From contig CAZVQU010000003.1 of the NCBI GenBank assembly GCA_964629655.1, positions 83,613 through 145,550 on the forward strand: a DNA stretch of 61,938 nucleotides. The letters are read 5' to 3'. The notes below the pieces were generated by a model. It did no database searches, was not told the origin of the DNA, and saw only the letters and a list, made by a program, of their open reading frames with translations. The translations under genes and the position numbers were made by a program. Shown piece after piece: positions 1 to 61,938 of the stretch; positions within the stretch are counted from its first letter, which is position 1; each line of letters opens with the position of its first letter. The stretch comes from an uncultured Planctomycetia bacterium (GTDB lineage Bacteria > Omnitrophota > Gorgyraeia > Duberdicusellales > 4484-171).

Positions 1-2
1 AA

Positions 3-1073
3 TTGGCTTTTTTTACGGGAAGGCAAGTTCTTCAGGAAGATTTAGGTATAAGAAATTTAAAGGACGCAATATTACAAGCAAAAATCGAGTGGATAAAAGC
101 AAAGAGGTACGACAAATTAGTTAATGTTGTTACCGCGGATTCTCCAATTCCATTCGATTTGAGAAAAATATGGCTTGATTTTTTTGTAAAAGAATTTGCA
201 ACCTATACAACTAAAGAAAGAGATGTTATTGATTGGCCTGAGAGTGGAAGAGGGAATAAAGACAAAATGATTCCCCCATCTTTTAAACCTCCTGGAACAG
301 GTTCAGCTGCTCCATTTAATCGATTACCGGGTCTGGGGACGGGGACAGCTAGTATTTTGGAAAAAATCAGGACTAGATGCTTGGATCGCAATTATTCATT
401 TTTATTTGGCAGTAGCGGGGATGAGGTGTTAAAAATTGACCTGGATCAATTAGTTAAGGAGTGGGTTGAAGGTCCGAATATAACAGTTCTTGATTTAAAT
501 GGAATTCCGTCTGATGTTGTTGATGTATCCGTTGGTGCTCTGTCGCGCTTATTTTTTGATTTATGGCGTTGGGGCAGGTCTGAAAAGGGTGTCGGTAAGA
601 ATCGGCCAATTTATTTAGTATTTGATGAGGCGCACTTATATTTAAGTGATTCAAAATATGGCTTTAATACCGGGTCCGCTATACGTGGTGTTACTCGTAT
701 ACTAAGAGAAGGAAGGAAATATGGAGTAGGATCTCTTATCGTAAGTCAGCGTCCATCAGATATTAATCCAACCATCTTTAGCCAAATTGGAACTATAATA
801 TCGTTGCGTCTTAATAATTCAAGCGATTTAAGCATTGTAAAAGGGAGTCTATCTGATAATCTTTCAAATATCTCAGAAATCATTCCATCTTTACGAACTG
901 GTGAAGCTTTGATTTCTGGGGAAGCGACGCCGCTACCACTGAGAGCACGTTTTCGGGAAATTAAAGATCGAAAGCATGGGGCAGACGCAAGTATTATAGG
1001 GACATGGAATGTAAGTCCATCTGTTGAGGGAATAAAAAAAGCAATTGAACTTTGGCGCAGTCGAGGTAATTAA
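3..1073 (+). CDS. HerA-like (DUF87-type) P-loop ATPase, C-terminal ~356 aa; 5' end lies outside the window
   Basis: ORF is open at the window edge. 'PIYLVFDEAHLYL' (Walker-B-like) and 'GRKYGVGSLIVSQRPSDI' match my recollection of HerA/DUF87 ATPases. Confidence 0.7.
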   Translation: MAFFTGRQVLQEDLGIRNLKDAILQAKIEWIKAKRYDKLVNVVTADSPIPFDLRKIWLDFFVKEFATYTTKERDVIDWPESGRGNKDKMIPPSFKPPGTGSAAPFNRLPGLGTGTASILEKIRTRCLDRNYSFLFGSSGDEVLKIDLDQLVKEWVEGPNITVLDLNGIPSDVVDVSVGALSRLFFDLWRWGRSEKGVGKNRPIYLVFDEAHLYLSDSKYGFNTGSAIRGVTRILREGRKYGVGSLIVSQRPSDINPTIFSQIGTIISLRLNNSSDLSIVKGSLSDNLSNISEIIPSLRTGEALISGEATPLPLRARFREIKDRKHGADASIIGTWNVSPSVEGIKKAIELWRSRGN

Positions 1074-1085
1074 GGAGGGGTAATT

Positions 1086-1304
1086 ATGCCTAGCGAATGG
1101 TATTATTTTGAAGGTAGTACTCGTGTAGAATGTGCAAGAGTTGACCGCGAAATAAATATTTTGGATTTAAAATTTGTAAATGGACCTATTTGTCGTTACG
1201 ACGGTGCGGCTGACCATTACGATGGAATTATTTCTTGTGAATCGCCCGGGAGATATGTTCATAGTAACCTTAAAGGGTGGAGTTATACAATTGTTTATGA
1301 ATAG
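1086..1304 (+). CDS. KTSC-domain small protein
   Basis: 72 aa with an aggagg RBS just upstream, 12 nt after the HerA stop. 'ILDLKFVNGPICRYDG...ESPGRYVHSNLKG' resembles the KTSC pattern (L.V.F..G..Y.Y......S.G.Y...I). Confidence 0.5.
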   Translation: MPSEWYYFEGSTRVECARVDREINILDLKFVNGPICRYDGAADHYDGIISCESPGRYVHSNLKGWSYTIVYE

Positions 1305-1374
1305 TAAATTCGAATGAATAACTCCAGGTACACAATAGTTAACTTCAATACACAACATTTGAGGGCCATTAATA

Positions 1375-2127
1375 ATGTCTGATTATTATACTCCAAAGAG
1401 AAGAAAAAATTTGTATGAATCTGGGGGCTCAACTCCTTTTAAGCTTAGCCGTTCAAAAATAGAACTTTTTATGCAATGCCCACAATGCTTTTATCTAGAT
1501 AGACGACTAGGTGTAGGTAGGCCGCCAAGTTATCCATATACGCTAAATAGTGCCGTAGATGCATTGCTTAAAAAGGAATTCGATATTTTAAGAGAAAATA
1601 ACGAGGCACATCCTTTGATGAAAAAATATGGCATAGATGCAGTGCCAGCGAAGCATAATATGCTTAAAGAATGGCGAAATAATTTTAAAGGTGTGCAGAC
1701 ATTGCATAAGCCAACAAATTTACTTGTGTTTGGGGCTATTGATGATTTATGGCAGAATTCTCAAGGTGAATATCTCGTAGTGGATTATAAGTCAACAAGT
1801 AAAAATGAAGAAATCAGTGCTCTTGATAAAGATTGGCAGATTACCTATAAAAGACAAATGGAAATATATCAATGGTTAGTTCGCCGGAATGAATTACCAG
1901 TATCTAATACAGGGTATTTTGTGTATTGTAACGGAAAAACGGATATAGATAAGTTTGATGGAAAGCTAGAGTTCGATCTTACATTAATTGCTTATAATGG
2001 AAGTGATAACTGGGTTGAAAATAAGATTAAAGAGATTTATGCATGCATTCAAAGCGAGGTTGTTCCCGAAGCAGATAGCGACTGTGATTTTTGTCGGTAT
2101 AGAGCAGCTGTTAAAGAAGTGACTTAA
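1375..2127 (+). CDS. PD-(D/E)XK nuclease, Cas4/RecB-like with putative Fe-S cysteines
   Basis: Motifs 'IDDL', 'VVDYKS' (D..D-x-K) and 'QMEIYQW' (QxxxY). Cysteines 'CPQC' near the N-terminus and 'CX12CDFC' at the C-terminus, as in Cas4-type nucleases. Confidence 0.7.
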   Translation: MSDYYTPKRRKNLYESGGSTPFKLSRSKIELFMQCPQCFYLDRRLGVGRPPSYPYTLNSAVDALLKKEFDILRENNEAHPLMKKYGIDAVPAKHNMLKEWRNNFKGVQTLHKPTNLLVFGAIDDLWQNSQGEYLVVDYKSTSKNEEISALDKDWQITYKRQMEIYQWLVRRNELPVSNTGYFVYCNGKTDIDKFDGKLEFDLTLIAYNGSDNWVENKIKEIYACIQSEVVPEADSDCDFCRYRAAVKEVT

Positions 2128-2144
2128 CGGATAACATTAATCCC

Positions 2145-2228
2145 TTCCTTTCCTCGGCAATCGCAGTCGTCCGGCTTCATCCCGATAAATCGGGATTACG
2201 CATCGTCCTTTATGCGCTTGCCTTCACC
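2145..2228 (+). repeat. ~80-bp structured direct repeat, copy A (partner at 5698-5775)
   Basis: Hand alignment to 5698-5775. It shares 'ttcctttc', 'tcggcaRtcgcagtcgtccggcttca' and 'tcgtcctttRtgcgMttgcctt'. An outer 10-bp stem pairs ggcaatcgca with tgcgcttgcc. The inner hairpin is atcccgat-aa-atcgggat. Confidence 0.65.
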
Positions 2229-2246
2229 CACCCAAAGCCAATCTAT

Positions 2247-2258
2247 GGGGGGGGGGGG
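2247..2258 (+). repeat. G12 homopolymer tract
   Basis: Twelve consecutive G counted directly, 14 nt upstream of the -35 box of the higB promoter, in an otherwise AT-rich context. Confidence 0.9.
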
Positions 2259-2272
2259 CGAGGAAAAAGCCC

Positions 2273-2301
2273 TTGACAATTTATTATACTTGTGTTATAT
2301 T
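2273..2301 (+). promoter_or_regulatory. sigma70-like promoter for the higB operon
   Basis: TTGACA (2273-2278), 17-nt spacer, TATATT (2296-2301). A small palindrome AATAC-aaaa-GTATT at 2317-2330 in the leader could be an operator. Confidence 0.55.
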
Positions 2302-2347
2302 ACCAATATGGGAGCAAATACAAAAGTATTATATTTAGTGAACACAT

Positions 2348-2635
2348 ATGAAACTATTAGGCAAGCAAATATTGCACAATTTCAAGGGGCAGTATGCCGA
2401 TGCTCGATCGCAAATTGAGTCATGGGAAGCAGAAGTCGAGGTAGCCCAATGGACCACGCCTCACGATCTAAAAAGTAGGTATCCAAAAGCGAGCCTTTTA
2501 GGAGATCAATTAGTGGTTTTTAATATTTGTGGAAATAGGTATAGATTGTTAACTCAGGTTAACTACAGGAATGGGATGGTATTGGTAAAGAAGATTGGCG
2601 CACATAAAGAATATGATAATTGGAATATAAAGTAA
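2348..2635 (+). CDS. higB: type II toxin HigB (RelE-fold mRNA interferase)
   Basis: 95 aa. 'VVFNICGNRYRLLTQVNY...VLVKKIGAHKEYDNW' parallels E. coli HigB 'YVFNVGGNELRVVAMVFF...IREVMTHKEYDFF'. Confidence 0.85.
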   Translation: MKLLGKQILHNFKGQYADARSQIESWEAEVEVAQWTTPHDLKSRYPKASLLGDQLVVFNICGNRYRLLTQVNYRNGMVLVKKIGAHKEYDNWNIK

Positions 2636-2643
2636 AGGTAAGT

Positions 2644-3855
2644 ATGCGTAGAATTAAAGTTATAAAAACTGAACAAGACTACCAGGACGCACTCAAATTA
2701 GTCGCGGAACTAATGAGTTGTGATCCAGATCCAGGCTCTGTTGAGGGAGAACAGCTCAGTCTTCTTAGTGCTCTTATTCAGGATTACGAAGCACGAGCAT
2801 TTCCAAAGACGCTTCCTAATCCCATTGAGGCGATTAAATTTAGAATGGAGCAAGCTGGTCTTAAGCCAGTAGATTTGGTACCTTATATTGGTAGCAGAAG
2901 TAGAGTGTCAGAGATTCTTTTAGGTAAACGCCAATTAACTCTTGATATGGTTAGATCATTGTCTGGTGGGCTTGGAATTCCTGCAGAGGTACTTATAAAG
3001 AAACCAGACATGGAAGAAAATTCGGAATATCAGAGTTGGGATAAGCGTCTAGTTACAGAAATGGAAGCACGGGATTATTTTGGTAAAGATTCAAAGAAAT
3101 ATAATAAAGTCGAACTCCTTAAAAATTTCTTTTCAATAATTGATTCTCCTGCACAACTTGTTGGAATGACAAGAAAATCTAGTTATAGATCTTCGCCGCT
3201 TACAGACAAGCATGCATTAGCTGCTTGGGCTGTTTGCGTCCTTAAAAAGGCTAAGAAAGTAAAAATATCAAAGAAGTATAAACACGGTATTATCGATCTT
3301 AATTTCATGCAAAAGCTGGTAAAGTTAAGTGTGAAGGAAAATAGTCCCATATTGGCTCGGGAGTACCTGGAAAAGTACGGAATCGTATTAATAATTGAGC
3401 CTCACTTTTCTAAAACTTACTTGGATGGGGCAGCTATTCTAATCAATAAAAATAATCCAATTATCGGCTTAACTCTTAGATATGACCGATTAGACAATTT
3501 TTGGTTTACATTAATGCATGAATTGGCGCACATTATACGACATTACGATAGTGGTATTAGTTTCTTTTACGATGAAATCGAAGGAATAAAAATAGTGGAT
3601 ATAGACGAGAAGGAACGAGAAGCTGATGCATTAGCCGAAGAGGCTATCTTGCCAAGAGCAAAATGGGAAGTCAGTCCAGCTAGACTCGTCCCTTCTTCTA
3701 TGGCGGCAAGTAGCCTAGCCCGGGAGTTAGGAGTGCATGTAGCTATTATTGCTGGTCAGATTAGACATAAAGGCAACAAGTACGTTTACCTGAATAAAAT
3801 CGTGAATGAAGCAAAGGTTCAAAAGTACTTTCCTAATGTGGTGTGGAAGAAATAA
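2644..3855 (+). CDS. HigA-like XRE HTH antitoxin fused to an ImmA/IrrE (COG2856, M78) zinc-peptidase domain
   Basis: The N-terminus 'GSRSRVSEILLGKRQLTLDMVRSLSGGLGIPAEVL' matches the HigA HTH. The C-terminus has 'FTLMHELAHIIRH' (HEXXH) and 'EREADALAEEAILP'. I chose the ATG at 2644 (AAAGG RBS, 8 nt after the higB stop) over the ORF-track start at 2620. Confidence 0.8.
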   Translation: MRRIKVIKTEQDYQDALKLVAELMSCDPDPGSVEGEQLSLLSALIQDYEARAFPKTLPNPIEAIKFRMEQAGLKPVDLVPYIGSRSRVSEILLGKRQLTLDMVRSLSGGLGIPAEVLIKKPDMEENSEYQSWDKRLVTEMEARDYFGKDSKKYNKVELLKNFFSIIDSPAQLVGMTRKSSYRSSPLTDKHALAAWAVCVLKKAKKVKISKKYKHGIIDLNFMQKLVKLSVKENSPILAREYLEKYGIVLIIEPHFSKTYLDGAAILINKNNPIIGLTLRYDRLDNFWFTLMHELAHIIRHYDSGISFFYDEIEGIKIVDIDEKEREADALAEEAILPRAKWEVSPARLVPSSMAASSLARELGVHVAIIAGQIRHKGNKYVYLNKIVNEAKVQKYFPNVVWKK

Positions 3856-3856
3856 T

Positions 3857-4972
3857 ATGCTTAGCTCAAAACATTACGTCCCAATATTGAAGTGGAAGCA
3901 TGCCGAGCAAAGTGCTTTAGCGGCATTAACAGATGAATATAAGGATCGAATATCACCGCTTATAGAGCTTGTTATGCCGAAACCAAAAAATTTATTTAAA
4001 GATGAAGAGAAGAAAATTAGAAAAACTCGAGAAGAGTTGTTCCAGGAATTAATTGCAGGGTTTAGAATAAAAAGAATTTTTAAGATTCCAGAGGAGATAG
4101 TTAAATCTTGGGGTGCTAGATTAGTCTTTATAGATTTTAGTCTACTGTACACCGTTGAATTAAAGGTGGAAAGCATAAAAAAAATTTTAGAAAAAGCGGC
4201 AGAGCTTGGTGCGAGACTCATACCTATTTTAAATCTAAGTGATAGCGATGGAATTAAAAAGGAAATCAGACAAGCCTTCAAAAAGCATGGCAATGGAATC
4301 TGTCTTCGGATTGTCTCAGGTGATTTAGAAGATATAAACAAACTCAACGATAAGCTTGCTGCTATTTTACAATATTTTGATACGAGCCGTGGTAATGTCG
4401 ACCTGTTAGTTGACCTTAAAGAGAATGGTGCAAATTATCGCAAATACCTCGATTTTAGTCAGGAAATCAAGGCTTTAGCTAAATGGCGAAATTTCATCTT
4501 TGCGTGTGGCACATTTCCAGAAGACTTATCTGAGTGTAGAGTTGATGAGCCCAAGCTTATTTCCAGGGTTGAATGGACGAGTTGGCTAGATATAAAAGAT
4601 GAGCAAATAAAAAGGGTTCCGACCTTTGCAGATTACACGATAAGAAACCCGATCTACAATGAAACACTACAGTTTTATCATGCTACCTCTAGTATCAAGT
4701 ATGCACTTGAAAGCGATTGGCTTATTCTCAAGGGCAAGGTAAAACAATTTAAAATATATTTAGCTAATGCAGCTCTGCTAGTAAAAAACGAAAAATTTTA
4801 TGGAGAAGATTTCAGTAGTGGGGATAAGTTTATTGCTGAAAAAGCAAAACACTTCGAAATTTATATTAGAAATCCGAATGTGAAAGGTACGGGCAATACT
4901 CCGATGTGGCTTACAGCACTTATAAACCACCACTTGACATTAACGGCATATCAGATCGCCAATCTCCCCTAG
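3857..4972 (+). CDS. Beta-family protein (PF14350-like; sce7725-like)
   Basis: The N-terminus 'HYVPILKWKHAEQSALAAL....RISPLIELV' matches my recollection of the Beta_protein/sce7725 signature. The ATG at 3857 lies 1 nt after the upstream stop. The ORF-track start at 3806 would overlap the upstream gene. Confidence 0.6.
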   Translation: MLSSKHYVPILKWKHAEQSALAALTDEYKDRISPLIELVMPKPKNLFKDEEKKIRKTREELFQELIAGFRIKRIFKIPEEIVKSWGARLVFIDFSLLYTVELKVESIKKILEKAAELGARLIPILNLSDSDGIKKEIRQAFKKHGNGICLRIVSGDLEDINKLNDKLAAILQYFDTSRGNVDLLVDLKENGANYRKYLDFSQEIKALAKWRNFIFACGTFPEDLSECRVDEPKLISRVEWTSWLDIKDEQIKRVPTFADYTIRNPIYNETLQFYHATSSIKYALESDWLILKGKVKQFKIYLANAALLVKNEKFYGEDFSSGDKFIAEKAKHFEIYIRNPNVKGTGNTPMWLTALINHHLTLTAYQIANLP

Positions 4973-5567
4973 AAATTAGCAATGCATTCCTTACTTTTTC
5001 TTTAAGGGTATCTGTATCTAATACATCAGCTAGTCTTTGGTATATGAATTCGCGTGGTTTAGAGCGTACCCCCTTTGCCTTACTTCGCTCTTCTAAAATT
5101 TGTAGTGCCTCTTCTTTCCATAGTAATCGCGCTATAGAAACTCCGATCTGATCTTGATTAGTTTCGGCTTCACGAATAGTTTGAAAAAATATCTCATGGT
5201 TTGCGTCAATTTTTGCAACAATAACACCCCACCAGTCAGGTACGATGTTTATTGCATTATATAAATGACGTTTTCCGACAACTAAAGTCAACTTATCGAA
5301 GACATCATTGAATTCGTTCATCTGTTCTGGTAATCGACTAAGTGTGTCACGATCACTTTTTATTTCATATCCATGCATAACACCATTAATAACAGCAATA
5401 TCTATTCTTGCTGTTCCGTGTCGCACACCTAATTCTTCAAAGATTTCTGCAGGGCGTTCGTTTTCTGAACGGTATTCTTCCTGATCTTTATCTAAAATAT
5501 TTCGGAGGGCTGCTCGTATGATTTTATCGGTTGTTGAAACCATTTTATGAAAAGTTTTTATTTTCAT
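4920..5567 (-). CDS. sce7726-family / MmcB-like PD-(D/E)XK fold protein
   Basis: 'ELGVRHGTARIDIAVINGVMHGYEIKSDRDTLSRLPEQ...VFDKLTLVVGKRHL' gives a D...E-I-K core. It matches my recollection of the sce7726 family signature. Its 3' end overlaps the Beta-family gene by 53 nt, convergently. Confidence 0.65.
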   Translation of the reverse strand: MKIKTFHKMVSTTDKIIRAALRNILDKDQEEYRSENERPAEIFEELGVRHGTARIDIAVINGVMHGYEIKSDRDTLSRLPEQMNEFNDVFDKLTLVVGKRHLYNAINIVPDWWGVIVAKIDANHEIFFQTIREAETNQDQIGVSIARLLWKEEALQILEERSKAKGVRSKPREFIYQRLADVLDTDTLKEKVRNALLISRGDWRSDMPLMSSGGL

Positions 5568-5697
5568 ATGTTAGGGTTAAGGAAACTATCTAAATATATT
5601 TTAGCATAAGTTAAGAGGATATAAAACAATTTTCTATATTAAATATGAACAAAGGAAATCGATTTTAATTTTTAATTTTGGGAGCACAATGCCAATT

Positions 5698-5775
5698 TTC
5701 CTTTCTCGGCAGTCGCAGTCGTCCGGCTTCAATCTTTCGGATTTCCGCTTCGTCCTTTGTGCGATTGCCTTTTTT
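5698..5775 (+). repeat. ~80-bp structured direct repeat, copy B (partner at 2145-2228)
   Basis: Same conserved flanks as copy A. The outer stem ggcagtcgca/tgcgattgcc is retained with different internal bases. The central part is divergent and shorter. Confidence 0.65.
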
Positions 5776-5909
5776 CATCCTGAAAGACTATAACACACCT
5801 TTTAGAATTTTTTCGCCGCCGTAAAATCCTGAGAGAAATCGAAGGGCCGATATAAAATAAAAGAATTATGGTTTAGGAAGTTTTTGTGAGGGAGAGGACG
5901 CTGATACCT

Positions 5910-5935
5910 CTTATCGGCGTACGTGAGCCGATAAG
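5910..5935. other. perfect 9-bp stem hairpin inside a GC-rich non-coding patch
   Basis: cttatcggc-gtacgtga-gccgataag read directly. It lies in the 5890-6100 patch, which I hand-counted at about 62% G+C over 5941-6100. Confidence 0.6.
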
Positions 5936-6183
5936 TGGGAAGAAAAGCCGAATCGTATGCTATTGGCATCGCCGCGAAGCGAGCGGCCTAGCGAGCGCCA
6001 AGTGAGGACGAGCCCCAGCGAGGACGAACGAAGCCTACACCAATCACCAAGCCCACCGTAGCCGACGTTCAGGAGGTGAAGGCGGGCGGGGGCATCATTC
6101 AAGACTGTGCTAGCCTATCTAGTTCTGTCTGGAATACAGTAAAAAGGAAGGGTTTGGAGAATTTGTAAAGAAGGAACCAAGGG

Positions 6184-6249
6184 TCAGCCGAATGTGCGGA
6201 TGTAGATTTTTTTCGCCGAATCTTGAAAATTCTTTGATTTTTTTGACAT
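6184..6249 (-). pseudogene. decoy copy of the miaB start (leader plus codons 1-21, then TGA)
   Basis: The reverse complement is identical to miaB 11014-11078. It encodes MSKKSKNFQDSAKKIYIRTFG and then reaches a stop formed with the first base outside the repeat. Confidence 0.85.
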
Positions 6250-6360
6250 TTTTGATTTTTTTTCGCCTCCGAAAAGAGAAAATTAAATGGGCCAAAAAGA
6301 GAAACAGAGATTCTTTTCTCAAGCAAAGCCCCGCCGATGGCTGGGGCGATTTTGATGTTT
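6185..6360 (-). repeat. 176-bp inverted repeat, left copy (IR-L)
   Basis: Exact reverse complement of 10903-11078, checked by hand in 10-nt blocks with no mismatch. Identity breaks at 6184/11079 and at 6361/10902. Confidence 0.95.
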
Positions 6361-6477
6361 CCGTTCTATTCGCCTATCCGGCTCACAGTCCGTGCCCCAA
6401 CCTTTGGTTGTTGCTAAAAAGCAGCCGAAGAGAGAAGAACCCCACCCCCAAGATTTATTATCCCCCAAACAATCATC

Positions 6478-6506
6478 TTGACAAAAACTGTCAGAAAGTG
6501 TAGTAT
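6478..6506 (+). promoter_or_regulatory. sigma70-like promoter of the element operon
   Basis: TTGACA (6478-6483), 17-nt spacer, TAGTAT (6501-6506), 10 nt upstream of the HTH gene ATG. Confidence 0.6.
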
Positions 6507-6515
6507 AGCAGTGTT

Positions 6516-6692
6516 ATGAAAAGATATAATGCGAGTCAACTTGCCCGAGAGCTATGTATCGCAAGGCAAACACTTTACTATTGGATAGAGAAGGGATGGG
6601 TAAAGCCTAAACGCGATTATCGCAAGTATCCTGTCTTCACTGAGGAAGATGTCAAAAAAATAAAAGCGTGGCGAGATAAATTAGAGGAGTAA
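6516..6692 (+). CDS. MerR/excisionase-like HTH protein (58 aa), possible recombination directionality factor or regulator
   Basis: Not in the ORF track because it is under 60 aa. My translation is MKRYNASQLARELCIARQTLYYWIEKGWVKPKRDYRKYPVFTEEDVKKIKAWRDKLEE. This fits a MerR-type N-terminal HTH pattern (G.l.P.R....R.Y...D). Confidence 0.55.
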   Translation: MKRYNASQLARELCIARQTLYYWIEKGWVKPKRDYRKYPVFTEEDVKKIKAWRDKLEE

Positions 6693-6695
6693 AAA

Positions 6696-7403
6696 ATGGT
6701 AACTTGTGTAATTACAGGATTAATTCTTACTTTGATAGCAACCGTACTTTTATTCGTTGGCTTAAAACATCTTCCTTGGAAGGCACAAACATGGAATGGG
6801 TCCAGTGGAAAAGAAAAAAGTTTTTTTAAATCAAGGCAAGCTTATTCGACAATCGGTTTTGGATTACTATTTTTTGGATTCTTATTGCAGCTGATCGGCG
6901 TGGTCGGTGATGCAAGCTCGGATTTAGGAAGCGAAATTAAAATAGGTATTATATTCATGGCTGTGACGATACTTTTTTTGATAGTTTATATTGCTATTAA
7001 GGGGATTACAGATTGGAGAATAATCGCTGGTTTGATATTGGTAGTTTTGGCATTGCCTGTTTTGCAATTGTTTAATTCAGGCAAGATTAGTGATCTTTTT
7101 CTTCAATATGGCGATAAAAAGATCAGGCTTGTCAACTCAAAATTACAGGAGATAAAGGTAATAGAGTCAAAGATAAAGAATATTTCAGAATCGGTTGCAA
7201 AACTCATAGCTGAAAATCAAGCCTGGACGATGCGTTTTGAGCCTGAAGGTGGAGCATTACGACGAATGCAAAATGCGAAACAAGAAATTAATGTTTTTTT
7301 AGATGAGGTAGGGACAACTAAAGAGCGCCGCGCGGAAATATTGGGTATTTTAAATGAAATGATTGAGCACGATATAAAAGAGGAAGAGAAGAAAAAGGAA
7401 TGA
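6696..7403 (+). CDS. hypothetical membrane protein (about 4 TM helices plus a C-terminal coiled-coil/charged tail)
   Basis: Hydrophobic segments at roughly aa 4-23, 52-70, 82-100 and 108-125. The C-terminal half is K/E-rich. The start lies 3 nt after the HTH gene stop. I recognise no family. Confidence 0.5.
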   Translation: MVTCVITGLILTLIATVLLFVGLKHLPWKAQTWNGSSGKEKSFFKSRQAYSTIGFGLLFFGFLLQLIGVVGDASSDLGSEIKIGIIFMAVTILFLIVYIAIKGITDWRIIAGLILVVLALPVLQLFNSGKISDLFLQYGDKKIRLVNSKLQEIKVIESKIKNISESVAKLIAENQAWTMRFEPEGGALRRMQNAKQEINVFLDEVGTTKERRAEILGILNEMIEHDIKEEEKKKE

Positions 7404-8107
7404 AAGTAGCTGTTTTTGCGGTTCAATATAAGATTAAATTTAATGAGTATCCTGCAAGAATTAACAAAGAGTTTCGTGACGGCTATAGAAATCCCTTGTT
7501 TGGCAAGCTAGTAGAACGCGCGTGTTCTGAAAAGGTTAATCTTGTGGTGTTGCCTGGTGGATTTTTTCGCACGGATTATCCTGACAAAATCGCTAAATAC
7601 TTAGAAAAACATCCCCCTAAAGTCAATGTGCTGGTAGGACGTGATAATGCTTCTGGTTCTAAATTAGAAGTTTTAATGGTTAGTCCAAGTGGTATGATTC
7701 GGAAAGAAATAGTTGAAGTTTACGACCAATACAAAAAGGCTAGAAATAATAAAAGTAAGCGAAAAGTTATTCTTCAGAGTATATGCGACAGACGTTTTCA
7801 AATTGATAATGAAATGTACACTGTTTTTTCTTGTGGCGATGTGCTTATTCCTGAGATACGAAAAGCGTCGCCCCTTACTTATTGTAAAGCTGCTTTTGTC
7901 TTGGCGCATTATACAGCCCGGAGGTTTTCATCTTCAATGCGAAAAATAGACATACCTATATTTCTTTCGCATCATCTTAAACATCCATGGATTTCACAAA
8001 ACTACGCGTATAATGGAAAATTCAAAAAAGATGACCCTAGACCTTTGAAGAGAATTTGCGGTGAATTTCAAGGATTAAAATGGGTCGCTAGGATTTATTC
8101 GGTTTAA
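7400..8107 (+). CDS. hypothetical protein, weakly carbon-nitrogen-hydrolase-like
   Basis: Overlaps the upstream stop by 4 nt (ATGA). 'MKVAVFAVQ....VNLVVLPGGFFRTDY' and 'TVFSCGDVLIPE' resemble nitrilase-superfamily strands. The usual Glu of 'PE' is Gly here. Confidence 0.35.
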   Translation: MKVAVFAVQYKIKFNEYPARINKEFRDGYRNPLFGKLVERACSEKVNLVVLPGGFFRTDYPDKIAKYLEKHPPKVNVLVGRDNASGSKLEVLMVSPSGMIRKEIVEVYDQYKKARNNKSKRKVILQSICDRRFQIDNEMYTVFSCGDVLIPEIRKASPLTYCKAAFVLAHYTARRFSSSMRKIDIPIFLSHHLKHPWISQNYAYNGKFKKDDPRPLKRICGEFQGLKWVARIYSV

Positions 8108-8152
8108 AAAAGACGAAATTGATGAGTGGATGAGGAGTAAAAGGAGAGATAA

Positions 8153-8749
8153 GTGATAGCAATTGCTATAATTAGTTTGTTGTTGGGTGTGATAGGCGTG
8201 GTTTTTACTGTCCCAAAATCACGCCATTATGTCCTGAGAAAGTTTAGTTTCTTGAACCCTAAGCTTAGTGCAAATTTTTCCATTTTAGAAAAAAAGACTG
8301 TAGTTCGAGGTCTGGAGATAAATCTAAATTTTGGGAATGGTTCCTTTAATAAAGTGGAGCAGTGTTTCTTTTTAGAATTTATTTTTTACAATAATACAGG
8401 AAGTAAAGTTCATATTTCAAATTTAAGAATAGCAGATGTATCTTCATTGTTGAAAATCAATCCAGAGGCGGATAAAAATATAAATGATAATTCTTACTCT
8501 CTAAAATTTATAGAGGAGGTAGGGTTTTTGAGGGGAGCTTATTCCAAAAGGGAAATAACCATAGACACTAATGCTAAGGTCAAAACGGGGATCCCTTTAT
8601 CAAATGAATACACGGAAAGTGATATGAAAACTTTGATTAAAAAACTAAAACAGCATACTAACAAGCCTAATGAGATAAAATATTTTGTTTTAAAATATTA
8701 TGCCAAGATAGGGGTAGACAAGTCCTTAGAAGTCGAATTTAATTATTAA
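8153..8749 (+). CDS. hypothetical protein with an N-terminal TM anchor
   Basis: GTG start. 'MIAIAIISLLLGVIGVVFTV' is a hydrophobic helix, followed by a ~175-aa soluble part with no motif I recognise. Confidence 0.45.
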   Translation: MIAIAIISLLLGVIGVVFTVPKSRHYVLRKFSFLNPKLSANFSILEKKTVVRGLEINLNFGNGSFNKVEQCFFLEFIFYNNTGSKVHISNLRIADVSSLLKINPEADKNINDNSYSLKFIEEVGFLRGAYSKREITIDTNAKVKTGIPLSNEYTESDMKTLIKKLKQHTNKPNEIKYFVLKYYAKIGVDKSLEVEFNY

Positions 8750-8859
8750 AAGGGGTTATTGCAATTACCCCGTTTGTGTAGATAAGGATATTAAAGCGAT
8801 TAATGAATGGTGCAATGCACTAAACGAGAAATAAAGTAATATATCGTTAGGTAAATTAT

Positions 8860-9429
8860 ATGAGTATAGACATTCGTATAAAAGTTAGGAATTGTATAGA
8901 AGTTATAAAAGAAAAGTTCGAGAATAATCACAATTTATTCTTGAGTGAAACAGATGTTGTTTGTCAGCTATACGCAGAGTTGTTAAAGGAAAGTGATTTT
9001 AGGCGAGTTCGTAGAACACGCTCTGGTCAGAGTACGATAGCATTGCACACCGAGGTTCCATTCTTCTCACGAGAATTGAGGGGAAGAGAAATCCCTATAC
9101 TAGATAGGTGGGTAGATATTGCAATACTGGATCAGTCTAAGATGACTTTTAATAGAAACGATTTTCGTCTAAGTAAATACTCGTCTAAGATTTATCGCTT
9201 TATAGAGGAAAAGTGTTGCATTGAAGTCAAATTAAATTCGATCGATTCTAAACGAAAAAGCCTAGATGGCATTGAGAGAGATTTAAGGAAGTTAAAGCTC
9301 TTAAATTCAGAAATAGCATTCATGTTGGCCCTAGACAAAAGAGCTCATTTGAATTCTAATGATATAGAAAGCTTAGAAAGCAAATATCCCGACGTGGAAG
9401 TTATATATGGAACACCAAGTAGCCATTAA
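8860..9429 (+). CDS. hypothetical protein with a PD-(D/E)XK-like motif arrangement
   Basis: 'ALHTEV', 'RWVDIAILD' and 'CCIEVKLN' give an E...D...E-x-K pattern. The 3' end overlaps the recombinase start by 23 nt. Confidence 0.4.
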   Translation: MSIDIRIKVRNCIEVIKEKFENNHNLFLSETDVVCQLYAELLKESDFRRVRRTRSGQSTIALHTEVPFFSRELRGREIPILDRWVDIAILDQSKMTFNRNDFRLSKYSSKIYRFIEEKCCIEVKLNSIDSKRKSLDGIERDLRKLKLLNSEIAFMLALDKRAHLNSNDIESLESKYPDVEVIYGTPSSH

Positions 9430-11086
9430 AGTTGCAATTTATATTCGTGTTTCGACTGAATATCAAGCGAAGGAAGGATATTCGCTTGAGGTGCAGAGAG
9501 AATATCTTGAGTCTTTTGCCAAGCGGGAAGGGTATGAAGTTTTTAAGGTTTATTGCGATGAGGGTATAAGCGCATATTCTACACATCGCCCTGCCTTACA
9601 ACAGTTACTTGCCGATGCAAAGGCTAAAAAGTTTGACCTTGTGTTGGTTCATAAAATTGATCGTTTCAGTCGTAACCTTAAAGACTTGCTTATGCTGGTT
9701 GATGAGTTATCTTTTTGTGGTGTTGGCTTCAAATCTGCAACTGAACCGTTTGACACAACGATATCAGCCGGAAAGCTGATGTTTCAGCAGCTTGGCTCTT
9801 TTGCTGAGTTTGAGCGTAATAGAATTGCAGAGCGTGTATTTCCAGGCATGGTAAAAGGTGTTCAGCTTGGCAATTGGCAAGGTGCACGATTTGTGCCGTT
9901 TGGTTATAGTTACAGTAAAGCCAAGAAGCTGTTAGAAATTGAGGAAAGGGAGGCTAATATCGTTAAGCTGGTTTACACGATGTATCTCTCCGGCAAAAGC
10001 TCTCGCGATATAGCTGCCTATCTTGACAGGAAAGGATACAAGACAAGAGCAGGCAAGCAATTTTACAACAAGTTTATTTGCGATGTACTTAAAAACCAGA
10101 TATACACTGGTAAAATTGTGTGGAATAAAAAACACTATGACAAGAATCAGAAGACCAAGAAGCATTACAAGTATGTCAGGAACGATCCTTCAAAGATTCT
10201 TATTGCACAGGGAAAGCATAAACCAATAATTGACGAAGATGATTTTATGCAAGTGCAGAAATTATTAGCAGATAAGAAGATAACATGGCGGCCACGAATA
10301 AGAAATAAAGAGTATCTTTTAACAGGTTTGCTTACTTGTGCGAAGTGTAGTCATAAATACAATGGTGTGTCTTCAATATCAAACCACCGAACGAATAAGA
10401 AGAAACGCTGGTATCGTTGTTCTGGACCTTATGCAAGCCATATCAAGTGTACAAATAGGTCAGTGAAGGCAGAGGATGTCGAGCCAGAGGTCACGAAGAT
10501 AGTTGCCCAGTTGGTTCAGAATGAGCGCTTAAAACAGAGCCGATGGACGACAGGGACTTTGCAAAAAGAGGCAAATTTCCCAGTTTTTGCTAAAAACGCA
10601 AAAACAGACCTTTCTGAGATTAAAGATAATCTAAAAATCAACCAAGAAAAGCAGTTAAAGCTTACCGACGCTTATCTGGAAAATTTGCTTGGTGAAGATG
10701 TATATCGTGATAAAATGGATGCTTTGCGCAGGGATGAGGACGAGATCAAAAAACTCCTTGCAGACATTGAGCTTCAAGGGATAGAGCGGGAACGCTCTGA
10801 GGGCTATGTTAACAGAGTAAAAGACTTTCTTGACGGCTACGATGACAGCAAAGAAAAAATAGATTTTGCTACCAAGAGAGAGCTGACTGGGCTGCTTTTT
10901 AAAAACATCAAAATCGCCCCAGCCATCGGCGGGGCTTTGCTTGAGAAAAGAATCTCTGTTTCTCTTTTTGGCCCATTTAATTTTCTCTTTTCGGAGGCGA
11001 AAAAAAATCAAAAATGTCAAAAAAATCAAAGAATTTTCAAGATTCGGCGAAAAAAATCTACATCCGCACATTCGGCTGCCAGATGA
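9407..11086 (+). CDS. large serine recombinase (resolvase domain + recombinase domain + zinc ribbon + coiled coil); the functional 3' end is uncertain
   Basis: 'VAIYIRVSTEYQ' holds the catalytic Ser, with 'HKIDRFSRN' downstream. The Cys cluster is 'CAKCSHKYNG...YRCSG...CTN'. The last 184 nt of the ORF run through IR-R and overlap the miaB start by 73 nt. Confidence 0.85.
   Translation: MEHQVAIKVAIYIRVSTEYQAKEGYSLEVQREYLESFAKREGYEVFKVYCDEGISAYSTHRPALQQLLADAKAKKFDLVLVHKIDRFSRNLKDLLMLVDELSFCGVGFKSATEPFDTTISAGKLMFQQLGSFAEFERNRIAERVFPGMVKGVQLGNWQGARFVPFGYSYSKAKKLLEIEEREANIVKLVYTMYLSGKSSRDIAAYLDRKGYKTRAGKQFYNKFICDVLKNQIYTGKIVWNKKHYDKNQKTKKHYKYVRNDPSKILIAQGKHKPIIDEDDFMQVQKLLADKKITWRPRIRNKEYLLTGLLTCAKCSHKYNGVSSISNHRTNKKKRWYRCSGPYASHIKCTNRSVKAEDVEPEVTKIVAQLVQNERLKQSRWTTGTLQKEANFPVFAKNAKTDLSEIKDNLKINQEKQLKLTDAYLENLLGEDVYRDKMDALRRDEDEIKKLLADIELQGIERERSEGYVNRVKDFLDGYDDSKEKIDFATKRELTGLLFKNIKIAPAIGGALLEKRISVSLFGPFNFLFSEAKKNQKCQKNQRIFKIRRKKSTSAHSAAR
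10903..11078 (+). repeat. 176-bp inverted repeat, right copy (IR-R), containing the miaB leader and codons 1-21
   Basis: See IR-L. The copy ends after the second base of the Cys22 codon of miaB. Confidence 0.95.
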
Positions 11087-12180
11087 ACGATCGCGACTCG
11101 GAAGCTCTGCTAGGGTTATTTGTGGATAAGGGGTATTTGGTAGCTAAAAGTGCCCAAGAGGCTGATCTAGTTTTGGTTAACACCTGCTCAGTGCGTGCTC
11201 ATGCTGAAGATAGGGCAAGGTCTTATCTGGGAAGTTTAAGGGAAAAGGGAAAGGGTCCTTCGACTTCGCTCAGGACCAATAAGACCAAGAACCACGTTCT
11301 TGGTCTTATTGGCTGCATGGCGGCTAACAAAGGAAAAGAGATATTTGAAAGGATGTCGCATATTGATTTAGTTTGCGGGCCGGCTAGTTTTGCTAAGATA
11401 TTCGGGTATGTAGAGGAAATTCGAGACAAGAGAAAAAGAATAATTGATATAAATGATAATAAGCGCAACGAAGAACTTTATCAGTCTTCTTATAGGGTTG
11501 ATGAAGGCAAGGCTCAAGTAGTTATTTCAACCGGGTGTTCTAATTTTTGCTCTTATTGTGTTGTTCCTTATGTGCGTGGAAAATTGCGTCTGCGTAAGCC
11601 TTTGGATGTAGTTGATGAGGTTAAACGAAATATTTCCTCAGGGATTAAGAACATCACCCTCCTAGGGCAGAATGTTAACGATTACAAGTATAAATCAACG
11701 GATTTTGTCAAACTATTAGGAACAATAGCCGATATTGAGGGCTTAGAGTCTTTGGATTTTATCACTTCTCAACCAAGAAATACCTCAAAAGTATTGTTTA
11801 CTCTTATCGAAAAATCGCCTAAAATAAGAAGACACCTGCATCTTCCTTTTCAGTCCGGTTCTAATCGGATGCTGGAGTTGATGAATAGAGGTTACACCAG
11901 AGAGAAATACTTACAACTTGTAGATGACTATAAAAAAATCGTTGGCGGAACCTTAAGCACAGACGTTATTGTCGGTTTTCCCTCAGAGAGTGAGGAAGAT
12001 TTTAAGCAGACTAAGGATATACTAGAGAAGGTTAGGTTTAGCCATGCTTTTATCTTTAAGTATTCTCGGCGAAGAGCAGCTAAGAGTTTTGAGTTGGCTG
12101 ATGATGTAGCAAAGGACGTAAAAGCGAAGCGTCATAAAATATTGTTAGATTTACAGAAGAAAATATCAATGGGTGAGTAA
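11014..12180 (+). CDS. miaB: MiaB-family radical SAM methylthiotransferase (short form, no obvious TRAM domain)
   Basis: 'IRTFGCQMN' belongs to the N-terminal Fe-S domain. 'GCSNFCSYCVVPYVRG' is the radical SAM CX3CX2C motif. At 388 aa it is short for the family. Confidence 0.8.
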   Translation: MSKKSKNFQDSAKKIYIRTFGCQMNDRDSEALLGLFVDKGYLVAKSAQEADLVLVNTCSVRAHAEDRARSYLGSLREKGKGPSTSLRTNKTKNHVLGLIGCMAANKGKEIFERMSHIDLVCGPASFAKIFGYVEEIRDKRKRIIDINDNKRNEELYQSSYRVDEGKAQVVISTGCSNFCSYCVVPYVRGKLRLRKPLDVVDEVKRNISSGIKNITLLGQNVNDYKYKSTDFVKLLGTIADIEGLESLDFITSQPRNTSKVLFTLIEKSPKIRRHLHLPFQSGSNRMLELMNRGYTREKYLQLVDDYKKIVGGTLSTDVIVGFPSESEEDFKQTKDILEKVRFSHAFIFKYSRRRAAKSFELADDVAKDVKAKRHKILLDLQKKISMGE

Positions 12181-12181
12181 T

Positions 12182-12910
12182 ATGAAAATAATTAGTTTAG
12201 TTCTGGTTTTTGTTTTTTTAATATCTTTCTCGGGTTATTCTTTTTCAATAGCCGATGTTCACAGAGAGTATCTCTACGGGAACTATGACGATGCTATAAG
12301 AATAGCTAAGGATTTGCGCGAGAGCGGTGAGGCACTTTACTATTTAGGTTTATCTTATACAAAGATAGGCGAGTATGCAAAAGCTCGTACATACTTTCGA
12401 AGAATCCTGCGACGCTTTCCAGATTCTTCATTCTATGAATCGAGCATGGTTAAAATATCTGACACATACTTTCTTGAGAAGAATTATCCAAGGGCTAAAG
12501 AACTTTATCATGAGATAGAGCAGAGGTCTTCCTCGGACGATTTTTCACCGGTAGTGTTATTAAGGTTGGCTCAGATTGCAAGCCGTCAGGGCAAGTGGGA
12601 CGAGAAGTCAAAGTATATAAAACGCATAAAGTCGAAGTACCCCAAGTCTAGTGAGATGAAGTTTATCAGAGTCTTAGAAGCCTTGGGAGATTTCTTCACT
12701 ATACAAGTTGGTGCTTTTAGCGTGAAGAAGAACGCTCGTGATCTAACTGAAGAGCTAAAGGGTGAGTACTCCCCGTATATTGTAAAAGAAAAAAAAGGCA
12801 ATTATCTTCTTTATAAGGTACGTGTCGGTAGATTCAAGAATCGCTATGATGCCCAAGGAGTCTCGTCCAAATTACTTGATGAAGGATACCCTGCCCGAAT
12901 CTATCCCTAG
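12182..12910 (+). CDS. TPR-repeat / SPOR-domain protein with a signal anchor
   Basis: The C-terminus 'FTIQVGAFSVKKNARDL...YLLYKVRVGRFKNRYDAQ' is SPOR-like. TPR-like repeats lie in the N-terminal half. I preferred the ATG at 12182 over the GTG at 12173. Confidence 0.6.
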   Translation: MKIISLVLVFVFLISFSGYSFSIADVHREYLYGNYDDAIRIAKDLRESGEALYYLGLSYTKIGEYAKARTYFRRILRRFPDSSFYESSMVKISDTYFLEKNYPRAKELYHEIEQRSSSDDFSPVVLLRLAQIASRQGKWDEKSKYIKRIKSKYPKSSEMKFIRVLEALGDFFTIQVGAFSVKKNARDLTEELKGEYSPYIVKEKKGNYLLYKVRVGRFKNRYDAQGVSSKLLDEGYPARIYP

Positions 12911-12917
12911 ATAAGTT

Positions 12918-13832
12918 ATGAGTAAGATTATCTTCATTGTTGGACCTACCGCCACAGGAAAGACCGAGGCCAGTTTTTTACTAGCTCGAAAACTTCAGGC
13001 CGAAATCGTCTCGGCAGACGCTATGCTTGTTTATCGGGAGCCAAGAATTATAACCTCAAAGCCTCCTCTGTATATTCTCGGGCAGGTAAAGCATCATTTC
13101 GTAGACGTGATTTCGGCAAAGAAAAGCTATGGTGTATTTGATTACTTTCTCTCTGCTTCTAAGACAATAGAGGAGTTAGTTAATAAAGGCATCTCGGTTA
13201 TTGTTTGTGGAGGTAGCGGTCTTTATATAAAAGCGATTTTAGATGGTATATTCGCGGGGCCGGGCAAGGATGAGGCCTTAAGAAAAAAACTGGCTGAAAC
13301 AGCCCAAGCCCAGGGTAATCAGTATTTGTACCGTAAATTAGAAGAAGTAGATTCTGAAACCGCAAAAAAGCTCTCTTCTAATGATTTGAGGAGAGTAATC
13401 AGGGCTTTAGAGGTTTATTCCCTAAGCGGTCGGCCTTTATCTGAAAAGAAGAAAGAGGCAACTGGCCTTTGGCCAAAGCTAGGAATTGAGATTTTTGGCT
13501 TAAGGCTTAAACGCAGGAATCTTTATCAGCGGATAAATAAGAGAACCGATGAAATGTTTAGCCAAGGGGCGGTAGATGAGGTTAGAGATTTATTAACTAT
13601 TGAATTAAGTCTTACTGCCAGGAAAATACTTGGTATAAGCGAGATAGAGAGATTTTTGAAGGGTGATTTAACCCAGGAGGAATCCAAAGAGATTATAAAG
13701 AAGAATACTCGTAACTTTGCTAAGCGACAAGTTACCTGGTTTAGAAAAGATAAACGTATTCAGTGGATAGACGTAGATGAATTGAGCTCTGAACAGGTAG
13801 CAGATGACATATTAAGGAGAAGTCATGACTAA
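12918..13832 (+). CDS. miaA: tRNA dimethylallyltransferase
   Basis: '[15 protein letters not shown]' P-loop and 'RRVIRALEV', with typical length. Confidence 0.85.
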
Positions 13833-15114
13833 GAATATGCATCAAACCGAAAGGAAAGAAAAAGCTTTATTGGTGGTGAGTAAGGCTGTTGATGAGGTAT
13901 GGAGCCAGGAGGCTTTAGGCCAAGAGCTTAAGAGCTTGGTAACTTCAGCCGGAGTTGAAGTTTTGGAGGTAGTTAGTTTTAATCTAGGTAAAATAAATCC
14001 TGCCCTTTATATCGGTAAGGGTAAAGTGGAAGAGATTACGAATAAAGTTAAGGAAATAAAGGCTAGTGTGGTTATTTTTAACAGTGATCTTCATTTTGCC
14101 CAACAGCGTAACTTAGAGGATGCCTTAGGTGTTAAGACAATTGATCGTACTCAGCTTATATTGGATATATTTGCCAGGCACGCTCAAACTCAGGAAGGTA
14201 TTTTACAGGTTGAGCTGGCTCAATTAGAATATCTTCTGCCTCGGCTCAGAGGTCAGGGCATAATTTTATCACGTTTAGGAGGCGGAATTGGTACTCGTGG
14301 TCCAGGTGAGAAGAAGTTAGAAGTTGATAAAAGAAGAATAACTGACCATATAGGATATTTAAAAAAAGATTTAAGACTTATAATTAGCCATCGGGCAACT
14401 CAGCGTAAAAAGAGAAAAAAACAAGGAGTGGATACTTGTTCTTTGGTAGGTTACACTAATGCCGGTAAAACAACTCTTTTTAACGCTTTATCCGGAGACC
14501 ATCAGAGAACTTCTTCAACTCTTTTTACTACTCTTGATGCAGTAACCCGTACACTTGTTTTAGGTGGAAATTTAAAAATAGTTTTATCGGATACAGTAGG
14601 TTTTATTTATAAGTTGCCTTTAAAATTAATTGATGCTTTTAAAGCTACGTTAGAGGAGTTAAATTATTCAGATGTTATTTTACACGTTATTGATTCCGGC
14701 AATAGTGATATAGAAAAAATAAAAAATTCAGTAGATGATACTTTAAGCAGTCTTAAGTTAAATGAAAAACCTACTATTGTGATTTTTAATAAGATTGATA
14801 CAATACCTTCTTATAAAATAGAGCAGTTAAAAGAAAGATATCCGGGAAGTATTTTTGTTTCAGCTTTTAAATCTGAAGGTTTAGAAAATTTAAAGGAGGA
14901 AATACATAACCGGGTTTTTAGGGATATGGTTGAGGCGGTAGTAGAGGTGCCGTTTAACCGGATGGATATTTCATCTTATCTCCATGATAACTGCGAGGTG
15001 CTAGAAGTCGAGTATCGTCAAAAGATTGCTATTTTTAAGATAAAGAGTAGAAAACTACGATTAGAATATCTGAAAAGGAACGGTTTAGAAGTAAAGGAGG
15101 TAAGATGCGAGTAG
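13825..15114 (+). CDS. hflX: GTPase HflX
   Basis: '[15 protein letters not shown]' and '[12 protein letters not shown]' in the N-terminal domain. G motifs are '[12 protein letters not shown]', 'DTVGF' and 'NKID'. Confidence 0.85.
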
Positions 15115-15449
15115 ATGTGTCATTCAAATATTTAAAGAAAAGTGATTTCATAAATAATGTTCTCAAGAATAACTTTAAAAAGATGAAGCGGCGGATTCAG
15201 ATATTTCGTCGAAACGACCCTATTCATATATCAGTTCATATCGAGAAGAATCCCCACAAGGACCAATTTTTCTGCCGATCACACCTTTATCTACCTACAT
15301 CTAAGGTCTTGGTGGTCGATGAGAAGGCCAGAAGTTCATCCCTAGCGATAAATAAGGCTTTTTCAGCTCTTTCAAGGCAGCTGGACAAGGAGAAGCACAA
15401 GTGGCGCAGTCAGCGCAGGAGGGTAGAGAAAGAGCCAGAGTTCGAATAA
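15105..15449 (+). CDS. hpf: ribosome hibernation factor HPF/RaiA-like
   Basis: 114 aa. '[19 protein letters not shown]' parallels the E. coli HPF C-terminal helix 'AIDGLIDKLARQLTKHKDK'. Confidence 0.55.
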
Positions 15450-15467
15450 AAATAAAAATAGTTTCGC

Positions 15468-15496
15468 TTGACGTAAAGATACCAGTATGTTAGCAT
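15468..15496 (+). promoter_or_regulatory. sigma70-like promoter of the hrcA-grpE-dnaK-dnaJ operon
   Basis: TTGACG, 17-nt spacer, TAGCAT, immediately upstream of CIRCE. Confidence 0.55.
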
Positions 15497-15498
15497 AT

Positions 15499-15525
15499 TT
15501 AGCACTCTTTGACCAAGAGTGCTAA
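15499..15525. promoter_or_regulatory. CIRCE operator (HrcA binding site)
   Basis: Perfect TTAGCACTC-N9-GAGTGCTAA, 12 nt upstream of the hrcA start. Confidence 0.95.
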
Positions 15526-15537
15526 TGAAAAGGTTTA

Positions 15538-16281
15538 ATGATGACTAGGCCAGTAGATATCAGAGATAGAGAAAGAGAGATTTTGGGTTTGATCATTGAT
15601 AGTTATATCGAAGAATCAAGACCTATAAGTTCTGCTTATCTTTGCCGAAAACACCACTTACATTGTTCTTCGGCTACAATAAGAAATATCATGGTTTCGT
15701 TAGAGAGGCAGGGGTTTCTCTCCCACATATATACTTCGTCGGGGAGAGTTCCTACTCAAGAAGGTTTTAGGCGTTATATTGAGAACTTTGGTGATCAGGA
15801 CAATCTTCAAGAGTACTCAGTAAGCCTAGGTCTTTATGCCATGCCTTCACCGAGCATAGAGGAAGTGGTTAATCACACCCTAGATGCTCTGGTGCAGCTT
15901 AGCGGCTATACCTCCTTAATGGCAGTTTCCGGCAGGGACGAGAAGGTGTCCTTTCGAGGAATGCGGTTTATGTTAGAACAACCAGAGTTTGAGGATGTTA
16001 GCAGGCTTAAGGATATATTCTATGCTCTTGAAGTAAAGATGGAAGCATTGCAGAATTTACTTTTTGATTGTATTGATGATAAAATTCGGATACTGATTGG
16101 TGACGATATTGGCTTCGAGGAGATTTCTAATTGTTCTTTAATCGTATCTGGTCTTCGCGAGAAAGATCTGTCATTTGCTTTTGCACTGCTAGGTCCGATG
16201 CGGATGAACTATAATAGGGCAGCCTCATGCTTACATTCCGTGAAGAATCAGTTTAAGGAAACAGTCGAAAGCTTTATATAA
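15538..16281 (+). CDS. hrcA: heat-inducible transcription repressor HrcA (short form)
   Basis: N-terminal winged helix 'REILGLIIDSYIEESRPISSAYL...SSATIRNIMVSLERQGFL', with CIRCE upstream and grpE/dnaK downstream. Confidence 0.8.
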   Translation: MMTRPVDIRDREREILGLIIDSYIEESRPISSAYLCRKHHLHCSSATIRNIMVSLERQGFLSHIYTSSGRVPTQEGFRRYIENFGDQDNLQEYSVSLGLYAMPSPSIEEVVNHTLDALVQLSGYTSLMAVSGRDEKVSFRGMRFMLEQPEFEDVSRLKDIFYALEVKMEALQNLLFDCIDDKIRILIGDDIGFEEISNCSLIVSGLREKDLSFAFALLGPMRMNYNRAASCLHSVKNQFKETVESFI

Positions 16282-16296
16282 ATTGGTAAAGATGAG

Positions 16297-16884
16297 ATGA
16301 AGAAGAAAGACAAGAGCAAGCAGGTTAAAGAAAAGCAGGATTACAAAGAGCTTTGGGATAAGTATACCAGGCTTGGAGCCGAGTTTGACAATTACAAGAA
16401 AAGGTCATTCAAGGAGAAAGCCGATTTTGTTAAGTTTGCCAATGAAGGCCTTATTGTTGAACTCCTGGGTATTTTGGATAATTTCGAGAGAGGCATAAAG
16501 TCCGCTGAGCAGAAGAAGGATTATGACCTTTTGCATCAAGGTGTAGATATGATTTCTAAACAGCTGCATAGCCTGCTTGAGACTAAGGGCTTAAGCCGGA
16601 TAAAGTCAGTTGGCCAGAAGTTTGACCCTCATCAGCATGAGGCTGTTGAAGTGGTAGAGGGCGATGATGAGGGTGCTGTTATTGAAGAATTACAATCAGG
16701 ATACCTGTTAAGTGGACGAATTATAAGACCGGCAAAGGTTAAAGCCACAAAAGTAAAACAGGTAAGTGAAGTGGAGAAAAAAGAAGAGGAAGAAAACAAT
16801 AAAGAAAAGGAGCAGGAGCATGAAGAGATTGAAAAAAAAGAAGACATAGAAGAAAATGTGGAAGATAATAACGATTTAAATTAG
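16297..16884 (+). CDS. grpE: nucleotide exchange factor GrpE
   Basis: 'AEFDNYKKR', 'FDPHQHEAV' and 'RPAKV' motifs. The tail is acidic. Confidence 0.85.
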
Positions 16885-16952
16885 ATACTTCGGGTATTTC
16901 ATGCCCTCAGTATAATTTTCCGCCTAGGGTGGATCATTTAGGAGGTAAAAAA

Positions 16953-18860
16953 ATGGCAAGAGTAATAGGAATCGATTTAGGGACATCAAATTCATCAGCG
17001 GCAGTGATGGAGGGCGGTCGACCGGGAATTATACCTTCAGCTGAAGGTGCCGGGGTTGCTAGCGGTAAAGCCTTTCCGTCAGTAGTTGCTTTTACAAAAG
17101 ACGGCCAAAGGTTGGTTGGCGAGCCAGCAAAAAGACAAGCAGCAGTTAATCCTGAAGGTACTGTCTTGGCTGCCAAAAGAAAGATCGGAACAGATTTTAA
17201 ATTTAATGTTTACGGAAATGAATATACACCACAGCAAATCTCAGCGTTCATCCTACAAAAGATAAAAGCTGATGCTGAAGGCTATCTTGGCGATACGGTA
17301 AAGGACGCGGTAATTACTGTACCAGCTTATTTTAATGATAATCAAAGGCAGGCAACAAAAGATGCTGGCACAATTGCCGGTTTGAATGTCTTAAGAATTA
17401 TCAACGAGCCCACAGCCGCCTGTTTAGCTTACGGATTAAATAAGGTAGGTAAAGAGCTAAAAATTATGGTATTTGATTTTGGTGGTGGTACTTTAGACGT
17501 TACCATAATGGAGATGTGGGCTGAAGGTGGTTTTAAAGTTCTCGCAACCCATGGTGATACCCATCTTGGCGGAACGGACATGGACAACCTTTTAATCAAC
17601 TACATAGCTGATGATTTTAAGAAGCAGACCGGAATAGATTTACGAAATGATAAGATGGCAATGCAGAGGTTGCGTGAGGCAGCCGAGAAGGCAAAAATTG
17701 AGCTTTCCAGCACCCTCACTACTGATATCAACTTACCTTTTATAACCGCAGATTCCAGCGGACCTAAGCATCTTACGATGTCAATAAACCGGGCTAAGGT
17801 AGAGGAATTAGTGATGCCGATAGTTAGTAAGTGTAAGTCTCCGGTGGAGAGTGCTTTTAGCGATGCTAAACTCTCAGCTTCTGATATTGACAAGGTTATC
17901 ATGGTTGGTGGTCCTACCCGGATGCCTATTGTTCAGAAGTTTGTCGAGGATTATGTTGGCAAGAAGATAGAGCGCGGCATAGATCCTATGGAGTGTGTTT
18001 CAATGGGTGCGGCAGTTCAGGCGTCAATAATTACCGGAGACACTAAAGATGTTCTTCTCCTTGACGTTACGCCTCTTTCATTAGGCATTGAGACTCTTGG
18101 CGGAGTATTTACTAAGCTTATTGAGAGGAATACTACCATTCCTACCAAAAAGGGTCAGGTCTTCTCAACCGCAGAAGATAACCAACCAGCAGTAACAATT
18201 AGAGTATTGCAAGGAGAGAGGCAAATGGCAGCTGATAATACTGAGCTGGGGCGGTTTGATTTGGTTGGTATACCGGCAGCGCCTCGTGGCCTGCCTCAGA
18301 TTGAAGTTACCTTTGATATTGATACCAACGGAATAGTCCACGTGCATGCTAAAGACAAAGGAACCGGAAAGGAACAGTCTATAAAGATAACAGCACCTGA
18401 TAAGTTATCTGAAGAAGATATTGAAAAAATGGTTAAAGAAGCGGAAAGCTTTGCCGAAGAAGATAAGAATAAGAAAGAGTCAGTTGAGTTAAAAAACAAG
18501 GCTGATACAGCAGTTTATGCTACCGAGAAATCCTTGAAGGATTTCGGAGATAAGGTGTCAGACGACGAGAAGAAGAAAATCCAGGAGAAGCTAGATGCTT
18601 TAAGAGAAATACTTAAAAAGTCAGATTCTGGCAAGGAAGAAATTCAAAAAGCACTAGATGAATTGACCCAGGCTTCGCATAAGTTAGCCGAGCAGATTTA
18701 TAAGGCTAGCGCTCAGGCTAAAGATCAAGGAGCTGGAGCTGGGGCTGGAGATCAGGGTCCAGGTGCCGGAGCCAAGCAGTCAGGGGAAGGGGAAAAGAAA
18801 CCCGGAGATGACGAAGTCGTTGATGCCGAGTACAAGGAAGAGAATAGCGATAAGTCATAA
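16953..18860 (+). CDS. dnaK: chaperone DnaK (Hsp70)
   Basis: '[10 protein letters not shown]', 'DFGGGTLDV' and 'VGGPTRMP'. ATG at 16953 follows a ggagg RBS. The ORF-track start at 16929 is a likely over-extension. Confidence 0.95.
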
Positions 18861-18930
18861 GTTTTAGGCCTTAAGTTAAAAGAATTTATTTTTAAAAACT
18901 TAGAGCTAAAACTTGAAAAAATAAACAATA

Positions 18931-20022
18931 ATGAGCACTAAGAAGGATTACTACGATATTCTAGGCCTTTCAAAGGGGGCTGGAGTTGATGAAATCAAAA
19001 AAGCTTACCGGCAGCTGGTTATGAAGTATCACCCTGACCGGGTCGAATCTGCAAAAAAGAAAGAAGCTGAGGAGAGATTTAAAGAAATTTCTGAAGCTTA
19101 CGCTGTTCTGAGTGATCCTGCGAAAAAGCAATTGTATGATCAGTATGGGCATGCCGGAATCGATTCCCGCTATACTACTGAGGATATTTTCCGCGGTGCA
19201 GATTTTTCAAGTATCTTTGGTAATTCCGGAGGGCTTGGCGATATCTTTGAGCAGCTCTTTGGTGGTTCAGGGTTTGATATTTTCGGAGGCCGCAGCGCTT
19301 CCAGAAGCCGAAGAGGAACCGGAGAGGACATGCAGCTTCAGGTAAGTATTAGTTTAGAAGAGGTGAGCAGTGGAGTAGGAAAGGACATTACTTTTCATCG
19401 TCACGACAAGTGCAAATCTTGCAATGGGAGTGGTGCTGCTACCGGTTCATCAAAAGAGGCCTGTGCAACCTGCAGAGGAGCCGGAACAGTTCGTGCCGGT
19501 CTAGGAGGCTTTATAAATTTTGCCCAAACCTGCCCAAATTGCGGCGGTGAGGGAAAGGTTATTAAAGATCCTTGTAGGAGTTGTTCCGGGCAAGGAAGAG
19601 TAAGGGGTAGCAAAAAACTCAAAGTAAGTATTCCCAAAGGTGTAGATACGGGGTCAATCTTAAGGTTAAGGAGTGAAGGAAACTTTGCTGGTAGTGGTAG
19701 AGGTGACCTGTATGTTTATATAAATGTCCGGCCACACCCAGAATTTGCAAGGGATAGAGATAATATACATTGTAAAGTTGAACTAGGAGTATTACAAGCA
19801 GTTTTAGGTGCAGAAATTGATGTTCCGACTCTTTACGGAAAGGTCAAGATGAAAATTCCCCCTGGCACTCAACCTAATACAGTATTTAGGTTAAAAAATA
19901 AAGGAGTTGCGAATTTACGTAGTAATCGTCTTGGTGATGAGCTAGTGGTTGTTGAGATAAAAATACCTAAAAAGTTATCATTTCGGCAGAGGTCATTGTT
20001 CAAAGAATTGGCAAAGCTGTGA
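18931..20022 (+). CDS. dnaJ: co-chaperone DnaJ
   Basis: J domain 'KKAYRQLVMKYHPDR', a G/F region, and four CxxCxGxG zinc motifs. Confidence 0.95.
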   Translation: MSTKKDYYDILGLSKGAGVDEIKKAYRQLVMKYHPDRVESAKKKEAEERFKEISEAYAVLSDPAKKQLYDQYGHAGIDSRYTTEDIFRGADFSSIFGNSGGLGDIFEQLFGGSGFDIFGGRSASRSRRGTGEDMQLQVSISLEEVSSGVGKDITFHRHDKCKSCNGSGAATGSSKEACATCRGAGTVRAGLGGFINFAQTCPNCGGEGKVIKDPCRSCSGQGRVRGSKKLKVSIPKGVDTGSILRLRSEGNFAGSGRGDLYVYINVRPHPEFARDRDNIHCKVELGVLQAVLGAEIDVPTLYGKVKMKIPPGTQPNTVFRLKNKGVANLRSNRLGDELVVVEIKIPKKLSFRQRSLFKELAKL

Positions 20023-20060
20023 AGAGGAGAATAAAAGAGCATAATCCATAGGAGAGTAGT

Positions 20061-20327
20061 ATGCCGACATATGATTATGAATGTTTAAAATGTGGTATTA
20101 ATTTTGAAGCCTTTCAGAAAATGAGCGATGAGGCTCTTGACGCATGTCCTCAATGTCGTGGTAAGGTGAAGAGGCTGATTAGCTCCGGCTCAGGGATAAT
20201 TTTCAAAGGTAAAGGCTTTTATGCTACTGATTACAAGAAATCCAACGAGCCCAGTGTCAAAAAGCAAGTAAATACCCCTTGTGCAGGATGTGATCAATCC
20301 GGATGCAAGCAAAAAAATAAGGAGTAG
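20061..20327 (+). CDS. FmdB-family zinc-ribbon protein
   Basis: 'MPTYDYECLKCG...CPQCRG' is the CxxC_CxxC_SSSS pattern. Confidence 0.7.
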   Translation: MPTYDYECLKCGINFEAFQKMSDEALDACPQCRGKVKRLISSGSGIIFKGKGFYATDYKKSNEPSVKKQVNTPCAGCDQSGCKQKNKE

Positions 20328-20329
20328 CA

Positions 20330-21529
20330 ATGCGGTCGTTTGTGGTTAAACCTTTTTGTGCAACCTACTATAATACTTTGCGCATTAAGGATCAGTCAAA
20401 TGTTATTTGCCCGCCTTATGACGTTATCAGCAAGAAGCAATTAAGTTTCTTGAGAAAGAAATCCCCCTATAACTTTTCTCATGTTCTCATTGCCGATAAG
20501 AAAAATTATCGAGAAAAAGGTGCCATTTTAAACAAGTGGGTTAAGAAAGGAATTTTGATCGACGATTCCCAGGAGAGCTACTATCTTTATGAGCAGAAGT
20601 TTAAAGTCGAAGGTAAACTATTTATGCGTTTTGGTATTCTTTCGCTCTTGCAGATGGATAAAAAAGGCATTTTCCCCCATGAACATACCTTAACAGCGCC
20701 TAAAAAGGATAGGAAAAAAATTATAAGAGCAACCAAAGCTAATTTGAGCCCGATATTCATTATTGCTACCAAACGCCTGGATGAGTTTGCCAAGATCTAT
20801 AAGATTTACTCTAAAAAGAAATCCCTGTTTAAGTTTAAAGACAATGACAATAACCCAAATCGGGTTTGGAAAATCTCCGATAAGAAAGATATTACTAAAC
20901 TCGCAAGGGCAATAGGCAAGTGTAAGCTGGTCATAGCTGATGGCCACCATCGCTTTGAAATCACCTATGATTATTTTAAAAAGAACAAGAATAGATTCAA
21001 GGACCTTAACTATATCTTATCCTATGTTACTGATTGTCAAAAGGGCCTGAATATCATGCCTACCCATAGAGTGGTTACGATTGCGGATAAAGATAAAGAG
21101 TTCTTTGGAAAATTAGACAGATACTTTAAAGTTGAGAAGGTTACTCAAAGTAGACTTGAGGAGAAGCTAAAGAGTTATTCGGGATTTAACTTAGGTATTT
21201 GTAAGAAGAATCAGTGCTATTTCTTGAGCTTAAAAAGTCGGACAACCTTGAATAAAATACCTAATAAATTGTATCGAGAGCTCGACACTTATCTCTTGCA
21301 TCAGCTTGTTTTGCCTTTATTTGAGGCAAAGGGTGCAATTGAATATACTCATAGCCTTAGCGAAGCAAAAAAGATGGCGAGTGGAAAAAAAATTGCCTTT
21401 GTTTTAAGAGCAGTTCCTCTGGATGCTGTGTTTAAAATATCAAGTCAAGGCTTTAGGCTACCTCAGAAATCAACATATTTTTATCCTAAAGTTGCTTCAG
21501 GCGTTACAATAAGGAGATTTAAACCTTGA
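20330..21529 (+). CDS. DUF1015-family protein
   Basis: 'ICPPYDVIS' and 'ADGHHRFE' motifs as I recall for DUF1015; about 400 aa. Confidence 0.6.
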   Translation: MRSFVVKPFCATYYNTLRIKDQSNVICPPYDVISKKQLSFLRKKSPYNFSHVLIADKKNYREKGAILNKWVKKGILIDDSQESYYLYEQKFKVEGKLFMRFGILSLLQMDKKGIFPHEHTLTAPKKDRKKIIRATKANLSPIFIIATKRLDEFAKIYKIYSKKKSLFKFKDNDNNPNRVWKISDKKDITKLARAIGKCKLVIADGHHRFEITYDYFKKNKNRFKDLNYILSYVTDCQKGLNIMPTHRVVTIADKDKEFFGKLDRYFKVEKVTQSRLEEKLKSYSGFNLGICKKNQCYFLSLKSRTTLNKIPNKLYRELDTYLLHQLVLPLFEAKGAIEYTHSLSEAKKMASGKKIAFVLRAVPLDAVFKISSQGFRLPQKSTYFYPKVASGVTIRRFKP

Positions 21530-22365
21530 GGATATTTAAAAAGCCATTTGGCGATAGCCCTAAGAAAAAAAAGAAGAATATTCCTGACGGGTTATGGAGT
21601 AAGTGCCCCAAGTGTTCTCACTTAATTTTTAGCAAGATTTTAAACGAGAATTTAAAAGTATGTCCCAAGTGTAACTACCATTTCCTTCTTACTTGCTGGG
21701 GTAGAATAGAACTGCTTGCCGATTCCGGTAGCTTTAGAGAACTAGCCCAAGATCTGAACTCCTCTGATCCTTTACGATTTTCTGGACCCAAAACCTACCA
21801 GCAAAAATTGGAGGAAGCAAGAGATGAGACCGGTCTAAAAGCTGCCGCAGTTGTTGGTGAGGCTACGATCGATGGCAAGGAGATAGCTTTGGCAGTTACT
21901 GATTCTCGTTTTATTATGGGTTCAATGGGGTCGGTGGTCGGAGAGAAGATAACTCTTATTGCTGAGAATGCTTTGGCTAGAAGAGTGGCTCTAGTGATTA
22001 TTTCGGGTTCTGGCGGTGGTGCTAGGATGTATGAAGGCATGCTTAGCCTTATGCAAATGGCAAAAACCAGCGGAGCCTTATCGCTTCTTAAGAAGGAGAA
22101 CGTGCCTTTTATTTCTGTGCTTACCCATCCGACCATGGCTGGGGTAATGGCCTCATTTGCCGGATTAGGCGACGTGACTATCGCTGAACCTGATGCTTTA
22201 ATTGGTTTTACTGGACCGCGGGTGATAAAACAGACCATAAAACAAGATTTGCCTAAGGGATTTCAGACTTCGGAATTTAATTTAGAGCACGGCCTTATAG
22301 ATTTAGTTGTGCATAGAAAAGAGCTAAAAGCTACCATTGCAAAGTTAGTTCATTATTTGACTTGA
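21526..22365 (+). CDS. accD: acetyl-CoA carboxylase carboxyltransferase beta subunit
   Basis: N-terminal zinc finger 'CPKCSH...CPKCNYH' and 'GGSMGSVVGEK'-like 'MGSMGSVVGEK'. Confidence 0.9.
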   Translation: MRIFKKPFGDSPKKKKKNIPDGLWSKCPKCSHLIFSKILNENLKVCPKCNYHFLLTCWGRIELLADSGSFRELAQDLNSSDPLRFSGPKTYQQKLEEARDETGLKAAAVVGEATIDGKEIALAVTDSRFIMGSMGSVVGEKITLIAENALARRVALVIISGSGGGARMYEGMLSLMQMAKTSGALSLLKKENVPFISVLTHPTMAGVMASFAGLGDVTIAEPDALIGFTGPRVIKQTIKQDLPKGFQTSEFNLEHGLIDLVVHRKELKATIAKLVHYLT

Positions 22366-22398
22366 CAATTTTTAGTTTAAAACTTAAAATTTTAACTT

Positions 22399-23502
22399 AT
22401 GGCAGAAGTAAAATTAAAAAACGTATTTAAGACCTACAAGGGTGATGTCCCGGCAGTCAAGGATGTGAATCTCGAGATTAAAGACCGGGAGTTTGCAGTT
22501 TTGGTTGGTCCTTCTGGCTGTGGCAAATCCACTACTCTTCGGATGATAGCCGGCCTAGAGACTTCTTCTAAGGGCGAGATTTATGTAGGGAGGAGGTTGG
22601 TCAATAATGTTCCGCCCAAAGACCGCAATATTGCCATGGTTTTTCAGAACTATGCCCTTTATCCTCATATGGATGTTTACAATAATATGGCTTTTGCGTT
22701 AAGGCTGCGTAACTATCCAAAAACAGATATTGATAAGAGGGTTAAAGATGCCGCTGAGATTTTAGGTATAAACCATCTGATTGGCAGAAGACCAAAAGAG
22801 ATTTCTGGTGGTGAGCGTCAAAGAGTTGCTGTGGGAAGAGCGATTGTAAGAAAACCCTATGTTTTCCTTTTTGATGAGCCGCTGAGCAATCTTGATGCTA
22901 AGATGCGGGTGCAAATGCGTACTGAACTCCACAAGCTACATTTAAAGATTCAAACCACAATGATTTACGTAACTCATGATCAAACCGAAGCTATGACTTT
23001 AGGGGATCGTATCGCGATTATGAAGGACGGAGAAATTTTACAATTCGATACCCCTCTAAATGTTTACGATAATCCGGCAAGTAAGTTTGTTGCTGGTTTT
23101 ATCGGATCCCCGCCGATGAATTTCATGAAGGGGATTGTCGTCAAAAAAGATGGGAGTCTGTATTTCGATGAAGGAAGTTTTAAGGTCAAGATATTAGAAC
23201 AGATGTATCCGTCTCTAGAGAAGTATATTGACAAAAGCATTATCTTTGGCATTCGTCCAGAGAACATTTACGATAAGCTCTTTGCCTCATACGCAACAGC
23301 CGATAATACTCTAACGGTTCTTTGCGATGTTATGGAAACAATGGGATCAAGAAATTATCTTTATCTCTCTACCGGAAAGCATACTGTCATTGCGGTGGTT
23401 GATGCTTCTAATAAGCCCACTATTGGGAGTATGGTTGAGGTAGTTTTCGACATGGAGAAGGTTCATTTTTTTGATCCTTCAACAGAATATACCATTGTAT
23501 AA
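22399..23502 (+). CDS. ABC transporter ATP-binding protein, MalK/UgpC-like
   Basis: Walker A 'GPSGCGKST', signature 'ISGGERQRV', Walker B 'FLFDEPLS', and a C-terminal TOBE-like extension. No permease gene is adjacent. Confidence 0.8.
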   Translation: MAEVKLKNVFKTYKGDVPAVKDVNLEIKDREFAVLVGPSGCGKSTTLRMIAGLETSSKGEIYVGRRLVNNVPPKDRNIAMVFQNYALYPHMDVYNNMAFALRLRNYPKTDIDKRVKDAAEILGINHLIGRRPKEISGGERQRVAVGRAIVRKPYVFLFDEPLSNLDAKMRVQMRTELHKLHLKIQTTMIYVTHDQTEAMTLGDRIAIMKDGEILQFDTPLNVYDNPASKFVAGFIGSPPMNFMKGIVVKKDGSLYFDEGSFKVKILEQMYPSLEKYIDKSIIFGIRPENIYDKLFASYATADNTLTVLCDVMETMGSRNYLYLSTGKHTVIAVVDASNKPTIGSMVEVVFDMEKVHFFDPSTEYTIV

Positions 23503-24754
23503 CTTTTTTACTTTTATAATTCTGTTTTTTCTTGCCGTTGTTCCCCTAGTTTTTACCTTTCTAGGTAAGGTTAGCTTCACTACCTTCCTTTTGTCAATTC
23601 TGGTTGTTGGGATTTCGCTTTTTGTTTTTCATAAATTAAAGTTAGGAGTACTCTCCAGGAGTAAGAGCGAGCTTGAGGCCGAAGAGGAAAAAATTAATCT
23701 TTTGTCTGAGAATATCGCTGCTAAAGAAGAAATTCTTCAATTTCTCCCACAGATTCGTCGAAAAGCATCCTTTCTTTTTAACGTTTCCCAAAGTTTGATT
23801 GAGCTGACTGATCGTGAGCAGATTCATGATTTTATTATTAACACCTTAGGTGAGCTTTTTCCGCAGGCTGACGGCATTCTATTTTTTGGTTTTAACAAGG
23901 AGAGGGATTCTTTGAGTTTATTGCGCTCCCTGAAGCGCAAGCACTCAGTAGTTAAAGAGAAAAAAGGCGGGGTTATAGATAAATGGGCGCTGCATCATAA
24001 TCGTTCTTTATTGATAGAGGATTTAACTAAAGATTTTCGCTTTGATGCCAGTAAGATCGAGGCTTATAGGGGGCGTGGTGCACAGTCTTTTATTGTTAGC
24101 CCACTTTCCATAGACCATCGTCTCCTGGGTATTGTTAGGGCTGAAAGTAATCAGCCGTCAAACTTCACACTTGATGATTTACGTTTTTTGCGTAATATCT
24201 GTGACTTGGGAACTATAGTTTTAGAGCGGGTTAACCTTTTTTCCCGTGCCCAGGATTTAGCGATAAAGGATTCTTTAACAACTCTTTACCTAAGAGAATA
24301 CTTTTTTGATCGATTGGAGGAAGAGCTTAACCGGGCCCGGAATAAAGGAAGCAAAATAGGAGTTATCATGTTAGATATTGATGACTTCAAGAAGATCAAT
24401 GATGACTATGGCCATATTGTCGGCGATTTCGTGCTGAAAAAGCTAGCTAAAATCCTGGTTAATGTTGCCGGAGGGGCTGGTAATCTTATTTCTCGTTTTG
24501 GTGGGGAAGAATTCATAATTTCTATTCCCGAATGCAGCAGGAAGGAGTTAGTGCGTATAGGCGAGGAAATCCGTAGAAGAATCGAAGAGGCCGAACTAAC
24601 TTTTCGCCGGAAAAAAATAAATTTCACAGTATCGCTAGGAGCCATTCTTGCTCCTAGTGAGGCAGAAGATGTTAAAAAACTAACCCAAAGAGTCGATAAG
24701 CTACTATATAAAGCAAAAAAGGAAGGAAAAAACAAGTTATGTCTTTCCCCGTAG
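23471..24754 (+). CDS. membrane-anchored GAF-GGDEF diguanylate cyclase
   Basis: N-terminal TM helices and 'RFGGEEF' in the active site. The TTG start overlaps the upstream gene by 32 nt, so the start is uncertain. Confidence 0.7.
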   Translation: MILQQNIPLYNFFTFIILFFLAVVPLVFTFLGKVSFTTFLLSILVVGISLFVFHKLKLGVLSRSKSELEAEEEKINLLSENIAAKEEILQFLPQIRRKASFLFNVSQSLIELTDREQIHDFIINTLGELFPQADGILFFGFNKERDSLSLLRSLKRKHSVVKEKKGGVIDKWALHHNRSLLIEDLTKDFRFDASKIEAYRGRGAQSFIVSPLSIDHRLLGIVRAESNQPSNFTLDDLRFLRNICDLGTIVLERVNLFSRAQDLAIKDSLTTLYLREYFFDRLEEELNRARNKGSKIGVIMLDIDDFKKINDDYGHIVGDFVLKKLAKILVNVAGGAGNLISRFGGEEFIISIPECSRKELVRIGEEIRRRIEEAELTFRRKKINFTVSLGAILAPSEAEDVKKLTQRVDKLLYKAKKEGKNKLCLSP

Positions 24755-25710
24755 TAATCAGCTCACTATTTATAACCTTTTTGATTGAAGAGTATCTTTT
24801 TTTCAAGAAGCTTAAGAAAAGGTGCAAAGATGAGAAGAAAAAAGTGGCCCAAGAATATTTTAATTTGGAAAAAATACAAAAGACCTTGGAAGAAAAGGTT
24901 AAGCGGTTAGAGGGTAGCCTTTCTGAGCGTTTTTTACTCTACGATTTGACAAGGAAGATTACTCCGATTTTGAGCAAGAAGGAGTTATTTAGTGCCTTTA
25001 CCGATGAAATAAAACATCTTGGGAAGGTAGATATGGTCAGATTTTCTAACTTAGGCGATAGCAGTAAAGGGGTTTTAAAATTTGAACTAGGTAATGGTAA
25101 GGGGGAGGCCCTAGAGATAGGCACAAAGTCTAAAAATGTAACTGAGTATATGCCATATTTCGTAAAGCTGTTGAAGCTATGCTTGGAAAGAATAAAGCTT
25201 TATGATGAACTACAGGAGTTATCGATCCATGATTCTTTGACAAAGATTTATAATCGTCGGCACTTCATGTTCCGCTATAAGGCTGAGTTTCAACGAGCCG
25301 TAAAGTTTAAGCTAAATATAGCATTCTTAATGATTGATATCGATCATTTCAAAAAAATAAACGATACTTACGGCCATTTAGTTGGTGATGCGGTTTTAAG
25401 AGAGGTGGCAAGGATAATACGGGAAAATTTACGTGAGATTGATTTTCTTGCCAGATTTGGCGGAGAGGAATTCTCAGTAATTTTACCGGAAACGGATAAA
25501 GCCAGTGCAATAATGGCTGCTGAACGTATAAGCACAAAGGTTTCCCGAGAAAGAATAATAGTTTTTGATGAGACTCTGAGCGTAAACGTGAGCGTAGGTG
25601 TGGCAACATTTCCTCAGAATGCTTTACATCCAGACGTCCTTATTGAAGTCGCCGATAAGGCGTTATATAAGGCTAAACTCTCGGGAAGAAATAGAGTCTG
25701 TTGGTTTTAG
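24739..25710 (+). CDS. GGDEF-domain diguanylate cyclase
   Basis: 'DIDHFKKINDTYGH' and 'RFGGEEF', with one N-terminal TM helix. Confidence 0.75.
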   Translation: MSFPVVISSLFITFLIEEYLFFKKLKKRCKDEKKKVAQEYFNLEKIQKTLEEKVKRLEGSLSERFLLYDLTRKITPILSKKELFSAFTDEIKHLGKVDMVRFSNLGDSSKGVLKFELGNGKGEALEIGTKSKNVTEYMPYFVKLLKLCLERIKLYDELQELSIHDSLTKIYNRRHFMFRYKAEFQRAVKFKLNIAFLMIDIDHFKKINDTYGHLVGDAVLREVARIIRENLREIDFLARFGGEEFSVILPETDKASAIMAAERISTKVSRERIIVFDETLSVNVSVGVATFPQNALHPDVLIEVADKALYKAKLSGRNRVCWF

Positions 25711-25742
25711 TAAATAATTTTAGTTGAAATTCTCATTATTGC

Positions 25743-27212
25743 GTGGATAATAGGTTCTTACGGCAGTTAAATATGGAAAAAAGTCTAGAAAAATATTTAA
25801 TAGAGGGTGCCAATGCTTTGAAGCAAGAGCTTTCCCTGGATAATCCCTATCGCGATATCGGTTTCGATGGTGAAAAGGGGCGATTAGGATGGTTTAAGAC
25901 TACTCCTTTCTCTCAAATAAAGGCATCCTTGGAAAGTGTCGTATCCTTGCTTGAGGGTAAGCGGAATTTTATCTTCGTCGGCATGGGAGGTTCAATAAAT
26001 GGCATAAAACCCCTTCTTGCTTTATTCAAGGGAAAACCCTTTTATACCGTAGATAATTTGGACCCGAAAGCAATTGCTGAGGTGGTAGATAGGATTGAGA
26101 GCCTTGAAGAGACAGCGGTCATTGCTATCTCTAAATCTGGCACTACTAAAGAGACCCAGCTTCTTTCTTTAACCTTAAGGGAGATATTTTCTAATCGTCT
26201 GGGCAAGGATTCCTGGATTAGCAATTTTCTATGGGTGAGTGACCCCGACTCTTTTGAAAAGCTTGATTCTTTAGGTTGGAAGGGGGCGAGTAAGGTGCCA
26301 ATACAATTTGATCAAGCCAGCGATATCGGAGGTAGATTTGCCGCACCGCACACGTTTATTTTTTTCCTCCCAATGTTTTTGCTGCTGAATAAGGATTTTG
26401 CTGAATTAAAAGATTGTTATGATTCTTTTGTGAAATTAAAGTCAAAAATTCATGAGAAGGCTTATCTAGCATCTTGTGATTGCAGGGACAGAAAAGATGC
26501 TTATTTCTCTCCAGTTATTGCCGGTGAGCTAAACGAGTCATTTTCTTCCTGGATAGTCCAGCTTTTCCAAGAGTCACTAGGCTCAAAGCTAAAAGATTTG
26601 CCAGTTAAAACCCTGACCAATGTAGCTGGAGATGAGATGTTCTTTCCCCTTGAATTAGGCTTAGAGGTTGACAACCCTTTAGTATCCTTAATTAGTCAGA
26701 TGTATTTTTTTCAAGTCTTCATCGCCTACTATTCTGCCCAGCGAAAAATTAATTTTGTCAGCCAAGGTTTTGTTGAGAAGTATAAGCAACAGATGCGTAT
26801 GTTGGAAGATAGGGGACAAAAAGCTAGGAGTGGCAAAGAAGTGAACTTAGAAGATGCCATTAGCGAAGTGAAAAAGCTTATTAAACCCGAGTATCGTTTC
26901 ATAGAGGTTGTTCTTTATTTTTACCCTAGCCCAGAAACAAGAGAATCAATACGAAAGGCTTTTAGTAGAAGCCTACCGGAGAGTCGAGTTTTAGTCTTCA
27001 TCGGGAGTGATTGGAATCATCAATCTTACCAGGCCGCATTTGGGAGTAAGGACACCTTTTATCTTTTGCTTACGGCATCTTCTTATGAGTTTGCCCTGGC
27101 AGATGTATCCAAAGCTACTTTGGCTAAGAATGTTGAAACACTTAAAGTAATTGCCGAGGCGACCCACCTGACTATTAAGGACAAATCTCTTCTTTTATCT
27201 TTTCAGGCCTAG
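25743..27212 (+). CDS. pgi: glucose-6-phosphate isomerase-like (SIS/PGI family)
   Basis: 'ISKSGTTKETQL' PGI signature and 'FVGMGGS'. The start is uncertain: GTG at 25743 or ATG at 25773. Confidence 0.55.
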   Translation: MDNRFLRQLNMEKSLEKYLIEGANALKQELSLDNPYRDIGFDGEKGRLGWFKTTPFSQIKASLESVVSLLEGKRNFIFVGMGGSINGIKPLLALFKGKPFYTVDNLDPKAIAEVVDRIESLEETAVIAISKSGTTKETQLLSLTLREIFSNRLGKDSWISNFLWVSDPDSFEKLDSLGWKGASKVPIQFDQASDIGGRFAAPHTFIFFLPMFLLLNKDFAELKDCYDSFVKLKSKIHEKAYLASCDCRDRKDAYFSPVIAGELNESFSSWIVQLFQESLGSKLKDLPVKTLTNVAGDEMFFPLELGLEVDNPLVSLISQMYFFQVFIAYYSAQRKINFVSQGFVEKYKQQMRMLEDRGQKARSGKEVNLEDAISEVKKLIKPEYRFIEVVLYFYPSPETRESIRKAFSRSLPESRVLVFIGSDWNHQSYQAAFGSKDTFYLLLTASSYEFALADVSKATLAKNVETLKVIAEATHLTIKDKSLLLSFQA

Positions 27213-27321
27213 ATTCCCTCGATTTCTAGAGACGCTTGAAAAAACAAGTGATTTGTGGTAATATTCATTCTTGTATAGAGTAATCTAAAGGTATTTCGAA
27301 GAGTAAAAAGGAGTAATTATT

Positions 27322-28269
27322 ATGGAGAGCGTTGTCCAAAACTTGAGAGAAAGAGCTAAAAAGAATCCTAAGGTAATTGTTTTTCCCGAGGCCAATGATG
27401 AGAGAGTCGTTGAGGCGGTAGAGCGCATTAAGAACGAAGGGATAGCCAAGCCTTTATTGCTTACCCAAGATAATCTTGAGCCGGAGAAACAGGAGGAATT
27501 TGCTAATCTTTTCTTTGAGCGTAAGCAAGTTAAAGGCGTTACCTTTGAGGAAGCTAGGGAGTTAATGGAGAATCCTCTTTGTTATGGAACAATGATGACT
27601 CGTTATGGCTACGCTGATGGTTTTGTTGCCGGGGCAAAGTTTACTACCTCTGCAGTAGTACGAACAGCACTTAATTGTCTAGAGGTTGATAAGGAAGCAA
27701 GGATTGTTTCAAGTTGTTTTATTATGGCAATTCCTAATTGCTCCCACGGTGAAAGAGGGGTTTTTGTATATGCTGATTGTGGGGTGATCCCCTATCCGAC
27801 TAGTGAGCAACTTGCCAATATTGCAATCTCTAGCGCCCAGTTTACTAAGGATGTTTTAGAAATCACTCCCAGAGTTGCTCTTTTGAGTTTTTCAACTAAG
27901 GCCAGCGCTGAGGGAAGGTGGGTCGACAAGATAAAAGAAGCAGTCGAGATAGCTAATGCTAAAAAGAGCGGATTTTTAATTGATGGAGAGTTACAAGGTG
28001 ATAGTGCATTGGTTCCGGAAATAGCTTCAAGAAAGTTAGGCGAGAGCGAAGTTGCTGGAAGAGCCAATGTTTTAATCTTCCCTAATTTAGATGCGGGCAA
28101 TATCTGCTATAAGTTGACTCAACGATTAGCTAAAGCCAGGGCTATTGGTCCGATAATCTTAGGGACAAAGCAGCCTTGCAGTGATCTTTCCCGTGGCTGT
28201 GATGTTGAGGATATTATTGATTGTACAGCTATTACAGTGATTAGAGCTCAAAAGAAAGAAGAGGCTTAA
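27322..28269 (+). CDS. pta: phosphate acetyltransferase (short PTA_PTB form)
   Basis: 'DGELQGDSALVPEIASRK' and 'ANVLIFPNLDAGNICYK'. It sits adjacent to ackA. Confidence 0.85.
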   Translation: MESVVQNLRERAKKNPKVIVFPEANDERVVEAVERIKNEGIAKPLLLTQDNLEPEKQEEFANLFFERKQVKGVTFEEARELMENPLCYGTMMTRYGYADGFVAGAKFTTSAVVRTALNCLEVDKEARIVSSCFIMAIPNCSHGERGVFVYADCGVIPYPTSEQLANIAISSAQFTKDVLEITPRVALLSFSTKASAEGRWVDKIKEAVEIANAKKSGFLIDGELQGDSALVPEIASRKLGESEVAGRANVLIFPNLDAGNICYKLTQRLAKARAIGPIILGTKQPCSDLSRGCDVEDIIDCTAITVIRAQKKEEA

Positions 28270-28296
28270 TAGAAAAAGAAGAGGCGATTCATTTTT

Positions 28297-29424
28297 ATGA
28301 GTTTAAAATCCAAAAAAAAGCCAGGCACAAAAGTCTTAGTTATAAATTGCGGTAGTTCCTCGATAAAATATAAACTTTATAATTTTCCGTCAAAAATCCT
28401 GCTTGTCAAGGGGGTCATTGAGAGGATTGGTGAGGAAAAGTCTCAAGTTAAAAACTATCGTCAGGGAGTAGAGGTTTTAGTAGCTAATATCCTAAAAAAA
28501 CGAGCTATCTCTGGTTTAAGTGAGATCTCAGCTATAGGTCATAGAGTTGTTCATGGAGGAGAAACTTTTACTCAGCCACATTTGATTGATCAAAGGGTAG
28601 TAGAGAAGATAAAAGAATGCGCCCCATTGGCACCATTGCATAACCCGGTAAATTTAGCCGGAATCGTTAGTTGCCGAAAAATATTTCCCCAGATACCACA
28701 GGTAGCTGTATTCGATACTGCCTTTCATCAGAGCATTCCTGAACATGCATTTATGTATCCTTTGCCAATCAGCTATTACAAGAGATATAAAATACGAAAA
28801 TATGGGTTTCATGGTACTTCTCATCAATTTGTAGCTGCCCAAGCAGGTAAAGTTTTGAAAAAGCCTCTGAACAAGCTAAAATTGATTACTTGTCATCTTG
28901 GAAATGGATGTAGTCTTACTGCTATTGATAGAGGCAGATCGATCGACACTTCAATGGGTTTTACTCCTCTTGAAGGATTAATGATGGGGACACGTTCCGG
29001 TGACATTGACGTAGCAGCAGTTTTTTATCTTATGAAGAAGGAAAAGCTAACACCTATTGAGATGGGTGAGATTTTGAACAAGAAGAGCGGAATTTTAGGA
29101 ATATCAGGCTTAAGCAATGATTTTCGTACTTTGAAGAAGGCTGTTAAGAGCGGAAACCGCCGGGCTAAGTTAGCCTACGACATGTTTATCTATAGGCTTA
29201 AAAAATATATTGGTGCATACTATTTTATTCTTGGTCGACCAGATGCTGTATGTATTACCGGCGGCATTGGTGAACATTCTGGCAAACTAGTCAATATTAT
29301 AAAGAGGGATGTTTTAAAGGTTTGTGACGGCAGGACAAAGGTTTTGATTATCCCTACTGATGAGGAGTTAATGATTGCTAATCTAACCTATGAGTTGATA
29401 AAAAGAAAGAGGAGTAAGCAATGA
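28297..29424 (+). CDS. ackA: acetate kinase
   Basis: 'VLVINCGSSSIKYKLY', 'GHRVVHGG' and 'FHGTSH'. Confidence 0.9.
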   Translation: MSLKSKKKPGTKVLVINCGSSSIKYKLYNFPSKILLVKGVIERIGEEKSQVKNYRQGVEVLVANILKKRAISGLSEISAIGHRVVHGGETFTQPHLIDQRVVEKIKECAPLAPLHNPVNLAGIVSCRKIFPQIPQVAVFDTAFHQSIPEHAFMYPLPISYYKRYKIRKYGFHGTSHQFVAAQAGKVLKKPLNKLKLITCHLGNGCSLTAIDRGRSIDTSMGFTPLEGLMMGTRSGDIDVAAVFYLMKKEKLTPIEMGEILNKKSGILGISGLSNDFRTLKKAVKSGNRRAKLAYDMFIYRLKKYIGAYYFILGRPDAVCITGGIGEHSGKLVNIIKRDVLKVCDGRTKVLIIPTDEELMIANLTYELIKRKRSKQ

Positions 29425-29783
29425 TGAGAATAATGCTTAAGTCAAAGATTCATTACGCAACTATAAGTGATTTACAGCTTTATTATAAAGGAAGTATAAC
29501 CATAGATGAGAGCTTAATGGAAGCAGCCGATTTAAAAGAGGGAGAAAGAGTAGATGTTTTAAATCTCAACAATGGCGTACGCTTGCAGACCTATGTCATT
29601 AAGGGAGGCAAGGGTAGCGGCGCAATTTGCCTTAATGGCCCGGCAGCTCGTTTAGGATTTAAAGGGGACAAAATAGTGATTATATCTTATGGATTGTACC
29701 AAGCAGAAGAACTAAAAAATTTGAAGGGAAAGTGCGTAGAGTTAGATGAGCAAAACAAAATTAAGAATATACGCTTGGCCTGA
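29421..29783 (+). CDS. panD: aspartate 1-decarboxylase (pyruvoyl)
   Basis: 'MLKSKIHYATISDLQLYYKGSITID' parallels E. coli '[25 protein letters not shown]', including the G-S self-cleavage site. Confidence 0.9.
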   Translation: MMRIMLKSKIHYATISDLQLYYKGSITIDESLMEAADLKEGERVDVLNLNNGVRLQTYVIKGGKGSGAICLNGPAARLGFKGDKIVIISYGLYQAEELKNLKGKCVELDEQNKIKNIRLA

Positions 29784-30270
29784 AGGTATTTTACGGAAAA
29801 GGTGTCAGAAAGTAGGTAAAGTAGATGAAAAGGTGAGGTGTCTGCTTGATCAGATGCTTTCTCTTATGCGGGTTAGCGGTGGTGCTGGTTTAGCCGGAAA
29901 TCAAGCCGGCCTAGATTTAAGCCTGATTGTAATTGAAGTCGAAAACCACATTTTTAAATTAGTTAATCCAGAAATTGTAAAAAGAGAAGGTTCGGTAAGT
30001 TTCCCTGAGGGGTGTTTAAGCTTTCCCGGGTTAGAACTTGAAGTAAAGAGAAATAGCAAGGTTTGGGTCTCAGCCCTTAATGAGCAAGGAAAAGCGGTAG
30101 AGATAGAAGCTGAGGGTTTTTTAGCAGTTATTTTTCAACATGAGATTGATCATATTGAGGGAACTGTTTTCACCGATAGAGTCTCTTTTTGGAAGAGAGC
30201 AAAGGTTTACCCGAAATTACGAGAAATCATTCGGAGGACAAAAGATGAAGTGCGAAAACAAAAACAGTAA
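29746..30270 (+). CDS. def: peptide deformylase
   Basis: 'GAGLAGNQ', 'EGCLSFPG' and 'QHEIDHIEG'. Confidence 0.9.
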   Translation: MSKTKLRIYAWPEGILRKRCQKVGKVDEKVRCLLDQMLSLMRVSGGAGLAGNQAGLDLSLIVIEVENHIFKLVNPEIVKREGSVSFPEGCLSFPGLELEVKRNSKVWVSALNEQGKAVEIEAEGFLAVIFQHEIDHIEGTVFTDRVSFWKRAKVYPKLREIIRRTKDEVRKQKQ

Positions 30271-30445
30271 TATTAATTTTTGTACCTGTACCTACCCTTC
30301 ATGTTCGAGAAAAGGGGCCTGTTGCGAGTGTTTGCGTTACCATTTATCTAACAATGAACTTCCCGGTTGTTTATTCCCTCCGGAGGCAGAAGCAACCTAC
30401 GATCGTTCTGTAAAGAATTATCTTTCTGTCTGCAAGAAAAAATGA
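30245..30445 (+). CDS. small Cys-rich protein (66 aa)
   Basis: MKCENKNSNINFCTCTYPSCSRKGACCECLRYHLSNNELPGCLF has 8 Cys. The ATG at 30245 lies inside the def 3' end, and the stop TGA overlaps the trxB ATG (ATGA). Confidence 0.5.
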   Translation: MKCENKNSNINFCTCTYPSCSRKGACCECLRYHLSNNELPGCLFPPEAEATYDRSVKNYLSVCKKK

Positions 30446-31371
30446 AAAAAGAAATCGAATTAGCTATAATCGGTGCTGGTATCGCTGGGGTAGCTGCGGC
30501 TGTTTACGCTAAACGTGCCGGATTAGAATTCTCTATTTTTGAAGCCAAGGGCGTTGGTGGGCAATTGCTGTTAATGGAAGGAATCGATAACTATATCGGC
30601 CTAAAAACTGGCACCAACGGTAGAGAGTTAGCCCAAAATCTGGCCAAGACCTTAGAGGAGCTAAAAATCGATATTACTAGCCAAGAAATTTCAAAAGTTG
30701 AGCTGGAGGGCGAAAGGGTCATTTTACATACATCGGAGTGTGTTTATTCTGCCAAGGGAGTTATTATTGCGACTGGGGCAAATTTTGCAAAATTGGGATT
30801 TGAAGGGGAAGTTGAATTCCTCGGTAAAGGCGTATCTTATTGCGCCGTTTGTGACGGTTTCTTCTTTAAAGGTAAAGATCTGGTTGTTGTCGGTGGCGGA
30901 AATACCGCCGTAGAGGAAGCCTTATACCTTGCTGAGATTGCAAAGAAAGTTACCTTAGTCCACCGACGCAATGAATTGCGGGCTATGGAGTATTTAAAAA
31001 AGCAGCTCTTGGCCAGAGATAATATTCAGGTTGTCTTTGATAGTGTAGTCGAAGAAGCAAAAGGGGATAATTTTCTTAAAGAAGTAGTTATCAAGAGAAC
31101 CAAAGATGGGAAGAGCCAAACTTTATTCGCAGCAGGATTGTTTGTGGCAATTGGCATTCAACCTAATACTGGAATGTTTAAGGATATAGTTTCGCAGGAG
31201 AAGGGTTTTGTTGCTACGAATGAGGAGATGCAGAGTTCAGTTGACTTTATCTGGGCTTGTGGTGACTGTCGCAGGAGGCCATTGAAACAACTAATAACTG
31301 CCGCCTCCGAAGGTGCGATTGCAGCACTGAGTGCTTATAAGTATTTTAAAGGGCACTATATAAGTGTTTAG
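30442..31371 (+). CDS. trxB: thioredoxin-disulfide reductase
   Basis: 'IIGAGIAGVAAAVYA', redox 'CAVCDG' and 'GGGNTAVEEALYL'. I chose the ATG at 30442 over the ORF-track start at 30367. Confidence 0.9.
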   Translation: MKKEIELAIIGAGIAGVAAAVYAKRAGLEFSIFEAKGVGGQLLLMEGIDNYIGLKTGTNGRELAQNLAKTLEELKIDITSQEISKVELEGERVILHTSECVYSAKGVIIATGANFAKLGFEGEVEFLGKGVSYCAVCDGFFFKGKDLVVVGGGNTAVEEALYLAEIAKKVTLVHRRNELRAMEYLKKQLLARDNIQVVFDSVVEEAKGDNFLKEVVIKRTKDGKSQTLFAAGLFVAIGIQPNTGMFKDIVSQEKGFVATNEEMQSSVDFIWACGDCRRRPLKQLITAASEGAIAALSAYKYFKGHYISV

Positions 31372-31379
31372 GAGTAAGC

Positions 31380-32345
31380 GTGAAGGGAAAGAAATTTCTT
31401 CTATTTAGGCTTTTAGCAACCGCAGCAATTCTAGTCGCCATTTTTAAATTCGTTCCTTACGAAAGATTAGTGTCGGTTTATAAAGATTCTAAGAAAGGTT
31501 ATCTTGTTCTTGGTTTTTTTATCTTCGTTCTTTGCCAAACAATTGGTGTATTTCGTTGGAGATTCCTGCTTTCTTCATTAGGAATTAATATTTCTACTCG
31601 TGAAGCATTCTATTCATACCTTTGCGGTCTTTTCTTGAATCTTTTTTTTCCTTCATTTGTTGCCGGTGACGTGTTCAGGAGTTTTTGCATATCTCGTCGC
31701 CATGGCGATACTGGCAAGGTTGCTTCGTCAGTGCTTATGGATAGGTTTAGCGGTGCGATCGCACTTACCATAGTCGCTCTGTTTGCTTTTATTTTTGGTA
31801 GAAGCATTGTGCCAAACGAAGGTGTTGTTATCGCGTTGTTTTTTCTTTGCGTAATTGCCGGATTTTCGTCTCTAGCTATATTTAGTAAATCTTTCTTCCG
31901 GTTTTTGGCTAGAGTATTTAAGAAGAAGCCACGTTTCGAAAAAAAACTAATATCTTTCCATGATAAACTATATTTTTTCAGAACTAACCCCAAAGTTTTT
32001 GCTAAAAGTTTCCTTTTTTCCTTACCGATCCAACTTCTTTTACCGACAGCTTTTTTTGTTATATCTCGGGCATTTGGTGTAAGCTTAGGTGCTATTTATT
32101 TCTTTATTGTGATTCCAATCGTTGCAGCAATTTCTCTTATTCCAATCACAATTGCTGGAGCCGGCACAAGGGAAGCCTCAGCGGTTTACTTCTTTTCTCT
32201 AGTCGGGATTGAAAAGAGCATTGGTTTGGGCATTTCCCTGCTTAATCTAGTTTTCTTAATATCTATGGGTATTATCGGGGGAATATTTTATGTTATCGTG
32301 TATCATAAATGGCTTCAGTCTCATCCGCCGCTTAACAAACCCTAA
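31380..32345 (+). CDS. UPF0104 / lysylphosphatidylglycerol-synthase-TM-like (flippase-like) membrane protein
   Basis: Polytopic membrane protein with 'FFPSFVAGDVFRS' and 'ITIAGAGTREA' as I recall for this family. Confidence 0.55.
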   Translation: MKGKKFLLFRLLATAAILVAIFKFVPYERLVSVYKDSKKGYLVLGFFIFVLCQTIGVFRWRFLLSSLGINISTREAFYSYLCGLFLNLFFPSFVAGDVFRSFCISRRHGDTGKVASSVLMDRFSGAIALTIVALFAFIFGRSIVPNEGVVIALFFLCVIAGFSSLAIFSKSFFRFLARVFKKKPRFEKKLISFHDKLYFFRTNPKVFAKSFLFSLPIQLLLPTAFFVISRAFGVSLGAIYFFIVIPIVAAISLIPITIAGAGTREASAVYFFSLVGIEKSIGLGISLLNLVFLISMGIIGGIFYVIVYHKWLQSHPPLNKP

Positions 32346-32360
32346 AAATTAAATAAAAAG

Positions 32361-33122
32361 ATGGATTTCATAGAGTTTTTAGGTACTGCCGGAGCGCGTT
32401 TCGTAGTAATGAAACAGCTGCGTTCATCAGGAGGAATTTGGTTGAGATATAAGGAAACCAACATCCTTATTGATCCTGGTCCAGGCAGCCTGGTTAAGTG
32501 CTGTAGTAGCCAAGGAAAACTTAACCCTGAAAGTTTAGACGCTATCATCTTGACTCACAAGCATTTAGATCATAGCAACGATGTGAATGCGATGATTGAA
32601 GCCATGACTGAGGGCGGGTTTAAAAAGAAGGGTGTGGTGTTTGTTCCTTCGGATGCTTTGGGTGAGGAGGGGGTAATTTATTCTTACCTTAGAAGCCATC
32701 CTAGGAAAGTTACAATTTTAAAGGAAGGGGAGTTTAAGGTAAAGGATGTGAATTTTAAAATTCCCATTAAGAATCTTCATTCAGTTGAAACTTATGGGCT
32801 AAAATTTTATTTGGGGACGGAAGTAATCTCTTTTATTTCTGATACCAGGTATTTCGATAATTTAATCAATCTTTATAAAGATTCTACGATTCTTGTGCTC
32901 AATGTAGTTTTTTACAAAAGATGCGATAAGTTTGAGCATCTGTGCTTAGAAGATGCGATAAAGATTATTAAGAACATTAAGCCTAAAAAAGCAATTTTAA
33001 CCCACTTTGGCATGACCATGCTAAAGCAGAATCCGCATCTTTTAGAAGGGGAGCTAAATAAAGAGCTTAGTCAAGATATACAGTTTGCTCACGACGGTCT
33101 TACTCTTGAGTTCGCTGCTTAA
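32361..33122 (+). CDS. MBL-fold metallo-hydrolase
   Basis: 'LTHKHLDHSND' is the HxHxDH motif. Confidence 0.75.
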   Translation: MDFIEFLGTAGARFVVMKQLRSSGGIWLRYKETNILIDPGPGSLVKCCSSQGKLNPESLDAIILTHKHLDHSNDVNAMIEAMTEGGFKKKGVVFVPSDALGEEGVIYSYLRSHPRKVTILKEGEFKVKDVNFKIPIKNLHSVETYGLKFYLGTEVISFISDTRYFDNLINLYKDSTILVLNVVFYKRCDKFEHLCLEDAIKIIKNIKPKKAILTHFGMTMLKQNPHLLEGELNKELSQDIQFAHDGLTLEFAA

Positions 33123-33129
33123 AAATAAA

Positions 33130-33157
33130 TTGACATATCAAGGTTTATAGTTACAAT
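33130..33157 (+). promoter_or_regulatory. sigma70-like promoter of tRNA-Glu
   Basis: TTGACA (33130-33135), 16-nt spacer, TACAAT (33152-33157), 12 nt upstream of the tRNA 5' end. Confidence 0.6.
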
Positions 33158-33169
33158 TATAGAAAATAT

Positions 33170-33244
33170 GGCCCCATCGTCTAGCACGGCCTAGGACACA
33201 TGGTTCTCAGCCATGAGACACGAGTTCAAATCTCGTTGGGGCTA
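33170..33244 (+). tRNA. tRNA-Glu (anticodon CTC)
   Basis: 75-nt cloverleaf folded by hand. Acceptor GGCCCCA/TGGGGCT has a G1-U72 wobble, and the D arm is GTCT/GGAC. The anticodon stem CATGG/CCATG carries the loop TTCTCAG. The T arm is ACGAG-TTCAAAT-CTCGT. No CCA is encoded. Confidence 0.9.
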
Positions 33245-33257
33245 CTTTTGTTATAAG

Positions 33258-33734
33258 ATGCAGCATTCATTTAAAGTCGGACTTAGCTTTGGCATAACCT
33301 CAGGAATAATTACAACCCTGGGGTTGATGGTCGGCCTGCATTCCGGTACCCGTTCAAGGCTTGCAGTTATCGGAGGCATATTAATTATCGCTATAGCCGA
33401 TGCCTTTTCTGATGCTTTAGGAATACATGTTGCTGAAGAATTTGAGAACCGGCACACTACTAAACAGATTTGGGCATCAACGATATCAACTTTTTTTTCA
33501 AAGTTTGCTTTTTCTCTAACTTTTGTTGTCCCAGTCTTGTTGCTAGAACTTTCAACTGCTATCATGGTAAGCATAACCTGGGGATTTTTGATGCTGGCCA
33601 TACTCAGCTACCGAATATCTAAGGAGCAAAACGCAAGCCCTTGGAAGGTAATCGGCGAACACCTTTTAATTGCTTCAATAGTTATAACTTCAACTCATTA
33701 TCTTGGAGATTGGGTCGCATTGAAGTGTGGCTGA
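33258..33734 (+). CDS. small polytopic membrane protein (possibly VIT1/CCC1-like)
   Basis: Four to five hydrophobic helices and 'AIADAFSDALGIHVAEE'. I moved the start to the Met at 33258 because the ORF-track start overlaps the tRNA. Confidence 0.4.
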   Translation: MQHSFKVGLSFGITSGIITTLGLMVGLHSGTRSRLAVIGGILIIAIADAFSDALGIHVAEEFENRHTTKQIWASTISTFFSKFAFSLTFVVPVLLLELSTAIMVSITWGFLMLAILSYRISKEQNASPWKVIGEHLLIASIVITSTHYLGDWVALKCG

Positions 33735-33742
33735 GGAGCTAT

Positions 33743-34405
33743 TTAAGGGCTGCGGAGTTTTTCGCGACAATTAGTTATGATATCTCTTAACATCTTGATT
33801 TGACCGGAAGTTTTTCCTCTTCCGGTGAGGGCTCTCTGAGCTTTGCTTATTATCTTTCTGTAAGTAGATTTACTCCCCGTTGTCTTAAAAGCCTGTCGAT
33901 ATTCTCGCACTATCTCATCATACAAACTGTTTGATTCCTTTGATGCCGTCTTTGGCGCTCTCGGTTTTCCAGTGCCCTTAAGTGCAATTACAATTGTTCC
34001 TTCGTTTTGGAGTTGTTGAGGTTCCGCTACGGCTTCGATAATTATATCTTGCTCAGGTTCGTGAATGGTCTCTTTTGTAACGATTTCCGGTGTTTCAATA
34101 ACCGGTGCTTCTTTGGCAGAGGATTCTAGTGGGGCTTCGTGTTTTTTTTCTTTGAATTTGGAGACTAATTCATTAATGGGGTTTATGAGGAAATAACCTC
34201 CGCCGATAAGGATGAGTATTAATAGCAGTTTACCAAGCTTCAAACTTCCTATTGAAGCGCTAGTTTTGTTTACCTTGCTAATAGAAAAAACTAAATATCC
34301 CTGTTTATGAAAGCGTCTTCTCAGGGTCTCTTCGGAGTCTGCTTTAACAGTACCTTTTAGGACTTTTTTTAATTTATCTCTAACAACATACGAAAATAGT
34401 GGCAT
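33743..34405 (-). CDS. hypothetical protein: GspF/PilC-N-terminal-like segment plus one TM helix
   Basis: It is the only minus-strand gene in the core block. 'MPLFSYVVRDKLKKVLKGTVKADSEETLRRRFHKQGYLVFSI' resembles the start of T2SS/T4P platform proteins. A TM helix 'LLLILILIGGGYFLI' follows. Confidence 0.4.
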   Translation of the reverse strand: MPLFSYVVRDKLKKVLKGTVKADSEETLRRRFHKQGYLVFSISKVNKTSASIGSLKLGKLLLILILIGGGYFLINPINELVSKFKEKKHEAPLESSAKEAPVIETPEIVTKETIHEPEQDIIIEAVAEPQQLQNEGTIVIALKGTGKPRAPKTASKESNSLYDEIVREYRQAFKTTGSKSTYRKIISKAQRALTGRGKTSGQIKMLRDIITNCREKLRSP

Positions 34406-34568
34406 TACTTCTTCTCCGAGCTTATTTTCCTTACCTTTAGCCTACCATACATTTAGAAAGAGTCAATATTTTAAAGGTTTATTCTAATTTTTGCATAGTT
34501 TTTCCCTAAAATGATACCGGGGGCTTAATTTGCTTTAATTTCCTTAGAGTTATGGTATAATTTAGGCT

Positions 34569-35324
34569 ATGTTAGCAAGAAGAATTATTCCATGCTTAGA
34601 TATCAATAAGGGAAGGGTAGTAAAAGGGGTTAATTTCGTTAATCTGCGGGATGCTGGCGATCCGATAAGGAATGCTAAATTTTACGAGAACCAAGGTGCA
34701 GATGAGTTGGTTTTCTTAGATATTACTGCTAGCGTAGAGAGACGGTCCACAACTATTGATCTGGTTAAAAGGATTTCTCAGGTTGTATTTATGCCTTTTA
34801 CTGTCGGAGGCGGAGTAAGCTCGGTCGCAGATATACGCAAATTACTTTTGGCTGGAGCAGAAAAAGTGTCATTGAATACTGCTGCTGTGAAAAATCCTCA
34901 ATTGCTCAAGGAGGCTTCAAGGGTTTTCGGGAGTCAGTGTGTAGTCGTGGCTATTGATGCAAAATCAAAGGGAAGTGGTTGGGAAGTTTACATTAACGGC
35001 GGGAGGACACCAACTGGCTTGGATGCTTTGAAGTGGGCGCGGAAAGCAGAGGAATTAGGCGCTGGTGAGATTCTCCTTACCAGCATGGATTATGATGGCA
35101 CTAAGGATGGATTTGATATAAAATTAACTAAGGCAATATCCGAGGCGGTGAAGATACCGGTGATTGCTTCTGGAGGAGCTGGTAAACTCAAGGATTTTCT
35201 TGATGTTTTCAAAAAGACCAAGGCTACCGCTGGATTAGCAGCCTCGATATTTCACTATCGACAAATCAGCATCAAAAGGATAAAAGATTATCTCAATAAA
35301 AAGGGAATTGAGGTGAGGGTATGA
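34569..35324 (+). CDS. hisF: imidazole glycerol phosphate synthase cyclase subunit
   Basis: '[16 protein letters not shown]', 'TVGGGV' and 'ASGGAG'. Confidence 0.9.
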
Positions 35325-35689
35325 AGGAAAAAATAAAAAGAAAAAAGTCAGAGGGGAAGAAGAAAAAGACAGTAAGAATTCCTAGCTTAAAGTTTGACCA
35401 GAACGGGCTTATCCCGGCAATCGTCCAAGACGATAAAACCGGAGACGTTTTAATGGTTGCTTACATGAATAGAAATTCTTTAAAAATTACCTTAGACGAG
35501 AAGAGAACCTGTTTTTACTCCCGCTCTCGAAAGATTTTTTGGCGTAAGGGTGAAACCAGTGGGTGTACTCAAAAGGTAAAGAAGGTGTACTATGATTGCG
35601 ATAAAGACGCTTTATTAATAAGGGTAACTCAGAAAGGTGTTGCTTGCCACACAGGCGAGTGGAGTTGTTTTTTTCGAAGGTTAGTTTAA
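35321..35689 (+). CDS. hisI: phosphoribosyl-AMP cyclohydrolase
   Basis: 'GLIPAIVQD', '[17 protein letters not shown]', 'DCDKDALL' and '[10 protein letters not shown]'. Confidence 0.85.
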
Positions 35690-35694
35690 AATAT

Positions 35695-37206
35695 ATGGCA
35701 AAAAAAGAAATTTCGTTTAATAAAATAAATCCTACCTTAGGGCAATTTCGAAAACTGTCACAAAGGAATAACTTAATTGTTTTCTCATGTAAGTTTTTCT
35801 CAGATTGCCATACCCCTCTTTCCGTCTATCGTAGTCTTGAAAAAACTATCAAGGGGGAGAGTTTTCTTCTGGAATCAGTAGAGGGCCAAGAGAAGATATG
35901 CCGCTTTTCATTCTTAGGTTTTGAGCCGATAGTCACATTTAAAAGCAAGGGCAAGCGAATTCATATTAAGAATAAAAGGTCGCGTTCCTTCTTAACCAAA
36001 AAAGACCCTTGTCTAGAGTTAAAGAGAATAATGAGTCAATACAAGGTTGCCCCTAAGGAAAATTTGCGTTTTTTTGGGGGCTTTGTGGGTTACCTTGGCT
36101 ATGATGTTATCAGATTTTATGAACCAATAGGTAAGGATTTACCCGATTCTTTAAATACCTACGATTCCTACTTTGTTCTTCCCAAGTTTTTGGTAATTTT
36201 TGACCATTTGATGAAGCAGATCGAAGTTCTTTCTTTCGTTGTTGTAGATACTAAGGCAGTATTAGACAAGCTTTACGCTCAAGAGCGAGAGATCCTGGTT
36301 AAGACTTGCAAGAAAATTACTACTCCCTACCGATTGCCGGATTTATTGTTTAAGCCGTCTAAACTCAGGATGGAGTCTAATTTTGAGAAAAAGGATTTTC
36401 TCACTGCCGTTAAGAAGGCCAAGAAATATATAAAAGAGGGAGAGATGATCCAAACTGTTATCTCTCAGAGGTTCTCTGCTAAGTTTGAAGAGGACCCATT
36501 TATGGCTTACAGGTACCTAAGGATACTTAATCCTTCTCCCTACATGTTCTATTTGAATTTCGAGAAGACGAAAATTGCTGGTTCTTCGCCGGAAATGCTT
36601 TTGCGGTGCGAACACAATGAACTAATTACTCGACCTATTGCTGGTACTAGAAAAAGAGGTAAAGATGAGGCCGAAGATAAAAAATTGGAGAAGTCTTTGT
36701 TGGGCGATCCCAAGGAAAAGGCTGAGCATATTATGTTAGTTGACTTAGCTCGGAATGATTTAGGGAGGATTGCTGAGAAAGCGACGGTTAACGTTTCTAC
36801 CTTTATGAATGTCGAGATGTTTTCTCATGTAATGCATATTGTTAGCGAGGTAAGAGCAAGATTGAGTCGTAAAGAAAATATCTTTTCTTCTCTGATAAGT
36901 TGCTTTCCGGCCGGAACAGTTAGTGGAGCGCCTAAAGTACGGGCAATGCAGATAATTAATGAGCTGGAACCGGAAAAGAGGGGCATTTATGCCGGCTCAG
37001 TAGGATATTTTTCCTTCACAAAGAGCCTAGATACGTGTATAATAATCAGAACAATAGTGTTTAAGGGTAATCGAGCCTATATCCAAGCTGGAGCAGGTAT
37101 AGTGGCTGATTCGGTTCCTGAGAGTGAGTATAAGGAAACAGTTAGCAAAGCAAAGGCTCAAATGTTAGCTCTTGAGCTGGCGGTTGGGTCTTCTGGGAAA
37201 AAATAG
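35695..37206 (+). CDS. trpE: anthranilate synthase component I (chorismate-binding enzyme)
   Basis: 'SPEMLLR', 'IAGTRKRG', 'DPKEKAEHIMLVDLARND', 'GAPKVRAMQII' and 'GAGIVADS'. A PabB assignment cannot be excluded. Confidence 0.7.
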   Translation: MAKKEISFNKINPTLGQFRKLSQRNNLIVFSCKFFSDCHTPLSVYRSLEKTIKGESFLLESVEGQEKICRFSFLGFEPIVTFKSKGKRIHIKNKRSRSFLTKKDPCLELKRIMSQYKVAPKENLRFFGGFVGYLGYDVIRFYEPIGKDLPDSLNTYDSYFVLPKFLVIFDHLMKQIEVLSFVVVDTKAVLDKLYAQEREILVKTCKKITTPYRLPDLLFKPSKLRMESNFEKKDFLTAVKKAKKYIKEGEMIQTVISQRFSAKFEEDPFMAYRYLRILNPSPYMFYLNFEKTKIAGSSPEMLLRCEHNELITRPIAGTRKRGKDEAEDKKLEKSLLGDPKEKAEHIMLVDLARNDLGRIAEKATVNVSTFMNVEMFSHVMHIVSEVRARLSRKENIFSSLISCFPAGTVSGAPKVRAMQIINELEPEKRGIYAGSVGYFSFTKSLDTCIIIRTIVFKGNRAYIQAGAGIVADSVPESEYKETVSKAKAQMLALELAVGSSGKK

Positions 37207-37223
37207 CTTATTTTTAAAGGAAA

Positions 37224-37568
37224 GTGAAGATGTATAGGAAAATATGTTTTTTAATGATTATTTTTCAACTGTGCTCTCTCCTGGTATACGCTCGAGATTA
37301 CAACCCGTTAAGTAAGTTTGCCCGGGGTGTAATTAATGCTTCTATGGGGTGGGTAGAAATACCACGGCAAATGGTTAAGGTGAAAGAAGCAGAAAACCAT
37401 GAGCTAAGCGGGGAACTTGCCGGAGTAACCTGGGGACCCCTTAAAGGGTTTGCCTATTTTTTAGGAAGAGCAATTGTTGGATCGTACGAGGTAGTGACTT
37501 TTCTTATTCCGACCTATAAACCTTTGATAAGGCCGGAATATATTTTTGCTGATGATTATGATGAGTAG
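37224..37568 (+). CDS. small secreted protein, possibly TIGR04073 exosortase-associated family
   Basis: Signal peptide and 'LSKFARGVINASMGWVEIPRQM', as I recall for that family. Confidence 0.4.
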   Translation: MKMYRKICFLMIIFQLCSLLVYARDYNPLSKFARGVINASMGWVEIPRQMVKVKEAENHELSGELAGVTWGPLKGFAYFLGRAIVGSYEVVTFLIPTYKPLIRPEYIFADDYDE

Positions 37569-37579
37569 GAGGAAAAAAT

Positions 37580-37843
37580 ATGCTTAAAATTCGACTACGT
37601 AGGCCAGGAAAATCTGTTAAAAGAAGGTATCACTATAAGATTGTGGTATCTGAAGCAAAGAGCGCACGGGAATCAAAATTTGTCGCTCAGCTGGGGTATT
37701 ATGATCCTTCGCGCAAGCTTTTGAAGTTTGAGATTTCAGAATATGAAACTTGGATAAAAAAAGGCGCAAAGCCAACTGAGACCGTCGCTACTTTGTTTAA
37801 GAGATACAAAAAGAAAAGCTTAGCCACACAGGCTAAATCCTAG
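37580..37843 (+). CDS. rpsP: 30S ribosomal protein S16
   Basis: 'MLKIRLRRPGKSVKRRYHYKIVV...LGYYDP'. Confidence 0.9.
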   Translation: MLKIRLRRPGKSVKRRYHYKIVVSEAKSARESKFVAQLGYYDPSRKLLKFEISEYETWIKKGAKPTETVATLFKRYKKKSLATQAKS

Positions 37844-37889
37844 AGAGGAATCCTAAACCCTAAATAAATCCCAAAATAAGGAGGTTAAG

Positions 37890-38168
37890 ATGCAAGCAGC
37901 CCCTAACGCAGGAATTTTAAATTTCATACCATTAATTTTTATTTTTCTTGTTTTCTACTTCTTAATCATAAGGCCCCAACAAAAAAAACAAAAAGAACAT
38001 CAGGCAATGATTGCAGATTTGAAAAAGAATGATGAGATTGTTACTACCGGAGGTATCTACGGAACGATTGTTAATGTGAAAGAGAAGGCCTTCGTTGTCA
38101 GAGTTGATGAGAATACAAAGATAGAGATTGAGAAGAATTCAATCGCTCATGTACGGAAAGCTCGATAA
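37890..38168 (+). CDS. yajC: preprotein translocase subunit YajC
   Basis: A TM helix, then 'RPQQKKQKEHQAM...L.KNDEIVTTGGIYGTIV'. Confidence 0.85.
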   Translation: MQAAPNAGILNFIPLIFIFLVFYFLIIRPQQKKQKEHQAMIADLKKNDEIVTTGGIYGTIVNVKEKAFVVRVDENTKIEIEKNSIAHVRKAR

Positions 38169-40327
38169 TGATTAAACGCGCAGATCTAAAATTAAGAAGC
38201 ATTATTATCTTAGGGTTAGTAGCTTTCAGTATTTTCTACGTTTTTCCTTTAGAGAAGAATATAAATTTAGGGCTCGATTTAAAAGGTGGGATGTATGTTT
38301 TGCTGCGAGCCGACACCTCAACTATTTCTGCCGAAAAAATTCCTGATGCAATCGGAGCAGCAGTAGAGAAGATACGTACTCGAATTGATGCCTATGGAGT
38401 TAAAGAAACTTCCATCCAGGTGCAGGGTAATAATTCCATTCTGGTTCAGGTTCCCGGCGTTATCGATCGAGGAATAATCGATCGGCTGAAAGAGGTTGGA
38501 AAGTTAGAGTTTAAATTAGTCGAGAGCGATACCGAAAAGATATCTCAAGCCAGAGCCGGGGGAGTACCCGAAGGGTACGAGCTTAAAGAGTACGAGGATA
38601 ATCAGCTATTGCTTCATAAAGAGCCGGTTATGATGGGCTCTGACCTTTCCGAAAGCTACCTAGGATTCAATGCCTATGGCGGTTCTGAGCCAACATTAAG
38701 CTTTACCCCTGAAGGTTCACGAAAGTTTGCCAAGGTTACTGAAGATAAGGTCGGAGAAGTTCTGGCAATTGTCCTGGACGGAACAGTCAAGAGTGCTCCG
38801 AGAATTGATGAGCCTATATTAAGCGGCGAAGCTCGGATCAGAGGGGATTTTTCTCTCGATGACGCTAGGCTAATCGTAACAGTATTAAACTCCGGTGCCC
38901 TGCCAATTCCTTTGATAGTTCAAGAGGAGAGGAGTGTTGGTCCGCTCCTAGGTTCTGACTCTATAGATAGAGGGGTAAAATCTATAATACTTGGCGCAGC
39001 TTTAGTGATAGGTTTTGTTCTGGTGTATTATCTTCTCGGCGGTGTTATTACAGTTATATGCCTTATTTTAGATCTTTTATTTATCTTGGCTGGATTGCAA
39101 CTGTTTAAAGGTACCTTAACTCTGCCTGGCATTGCCGGTATGATTTTGACTCTTGGCATGGCTGTAGATGCCAATGTTTTGATATTTGAACGAATAAGGG
39201 AGGAGCTAAAGCTACATAAACCCTTAAGCATTGCTATCAAAAACGGTTTTAATCGGGCTAAGAGGACAATTATCGATGCCAATATCACCACTCTTATTGC
39301 TGCGCTATTTCTTTTTATCTATGGAACCGGCCCAATAAAAGGCTTTGCAACCACTCTTTCCTTGGGAATCATAGCCAGTATATTTACTTCAGTATTCATC
39401 GGGCGAACAATCTTTTCTTTCCTTCTAGATTTAAAGCTAAGAAGCTTGGCAATGCTCTCGTTGGTATCAGCTCCTAAGATTAACTTCGTAAAACTTAAAG
39501 GCTTTTGTATTGTTCTTTCTTTGATTGCCGTGGTAGTAGGTCTATTTAACTTTTATTCTCGAGGTGATGATGTTTATGGCATAGACTTTAAAGGTGGGCA
39601 GATGCTTGAGTATCAGATTAGCCCTCCGGCTGATACTGAAGTTTTAAGGGATGTTTTAAAGAAAGAGGGTTTTAGTGAGGTAGCTATCCAGGAATTTAAG
39701 GATATTTCCGGAGGGATAAGTATTAAAAGCGCTTCGGACGTCGCTTCAGAAATTGATCAGGTTCTGAAAAAGAACTTTGAAAATGTTCAAGAGTTAAAGG
39801 CAACTACCGTTGGTCCGGCTGTAGGTAAGATTTTGAAAAAAAAGGCTTATTTAGCAATAGCCCTATCTCTTCTAGGTATACTTATTTATGTAGGCTTAAG
39901 GTTTAAACACTTTGATTTTGCTTTTGCGGCTGTAGTTGCTCTTTTTCATGATGTCCTTATTAGCCTAGGCGCGCTTTGTTTTGCCGGATATGAGGTTAAT
40001 CTTCTGACTGTGACTGCATTGTTGACCATTGCCGGTTATTCGATAAACGATACTATAGTTATTTATGATCGTATACGCGAGACCTCTCCACGCCTGAGAA
40101 AAGTATCTTTAAGCGAGATCATTAATTTAGCTATAAACAGTACACTTTCAAGAACGATTATCACATCACTGACTACTTTGATGGTGGTTGTTTCGATTTT
40201 TTCATTAGGTGGAGAAATTCTAAAGGGTTTTTCTTTTACGCTTTTAGTAGGTATTATTGCCGGTACCTACTCATCAATCTATATAGCTGCTCCCTTAGTT
40301 CTCCTTTTTAGAAAGTCTCGTGTTTAA
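38168..40327 (+). CDS. secDF: fused protein-export membrane protein SecDF
   Basis: 719 aa. The SecD periplasmic domain and 6 TM helices are followed by a SecF-like half ('GIDFKGG', 'SINDTIVIYDRIRE'). Confidence 0.85.
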   Translation: MIKRADLKLRSIIILGLVAFSIFYVFPLEKNINLGLDLKGGMYVLLRADTSTISAEKIPDAIGAAVEKIRTRIDAYGVKETSIQVQGNNSILVQVPGVIDRGIIDRLKEVGKLEFKLVESDTEKISQARAGGVPEGYELKEYEDNQLLLHKEPVMMGSDLSESYLGFNAYGGSEPTLSFTPEGSRKFAKVTEDKVGEVLAIVLDGTVKSAPRIDEPILSGEARIRGDFSLDDARLIVTVLNSGALPIPLIVQEERSVGPLLGSDSIDRGVKSIILGAALVIGFVLVYYLLGGVITVICLILDLLFILAGLQLFKGTLTLPGIAGMILTLGMAVDANVLIFERIREELKLHKPLSIAIKNGFNRAKRTIIDANITTLIAALFLFIYGTGPIKGFATTLSLGIIASIFTSVFIGRTIFSFLLDLKLRSLAMLSLVSAPKINFVKLKGFCIVLSLIAVVVGLFNFYSRGDDVYGIDFKGGQMLEYQISPPADTEVLRDVLKKEGFSEVAIQEFKDISGGISIKSASDVASEIDQVLKKNFENVQELKATTVGPAVGKILKKKAYLAIALSLLGILIYVGLRFKHFDFAFAAVVALFHDVLISLGALCFAGYEVNLLTVTALLTIAGYSINDTIVIYDRIRETSPRLRKVSLSEIINLAINSTLSRTIITSLTTLMVVVSIFSLGGEILKGFSFTLLVGIIAGTYSSIYIAAPLVLLFRKSRV

Positions 40328-42215
40328 AACACTAAAAATCTATAGGCATAAAGAATTGCCTCTTAAGCACGCTATTGGCGAGCTTATTTCCCTAGGCTAT
40401 CGTCGCGTCGATGCAGCGGTTGAGGAAGGGGATTTTGCTCTCACCGGGGATAGCTTAGAGCTTTACCCGGTAAATTTTAACTTCCCCTTGAGAGTTGAAT
40501 GGGAATTTGAAACTATAGCAAAGATTTACAGCTTCGATAAGGCGCTTAACAGAAAGATAATTGATTACGATCTTTTAATTGTTATCCCTCATCTGAAGAA
40601 AGCTAAGCGATATACCTCAGAAGACCTTCCTCTTGATGCAGTTTTGCGGATAAAAAAAGGTGATTACGTTGTCCATAGTCGTTACGGAATCGGTAAGTTT
40701 TGTGGAGTAAAGTTACTGGCTGTTAGAGAGAAAGAAGATTATTACTTTGAGATAGAGTATGACAAGAAAGATAAGCTTTATGTTTCAAAGGAAGACGCTC
40801 ATCTTGTCCAGAAATACACTGGCTTTTCCCTGAAGCGGCCGCGCCTCTCACGTTTAGGCTCAAAGGAATGGACGCGAATAAAGGAAAAAGTTCAAAAAGG
40901 GATAAAGGCTTTTGCCTTAGAGATATTGAAGATGGAAGCCCAGAGAAAGGTAATAGGAGGATTCAAGTATATACCGGACAGTCAGTGGCAGAGGAAATTT
41001 GAGAAGAGTTTTCCTTATAAGGAGACCGAAGATCAGGTAAAGTCAACTGCTGAAGTCAAGGTTGATATGCAAGAGGCTGGGTGTATGGACAGAATTATCT
41101 GTGGCGATGTTGGTTACGGTAAGACTGAAGTTGCCATGCGGGCTACTTTTAAAGGAGTTGAGAGTGGTAAACAGGTGGCATTTTTAGTACCAACTACGAT
41201 ACTTGCCTATCAGCACTATACCAATTTAGTCAAAAGGTTGAAGGACTTTCCTTTTTATGTCGAGATGCTCTCGCGTTTTAGGACTAAGCATGAACAAAAT
41301 GAGATTTTAAAGAAATTAAGCGAAGGAAAGGTTGATATCATAGTTGGTACCCACCGTCTTATATCTGATGACGTTAGTTTTAAGGATTTGGGCCTTTTAA
41401 TTATCGACGAGGAGCATAAATTCGGAGTTACCCATAAGGAAAAAATAAAAAAACTCAAAGTAAATATTGATATCCTTACTTTAACCGCAACGCCTATCCC
41501 GCGCACTCTTTATATGGGCTTAATTGGATTAAGAGGTATATCGATGATACGGACACCGCCTAAAGAAAGGATAGCAGTTAAGACTAAAGTCATCGAGTAT
41601 AATGTCAATAATCTAGCAGAGATAATAGTTAAAGAGCTAAAACGCGGCGGACAAGTTTTCTTTATTCATAACCGGATTGAAACCATTGAAGGAATTGAGC
41701 GGTCACTACGAAGGGTTTTGCCCAAAGAGGTAAGGATAGGTCTTGTTCATGGAAGGCTCCCTACGCAGGCAATGGAAAAGGTTATGATGGATTTTATTAA
41801 CCAAAGAATCGATTGCCTGTTTTCAACAGCTATTGTTGAATCCGGTATAGATATCCCAACGGCTAATACAATAATCATTAATGATGCCCATAGATTTGGC
41901 TTAGCAGATTTACATCAGCTAAGAGGCCGGGTAGGTAGGTTTAACCTACAGGCATTCGCTTACTTAATAATCCCCAGTGCGCGTGCAATTCCTCAAGACG
42001 CTGCTAAGCGGCTGGAACATATTTGTGAATTTTCGCATCTTGGTGCCGGTTTTGAAGTTGCGATGACTGATTTGGAATTACGAGGTGCCGGAAATATTTT
42101 AGGCAAAGAACAACATGGTTTTGTTTGGATGGTAGGCTTTGATTTGTATTGCCGCCTGCTTAAAAAAGAGATAGAATATCTAAAGCTTGCGTTCAAGATC
42201 GGCGTTGGCTCTTAA
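40320..42215 (+). CDS. mfd: transcription-repair coupling factor, shortened form
   Basis: CarD-like 'KKGDYVVHSRYGIGKFCGV'. Helicase motifs are 'GDVGYGKTEVA', 'DEEH', 'LTATPIPRT' and 'QLRGRVGR'. It is only 631 aa. Confidence 0.75.
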   Translation: MFKTLKIYRHKELPLKHAIGELISLGYRRVDAAVEEGDFALTGDSLELYPVNFNFPLRVEWEFETIAKIYSFDKALNRKIIDYDLLIVIPHLKKAKRYTSEDLPLDAVLRIKKGDYVVHSRYGIGKFCGVKLLAVREKEDYYFEIEYDKKDKLYVSKEDAHLVQKYTGFSLKRPRLSRLGSKEWTRIKEKVQKGIKAFALEILKMEAQRKVIGGFKYIPDSQWQRKFEKSFPYKETEDQVKSTAEVKVDMQEAGCMDRIICGDVGYGKTEVAMRATFKGVESGKQVAFLVPTTILAYQHYTNLVKRLKDFPFYVEMLSRFRTKHEQNEILKKLSEGKVDIIVGTHRLISDDVSFKDLGLLIIDEEHKFGVTHKEKIKKLKVNIDILTLTATPIPRTLYMGLIGLRGISMIRTPPKERIAVKTKVIEYNVNNLAEIIVKELKRGGQVFFIHNRIETIEGIERSLRRVLPKEVRIGLVHGRLPTQAMEKVMMDFINQRIDCLFSTAIVESGIDIPTANTIIINDAHRFGLADLHQLRGRVGRFNLQAFAYLIIPSARAIPQDAAKRLEHICEFSHLGAGFEVAMTDLELRGAGNILGKEQHGFVWMVGFDLYCRLLKKEIEYLKLAFKIGVGS

Positions 42216-42239
42216 AAACACCTACAAGGAGGGGCAGTT

Positions 42240-43136
42240 ATGAGACCGAAGGTTTTTTTAGTTATTGCGTCATTAATCTTTTCCTTTAACGTCTGTGGCG
42301 AAGAAGTAAGTAAGATAATTGTTAAGGTAAACAATCACATTATTACTTCTCGGGATTTGGACGAGTACTGTAAAATTCTTTCTTATCGGTTTTTTAGCGA
42401 TAATAACCAGAGAATCTCGGTTGACGATAAGGAGTTTAAAGCTGAAGCTTTGGAGAGATTAATTGAAGATATCCTTATTTTAGATAAAGCTAAACAAGAG
42501 GGTATGAGAATTGTCCCTTTCCGCGTAGAGAGCAAAGTCGAACAGCTAGTCTCTTCTCATCCCACCCGTGAAGATTTTGAAGAATCGCTAACCAAGAAAG
42601 GACTTACCATCGCTCTTTTACGAAGAAAAATTGAAGACCAATACCTGCTAAGAGACATTGTTGATAAACACGTAAGGTCTTGGGTGAGCGTTTTGCCTAA
42701 AGAGATAAGCAGTTATTATTCTAAGCATCCCGAGGAGTTTTACCCGCCCCTTAGCTACGTTGTTTATATTGCAAAGTCAACTGAGGCGAGTGTCGTGGGG
42801 AAAATATCTAATCTTATTGAAGAAGAGGGTATCATCAAAGCCGTAGCTCAATATGACGATATGTTGATAAAATTAGAAGTAAATAAGGATGAGTTGAAGC
42901 CAGGCATATCCGAAATTATTGATGGTTTAGGGGTTAAAGAACATAAAATTAAAAAAGTCGGTGACTTATTCCATCTGATTTTTTTAGAAGAGAAAGTTTT
43001 ACCGGAGCAACTTCCCCTGGAAACGGTAAAACAAGCAATTCATGACTACCTCTGGGATGTCAAATTTAGAGAGAAGTTTAATCAATGGGTAGGCCAGCTG
43101 AGGGAGGACGCAATAGTAAAGAATTACTATGAGTAG
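42240..43136 (+). CDS. SurA-N-terminal-like periplasmic chaperone
   Basis: Signal peptide and 'IIVKVNNHIITSRDLDE', typical of a SurA N-domain. I saw no clear parvulin motif. It lies upstream of pdxA-rsmA, as in the surA-pdxA-ksgA arrangement. Confidence 0.5.
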   Translation: MRPKVFLVIASLIFSFNVCGEEVSKIIVKVNNHIITSRDLDEYCKILSYRFFSDNNQRISVDDKEFKAEALERLIEDILILDKAKQEGMRIVPFRVESKVEQLVSSHPTREDFEESLTKKGLTIALLRRKIEDQYLLRDIVDKHVRSWVSVLPKEISSYYSKHPEEFYPPLSYVVYIAKSTEASVVGKISNLIEEEGIIKAVAQYDDMLIKLEVNKDELKPGISEIIDGLGVKEHKIKKVGDLFHLIFLEEKVLPEQLPLETVKQAIHDYLWDVKFREKFNQWVGQLREDAIVKNYYE

Positions 43137-44058
43137 AAAGAAGTTTGTTATTAGTTCCGGAGATCCCGCCGGCTGTGGTCCGTTTATCACCTTAAAGGCT
43201 ATTGAGAGTATCGATACGAATAAACTCGAATTCTTTGTGGTTGGTGATCAGAAGATATTTCAAAAATTGCCAATTTATAAGAAAGTAAAAAATAGAATTA
43301 ATTTCATCGATTTAGATACTCCTGGTATTCAGGGAGTCAAAAAAGGAAAATCTTCTCGCCTGAGCGGGAAAGCCAGTTTAAGTTATCTTAATAAGGCTTT
43401 AGAGTTAATAAGCAAGGAGAAGATAAAACGCCTTGTTACCGCTCCCTTATCCAAAGAAGCAGTAAGTTCTGTTTTAGGAAAGTTTAGCGGTCATACTGAA
43501 TATCTAGCCGATTATTTTAAGGTCAACAATTTTGCCATGATGATGGTGTCATCTTCGCTAAAGGTAGTTATGGCAACCAGGCATATTAGTTTAAGAAAGG
43601 TATCATCTTCTTTACTTAAGGAAGATATCTACAATTTGCTTTCTTTGACCTATAGATCTTTACAAGTCCAATTTAAGCTAAAGCACCCTCGAATTGCTTT
43701 TTGTGCAGTGAATCCTCACGCTGGGGTGAATACTTTTATTGGGGATGAGGAGAATAAAATTCTTCAAGCAAAGAAGAAGTTTAAAAAATTAACCTTTGGA
43801 CCCTACCCAGCTGATACTATTTTTACTAGGGATAGTCTAAAGCAATATGATTGCATTATCTCTGCTTATCATGACCAAGCAATGATTCCCTTTAAGTTGC
43901 TTTCTTTTCATAGCGGAGTAAATCTGACTTTAGGCCTACCAATTGTAAGGACTTCGCCGGCTCATGGTGTAGCCTACGATATAGTAAGGAAAGGGCAAAC
44001 GGCCTTTCATTCTTCTATGCTTGAGGCAATTAAGCTAGCATCAAAATTATCCCGATGA
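43129..44058 (+). CDS. pdxA: 4-hydroxythreonine-4-phosphate dehydrogenase
   Basis: 'SGDPAGCGP', 'GHTEYLA', 'NPHAG' and 'YHDQAMIPFK'. Confidence 0.85.
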   Translation: MSRKKFVISSGDPAGCGPFITLKAIESIDTNKLEFFVVGDQKIFQKLPIYKKVKNRINFIDLDTPGIQGVKKGKSSRLSGKASLSYLNKALELISKEKIKRLVTAPLSKEAVSSVLGKFSGHTEYLADYFKVNNFAMMMVSSSLKVVMATRHISLRKVSSSLLKEDIYNLLSLTYRSLQVQFKLKHPRIAFCAVNPHAGVNTFIGDEENKILQAKKKFKKLTFGPYPADTIFTRDSLKQYDCIISAYHDQAMIPFKLLSFHSGVNLTLGLPIVRTSPAHGVAYDIVRKGQTAFHSSMLEAIKLASKLSR

Positions 44059-44831
44059 AACAGTTGCGCGCATTTGGTCAGGTATTTCTCGCCGATACCG
44101 AATGTATCCACAAGATTTTCGATAGTTTAAACATTAAGGATAAACAGGTTTTAGAGATCGGCCCTGGTAAGGGAGCAATTAGTGAGCTTTTGGCCGAGGG
44201 GGCAAAGAATCTTTATTGTATTGAGGTTGATCGGCGCTTCTGTGATTTTTTAAGAAGAAAATTCCGTAAAAAAAATAATGTTAAGATTATCCACGCTGAT
44301 ATTCTGAAGTTTCCGCTCCCGGAGTTAGGGGAGAAAATAACTGTATTTGGTAACGTGCCATATCAGATAAGCAGTAAACTAGTCAAACATCTCATTAATT
44401 ATCGAAAGTATATCGAGATAGCTTACTTTACCTTTCAGAAGGAATTTGTTCAAAAGATGACAGCTAGTCCGTCTGGTGACAATTATAGCTTCCTAAGTTG
44501 TTATGCCCAGTATTACGCAAAGGTAGAGAGCATCTTCGATATCAAAGCTTCAGCCTTTGATCCAACACCTAAAGTTGACTCTACATTTTCTAAAATTAAT
44601 TTTTACAGTAAGCCTCAACATAAGGTTAAGGATGAAGATTTTCTTTTTAAAGTTATCCGCAAGGCCTTTTCTTCGCGTCGGAAGAAGATAGTAAATGCTT
44701 TAAGTTTATCGAAGAGTAGTAAGAGTTTTTTTGAATCAGCTGGTCTAAATTTGAATTTACGGCCGGAGAATCTTTCTTTAAAAGACTACGTATCTATTGC
44801 TAATCAGCTTTACCAGGAGGGTTCTTTTTGA
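44055..44831 (+). CDS. rsmA: 16S rRNA (adenine1518/1519-N6)-dimethyltransferase
   Basis: 'FGQVFL', 'EIGPGKGAIS' and 'GNVPYQISS'. Confidence 0.85.
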   Translation: MKQLRAFGQVFLADTECIHKIFDSLNIKDKQVLEIGPGKGAISELLAEGAKNLYCIEVDRRFCDFLRRKFRKKNNVKIIHADILKFPLPELGEKITVFGNVPYQISSKLVKHLINYRKYIEIAYFTFQKEFVQKMTASPSGDNYSFLSCYAQYYAKVESIFDIKASAFDPTPKVDSTFSKINFYSKPQHKVKDEDFLFKVIRKAFSSRRKKIVNALSLSKSSKSFFESAGLNLNLRPENLSLKDYVSIANQLYQEGSF

Positions 44832-44848
44832 TATAATCTAGTAAATAT

Positions 44849-46363
44849 ATGAAGAATACCCCTTTAGCCCATCATCGGCCTCAATGGAGGACTCATATTG
44901 GATTCGTGCTTGCTACTGTCGGCTCAGCTATTGGATTAGGAAATATCTGGCGCTTTTCTTATCTTTGTTATAAGAACGGCGGCGGAGCATTTCTTCTGCC
45001 ATACCTTATAGCCTTGGCTATTGTTGGAATTCCCTTAATGATTTTGGAAATTGGCCTTGGGCATAAGATGCGTGGTTCTGCCCCAGCTTCCTTTGCCAGT
45101 ATTTCTAAGAAGTGGGAGTGGCTAGGGTGGTGGCAGGTTATATTTGTAATGTTTGGAATAGTCCTGTATTATTCGGTAATCATCTCGTGGTGTCTCAATT
45201 TCTTTTTCTTTTCTTTTAATCTTTCCTGGGGCCAAAATCCGGCTCAGTTTTTTGAAAATTCATTTTTGATGAAAAGTAGTTCTCCTTTTCAAATTGGTCA
45301 GGTAAGAACCCCGATATTATTTTCTTTGGCGATTGTGTGGTTTCTTAATTGGTTAATTGTTTTTGGCGGAGTAAGGAAGGGCCTGGAACGTGCCAATAAG
45401 ATTTTTATGCCCTTGTTATTTCTTTTGACCGGAATTATTGTTTTTTGGGGCTTGAGCCTTCCGGGGGCAAAAGAGGGTATTATGGTTTACCTTAAGCCGG
45501 ATTTTAACCGGCTCAGTGATATTGGTGTCTGGATGGATGCATTCAGCCAGATATTTTTTACTTTAAGTTTAGGATTTGGCATTATGATTGCCTATGCATC
45601 TTACCTGCCTAAGAAGACTGAAATCGTAAGAGACTCTTTAATCATCAGTGGAGTTAACTGCCTATTCTCATTATTTGCCGGATTTGGAGTCTTTGCAGTT
45701 TTAGGTTATATGGCGGTTACAACTTCTCAGCCGGTTGATAAGGTTGTCTCAGAGTCTATAGGTTTAGCCTTTGTAGTCTTTCCTAAGGCAATAGAGCTTC
45801 TGCCGGCTTTCCCAAAACTCTTTGGCGCTTTATTCTTCGGAAGTTTAGTTATTGCCGGTTTATCTTCCTCGATATCTATAATTGAGGCTTTTACCTCAGG
45901 TTTGGTTGATAAATTCCACTATCGTCGTAAAGCCGTAGTCTCAGTATTGTGTATCAGCGGATTCATTGGCGGAATTATTTTTACTACCCAGGGTGGAATT
46001 TGCTGGCTAGACATAGTTGATCATTTTCTTACTCAATACGGATTAGTTTTAGCTGCCATATTTGAGTGTATTATTATCGGTTGGGTCTATAAGGCTAAAA
46101 AGCTAACTCAGCATATAAACCATTATAGCAGCTGGGCTGTTGGAAGATGGTGGAAATTTTGCATAAAGGTTGTGACTCCAGTAGTTTTATTGGCAATTTT
46201 TATTTCTTCTTTGGTTGGGGAGATCAGCGCTGCTTATGGTGGCTATTCGCGTTTAGCAATAGTCTTAATCGGCCGAGATTGGCTTGTTTATACTCTTTTT
46301 CTTGCGGTTCTTGTTGCTTCACATCCTTGGAAAATTGAACCTCGCGAAAGAATGCTTACCTAA
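44849..46363 (+). CDS. sodium-dependent transporter, SNF (neurotransmitter:sodium symporter) family
   Basis: 'GSAIGLGNIWRFSYLCYKNGGGAFLLPY' is the hallmark motif; about 12 TM helices. Confidence 0.85.
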   Translation: MKNTPLAHHRPQWRTHIGFVLATVGSAIGLGNIWRFSYLCYKNGGGAFLLPYLIALAIVGIPLMILEIGLGHKMRGSAPASFASISKKWEWLGWWQVIFVMFGIVLYYSVIISWCLNFFFFSFNLSWGQNPAQFFENSFLMKSSSPFQIGQVRTPILFSLAIVWFLNWLIVFGGVRKGLERANKIFMPLLFLLTGIIVFWGLSLPGAKEGIMVYLKPDFNRLSDIGVWMDAFSQIFFTLSLGFGIMIAYASYLPKKTEIVRDSLIISGVNCLFSLFAGFGVFAVLGYMAVTTSQPVDKVVSESIGLAFVVFPKAIELLPAFPKLFGALFFGSLVIAGLSSSISIIEAFTSGLVDKFHYRRKAVVSVLCISGFIGGIIFTTQGGICWLDIVDHFLTQYGLVLAAIFECIIIGWVYKAKKLTQHINHYSSWAVGRWWKFCIKVVTPVVLLAIFISSLVGEISAAYGGYSRLAIVLIGRDWLVYTLFLAVLVASHPWKIEPRERMLT

Positions 46364-46368
46364 AAATA

Positions 46369-47259
46369 ATGGAAAAAAGAACTTTTTTTCTTCGTTTAGC
46401 GGTTATTGTTCTGTCTGTTGTTTTGTTCAGCCACACCCTTATAGGGCTGAAGCGAGTTTACGAAAAGGATGTTTTTCTCCGTGACGTAAGGATTCTTGCC
46501 AAAAATAAGTTTAAGAATACAAAAGTTGAGTATGGATTCATCATAAAAGGGTTAGGTTTTCCGGAACCAGAGTTGCTACATAAAGCTCAAAAGCAATTTC
46601 CAGCAGCTAGCCTAATAAAATTACCGATATTAGCCGCAGCTTTCTATGCGGTTGGAGAAAAAAAGATCCCTTTGGAGAAGATAGTGACCATACAAAAGAA
46701 AGATGTTGCTGGCGGTAGTGGAAAGCTTAAGGCATTCTCTCTGCCGAGGAAGTTTACTTTTGCTCAGCTTCTAGAGTTGATGATTTCTTCAAGCGATAAT
46801 ACCGCTACGAATAAGGTAATTGGAATTCTAGATTTTAAGTATATCAATAGCATTTTTAAAAGGCTAGGATTAACTGACACTATCCTGGTAAGGAAAATGA
46901 TGGATTTCTCGCAACGGGAGAATGGAATCGAGAATTATACCAGTGCTGCAGATATTTCATATCTCTTGGAGAAGATCTATAGAGGAGGATTGGTTAACCA
47001 AAAATTATCTAAGTTGGCCTTATCTTTTTTAAGGAAGCAGAAGGTAAATGACCGTCTCCCACGCTATCTACCGTCTGAGGTTGTTGTGGCTCATAAGACT
47101 GGTTTGGAGAGAGGGGTAGTGCATGATGCCGGGATTGTTTTTACTTCGAACAGGGATTATCTGATTTGTGTTTTGGTAAAAGGGGGTAAGCGTTCCGGCC
47201 CGGCAAAAAAATTTATTGCCCAACTCTCTTTATTAGCATATAATCTATATACCAATTAG
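46369..47259 (+). CDS. class A beta-lactamase-related serine hydrolase
   Basis: SxxK 'ASLIKL', 'SSSDNTATN' (SDN) and 'HKTGL' (KTG), with an N-terminal anchor. Confidence 0.6.
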   Translation: MEKRTFFLRLAVIVLSVVLFSHTLIGLKRVYEKDVFLRDVRILAKNKFKNTKVEYGFIIKGLGFPEPELLHKAQKQFPAASLIKLPILAAAFYAVGEKKIPLEKIVTIQKKDVAGGSGKLKAFSLPRKFTFAQLLELMISSSDNTATNKVIGILDFKYINSIFKRLGLTDTILVRKMMDFSQRENGIENYTSAADISYLLEKIYRGGLVNQKLSKLALSFLRKQKVNDRLPRYLPSEVVVAHKTGLERGVVHDAGIVFTSNRDYLICVLVKGGKRSGPAKKFIAQLSLLAYNLYTN

Positions 47260-47327
47260 TTAACGGGCAAAAGAGTGGATGAGAGGAAATCGATTAGTCC
47301 ACTCACCCATTTGCATATCTACATAAG

Positions 47328-47630
47328 ATGTTTATTGCTAGTAATTTTTTATTTGCCTTAGCCAGAATTTTGGATTTTATTTTCAACGCGTTTACTTGGC
47401 TTATCGTAATTCGAGCCTTAATAAGTTGGGTAAATCCTGATCCTTACAATACTATAGTACAATTTCTCTACAAGGTAACTGAGCCAATTCTTTATCCAAT
47501 ACGGAAATTGTTACCTTTTAGTTTTCGGGTCGGGATAGACCTGTCGCCGATTATTACGATTTTAATAATAATTTTTTGCAGGAGTTTTTTGGTACAAACA
47601 TTATTTGACCTAGCTTTACGGATGAGGTGA
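47328..47630 (+). CDS. yggT: YggT-family membrane protein
   Basis: 'WLIVIRALISWVNPDPYN'. Confidence 0.75.
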   Translation: MFIASNFLFALARILDFIFNAFTWLIVIRALISWVNPDPYNTIVQFLYKVTEPILYPIRKLLPFSFRVGIDLSPIITILIIIFCRSFLVQTLFDLALRMR

Positions 47631-47634
47631 TAAA

Positions 47635-48306
47635 ATGGGATTATTGTCCGCTGTTATACCAGTAGTTATAATAGTAGTTATCTTTTTCTTTATTGTGAGA
47701 GTGGCTACGGTAGTTTTAAAACTTACAGGGATGGATGAAGAAACTGCTCGTTTCCAAGCAATTTCTGCTTTTACCGGTACAGGATTTACGACAGCTGCTG
47801 CCGAAACAATTCTCGACGATAAAATCCGCAGCAAGACCGTTAGTGTGCTTATGGTCTTAGGTAAGGTAGGAATCGTCTCGGTGATTGCGAGTTTATTTCT
47901 TTCTTTTGGTAAGGACAATTTAGGAGCTGACATATCAAAGGCGATAATTATTCTTGCTATTATTACAATTCTCTATAAGATAACTAGCTTAAAGGGCTTT
48001 TCTCGGGCTTTAAACAGGTTTATTGAAAAAAGGATTGTAGCCAAGGGGCTTATAAGGCAGAAGACCTTAGAAGAGCTTTTTTCACTTCCCAAGGGTTATG
48101 GCTTAGCGCAGCTTACGATAACCGCTAGAAGCAAGGAAGACGGGCTTTCTTTAGCTGAAGCCGGGTTCATCAAGAAAGATATTTTAGTTTTATCTATCGA
48201 GCGCAAGGAACAATTGATTTCTTTTCCTCATGCTGGGGATACAATTAACAAAGGTGATAAGCTTCTTTGTTACGGGCTAATAGACAATATAAAAGAATAC
48301 GCTTAG
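47635..48306 (+). CDS. small membrane protein with a C-terminal TrkA-C (RCK_C) domain
   Basis: Two to three TM segments flank 'AFTGTGFTT' (pore-loop-like). The C-terminus 'LAQLTI...SLAEAGF...ILVLSIER....FPHAGDTINKGDKLLCYG' is RCK_C-like. Confidence 0.5.
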   Translation: MGLLSAVIPVVIIVVIFFFIVRVATVVLKLTGMDEETARFQAISAFTGTGFTTAAAETILDDKIRSKTVSVLMVLGKVGIVSVIASLFLSFGKDNLGADISKAIIILAIITILYKITSLKGFSRALNRFIEKRIVAKGLIRQKTLEELFSLPKGYGLAQLTITARSKEDGLSLAEAGFIKKDILVLSIERKEQLISFPHAGDTINKGDKLLCYGLIDNIKEYA

Positions 48307-48376
48307 ATCTAAGGTCTGGGCAGCTTGCATATTCATCTGGAGGAGGTATGCAACAAAAGAAAGAAGGAGAGCAGTC

Positions 48377-48832
48377 ATGGTAGTGTCAGATTACTTAAAG
48401 GAAAAATTTTGCCTGGTTGATTTGAAAGCGACAGATAAAGAAGGTGCCATTAAAGAAGTAGCAGGAGTTTTAGGTGCTGCTGGAAAGATAATAGACCAAG
48501 AGGTCTTCATCGGAGATGTTCTTGAGAGAGAAGAACTTGGCTCAACTGGTATTGGCAACAATGTCGGAATACCTCATGCAAGAACTAAAGCGGTTAAAGG
48601 CTTTGTTATCGGTTTTGGCCGATCAACTTCTGGTATTGAATTTAAAGCTTTAGATGGTGAGAAAGTGAATCTTATTTTTCTTATGGGGGCAGATCCCGGA
48701 GAACTGAATCTTTATTTAAGGATTTTAGCCGAACTATCCAAACTGCTTATGAACAACGCTTTTCGAGAGGCTCTTATATCTGCCAATAGTGCCGCAGAAG
48801 TAATTGCGGTAGTGAGAAAGTTCGAGAAGTGA
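48377..48832 (+). CDS. ptsN: PTS EIIA(Ntr)-type protein
   Basis: 'GSTGIGNNVGIPHAR' holds the phosphorylatable His motif. Confidence 0.75.
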   Translation: MVVSDYLKEKFCLVDLKATDKEGAIKEVAGVLGAAGKIIDQEVFIGDVLEREELGSTGIGNNVGIPHARTKAVKGFVIGFGRSTSGIEFKALDGEKVNLIFLMGADPGELNLYLRILAELSKLLMNNAFREALISANSAAEVIAVVRKFEK

Positions 48833-49302
48833 TAAAAATGCGAGTAATTGAAGCTGTAAAAACAGACATTATCAAAGTCAAGCGTTCCCTGACATTGCGA
48901 GGCCTTCTCGATATGTTCAAAGACTTCCATACCACCCCTTTGATCCCCGTTGTTGATACTCATAATCATCTTATCGGTGTTGTCTACCCGGAGAATCTAC
49001 TGGATTTATTGCGACCAGCTCAGGCAAAGCTATTCCGAAATATCCCCTTTATGGAGATGGATGAAGATGCATTTGACTTAGAACCAATTCCCTCTATGGG
49101 GGAGTTGATAATCGTCGATGACATTATGGATACTAATTTTATCTCGATTAAGGATGGAGATTCTTTGGAAGAAGCTTACAAAGTCATGCGTTTAAATAAG
49201 AAAGAGCGCTTGCCTGTTGTCGACACTGAGGAGAGAATTGTAGGAATTGTGGGAATTTTCGACATCATCTGGAGAATGTTTAAAGAAAAAGAAGTCGTAT
49301 AA
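48829..49302 (+). CDS. CBS-domain pair protein
   Basis: Two CBS-like repeats ('PVVDTHNHLIGVV', 'LPVVDTEERIVGIVGIFDI'). Confidence 0.7.
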   Translation: MIKMRVIEAVKTDIIKVKRSLTLRGLLDMFKDFHTTPLIPVVDTHNHLIGVVYPENLLDLLRPAQAKLFRNIPFMEMDEDAFDLEPIPSMGELIIVDDIMDTNFISIKDGDSLEEAYKVMRLNKKERLPVVDTEERIVGIVGIFDIIWRMFKEKEVV

Positions 49303-49313
49303 GAGCATATCTG

Positions 49314-50510
49314 ATGATAGACAATCCAATCTTAAGCCTAGCCGTCATATTCATTTTAAGTTTCTTCGCATCGCGCTTAACCAAAAAACTTAAAATACCT
49401 ACCATCACAGCTTATGTGGTTCTGGGGATTCTTCTCTCACCTAATCTATTAAATTTGATTTCAGAGAAATTCATGGCTACCTCTGATTTCTTTTCTCAAA
49501 TTGTCCTCGGCATGATTGCTTTTAGTTTAGGAGAGAGTTTTTCTCTGAGTACTCTGCGGCGGGTAGGAAGAGCAGTCACCGGAATATCTATTAGTGCTTC
49601 TCTGTGCCCTTGGTTTTTAGTAACCCTTGCAGCCTGGATGATTTTTAGGCAACCTTTTTATATTGCTCTTGTTTTCGGTGCAATTGCCGCCGCTACTGCT
49701 CCGGCGGCCGTAGTTATGGTAACCCAAGAGTATAAAAGTAGAGGTGACTTTACTGATACCCTTTTAGGCGTGGTGGCTATTGATGATGCCTGGGCCTTGA
49801 TAATTTTTGGATTGTCTTTGTCTGTAGCCAAAACATTTGTAACCGGCAATGGTAATACTATCGGTATTTTAAGAGATTTGTTGAAGACTTCAATGGAAAT
49901 CGGAGGCTCGTTTGCCTTAGGTGGGGTGGTAGCATTCGTTTTCAATAAACTTTCCGGTTTCATTAATACAATGAAGGAACGTCTGATTTACACCTTTGGA
50001 TTCTTATCCTTAGTTATAGGTTTATCAATATCTTTTAATTTTTCAGTACTCCTATCTTGTATGTTTTTTGGAGCGCTCCTGGCTAATATTAACAAGGAAA
50101 GTTTTCAATTTTTCAACTCTTTGCGAGAAATCGACGTACCTTTGTACTTAATATTTTTTGTATTAGCTGGAGCAAGTTTAAAAGTCAGCGTTTTAGGCAC
50201 ATCAGTCGTATTAACCTTAGGGTATATTGCTTTTAGAACCGTTGGCAAGATAGCTGGTTCTTTTATCGGAGCAAAGGTGGTTGATGCTTCTTCAAACATA
50301 AAAAAATATATGGGGCTAGCTTTAATCCCTCAGGCCGGTGTAGCTTTAGCTTGTGCTTTGATTGCCAAGCATGCTATTGGCGGAATTTGGGGTGATACAA
50401 TTTTAACTATTACCATTGCCAGCACAGTAATTTTTGAGCTTATTGGTCCTTGGGCTACAAAATATTCCCTAGCTAAGGCTGGAGAAATAAGAGAAGACAT
50501 AAAGGAGTAG
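49314..50510 (+). CDS. cation:proton antiporter (CPA/Kef-like)
   Basis: About 11-12 TM helices, starting 'LSLAVIFILSFFASRLTKKLKIPTITAYVVLGILLSP', as is typical of Na_H_Exchanger proteins. Confidence 0.7.
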   Translation: MIDNPILSLAVIFILSFFASRLTKKLKIPTITAYVVLGILLSPNLLNLISEKFMATSDFFSQIVLGMIAFSLGESFSLSTLRRVGRAVTGISISASLCPWFLVTLAAWMIFRQPFYIALVFGAIAAATAPAAVVMVTQEYKSRGDFTDTLLGVVAIDDAWALIIFGLSLSVAKTFVTGNGNTIGILRDLLKTSMEIGGSFALGGVVAFVFNKLSGFINTMKERLIYTFGFLSLVIGLSISFNFSVLLSCMFFGALLANINKESFQFFNSLREIDVPLYLIFFVLAGASLKVSVLGTSVVLTLGYIAFRTVGKIAGSFIGAKVVDASSNIKKYMGLALIPQAGVALACALIAKHAIGGIWGDTILTITIASTVIFELIGPWATKYSLAKAGEIREDIKE

Positions 50511-50516
50511 ATAAGG

Positions 50517-51746
50517 ATGAGAGTTCTAAGGAGTAATATCTTGGCGTTTGTTTTAGCCGGTGGAAAAGGTGAGAGGTTATTTCCTTTGACTTCTGAGCGA
50601 ACGAAGCCTTCAGTTCCCTTTGGCGGTAAATATCGAATAATTGATTTTACCTTGAGCAACCTGGTAAATTCAGGTATTTATTCTACCTATGTCTTGGTTC
50701 AATATAAGTCTCAGTCTTTGATTGAGCACATTCGAACAAGCTGGCGTAAGTCGGGAGTTCTTCCCCGGCATTTCATCACTGTGGTTCCTCCTCAAATGAG
50801 ACGTGAAGAGACAAAAGAGTGGTACCGCGGCACAGCCGATTCAGTATATCAGAATATGAATCTTATTTATGATTTTAAGCCTCGGTTTGTAGCAGTATTT
50901 GGCGGTGATCATGTCTATCGCATGGATATAAAAGGAATGGTTGATTCTCATGTAAGGAAAGGGGCAAAGCTTACAATAGCGGCTATGCCGGTAGAAAGCA
51001 GCCAGGCTCATCAGTTTGGGGTTGCCGAGGTAGATAGCGATTCAAGAGTTAAGAAATTTCAAGAAAAGCCTTTAGTTTCCGATAGCAAGACTATTCTTGC
51101 TTCTATGGGTAACTATATATTCGATACTGACTTTCTTGTTGATACCTTGAATCAACTGGTAAAAAAACGTAAAATCAATGATTTTGGTAAGCATATAATT
51201 CCACATTTGATTAAAAAAAAGGAGAGAATTTTTGCTTATGATTTTTCTCAAAATAGGATTCCTTATTTAAAGAAGCATGAGGCAAGGTATTATTGGAAAG
51301 ATGTTGGTTCAGTCTCTTCTTACTGGCGGGCCAATATGGATCTTTTAGGAAAGACGCCGGTATTAGACCTAGATAATAGGCATTGGCCTATATATGCTTC
51401 GAATTTGAATTGTCCCGGTGCCTACACTGTGGAAGCTAATATTGAAAATTCAATTATTTGCGAAGGAACGAAGATTTTTGGTTCGAAGATAAAAAATTCC
51501 ATTCTTGGAAGAGGAGTGGTGGTAGAGAACGGTTGCGAAATTGAAGACTCAATTATTATGGATTTTACACGGATAAAGAAGCATGCCCGTATCCGCAAAG
51601 CGATTATCGATCGTTTTAACACCATACCCCAGAGGGAGACTATTGGATATGATTCCAATAAAGATAAGGATAAATACCATCTTGATTCTTCGGAAATTGT
51701 TGTTGTCGGCAGGGGCTCACGAAGTACAGAGTTTTTAAATTTGTAA
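50517..51746 (+). CDS. glgC: glucose-1-phosphate adenylyltransferase
   Basis: 'LAGGKGERLFPLTSERTKPSVPFGGKYRIIDFTLSN' and 'WYRGTADSVYQN'. Confidence 0.9.
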   Translation: MRVLRSNILAFVLAGGKGERLFPLTSERTKPSVPFGGKYRIIDFTLSNLVNSGIYSTYVLVQYKSQSLIEHIRTSWRKSGVLPRHFITVVPPQMRREETKEWYRGTADSVYQNMNLIYDFKPRFVAVFGGDHVYRMDIKGMVDSHVRKGAKLTIAAMPVESSQAHQFGVAEVDSDSRVKKFQEKPLVSDSKTILASMGNYIFDTDFLVDTLNQLVKKRKINDFGKHIIPHLIKKKERIFAYDFSQNRIPYLKKHEARYYWKDVGSVSSYWRANMDLLGKTPVLDLDNRHWPIYASNLNCPGAYTVEANIENSIICEGTKIFGSKIKNSILGRGVVVENGCEIEDSIIMDFTRIKKHARIRKAIIDRFNTIPQRETIGYDSNKDKDKYHLDSSEIVVVGRGSRSTEFLNL

Positions 51747-51761
51747 AAGCAATAAAAGATT

Positions 51762-52286
51762 ATGGATGTATTTGAGTCAATACAAAAAAGGCGAAGCATA
51801 AGAAATTATCAAGATAGAGAGGTTGAGGAGGATAAGCTTTCCAAAGTCCTTGAGGCAGCCCGCCAGGCGCCATCAGCATCTAACCGCCAGGAGTGGAGAT
51901 TTGTCGTTGTCAGGGATAAGGTAGCTAAGGCTAAACTTTGCCAAGCCGCTAAAAATCAGGCCTTTGTGAATGAAGCCCCAGTTGTAATTGCCTGTTGTGC
52001 CCAGACTGATAATCACATAATGACTTGTGGTCAGGCTTGTTATGTGATAGATCTAGCTATTGCTATCGATCATATGAGCCTGGTTGCTGTTGAGTTGGGG
52101 TTGGGGAGCTGTTGGATAGGTGCTTTTTACGAAGAGGAGGTTAAAAAGATCCTTGATATTCCTCAAGAGATAAGGGTAGTAGAGATGCTTGCTTTGGGTT
52201 ATCCGGTCCAAGAACCCTCTAGTCCAAAAAACCGATTAGCCTTGGAAAAAATAGCCTTTTTTAGGAAATGGGGCTCTGCTAAGTAA
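51762..52286 (+). CDS. nitroreductase-family protein
   Basis: 'RRSIRNYQD', 'APSASNRQEWRF' and 'GSCWIG'. Confidence 0.75.
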   Translation: MDVFESIQKRRSIRNYQDREVEEDKLSKVLEAARQAPSASNRQEWRFVVVRDKVAKAKLCQAAKNQAFVNEAPVVIACCAQTDNHIMTCGQACYVIDLAIAIDHMSLVAVELGLGSCWIGAFYEEEVKKILDIPQEIRVVEMLALGYPVQEPSSPKNRLALEKIAFFRKWGSAK

Positions 52287-52353
52287 TTTTTTTCGTACCA
52301 TTCGCTGACACCTTCACGAATCCTACTTTTTGGTTTTGATTTTTATCAATCGG

Positions 52354-52420
52354 TGGTATAATTCTCGGGACGGTTTCTGGCTGCAAGGGCGTCCTTTAGA
52401 CAGAAAACTGTCCTTTTTAT
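52354..52420 (+). promoter_or_regulatory. extended -10 promoter plus terminator-like leader hairpin upstream of mgtE
   Basis: TGgTATAAT at 52354-52362. ggacggtttctg (52368-52379) pairs with cagaaaactgtcc (52401-52413) with one bulge. TTTTTAT follows, 14 nt before the mgtE ATG. Confidence 0.4.
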
Positions 52421-52433
52421 ATGAGGAATAGCT

Positions 52434-53780
52434 ATGACCAAGAAGATTTTAGTAAAAAAAATCGAGAATTTAATCCAGGAAAAAAAGTATCCTGATATCA
52501 AGAGGATACTTCCTCTTCACCCCGAAGATATTGCGGAACTCATCGATAAATTATCTACCTCAGCCTATAAGCTTTTTGTCTTTCGTCTAGTTCCCTACGA
52601 TAAGGCCGTAGACGTATTTGAGTGTCTGTCTACCGAAGAGGAAGAAGATATGCTCAAGACCTTAAGCAGCCAGGAGATAAGAGAGATTTTGAATGAAATG
52701 TCACCTGACGACAGGACTGAGTTGTTTGAGGAGATGCCAGCAGAGCTAGTTAAGAAATTCGTAAATCTACTTTCACCAGAAGAGCGCAAAATCGCAGTTG
52801 AAATCTTAAATTACCCTCCCGAGTGTGTCGGGAGACTTCTGACTCCTGATTTTGTACAATTATATGAGGGGATGAGCGTTGGAGAAGCTCTGGCACATAT
52901 CAGAAAGGTTGGCATTGAGAAAGAGACAGTATATCATAGCTATGTGCTTGATAAGGAAACCAAACTTATCGGAATTGTCTCTTTAAAGAAGCTTGTCCTG
53001 TCGGATTCGGCAACAAAAATCTCGGAGATAATGTATAAGGATGTAATAAAGGTATCTGCGCTTACGGACCAGGAAGAAGCTGCAAATCTTTTTAAGCATT
53101 ACGACTTGATTGTCCTTCCGGTCGTAGATAATAACAACAAGCTGTTAGGGATTGTTACTTTCGATGATTTAGTTGACGTTTTAGAAGAGGAAACAACTGA
53201 AGACTTTGAAAGGATAGCTGCGGTTGTGCCAGTTGAAAAGCCTTACATGGAAGCAAACTTCTTTGAGCTTCTCTGGAAACGAAGTTTTTGGCTAATAGTT
53301 TTAGTAGTTTTATCGTCGGTATCAAGTTTGGTTATGAAAAACTACGGTGGAGTCATTCAGCGTTGGATATCCTTGACTTTTTTTCTGCCAATACTCATTG
53401 CTACCGGAGGAAATGCTGGTATGCAGTCAGCAATGATTGTTATAAGAGGACTAACTACTGGCGATATCGGGATAAAAGATTTTTTTAAGGTTGTGTTTCG
53501 AGAATCTCTTCTCGGTCTTTCCTTAGGTATTATCCTTGCCATCGTTGGTTTAGTAAGGGTGGTTATTCAAGAAGGGGATGGGTTGCTAAGTATTTCTGTA
53601 GGGATAGCTATAGGTTTTACGGTTACATTTGCTGCTGTTATTGGGGCGGCTTTACCGATTATTTTTAGGCGATTGCGTCTGGACCCGGCCCTTATGAGCG
53701 GGCCCCTGATTACTACTATTGTTGATGTTGCTGGAGTGTTTATATATTTTCAAATTGCCCTCTTTTTACTAGGATCATGA
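52434..53780 (+). CDS. mgtE: magnesium transporter MgtE
   Basis: N-domain 'HPEDIAELI', 'MSPDDRTELFEEM', a CBS pair, and C-terminal TM helices with 'GGNAGMQS'. Confidence 0.9.
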   Translation: MTKKILVKKIENLIQEKKYPDIKRILPLHPEDIAELIDKLSTSAYKLFVFRLVPYDKAVDVFECLSTEEEEDMLKTLSSQEIREILNEMSPDDRTELFEEMPAELVKKFVNLLSPEERKIAVEILNYPPECVGRLLTPDFVQLYEGMSVGEALAHIRKVGIEKETVYHSYVLDKETKLIGIVSLKKLVLSDSATKISEIMYKDVIKVSALTDQEEAANLFKHYDLIVLPVVDNNNKLLGIVTFDDLVDVLEEETTEDFERIAAVVPVEKPYMEANFFELLWKRSFWLIVLVVLSSVSSLVMKNYGGVIQRWISLTFFLPILIATGGNAGMQSAMIVIRGLTTGDIGIKDFFKVVFRESLLGLSLGIILAIVGLVRVVIQEGDGLLSISVGIAIGFTVTFAAVIGAALPIIFRRLRLDPALMSGPLITTIVDVAGVFIYFQIALFLLGS

Positions 53781-54817
53781 GAAGAGTACTTATTATTTTG
53801 GTAGTAATCTTTACAAATGCTTGTGCCTCAGTCCCTCATAAGGGAGGTAGTATAAGGGTTTCTAATTCTGGTTACATTGATATTGCAAGTTTTTGCAAAA
53901 AACATAACTTTGAATATAACTTTGACACAATCGATGACCTAGTAAGAATTCATTCACCAGATAAGGAGATTAAGTTATTGCTTAATTCATCAGTTGGTAT
54001 ACTCAGTGGTTCAATCTTTTACCTTAAGAATCCCCCAGTTTATCTTAAAGGAAAGATTCTCTTACCCCAACAATTAGAAAAAATAATTACTTCAGGAAAG
54101 ATTGTTAGTTTTCGTCCCCTCTTTTCAATAAAAACAATCGTAGTTGATCCTGGACATGGCGGAAGAGATCCTGGCGCAATATCACCGCGTGGCTTGCAAG
54201 AGAAGACAGTTAACTTAAAAGTTGCTAAATATCTTAAGGAGGAGTTAGCTCAGATGGGTTTCAATGTGATCTTAACACGTTCCCGAGACTCATCCCTTAC
54301 TTTGGCTGCGCGGACCAATATCGCTAAAAAACATAATGCCGATCTTTTTGTAAGTATTCACGCTAATTCTAACCATTCTCGTAAGGTAAGCGGTGTAGAG
54401 ATATATTACCTTTCTCCGTCGCGATTGAAAGCCCAGGAGCGATCAGTGCGATTAGCCCGGAGCGAGAATTTTCAAGGGAAAAATATGCCTTCAGATGTTA
54501 AAGCTATCCTTTGGGATCTATTAATAAGGAAAAATTATGGGTTTTCTGTAGAACTCTCCGATATTTTCTACCTGACATTTAAAAACTTAGGTTTTAATAT
54601 TAAACCGTCTAAAAAGGCTTCATTTTATGTATTGAGATACGCTTACGTTCCTTCGATTTTAGTCGAGACGGGGTATTTGAGCAATCGTTACGAGGAGGCA
54701 GCCTTGCGTAAGAATCACTACCAAAAACAGATTGCTCATGCGATCGCTTTAGGGATTTTTTCTTTAAAGAGAAGACACTCTACCCCAAATAATGCAAACT
54801 ATGTAAATTTAAATTAG
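53777..54817 (+). CDS. N-acetylmuramoyl-L-alanine amidase (Amidase_3)
   Basis: 'IVVDPGHGGRDPGA', 'SIHANS' and 'VLVETGYLSN'-like 'ILVETGYLSN'. Confidence 0.85.
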   Translation: MRRVLIILVVIFTNACASVPHKGGSIRVSNSGYIDIASFCKKHNFEYNFDTIDDLVRIHSPDKEIKLLLNSSVGILSGSIFYLKNPPVYLKGKILLPQQLEKIITSGKIVSFRPLFSIKTIVVDPGHGGRDPGAISPRGLQEKTVNLKVAKYLKEELAQMGFNVILTRSRDSSLTLAARTNIAKKHNADLFVSIHANSNHSRKVSGVEIYYLSPSRLKAQERSVRLARSENFQGKNMPSDVKAILWDLLIRKNYGFSVELSDIFYLTFKNLGFNIKPSKKASFYVLRYAYVPSILVETGYLSNRYEEAALRKNHYQKQIAHAIALGIFSLKRRHSTPNNANYVNLN

Positions 54818-54826
54818 CTTAAAGGA

Positions 54827-55621
54827 ATGAATAATAGACCAATTGGAATTTTTGACTCCGGAGTAGGCGGACTTACGGTTTTAAAGGAAGTTGAGAAGCT
54901 TTTGCCTTCTGAAGACATAGTTTACTTTGGCGATACTGCCAGAGTTCCTTACGGGAACAAGTCAAAGTCGACAGTTATAAAGTTTAGCCGCAAAAGCGCA
55001 GGTTTCCTGAGAACAAAGCGAGTGAAAATGATTGTAGCAGCTTGCAATACTTCTTCGGCATTAGCTTTAGAAAATTTGAAGAAATCTTCAAATGTTCCGG
55101 TTTTAGGGGTAATTGCGGCCGGGGTAAAAAAAGCAGTCGCACTAACTAGGAAAAAAAGAATCGCAGTTATTGGGACTGAGTCAACGATAAGGAGCAATAG
55201 CTACCAGAAACTTATAGCGAAGAAAGATAAGAGCATTAAGGTTTATTCTAGGAGCTGTCCGCTTTTCGTTCCCTTGGTCGAGGAAGGGGTTCTAAACGGA
55301 AGAATAGTAAAAGAGGCAACGAAAATGTATCTAAAAAGCTTAAAAGATAAGGGCATAGATGTGATCATACTGGGCTGCACTCACTACCCCTTGCTTAAAT
55401 TTCAGATATCTTCTTACCTTAAAGGCGTGGTTGTTGTAGATTCGGCAAAAGAGGTTGCTAATTATGTTAAGAGTGTTCTTAAATCTAAGAATTTGCTGAG
55501 GGTGGAGGCCCGAAAGCCTAAGGTAGAGTTTTACCTAAGTGATCAGCCCAAGGAGTTTGCTAGGCTGGCTAAGTTGTTCCTGAAGCGTAAGATTTCTAAT
55601 CCTAGAATAGCAAATGTATAA
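54827..55621 (+). CDS. murI: glutamate racemase
   Basis: 'IGIFDSGVGGLTV', 'ACNTSSA' and 'GCTHYP'. Confidence 0.9.
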   Translation: MNNRPIGIFDSGVGGLTVLKEVEKLLPSEDIVYFGDTARVPYGNKSKSTVIKFSRKSAGFLRTKRVKMIVAACNTSSALALENLKKSSNVPVLGVIAAGVKKAVALTRKKRIAVIGTESTIRSNSYQKLIAKKDKSIKVYSRSCPLFVPLVEEGVLNGRIVKEATKMYLKSLKDKGIDVIILGCTHYPLLKFQISSYLKGVVVVDSAKEVANYVKSVLKSKNLLRVEARKPKVEFYLSDQPKEFARLAKLFLKRKISNPRIANV

Positions 55622-55982
55622 AGTAAAAATTGTAAGCCAGTTTAGTGCCGCCCACTCCTTGCGCAATTATAAGGGTAAGTGTGAGACTCTCCATGGACAT
55701 AATTGGAAAGTAGAAATTTTGGTTTCAAGCCTTAGACTCAATTCTTCAGGAATGGTTATGGATTTTAGCGACCTAAAAAAGTTAACCTTAAGCGTGCTTG
55801 ATAAGCTGGATCATTGTCACCTTAATGAGTTGGAGTATTTTAAAAACCAAAATCCCAGTTCCGAAGAAATTGCCAGATATATATATGATAAACTAAAAGA
55901 AGAGATAGCAGCAAAAGGATGCAAATTAGAGGAAGTTAGAGTTTGGGAGACAGATAGTTCGTGTGCAGTGTATCAGGAGTGA
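55614..55982 (+). CDS. queD: 6-carboxytetrahydropterin synthase
   Basis: 'FSAAHSL...C..LHGHNWKVE'. Confidence 0.85.
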   Translation: MYKVKIVSQFSAAHSLRNYKGKCETLHGHNWKVEILVSSLRLNSSGMVMDFSDLKKLTLSVLDKLDHCHLNELEYFKNQNPSSEEIARYIYDKLKEEIAAKGCKLEEVRVWETDSSCAVYQE

Positions 55983-56632
55983 AAAAAGGGGTAATTCTTT
56001 TATCTGGCGGTATTGATTCAGCAGTTACCCTTTATCTTGCTAAGAATAAGGGATATCGGTTAACTGCGCTGATCTTTGACTATAGTCAACGGCATAAAAA
56101 AGAGATCGAGCGTGCTAAGGGAATCGCAGGTTTAAACAAGATTGATTACCGTATCGTAAAGTGCGATTTGTCTTGGGTAAGGTCATCGCTTACCGAGGAG
56201 AGGCTAAAAGTTCCTTCCCGAAGGAATTTAAAAGGCAAGGATATACCACTTACTTATGTTTCTGGAAGGAATATAATTTTCTTAAGTTATGCCGCTTCAC
56301 TGGCTGAGAGTATTAAGGCAAAGGCAATATTTATCGGAGCCCATACACAGGATTATTCGGGTTACCCGGATTGCCGGCCGGATTTTTTAAATAGTTTCCA
56401 GAGAGCGCTTGATTTAGGATTAAAGGAGAAGGGGGTAAGGATAGTTGCCCCTTTACTTAATAAGAAGAAGAGAGATATAATACGTATCGGCATAAGGCTT
56501 GGGGTACCATTTGAACATACTTGGTCTTGCTACCAAGGAGGAGGGGTCCCTTGCCTTAGATGTGACAGCTGCCGTTTTCGCACAGCAGCTTTTTTAGAGT
56601 TAGGATTGAGAGACCCTCTTTTAAAAAAATGA
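55961..56632 (+). CDS. queC: 7-cyano-7-deazaguanine synthase
   Basis: 'LLSGGIDS' PP-loop and a C-terminal 'SCYQGGGVPCLRCDSCRFR' zinc motif. The GTG start is uncertain. Confidence 0.85.
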   Translation: MCSVSGVKKGVILLSGGIDSAVTLYLAKNKGYRLTALIFDYSQRHKKEIERAKGIAGLNKIDYRIVKCDLSWVRSSLTEERLKVPSRRNLKGKDIPLTYVSGRNIIFLSYAASLAESIKAKAIFIGAHTQDYSGYPDCRPDFLNSFQRALDLGLKEKGVRIVAPLLNKKKRDIIRIGIRLGVPFEHTWSCYQGGGVPCLRCDSCRFRTAAFLELGLRDPLLKK

Positions 56633-57294
56633 ACGGACAAATAACAGAAGTTTTCAAGAGTATTCAGGGTGAAGGGCTATATCAGGGGTTAGGCCAGGTG
56701 TTTGTAAGGTTTTTTGGTTGTAATCTAAAGTGTAATTTTTGCGATACAAAACTCGATTATTGTGATAAAAAAACTGTCTCTGAATTAGTTGAAGATATTA
56801 ATTCGTTTGATGATTATCATTCCTTGTCGATAACTGGTGGAGAACCGTTAGTGCAGATAGAGTTTTTAAAGGACTTATTGAAACTCATAAAGAAACAAAA
56901 ACAGAAAGTTTATTTAGAGACTAACGGCACCCTACCCGAAAATTTAAGTGAGGTGATTGATTACACTGATATAATTGCTATGGATTTTAAATTGCCGTCA
57001 TCTACTGGTTTAGAGCCATTTTGGAATCAACACCAAGAGTTTTTGGGGATTGCTCAAGGAAAGGAGACTTTCATAAAGGCAGTTATCGGTACTACAACGA
57101 TAGTTGAAGATATCTACAGGACGATAGAAATAATCAGGGATGTAGCAGAGAAAACAACTTTAGTATTGCAACCTCAAAACCCACTTGAGATTATGATAAA
57201 GGCAAAGCTAGAGGGTTTTGAGCAACTATGTCGCCAAGAGGGTCTTGAAGTTAAGGTAATACCGCAAATGCATAAAAGGTCAGGTTTAAAATGA
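56629..57294 (+). CDS. queE: 7-carboxy-7-deazaguanine synthase (radical SAM)
   Basis: 'IQGEG...G....FVRFFGCNLKCNFCDT'. Confidence 0.8.
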   Translation: MNGQITEVFKSIQGEGLYQGLGQVFVRFFGCNLKCNFCDTKLDYCDKKTVSELVEDINSFDDYHSLSITGGEPLVQIEFLKDLLKLIKKQKQKVYLETNGTLPENLSEVIDYTDIIAMDFKLPSSTGLEPFWNQHQEFLGIAQGKETFIKAVIGTTTIVEDIYRTIEIIRDVAEKTTLVLQPQNPLEIMIKAKLEGFEQLCRQEGLEVKVIPQMHKRSGLK

Positions 57295-58130
57295 ACATAG
57301 TAAAGACCAAAAAAGAAGTATATAGAGCAGTTGCTAAAGCAAGTTTCAAATTAAGGGCCGATGTAACAAAACTTCTTAAACTGGGTTTGCGAAGCGAAAA
57401 GAAACAAGAAGCGAAACAAGCATGGAAGTGGATTTTAGAGAATGCTCGCATTGCTCAAGCCCAAGGAATAGCAATTTGTCAGGATACCGGCTTGCCAGTA
57501 GTATTTATTGAAGCCGGAGGAGATATCAAAGTTTCTGCTTCCCTAATTGAGGCGATAGAAGTTGCTGTTGCCCAAGGGTATAGGAATAATTATTTGCGAC
57601 CTTCTGTGGTCGATCCGTTACTAAGAGGGAAATCATCGCATCAAGGGATGATTTATCATCTTGATTTTTGCCCAAGGCAAAAGGGTTTGAGGATTACTAT
57701 TTTTCCCAAGGGTTTTGGTAGTGAGAATAAATCTGCCCTTAAAATGTTTAATCCAACAGCAAACCTTAAGCAGATAGAGGACTTTATTGTTGAGAGTGTA
57801 AAATTAGCTGGTCCAGAGAGCTGTCCGCCTTTTGTTGTTGGAGTGGGGATTGGTGGTACTTCTGATAGAGCATTATTATTAGCAAAGAAAGCGCTATTGG
57901 AACGAGTTGATAGGCCGAATCGAGATAAAACTTTAAATAAGTTAGAGAAAAGGTTGCTTAAGCGGATTAATGCTTTGGGCATTGGTCCTATGGGTTTGGG
58001 TGGAAAATGCACTGCCTTGGCAGTAAAGATAAAAAAGCTACCGACACACATTGCTGGTTTACCGGTAGGGGTTAATATAAGCTGTCATGCCTTAAGAAGC
58101 GCTGCTGTAAAGATAAAAGCAAAAGGATAA
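57291..58130 (+). CDS. Fe-S hydro-lyase alpha subunit (class I fumarate hydratase / tartrate dehydratase type)
   Basis: 'ICQDTGLPVVFIE' and 'GVGIGGTSD'. Confidence 0.75.
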   Translation: MNIVKTKKEVYRAVAKASFKLRADVTKLLKLGLRSEKKQEAKQAWKWILENARIAQAQGIAICQDTGLPVVFIEAGGDIKVSASLIEAIEVAVAQGYRNNYLRPSVVDPLLRGKSSHQGMIYHLDFCPRQKGLRITIFPKGFGSENKSALKMFNPTANLKQIEDFIVESVKLAGPESCPPFVVGVGIGGTSDRALLLAKKALLERVDRPNRDKTLNKLEKRLLKRINALGIGPMGLGGKCTALAVKIKKLPTHIAGLPVGVNISCHALRSAAVKIKAKG

Positions 58131-58138
58131 AAGGAAAA

Positions 58139-58669
58139 GTGAAAGAAGTCAAAACAGATCTTACTAAACAGATTATTGAAAGTCTAAAAGCCGGGGAAGG
58201 AGTTCTGTTTTCGGGAGTAATTTATACTGCCAGGGATCAAGCCCATAAGAGACTGGTTGAGCTGATAAATAATAAAAAGAGATTACCGCTAAAGCTAAAG
58301 GGTCAGATTATCTACTACTGCGGTCCCAGCGCAACTCCTAGAGGTAGAGCTATTGGCTCTTGTGGTCCAACGACTTCTTCACGCATGGATGAGTTTGTCG
58401 GGTCACTTTTAGGCTTCGGTCTCATAGCAATGATTGGTAAAGGCAGGCGAAGTAAAAAGGTTAGAGATTTAATTAAAAAGTTTAAGGCGATTTATTTCAT
58501 TGCTCCGGCTGGGTGTGGAGCATTATTAGCTAGGAGGGTTGTGAGTAAAAAGTTGGTTTGCTTTAAAGAGTTAGGGCCGGAAGCGGTATATCGATTAGAG
58601 GTTAAAGATTTCCCCTTAATTGTTGGAATTGATGCAAGTGGCCGAGATATTTATAAGCATCTAGACTAG
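58139..58669 (+). CDS. Fe-S hydro-lyase beta subunit (fumarate hydratase C-terminal domain)
   Basis: 'GVIYTARDQAHKRL', 'YYCGPS' and 'IGKGRRS'. It sits adjacent to the alpha subunit. Confidence 0.75.
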   Translation: MKEVKTDLTKQIIESLKAGEGVLFSGVIYTARDQAHKRLVELINNKKRLPLKLKGQIIYYCGPSATPRGRAIGSCGPTTSSRMDEFVGSLLGFGLIAMIGKGRRSKKVRDLIKKFKAIYFIAPAGCGALLARRVVSKKLVCFKELGPEAVYRLEVKDFPLIVGIDASGRDIYKHLD

Positions 58670-58698
58670 GTGTGTTTTAATCAAGAAGGAGAATTCAA

Positions 58699-59421
58699 AT
58701 GGAGCGTGATGGCAAGAGGCAGAATGATCAAATAAGACGGCTCAATATAGAGAGAGGATTTATAAAATATGCTGAGGGTTCTTGCCTCGTTGAATTAGGC
58801 AATACCAAGGTTATTTGCACAGCTACTGCTGATAAGAATGTTCCTCATTTTTTACGTAATTCCGGAGAAGGCTGGATTACTGCTGAGTACAGAATGCTTC
58901 CTCGGGCTACCCATACTCGGACTTCACGCGATAGGATATCGGGAAGAAACATGGAAATTCAAAGGCTTATCGGCCGTTCCTTGCGTAGCGTAGTAGACTT
59001 AAAAAGAATTGGCGAAAGAACGATTTGGATTGATTGTGATGTTATCCAAGCTAATGGCGGGACAAGAACTGCATCAGTTATTGGAGGGTTCATGGCTGTA
59101 GTTGATTGTCTTTATAAGCTCTATAAGCAAGATTTAATTAAGGAGGTCTGCGTAAGTAGCCTTCTCGGAGCAATAAGTGTGGGTTTGTATCAAGGTGAGC
59201 ATATTTTGGATTTGACCTACCTTGAAGATTCACAGGCTGATGTAGACATGAATGTTGTTATGAAGCCTTCAGGTGAGTTTATTGAAATACAGGGAACAGC
59301 TGAGAATGGGTCCTTTTCAGAGGGAGACCTAAGCACTTTCCTTAAACTAGCCAAAAAAGGCATAGGTGAGGTAATCGAGATCGAAAGAGGGCTGCTTAAA
59401 AATATCCTTCCCGGGCTATGA
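58699..59421 (+). CDS. rph: ribonuclease PH
   Basis: 'AEGSCLVELGNTKVICTA', 'GRNMEIQRLIGRSLR' and 'CDVIQANGGTRTAS'. Confidence 0.9.
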   Translation: MERDGKRQNDQIRRLNIERGFIKYAEGSCLVELGNTKVICTATADKNVPHFLRNSGEGWITAEYRMLPRATHTRTSRDRISGRNMEIQRLIGRSLRSVVDLKRIGERTIWIDCDVIQANGGTRTASVIGGFMAVVDCLYKLYKQDLIKEVCVSSLLGAISVGLYQGEHILDLTYLEDSQADVDMNVVMKPSGEFIEIQGTAENGSFSEGDLSTFLKLAKKGIGEVIEIERGLLKNILPGL

Positions 59422-60005
59422 AATTAATAGTTGCCACAAAAAATAGAGATAAATTTAAAGAGATAAAAAGCATTTTAAAGGGCTCAGGTGCTTCAGTAGT
59501 GTCCTTAAACCATCTTGAGCGGAAATTTCGTATAGTAGAGAACGGTAAAACTTTTCAGGAGAATGCTTTAAAAAAAGCTCTGCCAGTGTCCCGGTACTAT
59601 AAGGATAGTTATGTCCTGGGAGAAGATTCTGGTTTGGAAGTTGACTATCTCAACGCTGCACCGGGGATTTATGCTAAACGATATTCCGGCCCAAAAGCAA
59701 CCTATAAGTCGAATAACAACAAGTTGCTTAAAAACCTGAAAGGAGTTCCTGCTAAAAAACGTCGGGCTGCTTTTCGTTGTTGCTTGGTTTTAGTTTGTGA
59801 TGGAAAACTAGTTAAGGTATTTGAAGGCAAATTAAGGGGGATAATTTCCGATCAGGCAAGAGGTGAAAATGGTTTTGGCTATGACCCAGTATTTTATCTT
59901 ACCCACTACAGAAAGACTGTAGCCGAGCTACCGTTATCTATAAAGAATGAGATTAGCCATAGGTCAAAAGCCTTTAAAAAACTAAGAAGATATTTAAAAA
60001 GTTAA
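59418..60005 (+). CDS. rdgB: XTP/dITP diphosphatase (non-canonical purine NTP pyrophosphatase)
   Basis: 'ATKNRDKFKE', 'EDSGLEVD', 'GFGYDPVF' and 'SHRSKAF'. Confidence 0.85.
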   Translation: MKLIVATKNRDKFKEIKSILKGSGASVVSLNHLERKFRIVENGKTFQENALKKALPVSRYYKDSYVLGEDSGLEVDYLNAAPGIYAKRYSGPKATYKSNNNKLLKNLKGVPAKKRRAAFRCCLVLVCDGKLVKVFEGKLRGIISDQARGENGFGYDPVFYLTHYRKTVAELPLSIKNEISHRSKAFKKLRRYLKS

Positions 60006-60104
60006 CATCGCAGGCGAATATTAAAATATTTGACATTTCTGCCTTTTTCCATTATTTTAGATGTAATATCAAATAGCAGGCGAACCTTAATTAAGGGGTG
60101 AGTT

Positions 60105-60755
60105 ATGAGATTTCTAAAGAGAATAAAAGAGGATATTAAAACAGTTTTCCGAGAAGATCCGGCAGCAAAAAGTGTGGTTGAAGTCGTCCTTTGCTACTCA
60201 GGATTGCATGCTATTTGGTGGCATCGTCTTTCGTCTTGGTTTTGGGTAAAAGGCCTTAAGACTTTTGCCCGATTTCTTTCGCAAGTTGGCCGATTTTTTA
60301 CCGGAGTTGAGATTCATCCCGGAGCCAAAATCGGTAAAAGATTTTTTATTGACCATGGCATGGGCGTAGTTATTGGTGAGACTGCTGAGATTAGTGATGA
60401 TGTTTTGATATATCAGGGAGTAGTTTTAGGAGGAGTTTCTTTGGAAAAAGCCAAGCGCCACCCTACTATCGGTAAAAGAGTAGTCATTGGCGCCGGAGCT
60501 ATTCTTCTTGGCCCGATAAAAATAGGCAGTGGTGCAAGAATTGGCGCTGGTTCAGTAGTGGTAAAGGATGTTCCTGACAATGCTACTGCAGTCGGTGTGC
60601 CAGGAAGGGTAATTCTTCCTCTGGCACACAAAAGAATAAGCGGAGTTGATTTAGACCACAATAAACTTCCCGATCCCGTCATTGAGGTCTTACACCGCCT
60701 AGAGCAGCGAATAGAGGAGTTAGAAGCCAAATACAAAGAAAGATGCGAGTCTTAG
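60105..60755 (+). CDS. cysE: serine O-acetyltransferase
   Basis: '[21 protein letters not shown]', '[27 protein letters not shown]' and hexapeptide repeats. Confidence 0.85.
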
Positions 60756-61654
60756 TAACCGGCGGTGCCGGATTCATAGGTTCTAATATCGTTAGAATGC
60801 TCGAGGAGCGGCAGATCGAGACTGTTATTCTTGATGACTTTTCCCACGCTAGTTACAAGAATTTACTCGACGCAAGCGGTGAGGTTATTTGCGGCGATAT
60901 CTTAGATGAGGCTCTCTATAAAAAGCTACCAAAAGTAGATGCTGTAATCCATGAAGCAGCCATTACTGATACTACTTTAACTGATGACACTAAGATGATG
61001 ATGGTTAACTACAAAGGATTTAAGAATGTATTAAACTTTTGTTTAGATAGAAAAGTAAGATTGGTCTACGCGTCTAGTGCGGGAGTTTATGGAAACGGAA
61101 CTTTGGCGATGCGAGAGGATGCTGAAATAATTCCGCATAATACCTATGCTTACTCTAAACATCAGTGCGATTGTTTAATGAATAAAGTTACCAAAAAATC
61201 TTCAACGCCAACCATTGTCGGGTTGCGCTACTTTAATGTTTATGGTCATGGTGAATATCATAAAGGCTTAAGCGCAAGCATGGTTTATCAACTTTATTTG
61301 CAGATGAAAGAAGGCAAGCGACCACGTATTTTCAAATTTGGCGAACAAAAAAGAGATTTCATATACGTTAAAGATGTGGCCAGGATAACCATAGAAGCTC
61401 TAAATTCAAGAAAAAGTTCAGTTCTTAATGTCGGAACAGGTACTCCTCGTAGCTTCAATGATATAGTTACAAATCTGAATAAAACAATGGGATTATCTTT
61501 AAAACCTGATTATTTTGATAATCCTTACGCCGGGAAATATCAAGATTATACTGAAGCTGACATAACCCTCTCAAAAGAGGTTCTAGGCACCCAGGCTCAA
61601 TTCTCTTTGGAGGCTGGGATTGAGGACTATTTAAAAGGGCATCTTTTGAGGTAG
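60743..61654 (+). CDS. hldD: ADP-glyceromanno-heptose 6-epimerase-like NAD-dependent epimerase
   Basis: '[13 protein letters not shown]', 'YAYSKHQCD' and '[15 protein letters not shown]' (HldD-like). Confidence 0.7.
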
Positions 61655-61691
61655 GAAGTAGCTATTTTATTAAAATTCTTTAAAAAAATAC

Positions 61692-61719
61692 TTGACAAAA
61701 ATAAGCATTAGTGTATAAA
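61692..61719 (+). promoter_or_regulatory. strong sigma70-like promoter upstream of the 16S rRNA gene
   Basis: TTGACA (61692-61697), 16-nt spacer, TATAAA (61714-61719), preceded by an A/T-rich UP-like stretch. Confidence 0.6.
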
Positions 61720-61800
61720 AGATACGTTGATACGGTGATTTCGGAATGGGAAAAACCTCATCGTTTGAAAAGTAAATAAAAATTAAATTTAGATCTAGGG

Positions 61801-61829
61801 AAAGGCATCCTTTAGGGATGCTTTTTTTC
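61801..61829 (+). terminator. intrinsic-terminator-like hairpin with a U-tract
   Basis: gcatcc-tttag-ggatgc (61805-61821) followed by TTTTTTT (61822-61828). It lies between the promoter and the 16S 5' end. Confidence 0.55.
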
Positions 61830-61887
61830 TTGCGGTGTATGCTTTATACCGCACATTGTTCTCTGAAAAGAAGTAAGGTTATAAAAG

Positions 61888-61938
<51 letters not shown>

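Follow-up and report, generated by a model that had tools for sequence, protein, structure and literature searches.

In the window (the whole stretch of 61,938 nucleotides that was analysed), four genes lie within a mobile island that is bordered by a serine recombinase and carries HerA and a Cas4-like nuclease upstream of them. Three of them, on the + strand, encode a HigB-like protein (A), a fusion of a HigA-type HTH to an M78 peptidase (B) and a Beta protein (C), and the fourth, on the − strand and convergent with Beta, encodes a cII-like/sce7726-family protein (D). Genes, spacings and overlap lie exactly where a first-pass annotation had placed them, with the following features:

2273–2342, no strand: imperfect inverted repeat across the promoter (23-nt arms at 2273–2295 and 2320–2342, 74% complementary)
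2273–2301, + strand: putative sigma-70-like promoter of the higB-like/fusion/Beta operon, TTGACA-17-TATATT, with TG
2348–2635, + strand: HigB-like gene, PD-lambda-2 A, 95 aa
2644 (ATG) to 3855, + strand: HigA-HTH/M78 fusion gene, PD-lambda-2 B, 403 aa
~2644–3000, ~3373–3747 and 3517–3531, + strand: HigA part, M78 domain and HEXXH motif of the fusion
3857–4972, + strand: Beta gene, PD-lambda-2 C, 371 aa
4920–5567, − strand: cII-like/sce7726-family gene, 215 aa, convergent with Beta
5598–5625, − strand: promoter-like site 5′ of the cII-like gene, TTTATA-16-TAAAAT, with TG

Eight nucleotides separate the higB-like stop from the fusion ATG at 2644 (a TTG at 2620 being an alternative in-frame start), a single nucleotide with no promoter in between separates the fusion stop from the Beta ATG at 3857, and the 3′ ends of the Beta and cII-like genes overlap by 53 nt (4920–4972). 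Automatic gene calls begin Beta upstream, at ATG 3806; the start at 3857 fits the family consensus N-terminus (MF.SKHYVPILKWK) and puts position 1 of the Pfam profile at residue 7. The first-pass annotation began the locus at 2273, which coincides with a near-consensus promoter-like site (11 of 12 consensus matches, the top site in 2000–6600, 47 nt 5′ of the higB-like ATG) that, from its match to the consensus, may be a sigma-70-like promoter driving all three + strand genes. The inverted repeat spanning it might serve as an operator for the HigA HTH, a candidate for which the evidence is weak because the region is AT-rich. On the opposite strand, the site lying 31 nt 5′ of the cII-like start codon (5567) is a weaker match (9 of 12) and a putative promoter of the cII-like gene; a search 5′ of this gene for a shared operator-like motif revealed none.

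Profile searches agreed with the earlier assignment of these proteins to the HigB, HigA, M78, Beta and sce7726 families. The HigB-like protein matched Pfam HigB_toxin PF09907 (8.3e-27), PADLOC PD-Lambda-2_A (1.2e-38, positions 1–93 of 94) and the solved E. coli HigB 5ifg/5ycl (3e-4); it has the motifs VFN.GN..R and HKEYD in common with E. coli HigB, and, among 84 homologues, its R66, H86 and Y89 are each conserved in 87% or more. The fusion matched PADLOC PD-Lambda-2_B over its full length (1.3e-143, 477 bits, 1–398 of 402), with residues 6–117 matching the E. coli HigA structures 5ycl and 5ifg (7e-16, family profile) and residues 244–368 matching Pfam Peptidase_M78 PF06114 over the curated cut-off (1.2e-8). 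Matches were also found between the M78 part and CapP (7t5t, 1e-3) and between the fusion and PADLOC capP (1.5e-5). Both HELAH and EREAD are present and, judging from residue conservation, the peptidase catalytic site is intact, H292, E293, H296, H300 and E324 being invariant across 44 diverse homologues. The fusion family, counted at E<1e-30, comprises more than 6000 proteins in 501 clusters at 50% identity.

Beta matched Pfam Beta_protein PF14350 (1.8e-53), PADLOC PD-Lambda-2_C (2.5e-34) and PADLOC ‘beta’ (5.6e-8). The label ‘sce7725-like’ given to it earlier does not hold, NCBIfam sce7725_fam yielding no match even at E<=10. Its AlphaFold2 model (pLDDT 89.7, pTM 0.90) predicts a TIM-barrel-like fold, for which Foldseek returned generic (beta/alpha)8 barrels only and no specific enzyme match. 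For the cII-like protein, the earlier description as sce7726/MmcB-like stands in its first half, with matches to NCBIfam sce7726_fam NF033832 (5.8e-48, 163 bits, cut-off 70), a family that also includes P4 cII (2.5e-44), to PADLOC ‘cll’ (4.7e-26) and, among precomputed Pfam matches, to PF26915 Phage_P4_cII. The second half fails by sequence, with no match to Pfam MmcB-like at E<=1, and survives at the level of predicted fold only: the AlphaFold2 model (pLDDT 78.6) had 3dnx as its top PDB match (1.6e-4), with SfsA, Hjc and splicing endonucleases next in rank, its BFVD matches include proteins named MmcB-like, and its resemblance to MmcB-like and PD-(D/E)XK proteins is confined to that level. 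D56, E68 and K70 are invariant across homologues of the window protein through to P4, and residue conservation thus indicates an intact D-E-K nuclease motif.

The first-pass annotation regarded the combination as undescribed, but genes 1–3 correspond to PD-lambda-2 and genes 3–4 to gop-beta-cII, both already known. PD-lambda-2, a three-gene system, protects E. coli from lambda-vir by abortive infection (Vassallo 2022; PMC9519451). In E. coli, its HigA-peptidase fusion is toxic alone; the HigB-like protein neutralizes this toxicity without need of Beta, which defence does require (PMC9519451). The system of E. coli ECOR42 (‘PD-Lambda-2’ in PADLOC and DefenseFinder) and the window have the identical three-protein order with tight spacing, all three PADLOC models match the window proteins, and both loci are sited in a mobile or defence island. 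They differ in that no cII lies within 4.5 kb of the E. coli PD-lambda-2 loci, Beta being followed there by unrelated hypothetical, SIR2 or DUF6119 proteins; cloned as three genes, the E. coli system defends against lambda-vir without cII. Because identity to the tested E. coli proteins is low (40–41% for the fusion, 22–27% for HigB and 25–27% for Beta), the polarity of toxicity may not transfer to the window.

The other half of the locus resembles the P4 gop-beta-cII system (Ghisotti 1990; Rousset et al. 2022), which protects against lambda and P1, is triggered by the phage protein orf184 and has a Gop that is toxic without beta (PMC9122126). In both, a gene directly 5′ of Beta (the toxic gene in P4) is followed by Beta and a convergent cII, and the invariant D..E.K motif is common to P4 cII and the window protein; the window layout is thus that of gop-beta-cII with the HigB/HigA-M78 pair in Gop's place, no Gop homologue having been found in the window. 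Unlike gop-beta-cII, the window locus lies outside any P4 satellite, P4 beta and cII are separated by 27 nt rather than overlapping by 53, and P4 cII carries an extra C-terminal tail of ~60 aa. Free-standing prophage Beta-cII pairs, such as ‘beta’ and ‘CII phage-like protein’ of Escherichia phage Rac-SA53, are like the window in being convergent with overlapping 3′ ends, and the window Beta groups beside their Betas, apart from E. coli PD-lambda-2 C; none of 75 such viral pairs has an upstream HigB or M78 gene, whereas the window has both. Overlapping 3′ ends are in fact the rule in the other convergent Beta/cII pairs examined (11 genome loci, 77 metagenome loci with mostly ~50 nt, 75 viral loci and Rac-SA53), P4 being the sole exception.

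Two further comparisons bear on the fusion. Like type II HigBA (E. coli YgjN/YgjM, PDB 5ifg), the window has a toxin-first order, a HigB_toxin family protein and a HigA-type HTH that aligns over its whole length, but its ‘antitoxin’ has 403 aa with an intact metallopeptidase, and in the tested E. coli PD-lambda-2 homologue the toxicity roles are the reverse of those in HigBA. Like the switches ImmR-ImmA, DdrO-IrrE and CapH-CapP, to which it is likened from sequence, with weak similarity to CapP, the fusion combines an XRE-class HTH with an M78 HEXXH peptidase; unlike them, it has both in one polypeptide, a RelE-superfamily partner gene and a cleavage activity that is putative.

The four genes also co-occur elsewhere. 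In metagenomes surveyed with cII homologues at least 49% identical as anchor, an overlapping convergent Beta was present in 77/77 assessable loci, and HigB, fusion and Beta accompanied cII in 45 of the 46 with enough sequence. The four-gene set was also found in 11 GTDB species genomes from Patescibacteria, Dehalococcoidia, Planctomycetota, Anaerolineae and Thermodesulfobacteriota, in all 11 of which Beta has diverged more than the other three proteins. Neighbour-joining trees of fusion and Beta are congruent, with two-gene, three-gene (including E. coli) and four-gene (including the window) groups, the window lying in a sister clade of E. coli PD-lambda-2 in both. Either half may nonetheless occur alone, HigB and fusion in 47/80 genome loci and Beta and cII in 75/78 prophage loci, which counts against one indivisible unit. 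In three viral contigs, a GNAT-like gene and one encoding an HTH-less M78 protein precede Beta-cII. The two-gene HigB-fusion modules lie 4–70 nt 5′ of unrelated defence genes on the same strand (AAA_21 ATPase, RadC-JAB, Abi_alpha, HsdR, AbiEi), no third gene family being common to them.

We therefore have little doubt that the four genes form a mobile PD-lambda-2-family module for anti-phage abortive infection, as a distinct four-gene subtype, and an integrated defence module of this kind is, overall, the best and a reasonably probable explanation of the locus. The specific mechanism we propose for it is tentative. As in the E. coli homologue, where this has been shown, A and B would keep each other inactive in a toxin-antitoxin-like complex, B being toxic when left alone, and the HTH of B may autoregulate the operon. 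Beta could be the infection-sensing or coupling component, a role suggested by its divergence rate and the E. coli genetics; upon infection, it would tip the balance between A and B, and growth of the infected cell would be halted by the peptidase, the HigB RNase or both. The cII-like protein may act together with Beta, whether as second effector or as regulator, its expression perhaps coupled to the operon by the convergent overlap, although the E. coli system defends without it.

We consider it unlikely, if the best of the alternatives, that Beta-cII is the actual defence unit, in which cII would be the nuclease effector and Beta its sensor or an antidote, and that HigB/HigA-M78 is a portable control cassette acting like a single-chain CapH-CapP or ImmR-ImmA, whose peptidase, when activated by phage or DNA damage, would raise downstream expression. 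The prevalence of Beta-cII alone in prophages and Rac-SA53, where no candidate effector other than the nuclease-fold protein is present, would fit, as would the varied genes 3′ of two-gene modules, the resemblance of the M78 domain to CapP and the HTH-less M78 protein of the three viral loci. Against it, the E. coli fusion behaves like an effector, being toxic by itself and rescued by the HigB-like protein, and PD-lambda-2 defends without any cII gene; moreover, adjacency in defence islands is no proof of regulation, and two-gene modules share no third gene family.

The first-pass annotation proposed instead that the fusion is a self-cleaving antitoxin whose destruction releases HigB for mRNA cleavage and lifts repression of Beta and the nuclease. 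Conservation of the HigB-like Arg, His and Tyr, the complete HigA part, the intact peptidase site and the precedents ImmA-ImmR, IrrE-DdrO and CapP-CapH speak for it, and a protease joined to an Xre antitoxin beside a RelE-type toxin had been put forward with the same logic in 2009 (Makarova et al.; PMC2701414). Yet the one homologue examined experimentally, from E. coli, showed the opposite polarity, with the fusion as toxin and the HigB-like protein as neutralizer, Beta is not a separately derepressed unit because it follows the fusion by 1 nt in the same operon, and the cII promoter region has no operator-like motif in common with it. Overall, the annotation's interpretation is partly supported, for its domain and family reading and for the co-occurrence of the four genes, and its model of release we regard as improbable.

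Slightly less probable again is that a HigBA-like pair with a peptidase-extended antitoxin merely sits beside an unlinked Beta-cII module: each half is often found by itself and unrelated systems are packed tightly in defence islands, but the promoterless 1-nt spacing, the conservation of the arrangement in metagenomes and across phyla, the congruent trees and the requirement for Beta in E. coli PD-lambda-2 defence all argue otherwise. Very improbable is an addiction module that stabilizes the island by post-segregational killing with no anti-phage role, as the bordering serine recombinase and toxin-antitoxin-like architecture might suggest, since both parent systems were discovered by virtue of protecting against phages and Beta and cII have no obvious addiction role.

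Thus, because three of its genes are those of published PD-lambda-2 and the fourth is of P4 cII type, the module is a widespread subtype of a known system rather than a new kind. What is new is the cII-bearing four-gene form, which links PD-lambda-2 to gop-beta-cII, with cII carried throughout the sister clade of E. coli PD-lambda-2 in many phyla.

The cluster consists of four genes, and the first-pass annotation's coordinates for them were all borne out by our ORF map:

2348–2635, + strand: higB-like gene, 95 aa
2644 (ATG)–3855, + strand: HigA-HTH/M78 fusion gene, 403 aa, beginning 8 nt past the higB stop codon
3857 (ATG)–4972, + strand: Beta gene, beginning 1 nt after the fusion stop codon and in the same orientation
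4920–5567, − strand: cII-like ORF (sce7726 family), 215 aa, overlapping Beta by 53 nt

Position 2273, where the first-pass annotation had the locus begin, coincides with the best predicted sigma-70-like site of the region (TTGACA-17-TATATT with TG), and an imperfect inverted repeat spans this predicted promoter. Just upstream of the promoter-like site is a run of 12 Gs (2247–2258), which may be prone to slippage or reflect an error of assembly. Beta probably starts at 3857, a start favoured by the Pfam profile as well as by the consensus of the family, rather than at the upstream ATG (3806) to which gene callers extend it. No convincing intrinsic terminator was found between the convergent Beta and cII-like genes, and a search for an operator motif common to the higB promoter and the region upstream of the cII-like gene yielded only a 9-mer of AT-rich sequence.

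Profile searches agreed with the HigB, HigA-HTH and M78 assignments initially made for the first two proteins. The higB-like protein matched Pfam HigB_toxin (PF09907; 8.3e-27) and, over its full length, PADLOC PD-Lambda-2_A (1.2e-38). In the fusion, residues 6–117 correspond to HigA (7e-16 against the solved E. coli HigA structures 5ycl and 5ifg, using a 44-homologue profile against PDB), its first ~118 residues are 32–50% identical to stand-alone plasmid HigA proteins, and residues 244–368 matched Pfam Peptidase_M78 (PF06114; 1.2e-8); PADLOC PD-Lambda-2_B matched with 1.3e-143 at positions 1–398 of the 402-position model. M78 peptidases of the ImmA/IrrE type cleave cognate XRE repressors in response to a signal; here an XRE-type HTH and an M78 peptidase are one chain. 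The coupling of an Xre antitoxin to a peptidase, beside RelE-type toxins, was proposed in 2009 (PMC2701414). Within the fusion family, H292, E293, H296, H300 and E324 are invariant, and of these H292, E293, H296 and E324 correspond to a metal site of HEXXH plus downstream Glu. The peptidase retains its catalytic residues, as do the nuclease fold of the cII-like protein and the HigB-like protein, the activity call for the last drawing only on family conservation because the catalytic residues of E. coli HigB were not found in the literature searched.

The third protein matched Pfam Beta_protein (PF14350; 1.8e-53), PADLOC PD-Lambda-2_C (2.5e-34) and, partially, PADLOC 'beta' (5.6e-8), and is 25% identical to P4 beta. 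Its model, a high-confidence prediction (pLDDT 89.7, pTM 0.90), is TIM-barrel-like, and no specific relative was found among solved structures. The sce7725 label first given to this protein had to be dropped, as NCBIfam sce7725_fam (NF033831) did not match it even at E ≤ 10; when run on four Betas, this model left those of the window, P4 and E. coli unmatched at that threshold and gave 0.099 with Rac beta, over 35 residues only. For the fourth protein, the sce7726 label was upheld by NCBIfam sce7726_fam (NF033832; 5.8e-48, 163 bits versus a cut-off of 70), a model against which P4 cII, named 'sce7726 family protein' in RefSeq, scores 151 bits. The protein also matched PADLOC 'cll' (4.7e-26) and, in precomputed assignments, Pfam PF26915, and D56, E68 and K70 of its D...(D/E)xK motif are invariant from the window to P4 cII. 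Its description as MmcB-like, with a PD-(D/E)XK fold, stands at the level of fold but not of sequence. With the AlphaFold2 model (pLDDT 78.6), Foldseek retrieved 3dnx (1.6e-4), which we take to be a member of the MmcB-like family, together with SfsA, Hjc and splicing endonucleases from PDB, and several viral proteins named MmcB-like (1e-4 to 5e-4) from BFVD, whereas Pfam MmcB-like (PF06319) gave no match at E ≤ 1. A cII profile searched against PDB sequences found nothing.

Because the PADLOC models match, which we regard as decisive, we identify the locus as PD-lambda-2, a known system, in a four-gene subtype. PD-lambda-2, a three-gene abortive-infection system, came out of a functional selection in E. 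coli ECOR42 (PMC9519451); its components A, B and C are all present in the window, which differs from the original in adding a conserved cII-like fourth gene. As to the earlier remark that no such four-gene combination was known to be described as a system, genes 1–3 are PD-lambda-2 according to PADLOC, and the four-gene subtype does not appear in the PD-lambda-2 literature searched, which likewise added no mechanism and no link to cII, while a paper on RelE/ParE defence toxins did not cover PD-lambda-2. Searching 5,426 complete E. coli genomes by blastn with 2348–5567 gave no match, and the E. coli PD-lambda-2-type loci compared here (L173–L175) were reached via a viral-contig relative.

A survey of GTDB species genomes anchored on the fusion matched at least 584 genomes, from which the best 80 loci were kept. 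Among these best 80, HigB lay upstream of the fusion in at least 77; 47 had HigB and the fusion only, 11 had Beta without cII (a further 4–5 end at a contig edge) and 11, including the eight closest to the window, had Beta with a convergent, overlapping cII. The four-gene loci occur in Patescibacteria, Dehalococcoidia, Planctomycetota, Anaerolineae and Thermodesulfobacteriota. In each of the 11, Beta had diverged more than the other three proteins (28–46% identity), which were 40–82% identical in 10, the exception being L038, with a cII-like protein at 32%. The HigA domain was the most conserved part in 9 of the 11 (50–82%; window 2348–5567 compared with L013–L022, L038 and L044). A metagenome survey anchored on cII homologues 49–89% identical to that of the window found an overlapping convergent Beta in 77 of 77 assessable loci, and the fusion and HigB as well in 45 of the 46 with enough sequence. 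On viral contigs, Beta overlapped cII in 75 of 78 assessable cII-anchored loci and HigB or the fusion was present in none; from these loci, and likewise from Rac-SA53, it follows that Beta-cII is also a free-standing prophage module.

Except in P4, all Beta/cII pairs examined retain the overlap of their 3' ends, which measures ~50 nt in most metagenome relatives. Even at E ≤ 1, no cII-like ORF was detected up to 4.5 kb away in the three E. coli PD-lambda-2-type loci, and the slot held by cII elsewhere appears variable in this species. The gene convergent with Beta there varies by strain (L173, 6971–7924; L174, 6784–8301; L175, 6958–8607), the products being a hypothetical protein, a SIR2-family protein and a DUF6119 protein, and the three loci adjoin integrases. 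Trees built by neighbour joining for the fusion and for Beta gave identical three groups, in which the window clade and that of the three-gene E. coli loci are sisters and the window Beta lies beside free prophage Betas; as distance trees on divergent proteins, they are indicative only.

The locus also ties PD-lambda-2 to gop-beta-cII of the P4 satellite, to which the PADLOC 'cll' and 'beta' models belong. This system is triggered by the phage protein orf184. It confers protection from both lambda and P1, and Gop is toxic when beta is missing (PMC9122126). In P4, gop is followed by beta and then by a convergent cII, and the window has the same layout, with a Beta-family protein and a convergent sce7726-family/PF26915 cII-like gene, except that two genes, higB-like and the fusion, stand in for Gop and fill the slot upstream of Beta. 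The setting differs too, since the locus is not in a P4-like satellite hotspot and P4 genes are absent, its neighbours being HerA, a Cas4-like nuclease, a MerR-like gene and a serine recombinase. A phmmer search with P4 Gop matched only P4 itself among 172 loci gathered for comparison (L001–L172).

The cluster lies in a mobile island, flanked by the following genes:

within 3–2127: C-terminal half of HerA, an anti-phage-type helicase, truncated where the window begins (PADLOC HerA, 5.8e-81)
within 3–2127: second upstream gene, KTSC-domain protein, 72 aa
within 3–2127: third upstream gene, Cas4-like PD-(D/E)XK nuclease, 250 aa
within 6516–11086: downstream MerR-like HTH gene, 58 aa
within 6516–11086: four consecutive ORFs of 235, 235, 198 and 189 aa, unmatched in both Pfam and PADLOC
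within 6516–11086: large serine recombinase, 559 aa, its ORF overlapping the start of a miaB-like gene

The genes at 3–2127 are probably a second defence system, with its first gene outside the window. The segment 6516–11086 looks like the border of the island, the core genes miaB-like, miaA and hflX lying beyond the recombinase, and the four unmatched ORFs could be uncharacterised cargo. The ~950 nt that follow the cII-like gene (5568–6515) hold no convincing ORF and reach a G+C content of 0.47, compared with 0.35–0.39 around them. Scans for tRNAs and for Rfam families at gathering threshold across the whole window, plus a permissive Rfam scan of the 5500–6600 gap, returned nothing beyond an unrelated tRNA-Glu (33170) and matches at the level of chance, with no tRNA and no Rfam match above chance in 5568–6515.

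Other arrangements bear on how such loci are built. Three viral contigs carry a GNAT-like acetyltransferase gene, an M78 peptidase gene without HTH, Beta and a convergent overlapping cII (L008, 3961–7120; L010, 877–4037; L011, 1–3210), so that Beta-cII has a link to an M78 protein also where HigB and HigA are lacking. Two-gene modules of HigB and the fusion often lie 4–70 nt upstream of, and on the same strand as, unrelated defence genes: an AAA_21 ATPase (L054), RadC-JAB (L031), Abi_alpha (L073), type I HsdR (L087) and AbiEi (L063). Also found after such modules were a ~1000-aa ORF (L067) that groups with that of L087 and an ORF without Pfam match (L028), the distances across all seven loci being 4–73 nt. 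No alternative third gene recurred after HigB and the fusion, 28 of 30 clusters being singletons and two being pairs. The position of the two-gene modules hints that the HigB and HigA-M78 pair may be a portable front end for varied effectors. Together, the GNAT-like/M78 viral loci and the two-gene modules beside varied defence genes suggest a modular design, with a toxin-like gene and an M78 protein as front end and Beta(-cII) as one common back end.

A more far-reaching reading, which we consider less likely than not, is that Beta (TIM-barrel-like) and cII (PD-(D/E)XK) would form the ancestral sensor/effector core of a broad, modular abortive-infection family. Gop in P4, HigB plus HigA-M78 in the window, and GNAT-like plus M78 in some viral contigs would be its interchangeable toxin-like front ends, the four-gene form of the window its complete version and the three-gene PD-lambda-2 of E. 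coli a derivative that lost cII. As to mechanism, Beta might serve as infection sensor or coupler, the HTH of the fusion might autoregulate the operon, the cII-like protein could be a nuclease effector or regulator acting with Beta, and the convergent 3' overlap may couple expression of the two transcription units. An abortive-infection function in which B is toxic, A neutralises it and C is needed would carry over by analogy with the E. coli ECOR42 system, from which alone it is known. [quoted passage not shown]

That the first two genes are instead a cassette that regulates a Beta-cII effector placed behind it we consider rather doubtful; Beta-cII does occur free-standing, and in the E. coli homologue B is itself toxic. 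The first-pass annotation had proposed a HigB toxin with a self-cleaving HigA-M78 antitoxin. In HigBA, a type II system, the RNase toxin HigB is neutralised by HigA, a small and labile antitoxin; both domains are present here, but HigA is borne on a peptidase fusion of 403 aa, and in the PD-lambda-2 homologue that has been tested the toxicity is reversed. The underlying observation was confirmed and the interpretation was partly supported overall; the model of a self-cleaving antitoxin is unlikely. The gene-neighbourhood survey that annotation had called for found the four genes together elsewhere (45 of 46 metagenome loci and 11 genome loci), and a chance meeting of two unrelated neighbours seems quite improbable. 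A plain addiction module is the least credible reading, and a highly improbable one.

If the shared-core reading is true, PD-lambda-2 and gop-beta-cII, both validated defence systems that are catalogued separately, would be one system family with a shared Beta-dependent trigger. The locus and its many relatives show a Beta(-cII) core common to both, with the HigB/HigA-M78 pair, Gop and the GNAT/M78 pair occupying one position upstream of it. For annotation, a lone 'cll' match beside a PD-Lambda-2 call is part of one unit with it. This is a modest step in a known field rather than a new kind of system, but it yields concrete guesses, namely that Beta may be the common sensor or coupler and cII its nuclease partner, and gives the locus value as a lead to the workings of defence systems that contain Beta.

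What the first reader, a model, noticed from the sequence alone, without database searches (positions are those of the whole stretch)
6185..11078. Perfect 176-bp inverted repeats, each carrying the miaB leader and first 21 codons, bracket a 4.5-kb serine-recombinase segment
**Seen directly.**
- 6185-6360 is the exact reverse complement of 10903-11078. I checked all 176 positions in 10-nt blocks. Identity stops at 6184/11079 and at 6361/10902.
- The right copy holds 111 nt upstream of miaB plus codons 1-21. It ends after the second base of the Cys22 codon in 'TFGCQMN', the first Cys of the MiaB N-terminal Fe-S motif.
- The left copy is therefore an outward-facing decoy start on the minus strand. 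It terminates with a TGA formed at the repeat boundary.
- Between the repeats, one same-strand unit runs promoter, MerR/Xis-like HTH gene, four unknown genes and a large serine recombinase.

**Inference.**
- This could be a Hin-style invertible segment that is unusual in using a large serine recombinase and very long repeats.
- It could instead be an integrative element that carries a replacement miaB 5' end at both termini, so that either orientation would keep miaB intact.
- Perfect identity over 176 bp suggests recent or ongoing recombination.
- I know of no described system with this layout.
Basis: partly seen in the sequence, partly recalled or inferred. Interest (0 to 1): 0.85.

Follow-up and report, generated by a model that had tools for sequence, protein, structure and literature searches.

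The report
Recombinase cassette bracketed by miaB-start repeats
The perfect 176-base inverted repeats are real: they mark one member of a widespread, apparently undescribed family of large-serine-recombinase cassettes sitting at the start of the tRNA-modification gene miaB, where each repeat carries both the end of the recombinase gene and a substitute start for miaB, so DNA can be flipped or swapped without breaking either gene.

Summary
Positions 6185-6360 are the exact reverse complement of 10903-11078, and this is the only long inverted repeat in the 62-kb window.

It is neither chance nor a one-off assembly error. Of 147 non-redundant related loci, 68 show their own 140-210-nt inverted repeats around an HTH...recombinase module. 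In 84 loci miaB lies directly downstream. The hosts span Omnitrophota, Elusimicrobia, Margulisbacteria/WOR-1 and Auribacterota, including a curated complete genome.

The repeat (R) belongs to the mobile unit:
- Its inner two thirds encode the last structural part of the recombinase.
- Its outer 65 nt encode a surrogate MiaB N-terminus.
- Both edges are sharp and conserved across the family.

Three pairs of 98-100 % identical elements carry R joined to the target gene in one assembly and to a conserved non-coding arm (X) in the other. A fourth pair shows a module swap that begins inside a 28-nt invariant motif at R's inner edge.

When R abuts X, the recombinase gains a conserved tail of about 25 aa. 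When R abuts miaB, it stops after 3 codons.

My best reading is an invertible, exchangeable recombinase cassette. Whether the recombinase or host homologous recombination catalyses the exchange is unresolved, and inversion in this particular population is untested.

The parts
5697..5771 (.). 'h' element, a ~75-nt hairpin-like motif at the far end of X. A second copy lies at 2145-2224.
   Evidence: 80-89 % identical copy at 2145-2224. In relatives the same motif marks the far end of X next to unrelated host or cargo genes.
5772..6184 (-). X arm: a conserved GC-rich non-coding module (GC 0.48-0.52 against about 0.36 nearby). Its first 83 nt on the minus strand (6184 to 6102, stop at 6101-6099) continue the recombinase reading frame as DPWFLLYKFSKPFLFTVFQTELDRLAQS*.
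   Evidence: X-like sequence lies next to an R copy in about 40 loci. Codon-position entropy in the recombinase frame is 12.9/8.6/19.3 over 23 distinct arms. At least one hairpin covaries. There is no Rfam hit and no thermodynamic signal (z = 0.36 and -1.16).
6185..6360 (-). Left copy of repeat R (R1). On the minus strand it reads recombinase 3' end, then a surrogate miaB start (21 codons), then TGA, then X.
   Evidence: 100 % identity to 10903-11078. An equivalent copy lies upstream of the HTH gene in 68 of 147 relatives.
6361..6515 (+). Control region with promoter P_R (TTGACA 6478-6483, 17 nt, TAGTAT 6501-6506) driving the HTH...recombinase operon. A leftward promoter-like site lies at 6484-6457.
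   Evidence: P_R is present at the same place in 28 of 28 relatives against 3 expected. The leftward site appears in only 7 of 28 against 3.6 expected.
6516..6692 (+). 58-aa MerR/excisionase-type HTH protein. It is the first gene of the module and a candidate regulator or directionality factor.
   Evidence: Pfam MerR_1, E = 3.1e-07. An HTH gene homologous to this one (tblastn hit) lies upstream of the recombinase gene in most relatives whose contig extends that far.
6696..9429 (+). Four cargo ORFs (6696-7403, 7400-8107, 8153-8749, 8860-9429) of unknown function. This position is variable between relatives.
   Evidence: No Pfam or PADLOC hits. Only the first ORF recurs, in L085. Module length ranges from about 2.1 to 8.2 kb in relatives.
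9407..11086 (+). Large serine recombinase, 559 aa as integrated here. The last 58 codons lie in R, followed by A-R-stop inside miaB.
   Evidence: Pfam Resolvase 6e-40, Recombinase 1.2e-22, Zn_ribbon_recom 2.3e-11. It aligns to SPbeta SprA/YokA over residues 56-528. More than 1000 homologues were found.
10891..10918 (+). Invariant 28-nt motif GCTGCTTTTT|AAAAACATCAAAATCGCC straddling the inner edge of R.
   Evidence: It is the most invariant stretch, including synonymous positions. Repeat identity starts exactly at T5|A5 in 33 of 49 distinct loci. The L163/L007 module swap begins inside it.
10903..11078 (+). Right copy of repeat R (R2). It holds the recombinase C-terminal coding in frame 1, and in another frame the ribosome-binding region plus miaB codons 1-21 plus TG.
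   Evidence: Codon-position entropy follows the recombinase frame in the inner and middle parts and the miaB frame in the outer 65 nt.
11014..12180 (+). miaB (UPF0004 + Radical_SAM). Its first 21 codons and all upstream signals are supplied by the element. The junction falls at TG|C of Cys22.
   Evidence: The junction falls at the same codon in every relative with miaB on that side. It falls at the equivalent Cys codon of an mtaB-like gene in L043.

Best explanation
The segment is one member of a large family of large-serine-recombinase (LSR) cassettes anchored at the conserved Cys codon near the start of methylthiotransferase genes. The target is usually miaB and sometimes an mtaB-like gene.

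The 176-nt repeat R is a dual-purpose module carried by the element:
- Its inner and middle parts encode the structural C-terminal end of the LSR.
- Its outer 65 nt encode a surrogate start for the target gene.

One copy of R follows the recombinase gene. A second, inverted copy sits just upstream of the cassette's promoter and abuts a conserved arm, X.

Recombination inside R inverts the HTH...recombinase cassette or swaps what is attached to it. The LSR core, R and the target gene's 5' end stay intact. Whichever R copy ends up facing miaB supplies its first 21 codons.

The event does change some things:
- It changes what lies upstream of miaB. In the present orientation that is read-through from the conserved P_R promoter through the recombinase.
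- It changes the recombinase C-terminus: stop after 3 codons next to miaB, or a conserved tail of about 25 aa next to X.

Shown:
- the anatomy, the family-wide conservation and horizontal spread of the unit;
- overlapping coding in R;
- the junction-dependent tail;
- alternative configurations in near-identical relatives;
- exchange points lying inside R.

Inferred:
- that the LSR, rather than RecA, catalyses the exchange;
- that it happens in this population;
- that it has regulatory consequences.
For: - Exact repeat, unique in the window.
- Same architecture in 68 of 147 non-redundant loci. miaB lies directly downstream in 84. This includes the curated complete WOR-1 genome (L125) and 0.4-0.8-Mb contigs (L094, L154).
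- Within-locus repeat identity is mostly 98-100 %, while R differs 20-30 % between loci.
- The unit is mobile. In L006 the recombinase is 84 % identical but MiaB 46 %, MiaA 41 % and HflX 45 %. In L090 the figures are recombinase 78 % and MiaB 71 %. L070 and L074 elements are 93 % identical in hosts whose miaB is only 68 % identical.
- R is coding in two frames. Its first ~30 codons align to the C-terminal end of SprA.
- The X-encoded tail shows third-position variability of 19.3 against 12.9 and 8.6. It is present in database proteins P0003 and P0008.
- Alternative configurations of the same element:
  - L043 and L046 are 100.000 % identical over 2949 nt, yet R is followed by the target gene in one and by x-X in the other. 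The latter equals L043's left module inverted.
  - L086 and L020 are 99.96 % identical over 5468 nt.
  - L019 and L005 are 98-99 % identical.
- Exchange points lie inside R:
  - L020 keeps the three X-linked variants within 12 nt of the outer end.
  - The L163/L007 swap starts inside the invariant inner-edge motif.
  - In L041 the two repeat copies are similar (86 %) over only 74 nt, and their outer ~90 nt belong to different R subfamilies.
- In decayed repeats only the miaB-facing copy keeps the ATG (L009; L070).
Against: - There are no reads for this sample, so inversion here is untested.
- All alternative configurations come from short-read assemblies, and the perfect repeat is longer than a read. 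Wrong graph paths cannot be fully excluded. The only orientation evidence that is robust to assembly (L070, repeat copies only 84 % identical) involves a different host.
- L163 shows that 'recombinase-R-X' contigs can arise by module addition, with X on both sides, rather than by a flip.
- The invariant inner-edge motif has no dyad symmetry typical of serine-recombinase sites. A 28-nt identity could also serve RecA.
- The leftward promoter in the window is not conserved (7 of 28), so miaB expression in the flipped state is unexplained.
- The window's LSR has Y instead of the nearly invariant D in the RVSTEDQ motif.
- How the inverted-repeat form enters a naive host is unexplained. No native miaB 5' remnant lies beyond X.
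Confidence: 0.58

Rival explanations
1. The repeat is a structural fossil, not a switch. The inverted R-X module is a leftover attachment-site copy from nested or tandem integrations of related LSR elements at the miaB hot spot. It is kept identical by occasional gene conversion. Any inversion or swap is a rare, RecA-driven accident between 176-nt homologies, with no role for the LSR and no function.
For: - Arrays and remnants are common at this site. Examples are L007 (R|Y plus three cargo genes plus an intact miaB), L068 and L108 (extra R/X copies), L076 (frameshifted recombinase) and L163 (second module added).
- Exchange points fall in the longest identical stretches, as homologous recombination would predict.
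- Mismatches between copies cluster in the outer part at variable distances.
- The inner edge shows no dyad symmetry.
- 'miaB on the right' dominates: 84 loci against 3 with miaB on the left.
Against: - The same two sharp repeat edges recur across five phyla, and the recombinase ORFs are nearly all intact.
- The X-encoded tail is under coding selection although it is translated only when R abuts X.
- The 28-nt motif is invariant at synonymous sites.
- Minimal 2.1-kb repeat-HTH-recombinase-repeat units with no cargo persist in many genomes.
Confidence: 0.27
2. The left repeat is an assembly chimera. It would have been produced by a de Bruijn-graph path through a sequence that really occurs only once, upstream of miaB.
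For: The contig comes from a metagenome. The repeat is perfect and longer than typical reads. Many related contigs break inside the repeat.
Against: - Independent assemblies from dozens of samples and pipelines give the same layout, including a curated complete genome (L125).
- Loci with diverged copies (77-95 % identity: L003, L009, L036, L063, L070) cannot be graph artefacts.
- Unique sequence follows each copy (X on one side, the control region on the other), and this sequence is conserved in relatives.
Confidence: 0.02
3. R-containing sites are the attachment modules of a larger cassette platform, like a shufflon or integron. Sites in alternating orientation bracket the recombinase module and neighbouring cargo or defence cassettes. 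The LSR captures, inverts and exchanges these.
For: - In L068 a restriction-modification cassette is flanked by inverted R.x-X modules next to the recombinase module.
- In L052 a restriction-modification block lies between inverted X copies.
- L007 carries a recombinase-less cassette between R|Y and miaB.
- L163/L007 show a module swap.
- The window's left flank is a defence island: a HerA-family ATPase, a Cas4-like nuclease, matches to PD-Lambda-2 components B/C and a cll-like gene. It is punctuated by two h motifs.
Against: - It rests on only a handful of multi-site loci.
- No further R or X copy lies within the 62-kb window.
- In L007, L009 and L002, X abuts housekeeping genes.
- Cassette mobility is not demonstrated.
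Confidence: 0.15

Closest known systems
Large serine recombinase integrative elements and prophages (SPbeta SprA, skin SpoIVCA, A118 Int, phiC31 Int)
   Same: They share the Resolvase+Recombinase+Zn-ribbon architecture. The window protein aligns to SprA over residues 56-528. Insertion is at one conserved position inside a protein-coding gene. A small HTH partner gene is present. Direct attL/attR-type relatives exist (L028, L103).
   Different: In the window and in 68 of the 147 non-redundant relatives (47 of the 84 with miaB directly downstream), the two junction modules are inverted, not direct. They share 176 identical nt instead of a few bp. The repeat overlaps the recombinase's own 3' end. 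The target gene is repaired rather than split. Products of recombination are sequence-identical to the substrates, so the classical attP x attB to attL + attR directionality logic does not obviously apply.
Hin/Gin/Cin/Pin invertible segments (small serine invertases)
   Same: The recombinase gene lies inside the segment bounded by inverted repeats. Inversion changes what is read into the flanking gene. Substrate and product sites are equivalent.
   Different: The enzyme has 559 aa with LSR domains, not about 190 aa with a C-terminal HTH. The repeats are 140-210 nt, not 26 bp. No enhancer/Fis module is evident. The repeat carries coding sequence for two genes. The unit is horizontally mobile and site-specific for miaB.
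dusA-specific integrase islands (tyrosine integrases; Farrugia et al. 2015, PMC4482086)
   Same: Islands target the 5' end of a tRNA-modification gene and replace that 5' end with sequence supplied by the island. They often carry defence or restriction-modification cargo.
   Different: Those islands use a tyrosine recombinase, have direct-repeat junctions, have no inverted duplicate of the replacement end, and show no overlap with the integrase gene.
Integration-dependent immunity of mycobacteriophages (attP inside the repressor gene; recalled from memory, Broussard et al. 2013)
   Same: The crossover lies inside an ORF, so the recombination state changes that protein's C-terminus.
   Different: Here the affected ORF is the recombinase itself. 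The alternative ends are 'A-R-stop' or a conserved hydrophobic tail of about 25 aa. No function for the tail has been tested.
Shufflons and integrons
   Same: A recombinase module sits next to arrays of cargo segments bounded by recurring sites. Some segments are bracketed by inverted sites (L068, L052).
   Different: Those systems use tyrosine recombinases, short sfx sites or folded attC sites, and have no essential-gene repair function. The array behaviour here is only hinted at.

Membership tests
Large serine recombinase | N-terminal resolvase catalytic domain followed by Recombinase and zinc-ribbon domains | tested here: met
   Pfam PF00239 6e-40, PF07508 1.2e-22, PF13408 2.3e-11.
Large serine recombinase | Catalytic serine motif (Y-x-R-V-S-T/S) near the N-terminus | tested here: met
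   IYIRVSTEYQ at residues 11-20. Note Y in place of the nearly invariant D of STEDQ.
Large serine recombinase | Homology to a solved LSR through the C-terminal domain | tested here: met
   SprA/YokA 9dxh, E = 3.5e-22, query 56-528 against chain 65-536.
LSR integrative element (prophage/ICE-type) | Element bounded by attL and attR in direct orientation sharing only a short core | tested here: not met
   In the window the two junction modules are inverted and share 176 nt. The feature is met in relatives L028 and L103.
LSR integrative element (prophage/ICE-type) | Empty site (uninterrupted native target) in related genomes, or a circular form | not tested
   Collection scans were exhausted. Native-looking miaB starts are seen only at the attL of L028/L103 and downstream of the cassette in L007.
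Hin-type DNA invertase system | Small (~190 aa) serine recombinase with a C-terminal HTH, 26-bp sites and an enhancer | tested here: not met
   The protein has 559 aa and LSR architecture. The repeats are 176 nt. No enhancer was searched for or evident.
Programmed invertible segment (inverton) | Inverted repeats flanking the segment | tested here: met
   Family-wide.
Programmed invertible segment (inverton) | Both orientations of the same element observed | tested here: inconclusive
   Three near-identical pairs have alternative right-hand partners, and relatives sit in either orientation to miaB. These come from different samples and short-read assemblies. No reads exist for this window.
5'-end-replacing genomic island (dusA-type concept) | The island supplies a new 5' end and expression signals to the target gene | tested here: met
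   R is conserved with the recombinase, not with miaB. Its outer 65 nt evolve in the miaB frame. P_R is the only conserved promoter upstream.
5'-end-replacing genomic island (dusA-type concept) | DusA-associated tyrosine integrase | tested here: not met
   The enzyme is a serine recombinase.
Integron/shufflon-like cassette array | Several cargo segments each bounded by the recombinase's sites | tested here: inconclusive
   Seen in L068, L052, L108 and L007. Not seen within this window.

The most novel reading that the evidence does not exclude
R is the universal attachment module of a serine-recombinase cassette platform parked on an MTTase gene. The LSR recombines R-containing sites that occur in alternating orientation. 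In doing so it flips its own module, captures or exchanges neighbouring defence and restriction-modification cassettes, and swaps partner arms. Its activity or stability would be gated by a C-terminal tail that exists only when R is joined to an X- or Y-type arm. This would be a natural, self-reporting LSR inversion/exchange machine. It would also differ mechanistically from attP x attB integrases, because substrates and products are identical.
Probability: 0.15. Interest if true: 0.9.

Novelty: new variant of a known kind. Interest (0 to 1): 0.78.

Why it matters
Large serine recombinases are prized genome-engineering tools because attP x attB recombination is unidirectional. Here a large natural family places two sites that share an identical 176-nt half in inverted orientation, so every product is again a substrate.

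If the enzyme catalyses this reaction, it would be a natural LSR 'flip-flop'. It would also have a built-in read-out, because the recombinase's C-terminus changes with the junction.

The system shows an economical trick: one DNA module simultaneously finishes the recombinase gene and restarts the interrupted host gene. This makes the host's miaB-miaA-hflX operon dependent on the element.

Finally, it marks a previously unnoticed integration and defence-island hot spot in poorly studied phyla (Omnitrophota, Elusimicrobia, Margulisbacteria). It supplies hundreds of orthologous enzyme/site sets for testing.

Tried and rejected
- Exact-protein look-ups for MiaB and the recombinase found no record.
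- Rfam, at gathering and permissive thresholds, found nothing in X, in the window or in 10 relatives.
- X as a thermodynamically stable RNA is not supported. The z-scores are 0.36 and -1.16, and there is no strand bias in 23 sequences. Only local covariation is seen.
- Divergent promoters as a family feature are rejected. The leftward site occurs in 7 of 28 loci against 3.6 expected.
- I first placed the crossover at the outer TG, because of the TTCGG-N-TG-N-CCGAT dyad and the sharp edge. For the L086/L020 exchange this is rejected, because the three variants within 12 nt of TG stay with X or miaB. TG remains the likely junction for integration into miaB and mtaB.
- I searched for a native miaB 5' remnant beyond X and found none.
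- Several paper models for how the inverted-repeat form arises or transposes each predict junctions that are not observed. These were palindromic-core excision, a circle with an R|h joint, and inversion of the attL block. The origin is left open.
- Viral-contig search gave only two distant relatives (41-46 % identity), so nothing suggests a phage.
- Literature searches found nothing for LSR with miaB, with Omnitrophota or with 'inverton'. The closest concept found was the dusA islands.

Full report
**1.

Positions 6185-6360 and 10903-11078 are perfectly complementary over 176 nt. No other inverted repeat of 35 nt or more exists in the 61,938-nt window.

- The right copy starts 111 nt upstream of the miaB ATG (11014). 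It ends after TG of the Cys22 codon in TFGCQMN.
- On the minus strand the left copy runs into TG|A, which closes the miaB frame.
- Between the copies lie a strong sigma-70-like promoter (TTGACA-17-TAGTAT, 6478-6506), a 58-aa MerR-type HTH gene, four ORFs without Pfam or PADLOC matches, and a Resolvase+Recombinase+Zn-ribbon protein.

**2. It is a family, not an accident.**

The recombinase has more than 1000 homologues. The closest are 60-90 % identical and come mostly from Omnitrophota MAGs.

I fetched 162 related loci from metagenomes, GTDB genomes and viral contigs, plus two more by protein look-up. The census covers 147 non-redundant loci:

| Feature | Loci |
|---|---|
| miaB directly after the recombinase | 84 |
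| Something else after the recombinase | 25 |
| Contig ends there | 38 |
| Own 140-210-nt inverted repeat bracketing the HTH...recombinase module | 68 |

The family occurs in Omnitrophota, Elusimicrobia, Margulisbacteria/Saganbacteria/WOR-1 and Auribacterota. It includes the curated complete WOR-1 genome (L125) and contigs of 0.4-0.8 Mb.

- Minimal units are only about 2.1 kb (repeat-HTH-recombinase-repeat).
- Within a locus the two copies are usually 98-100 % identical. Between loci R differs by 20-30 %.
- Many contigs break inside the repeat, as expected for a true repeat.

**3. The repeat belongs to the mobile unit and codes in two frames.**

The recombinase, R and the arm left of the left repeat (X, 5772-6184) are much better conserved than the flanking host genes:

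| Locus | Recombinase | MiaB | MiaA | HflX |
|---|---|---|---|---|
| L006 | 84 % | 46 % | 41 % | 45 % |
| L090 (host closer to the window) | 78 % | 71 % | 77 % | - |

. Elements that are 93 % identical sit in hosts whose miaB is 68 % identical.

- The window protein aligns to the solved LSR SprA up to residue 528. The first ~30 codons of R therefore encode the structural end of the enzyme.
- Across 34 distinct R copies, codon-position entropy follows the recombinase frame in the inner and middle parts. It follows the miaB frame in the outer 65 nt.
- R thus finishes the recombinase gene and restarts miaB. No sigma-70-like promoter lies inside R.
- The only conserved promoter is P_R upstream of the HTH gene: 28 of 28 relatives against 3 expected. 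The leftward promoter-like site in the window is not conserved: 7 of 28 against 3.6 expected.

**4. The outer edge is a site-specific junction.**

In every locus R ends ...AC-N-TTCGG-N-TG. It is followed by one of a few partner arms:

- miaB (YCARATGAA = C-Q-M-N);
- an mtaB-like gene at the equivalent Cys codon (TG|TAAGGTAAACCAATACGAG, L043);
- an X-type arm (ACCCTTGG...CTACAAG), as at window 6184;
- a Y-type arm (GCCGATGG...TTATAG).

Relatives with classical direct junctions exist. L028 and L103 read: native short miaB start | X - control region - HTH...recombinase - R | miaB. This fits LSR integration at this codon.

The recombinase frame continues across the junction.
- Next to miaB it always stops after 3 codons, because the TGA arises from ATG-AAY.
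- Next to X it continues for about 25 codons (DPWFVLYKLSKPFFFTAFQVELAAL). Third-position variability there is 19.3 against 12.9 and 8.6 over 23 distinct arms. That tail is therefore translated and selected. It appears in database proteins P0003 and P0008.

**5. The inner edge is equally sharp.**

The most invariant stretch in the region is GCTGCTTTTT|AAAAACATCAAAATCGCC (10891-10918). It is invariant even at synonymous sites. Repeat identity begins exactly at T5|A5 in 33 of 49 distinct loci.

L163 and L007 are 99.67 % identical over 10.2 kb, and all mismatches fall after this motif.
- Downstream of it, L007 carries its own R, a Y arm, three cargo genes and miaB.
- L163 carries a window-like R (95 %), then x, then X.
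- This is a recent module swap whose exchange point lies within the invariant motif.

**6. Alternative configurations of the same element.**

| Pair | Identity | Difference |
|---|---|---|
| L043 / L046 | 100.000 % over 2949 nt, through the recombinase and R | R is followed by the target gene in L043 and by x-X in L046. The latter is 100 % identical to L043's left module inverted. |
| L086 / L020 | 99.96 % over 5468 nt | Same kind of difference. |
| L019 / L005 | 98-99 % | Same kind of difference. |

In L086 the two R copies differ at three positions, all within 12 nt of the outer end. In L020 the recombinase-linked R carries the X-linked variants. The exchange therefore occurred further inside R, not at TG.

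L070 has miaB on the HTH side, with repeat copies only 84 % identical, so the assembly is unambiguous. Its relative L074 has miaB on the recombinase side.

In decayed repeats, only the copy facing miaB keeps its ATG (L009; L070). Where the repeats are intact, both copies keep it.

**7. Most likely mechanism.**

The cassette is bracketed by two inverted copies of a module that is at once recombinase 3' end, recombination substrate and miaB start. Recombination inside R flips the cassette or exchanges the attached arm. It never damages the enzyme core or miaB.

In the window's orientation, miaB is read from P_R through the recombinase, and the recombinase is the short form. In the other orientation the recombinase acquires the X-encoded tail, and miaB loses that read-through.

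- Shown: the anatomy, the mobility of the unit, the dual coding, the junction-dependent tail, the alternative configurations in relatives, and exchange points inside R.
- Inferred: that the LSR, possibly with the HTH protein, is the catalyst; that inversion occurs in this population; and that it has any regulatory effect.

**8. Rivals.**

- *Fossil of nested insertions, with rare RecA-mediated exchange (0.27).* Arrays and remnants are common (L007, L068, L108, L076, L163). Exchange points fall in the longest identities. The inner motif lacks the dyad symmetry of serine-recombinase sites. Against this stand the selected X tail, the synonymous-site invariance of the motif, the conserved edges and the intact recombinases.
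- *Assembly chimera (0.02).* It is contradicted by dozens of independent assemblies and by loci with diverged copies.
- *Larger cassette platform (0.15).* See the novel case.

**9. What remains unexplained.**

- How does the inverted-repeat form enter a naive genome? In L007, L009 and L002, X abuts housekeeping genes with no native miaB 5' remnant.
- What is X? It is a GC-rich, hairpin-rich module of about 400 nt with covariation in at least one helix. It has no Rfam match and no thermodynamic signal.
- What drives miaB in the flipped state?

**10. Known systems and novelty.**

The closest kinds are:
- LSR integrative elements: same enzyme family and gene-internal target, but direct sites with a short core;
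- Hin-type invertible segments: same logic, but a different enzyme class and 26-bp sites;
- dusA-specific tyrosine-integrase islands, which replace the 5' end of a tRNA-modification gene (PMC4482086).

Searches found no paper that links large serine recombinases with miaB, with Omnitrophota or with invertons.

I rate this a new variant of known kinds. It is real, widespread and mechanistically unusual, with the catalytic step still to be shown.

Noticed in passing
window 1-5567: The left flank is a defence island. It holds a HerA-like ATPase (3-1073), a Cas4-like nuclease (1375-2127), a HigB-like small ORF (2348-2635), PD-Lambda-2 B (2620-3855, E = 1e-143) and C (3806-4972), and a 'cll'-like gene on the minus strand (4920-5567).
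   Followed up: partly
window 2145-2224 and 5697-5771: A ~75-nt hairpin-like motif ('h') occurs twice and brackets the PD-Lambda-2 block. The same motif marks the far end of X in relatives and sits next to the control region in L003 and L084. It could be a cassette boundary or a repeated extragenic element.
   Followed up: partly
window 11014-12180: MiaB here is only 388 aa (UPF0004 + Radical_SAM). It has no TRAM domain, and the next ORF overlaps its end. Relatives have MiaB of 436-450 aa (L068, L076, L103). In the closest relative, L090, tblastn matched residues 1-388 and the next gene follows immediately, so its MiaB appears equally short.
   Followed up: no
window 9407-9470: The window's recombinase has RVSTEYQ where 26 of 27 aligned relatives have RVSTEDQ. 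It also has an unusual 5-residue N-terminal extension. The enzyme may have reduced activity, or the start may be mis-called.
   Followed up: no
L043:5319-5600; L036 and L095: The same recombinase family also sits at the equivalent Cys codon of an mtaB-like methylthiotransferase (F-G-C-K-V-N-Q-Y-E). There R supplies a matching surrogate N-terminus.
   Followed up: partly
L068:4359-10975; L052:1-6260: Restriction-modification cassettes are flanked by inverted R.x-X or X copies next to the recombinase module. This suggests additional invertible or exchangeable segments.
   Followed up: partly
L007:11650-13300: A recombinase-less cassette (three genes, including a GIY-YIG protein) lies between R|Y and a miaB with its own divergent start (GTGAAAGTCTTTTTGAAAACCTATGGGTG|TCAGATG). 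It looks like a cassette array.
   Followed up: partly
L096:5657-11968: The inverted repeat extends to 480 nt (77 % identity). It includes about 120 codons of a second miaB-like 5' region, so the cassette is flanked by two MTTase 5' ends.
   Followed up: no
L076:10001-11670: The recombinase is split by a frameshift in a direct-junction relative whose left flank carries toxin-antitoxin-type cargo, which I judged AbiE-like and HEPN/nucleotidyltransferase-like by reading the ORF translations. The element appears to be decaying.
   Followed up: no
L112 (Candidatus Velamenicoccus archaeovorus LiM, NZ_CP019384, 658764-680353): A 51-53 % identical HTH-recombinase pair sits in a closed Omnitrophota genome. 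No adjacent miaB and no inverted repeat lie within 10 kb.
   Followed up: no
window 6328-6347 and 10916-10935: A GC-rich imperfect palindrome (GCCCCGCCGATGGCTGGGGC) lies inside R. On the strand entering the cassette from outside it scores as terminator-like. It also encodes the conserved IAPAIGGA stretch of the recombinase.
   Followed up: no
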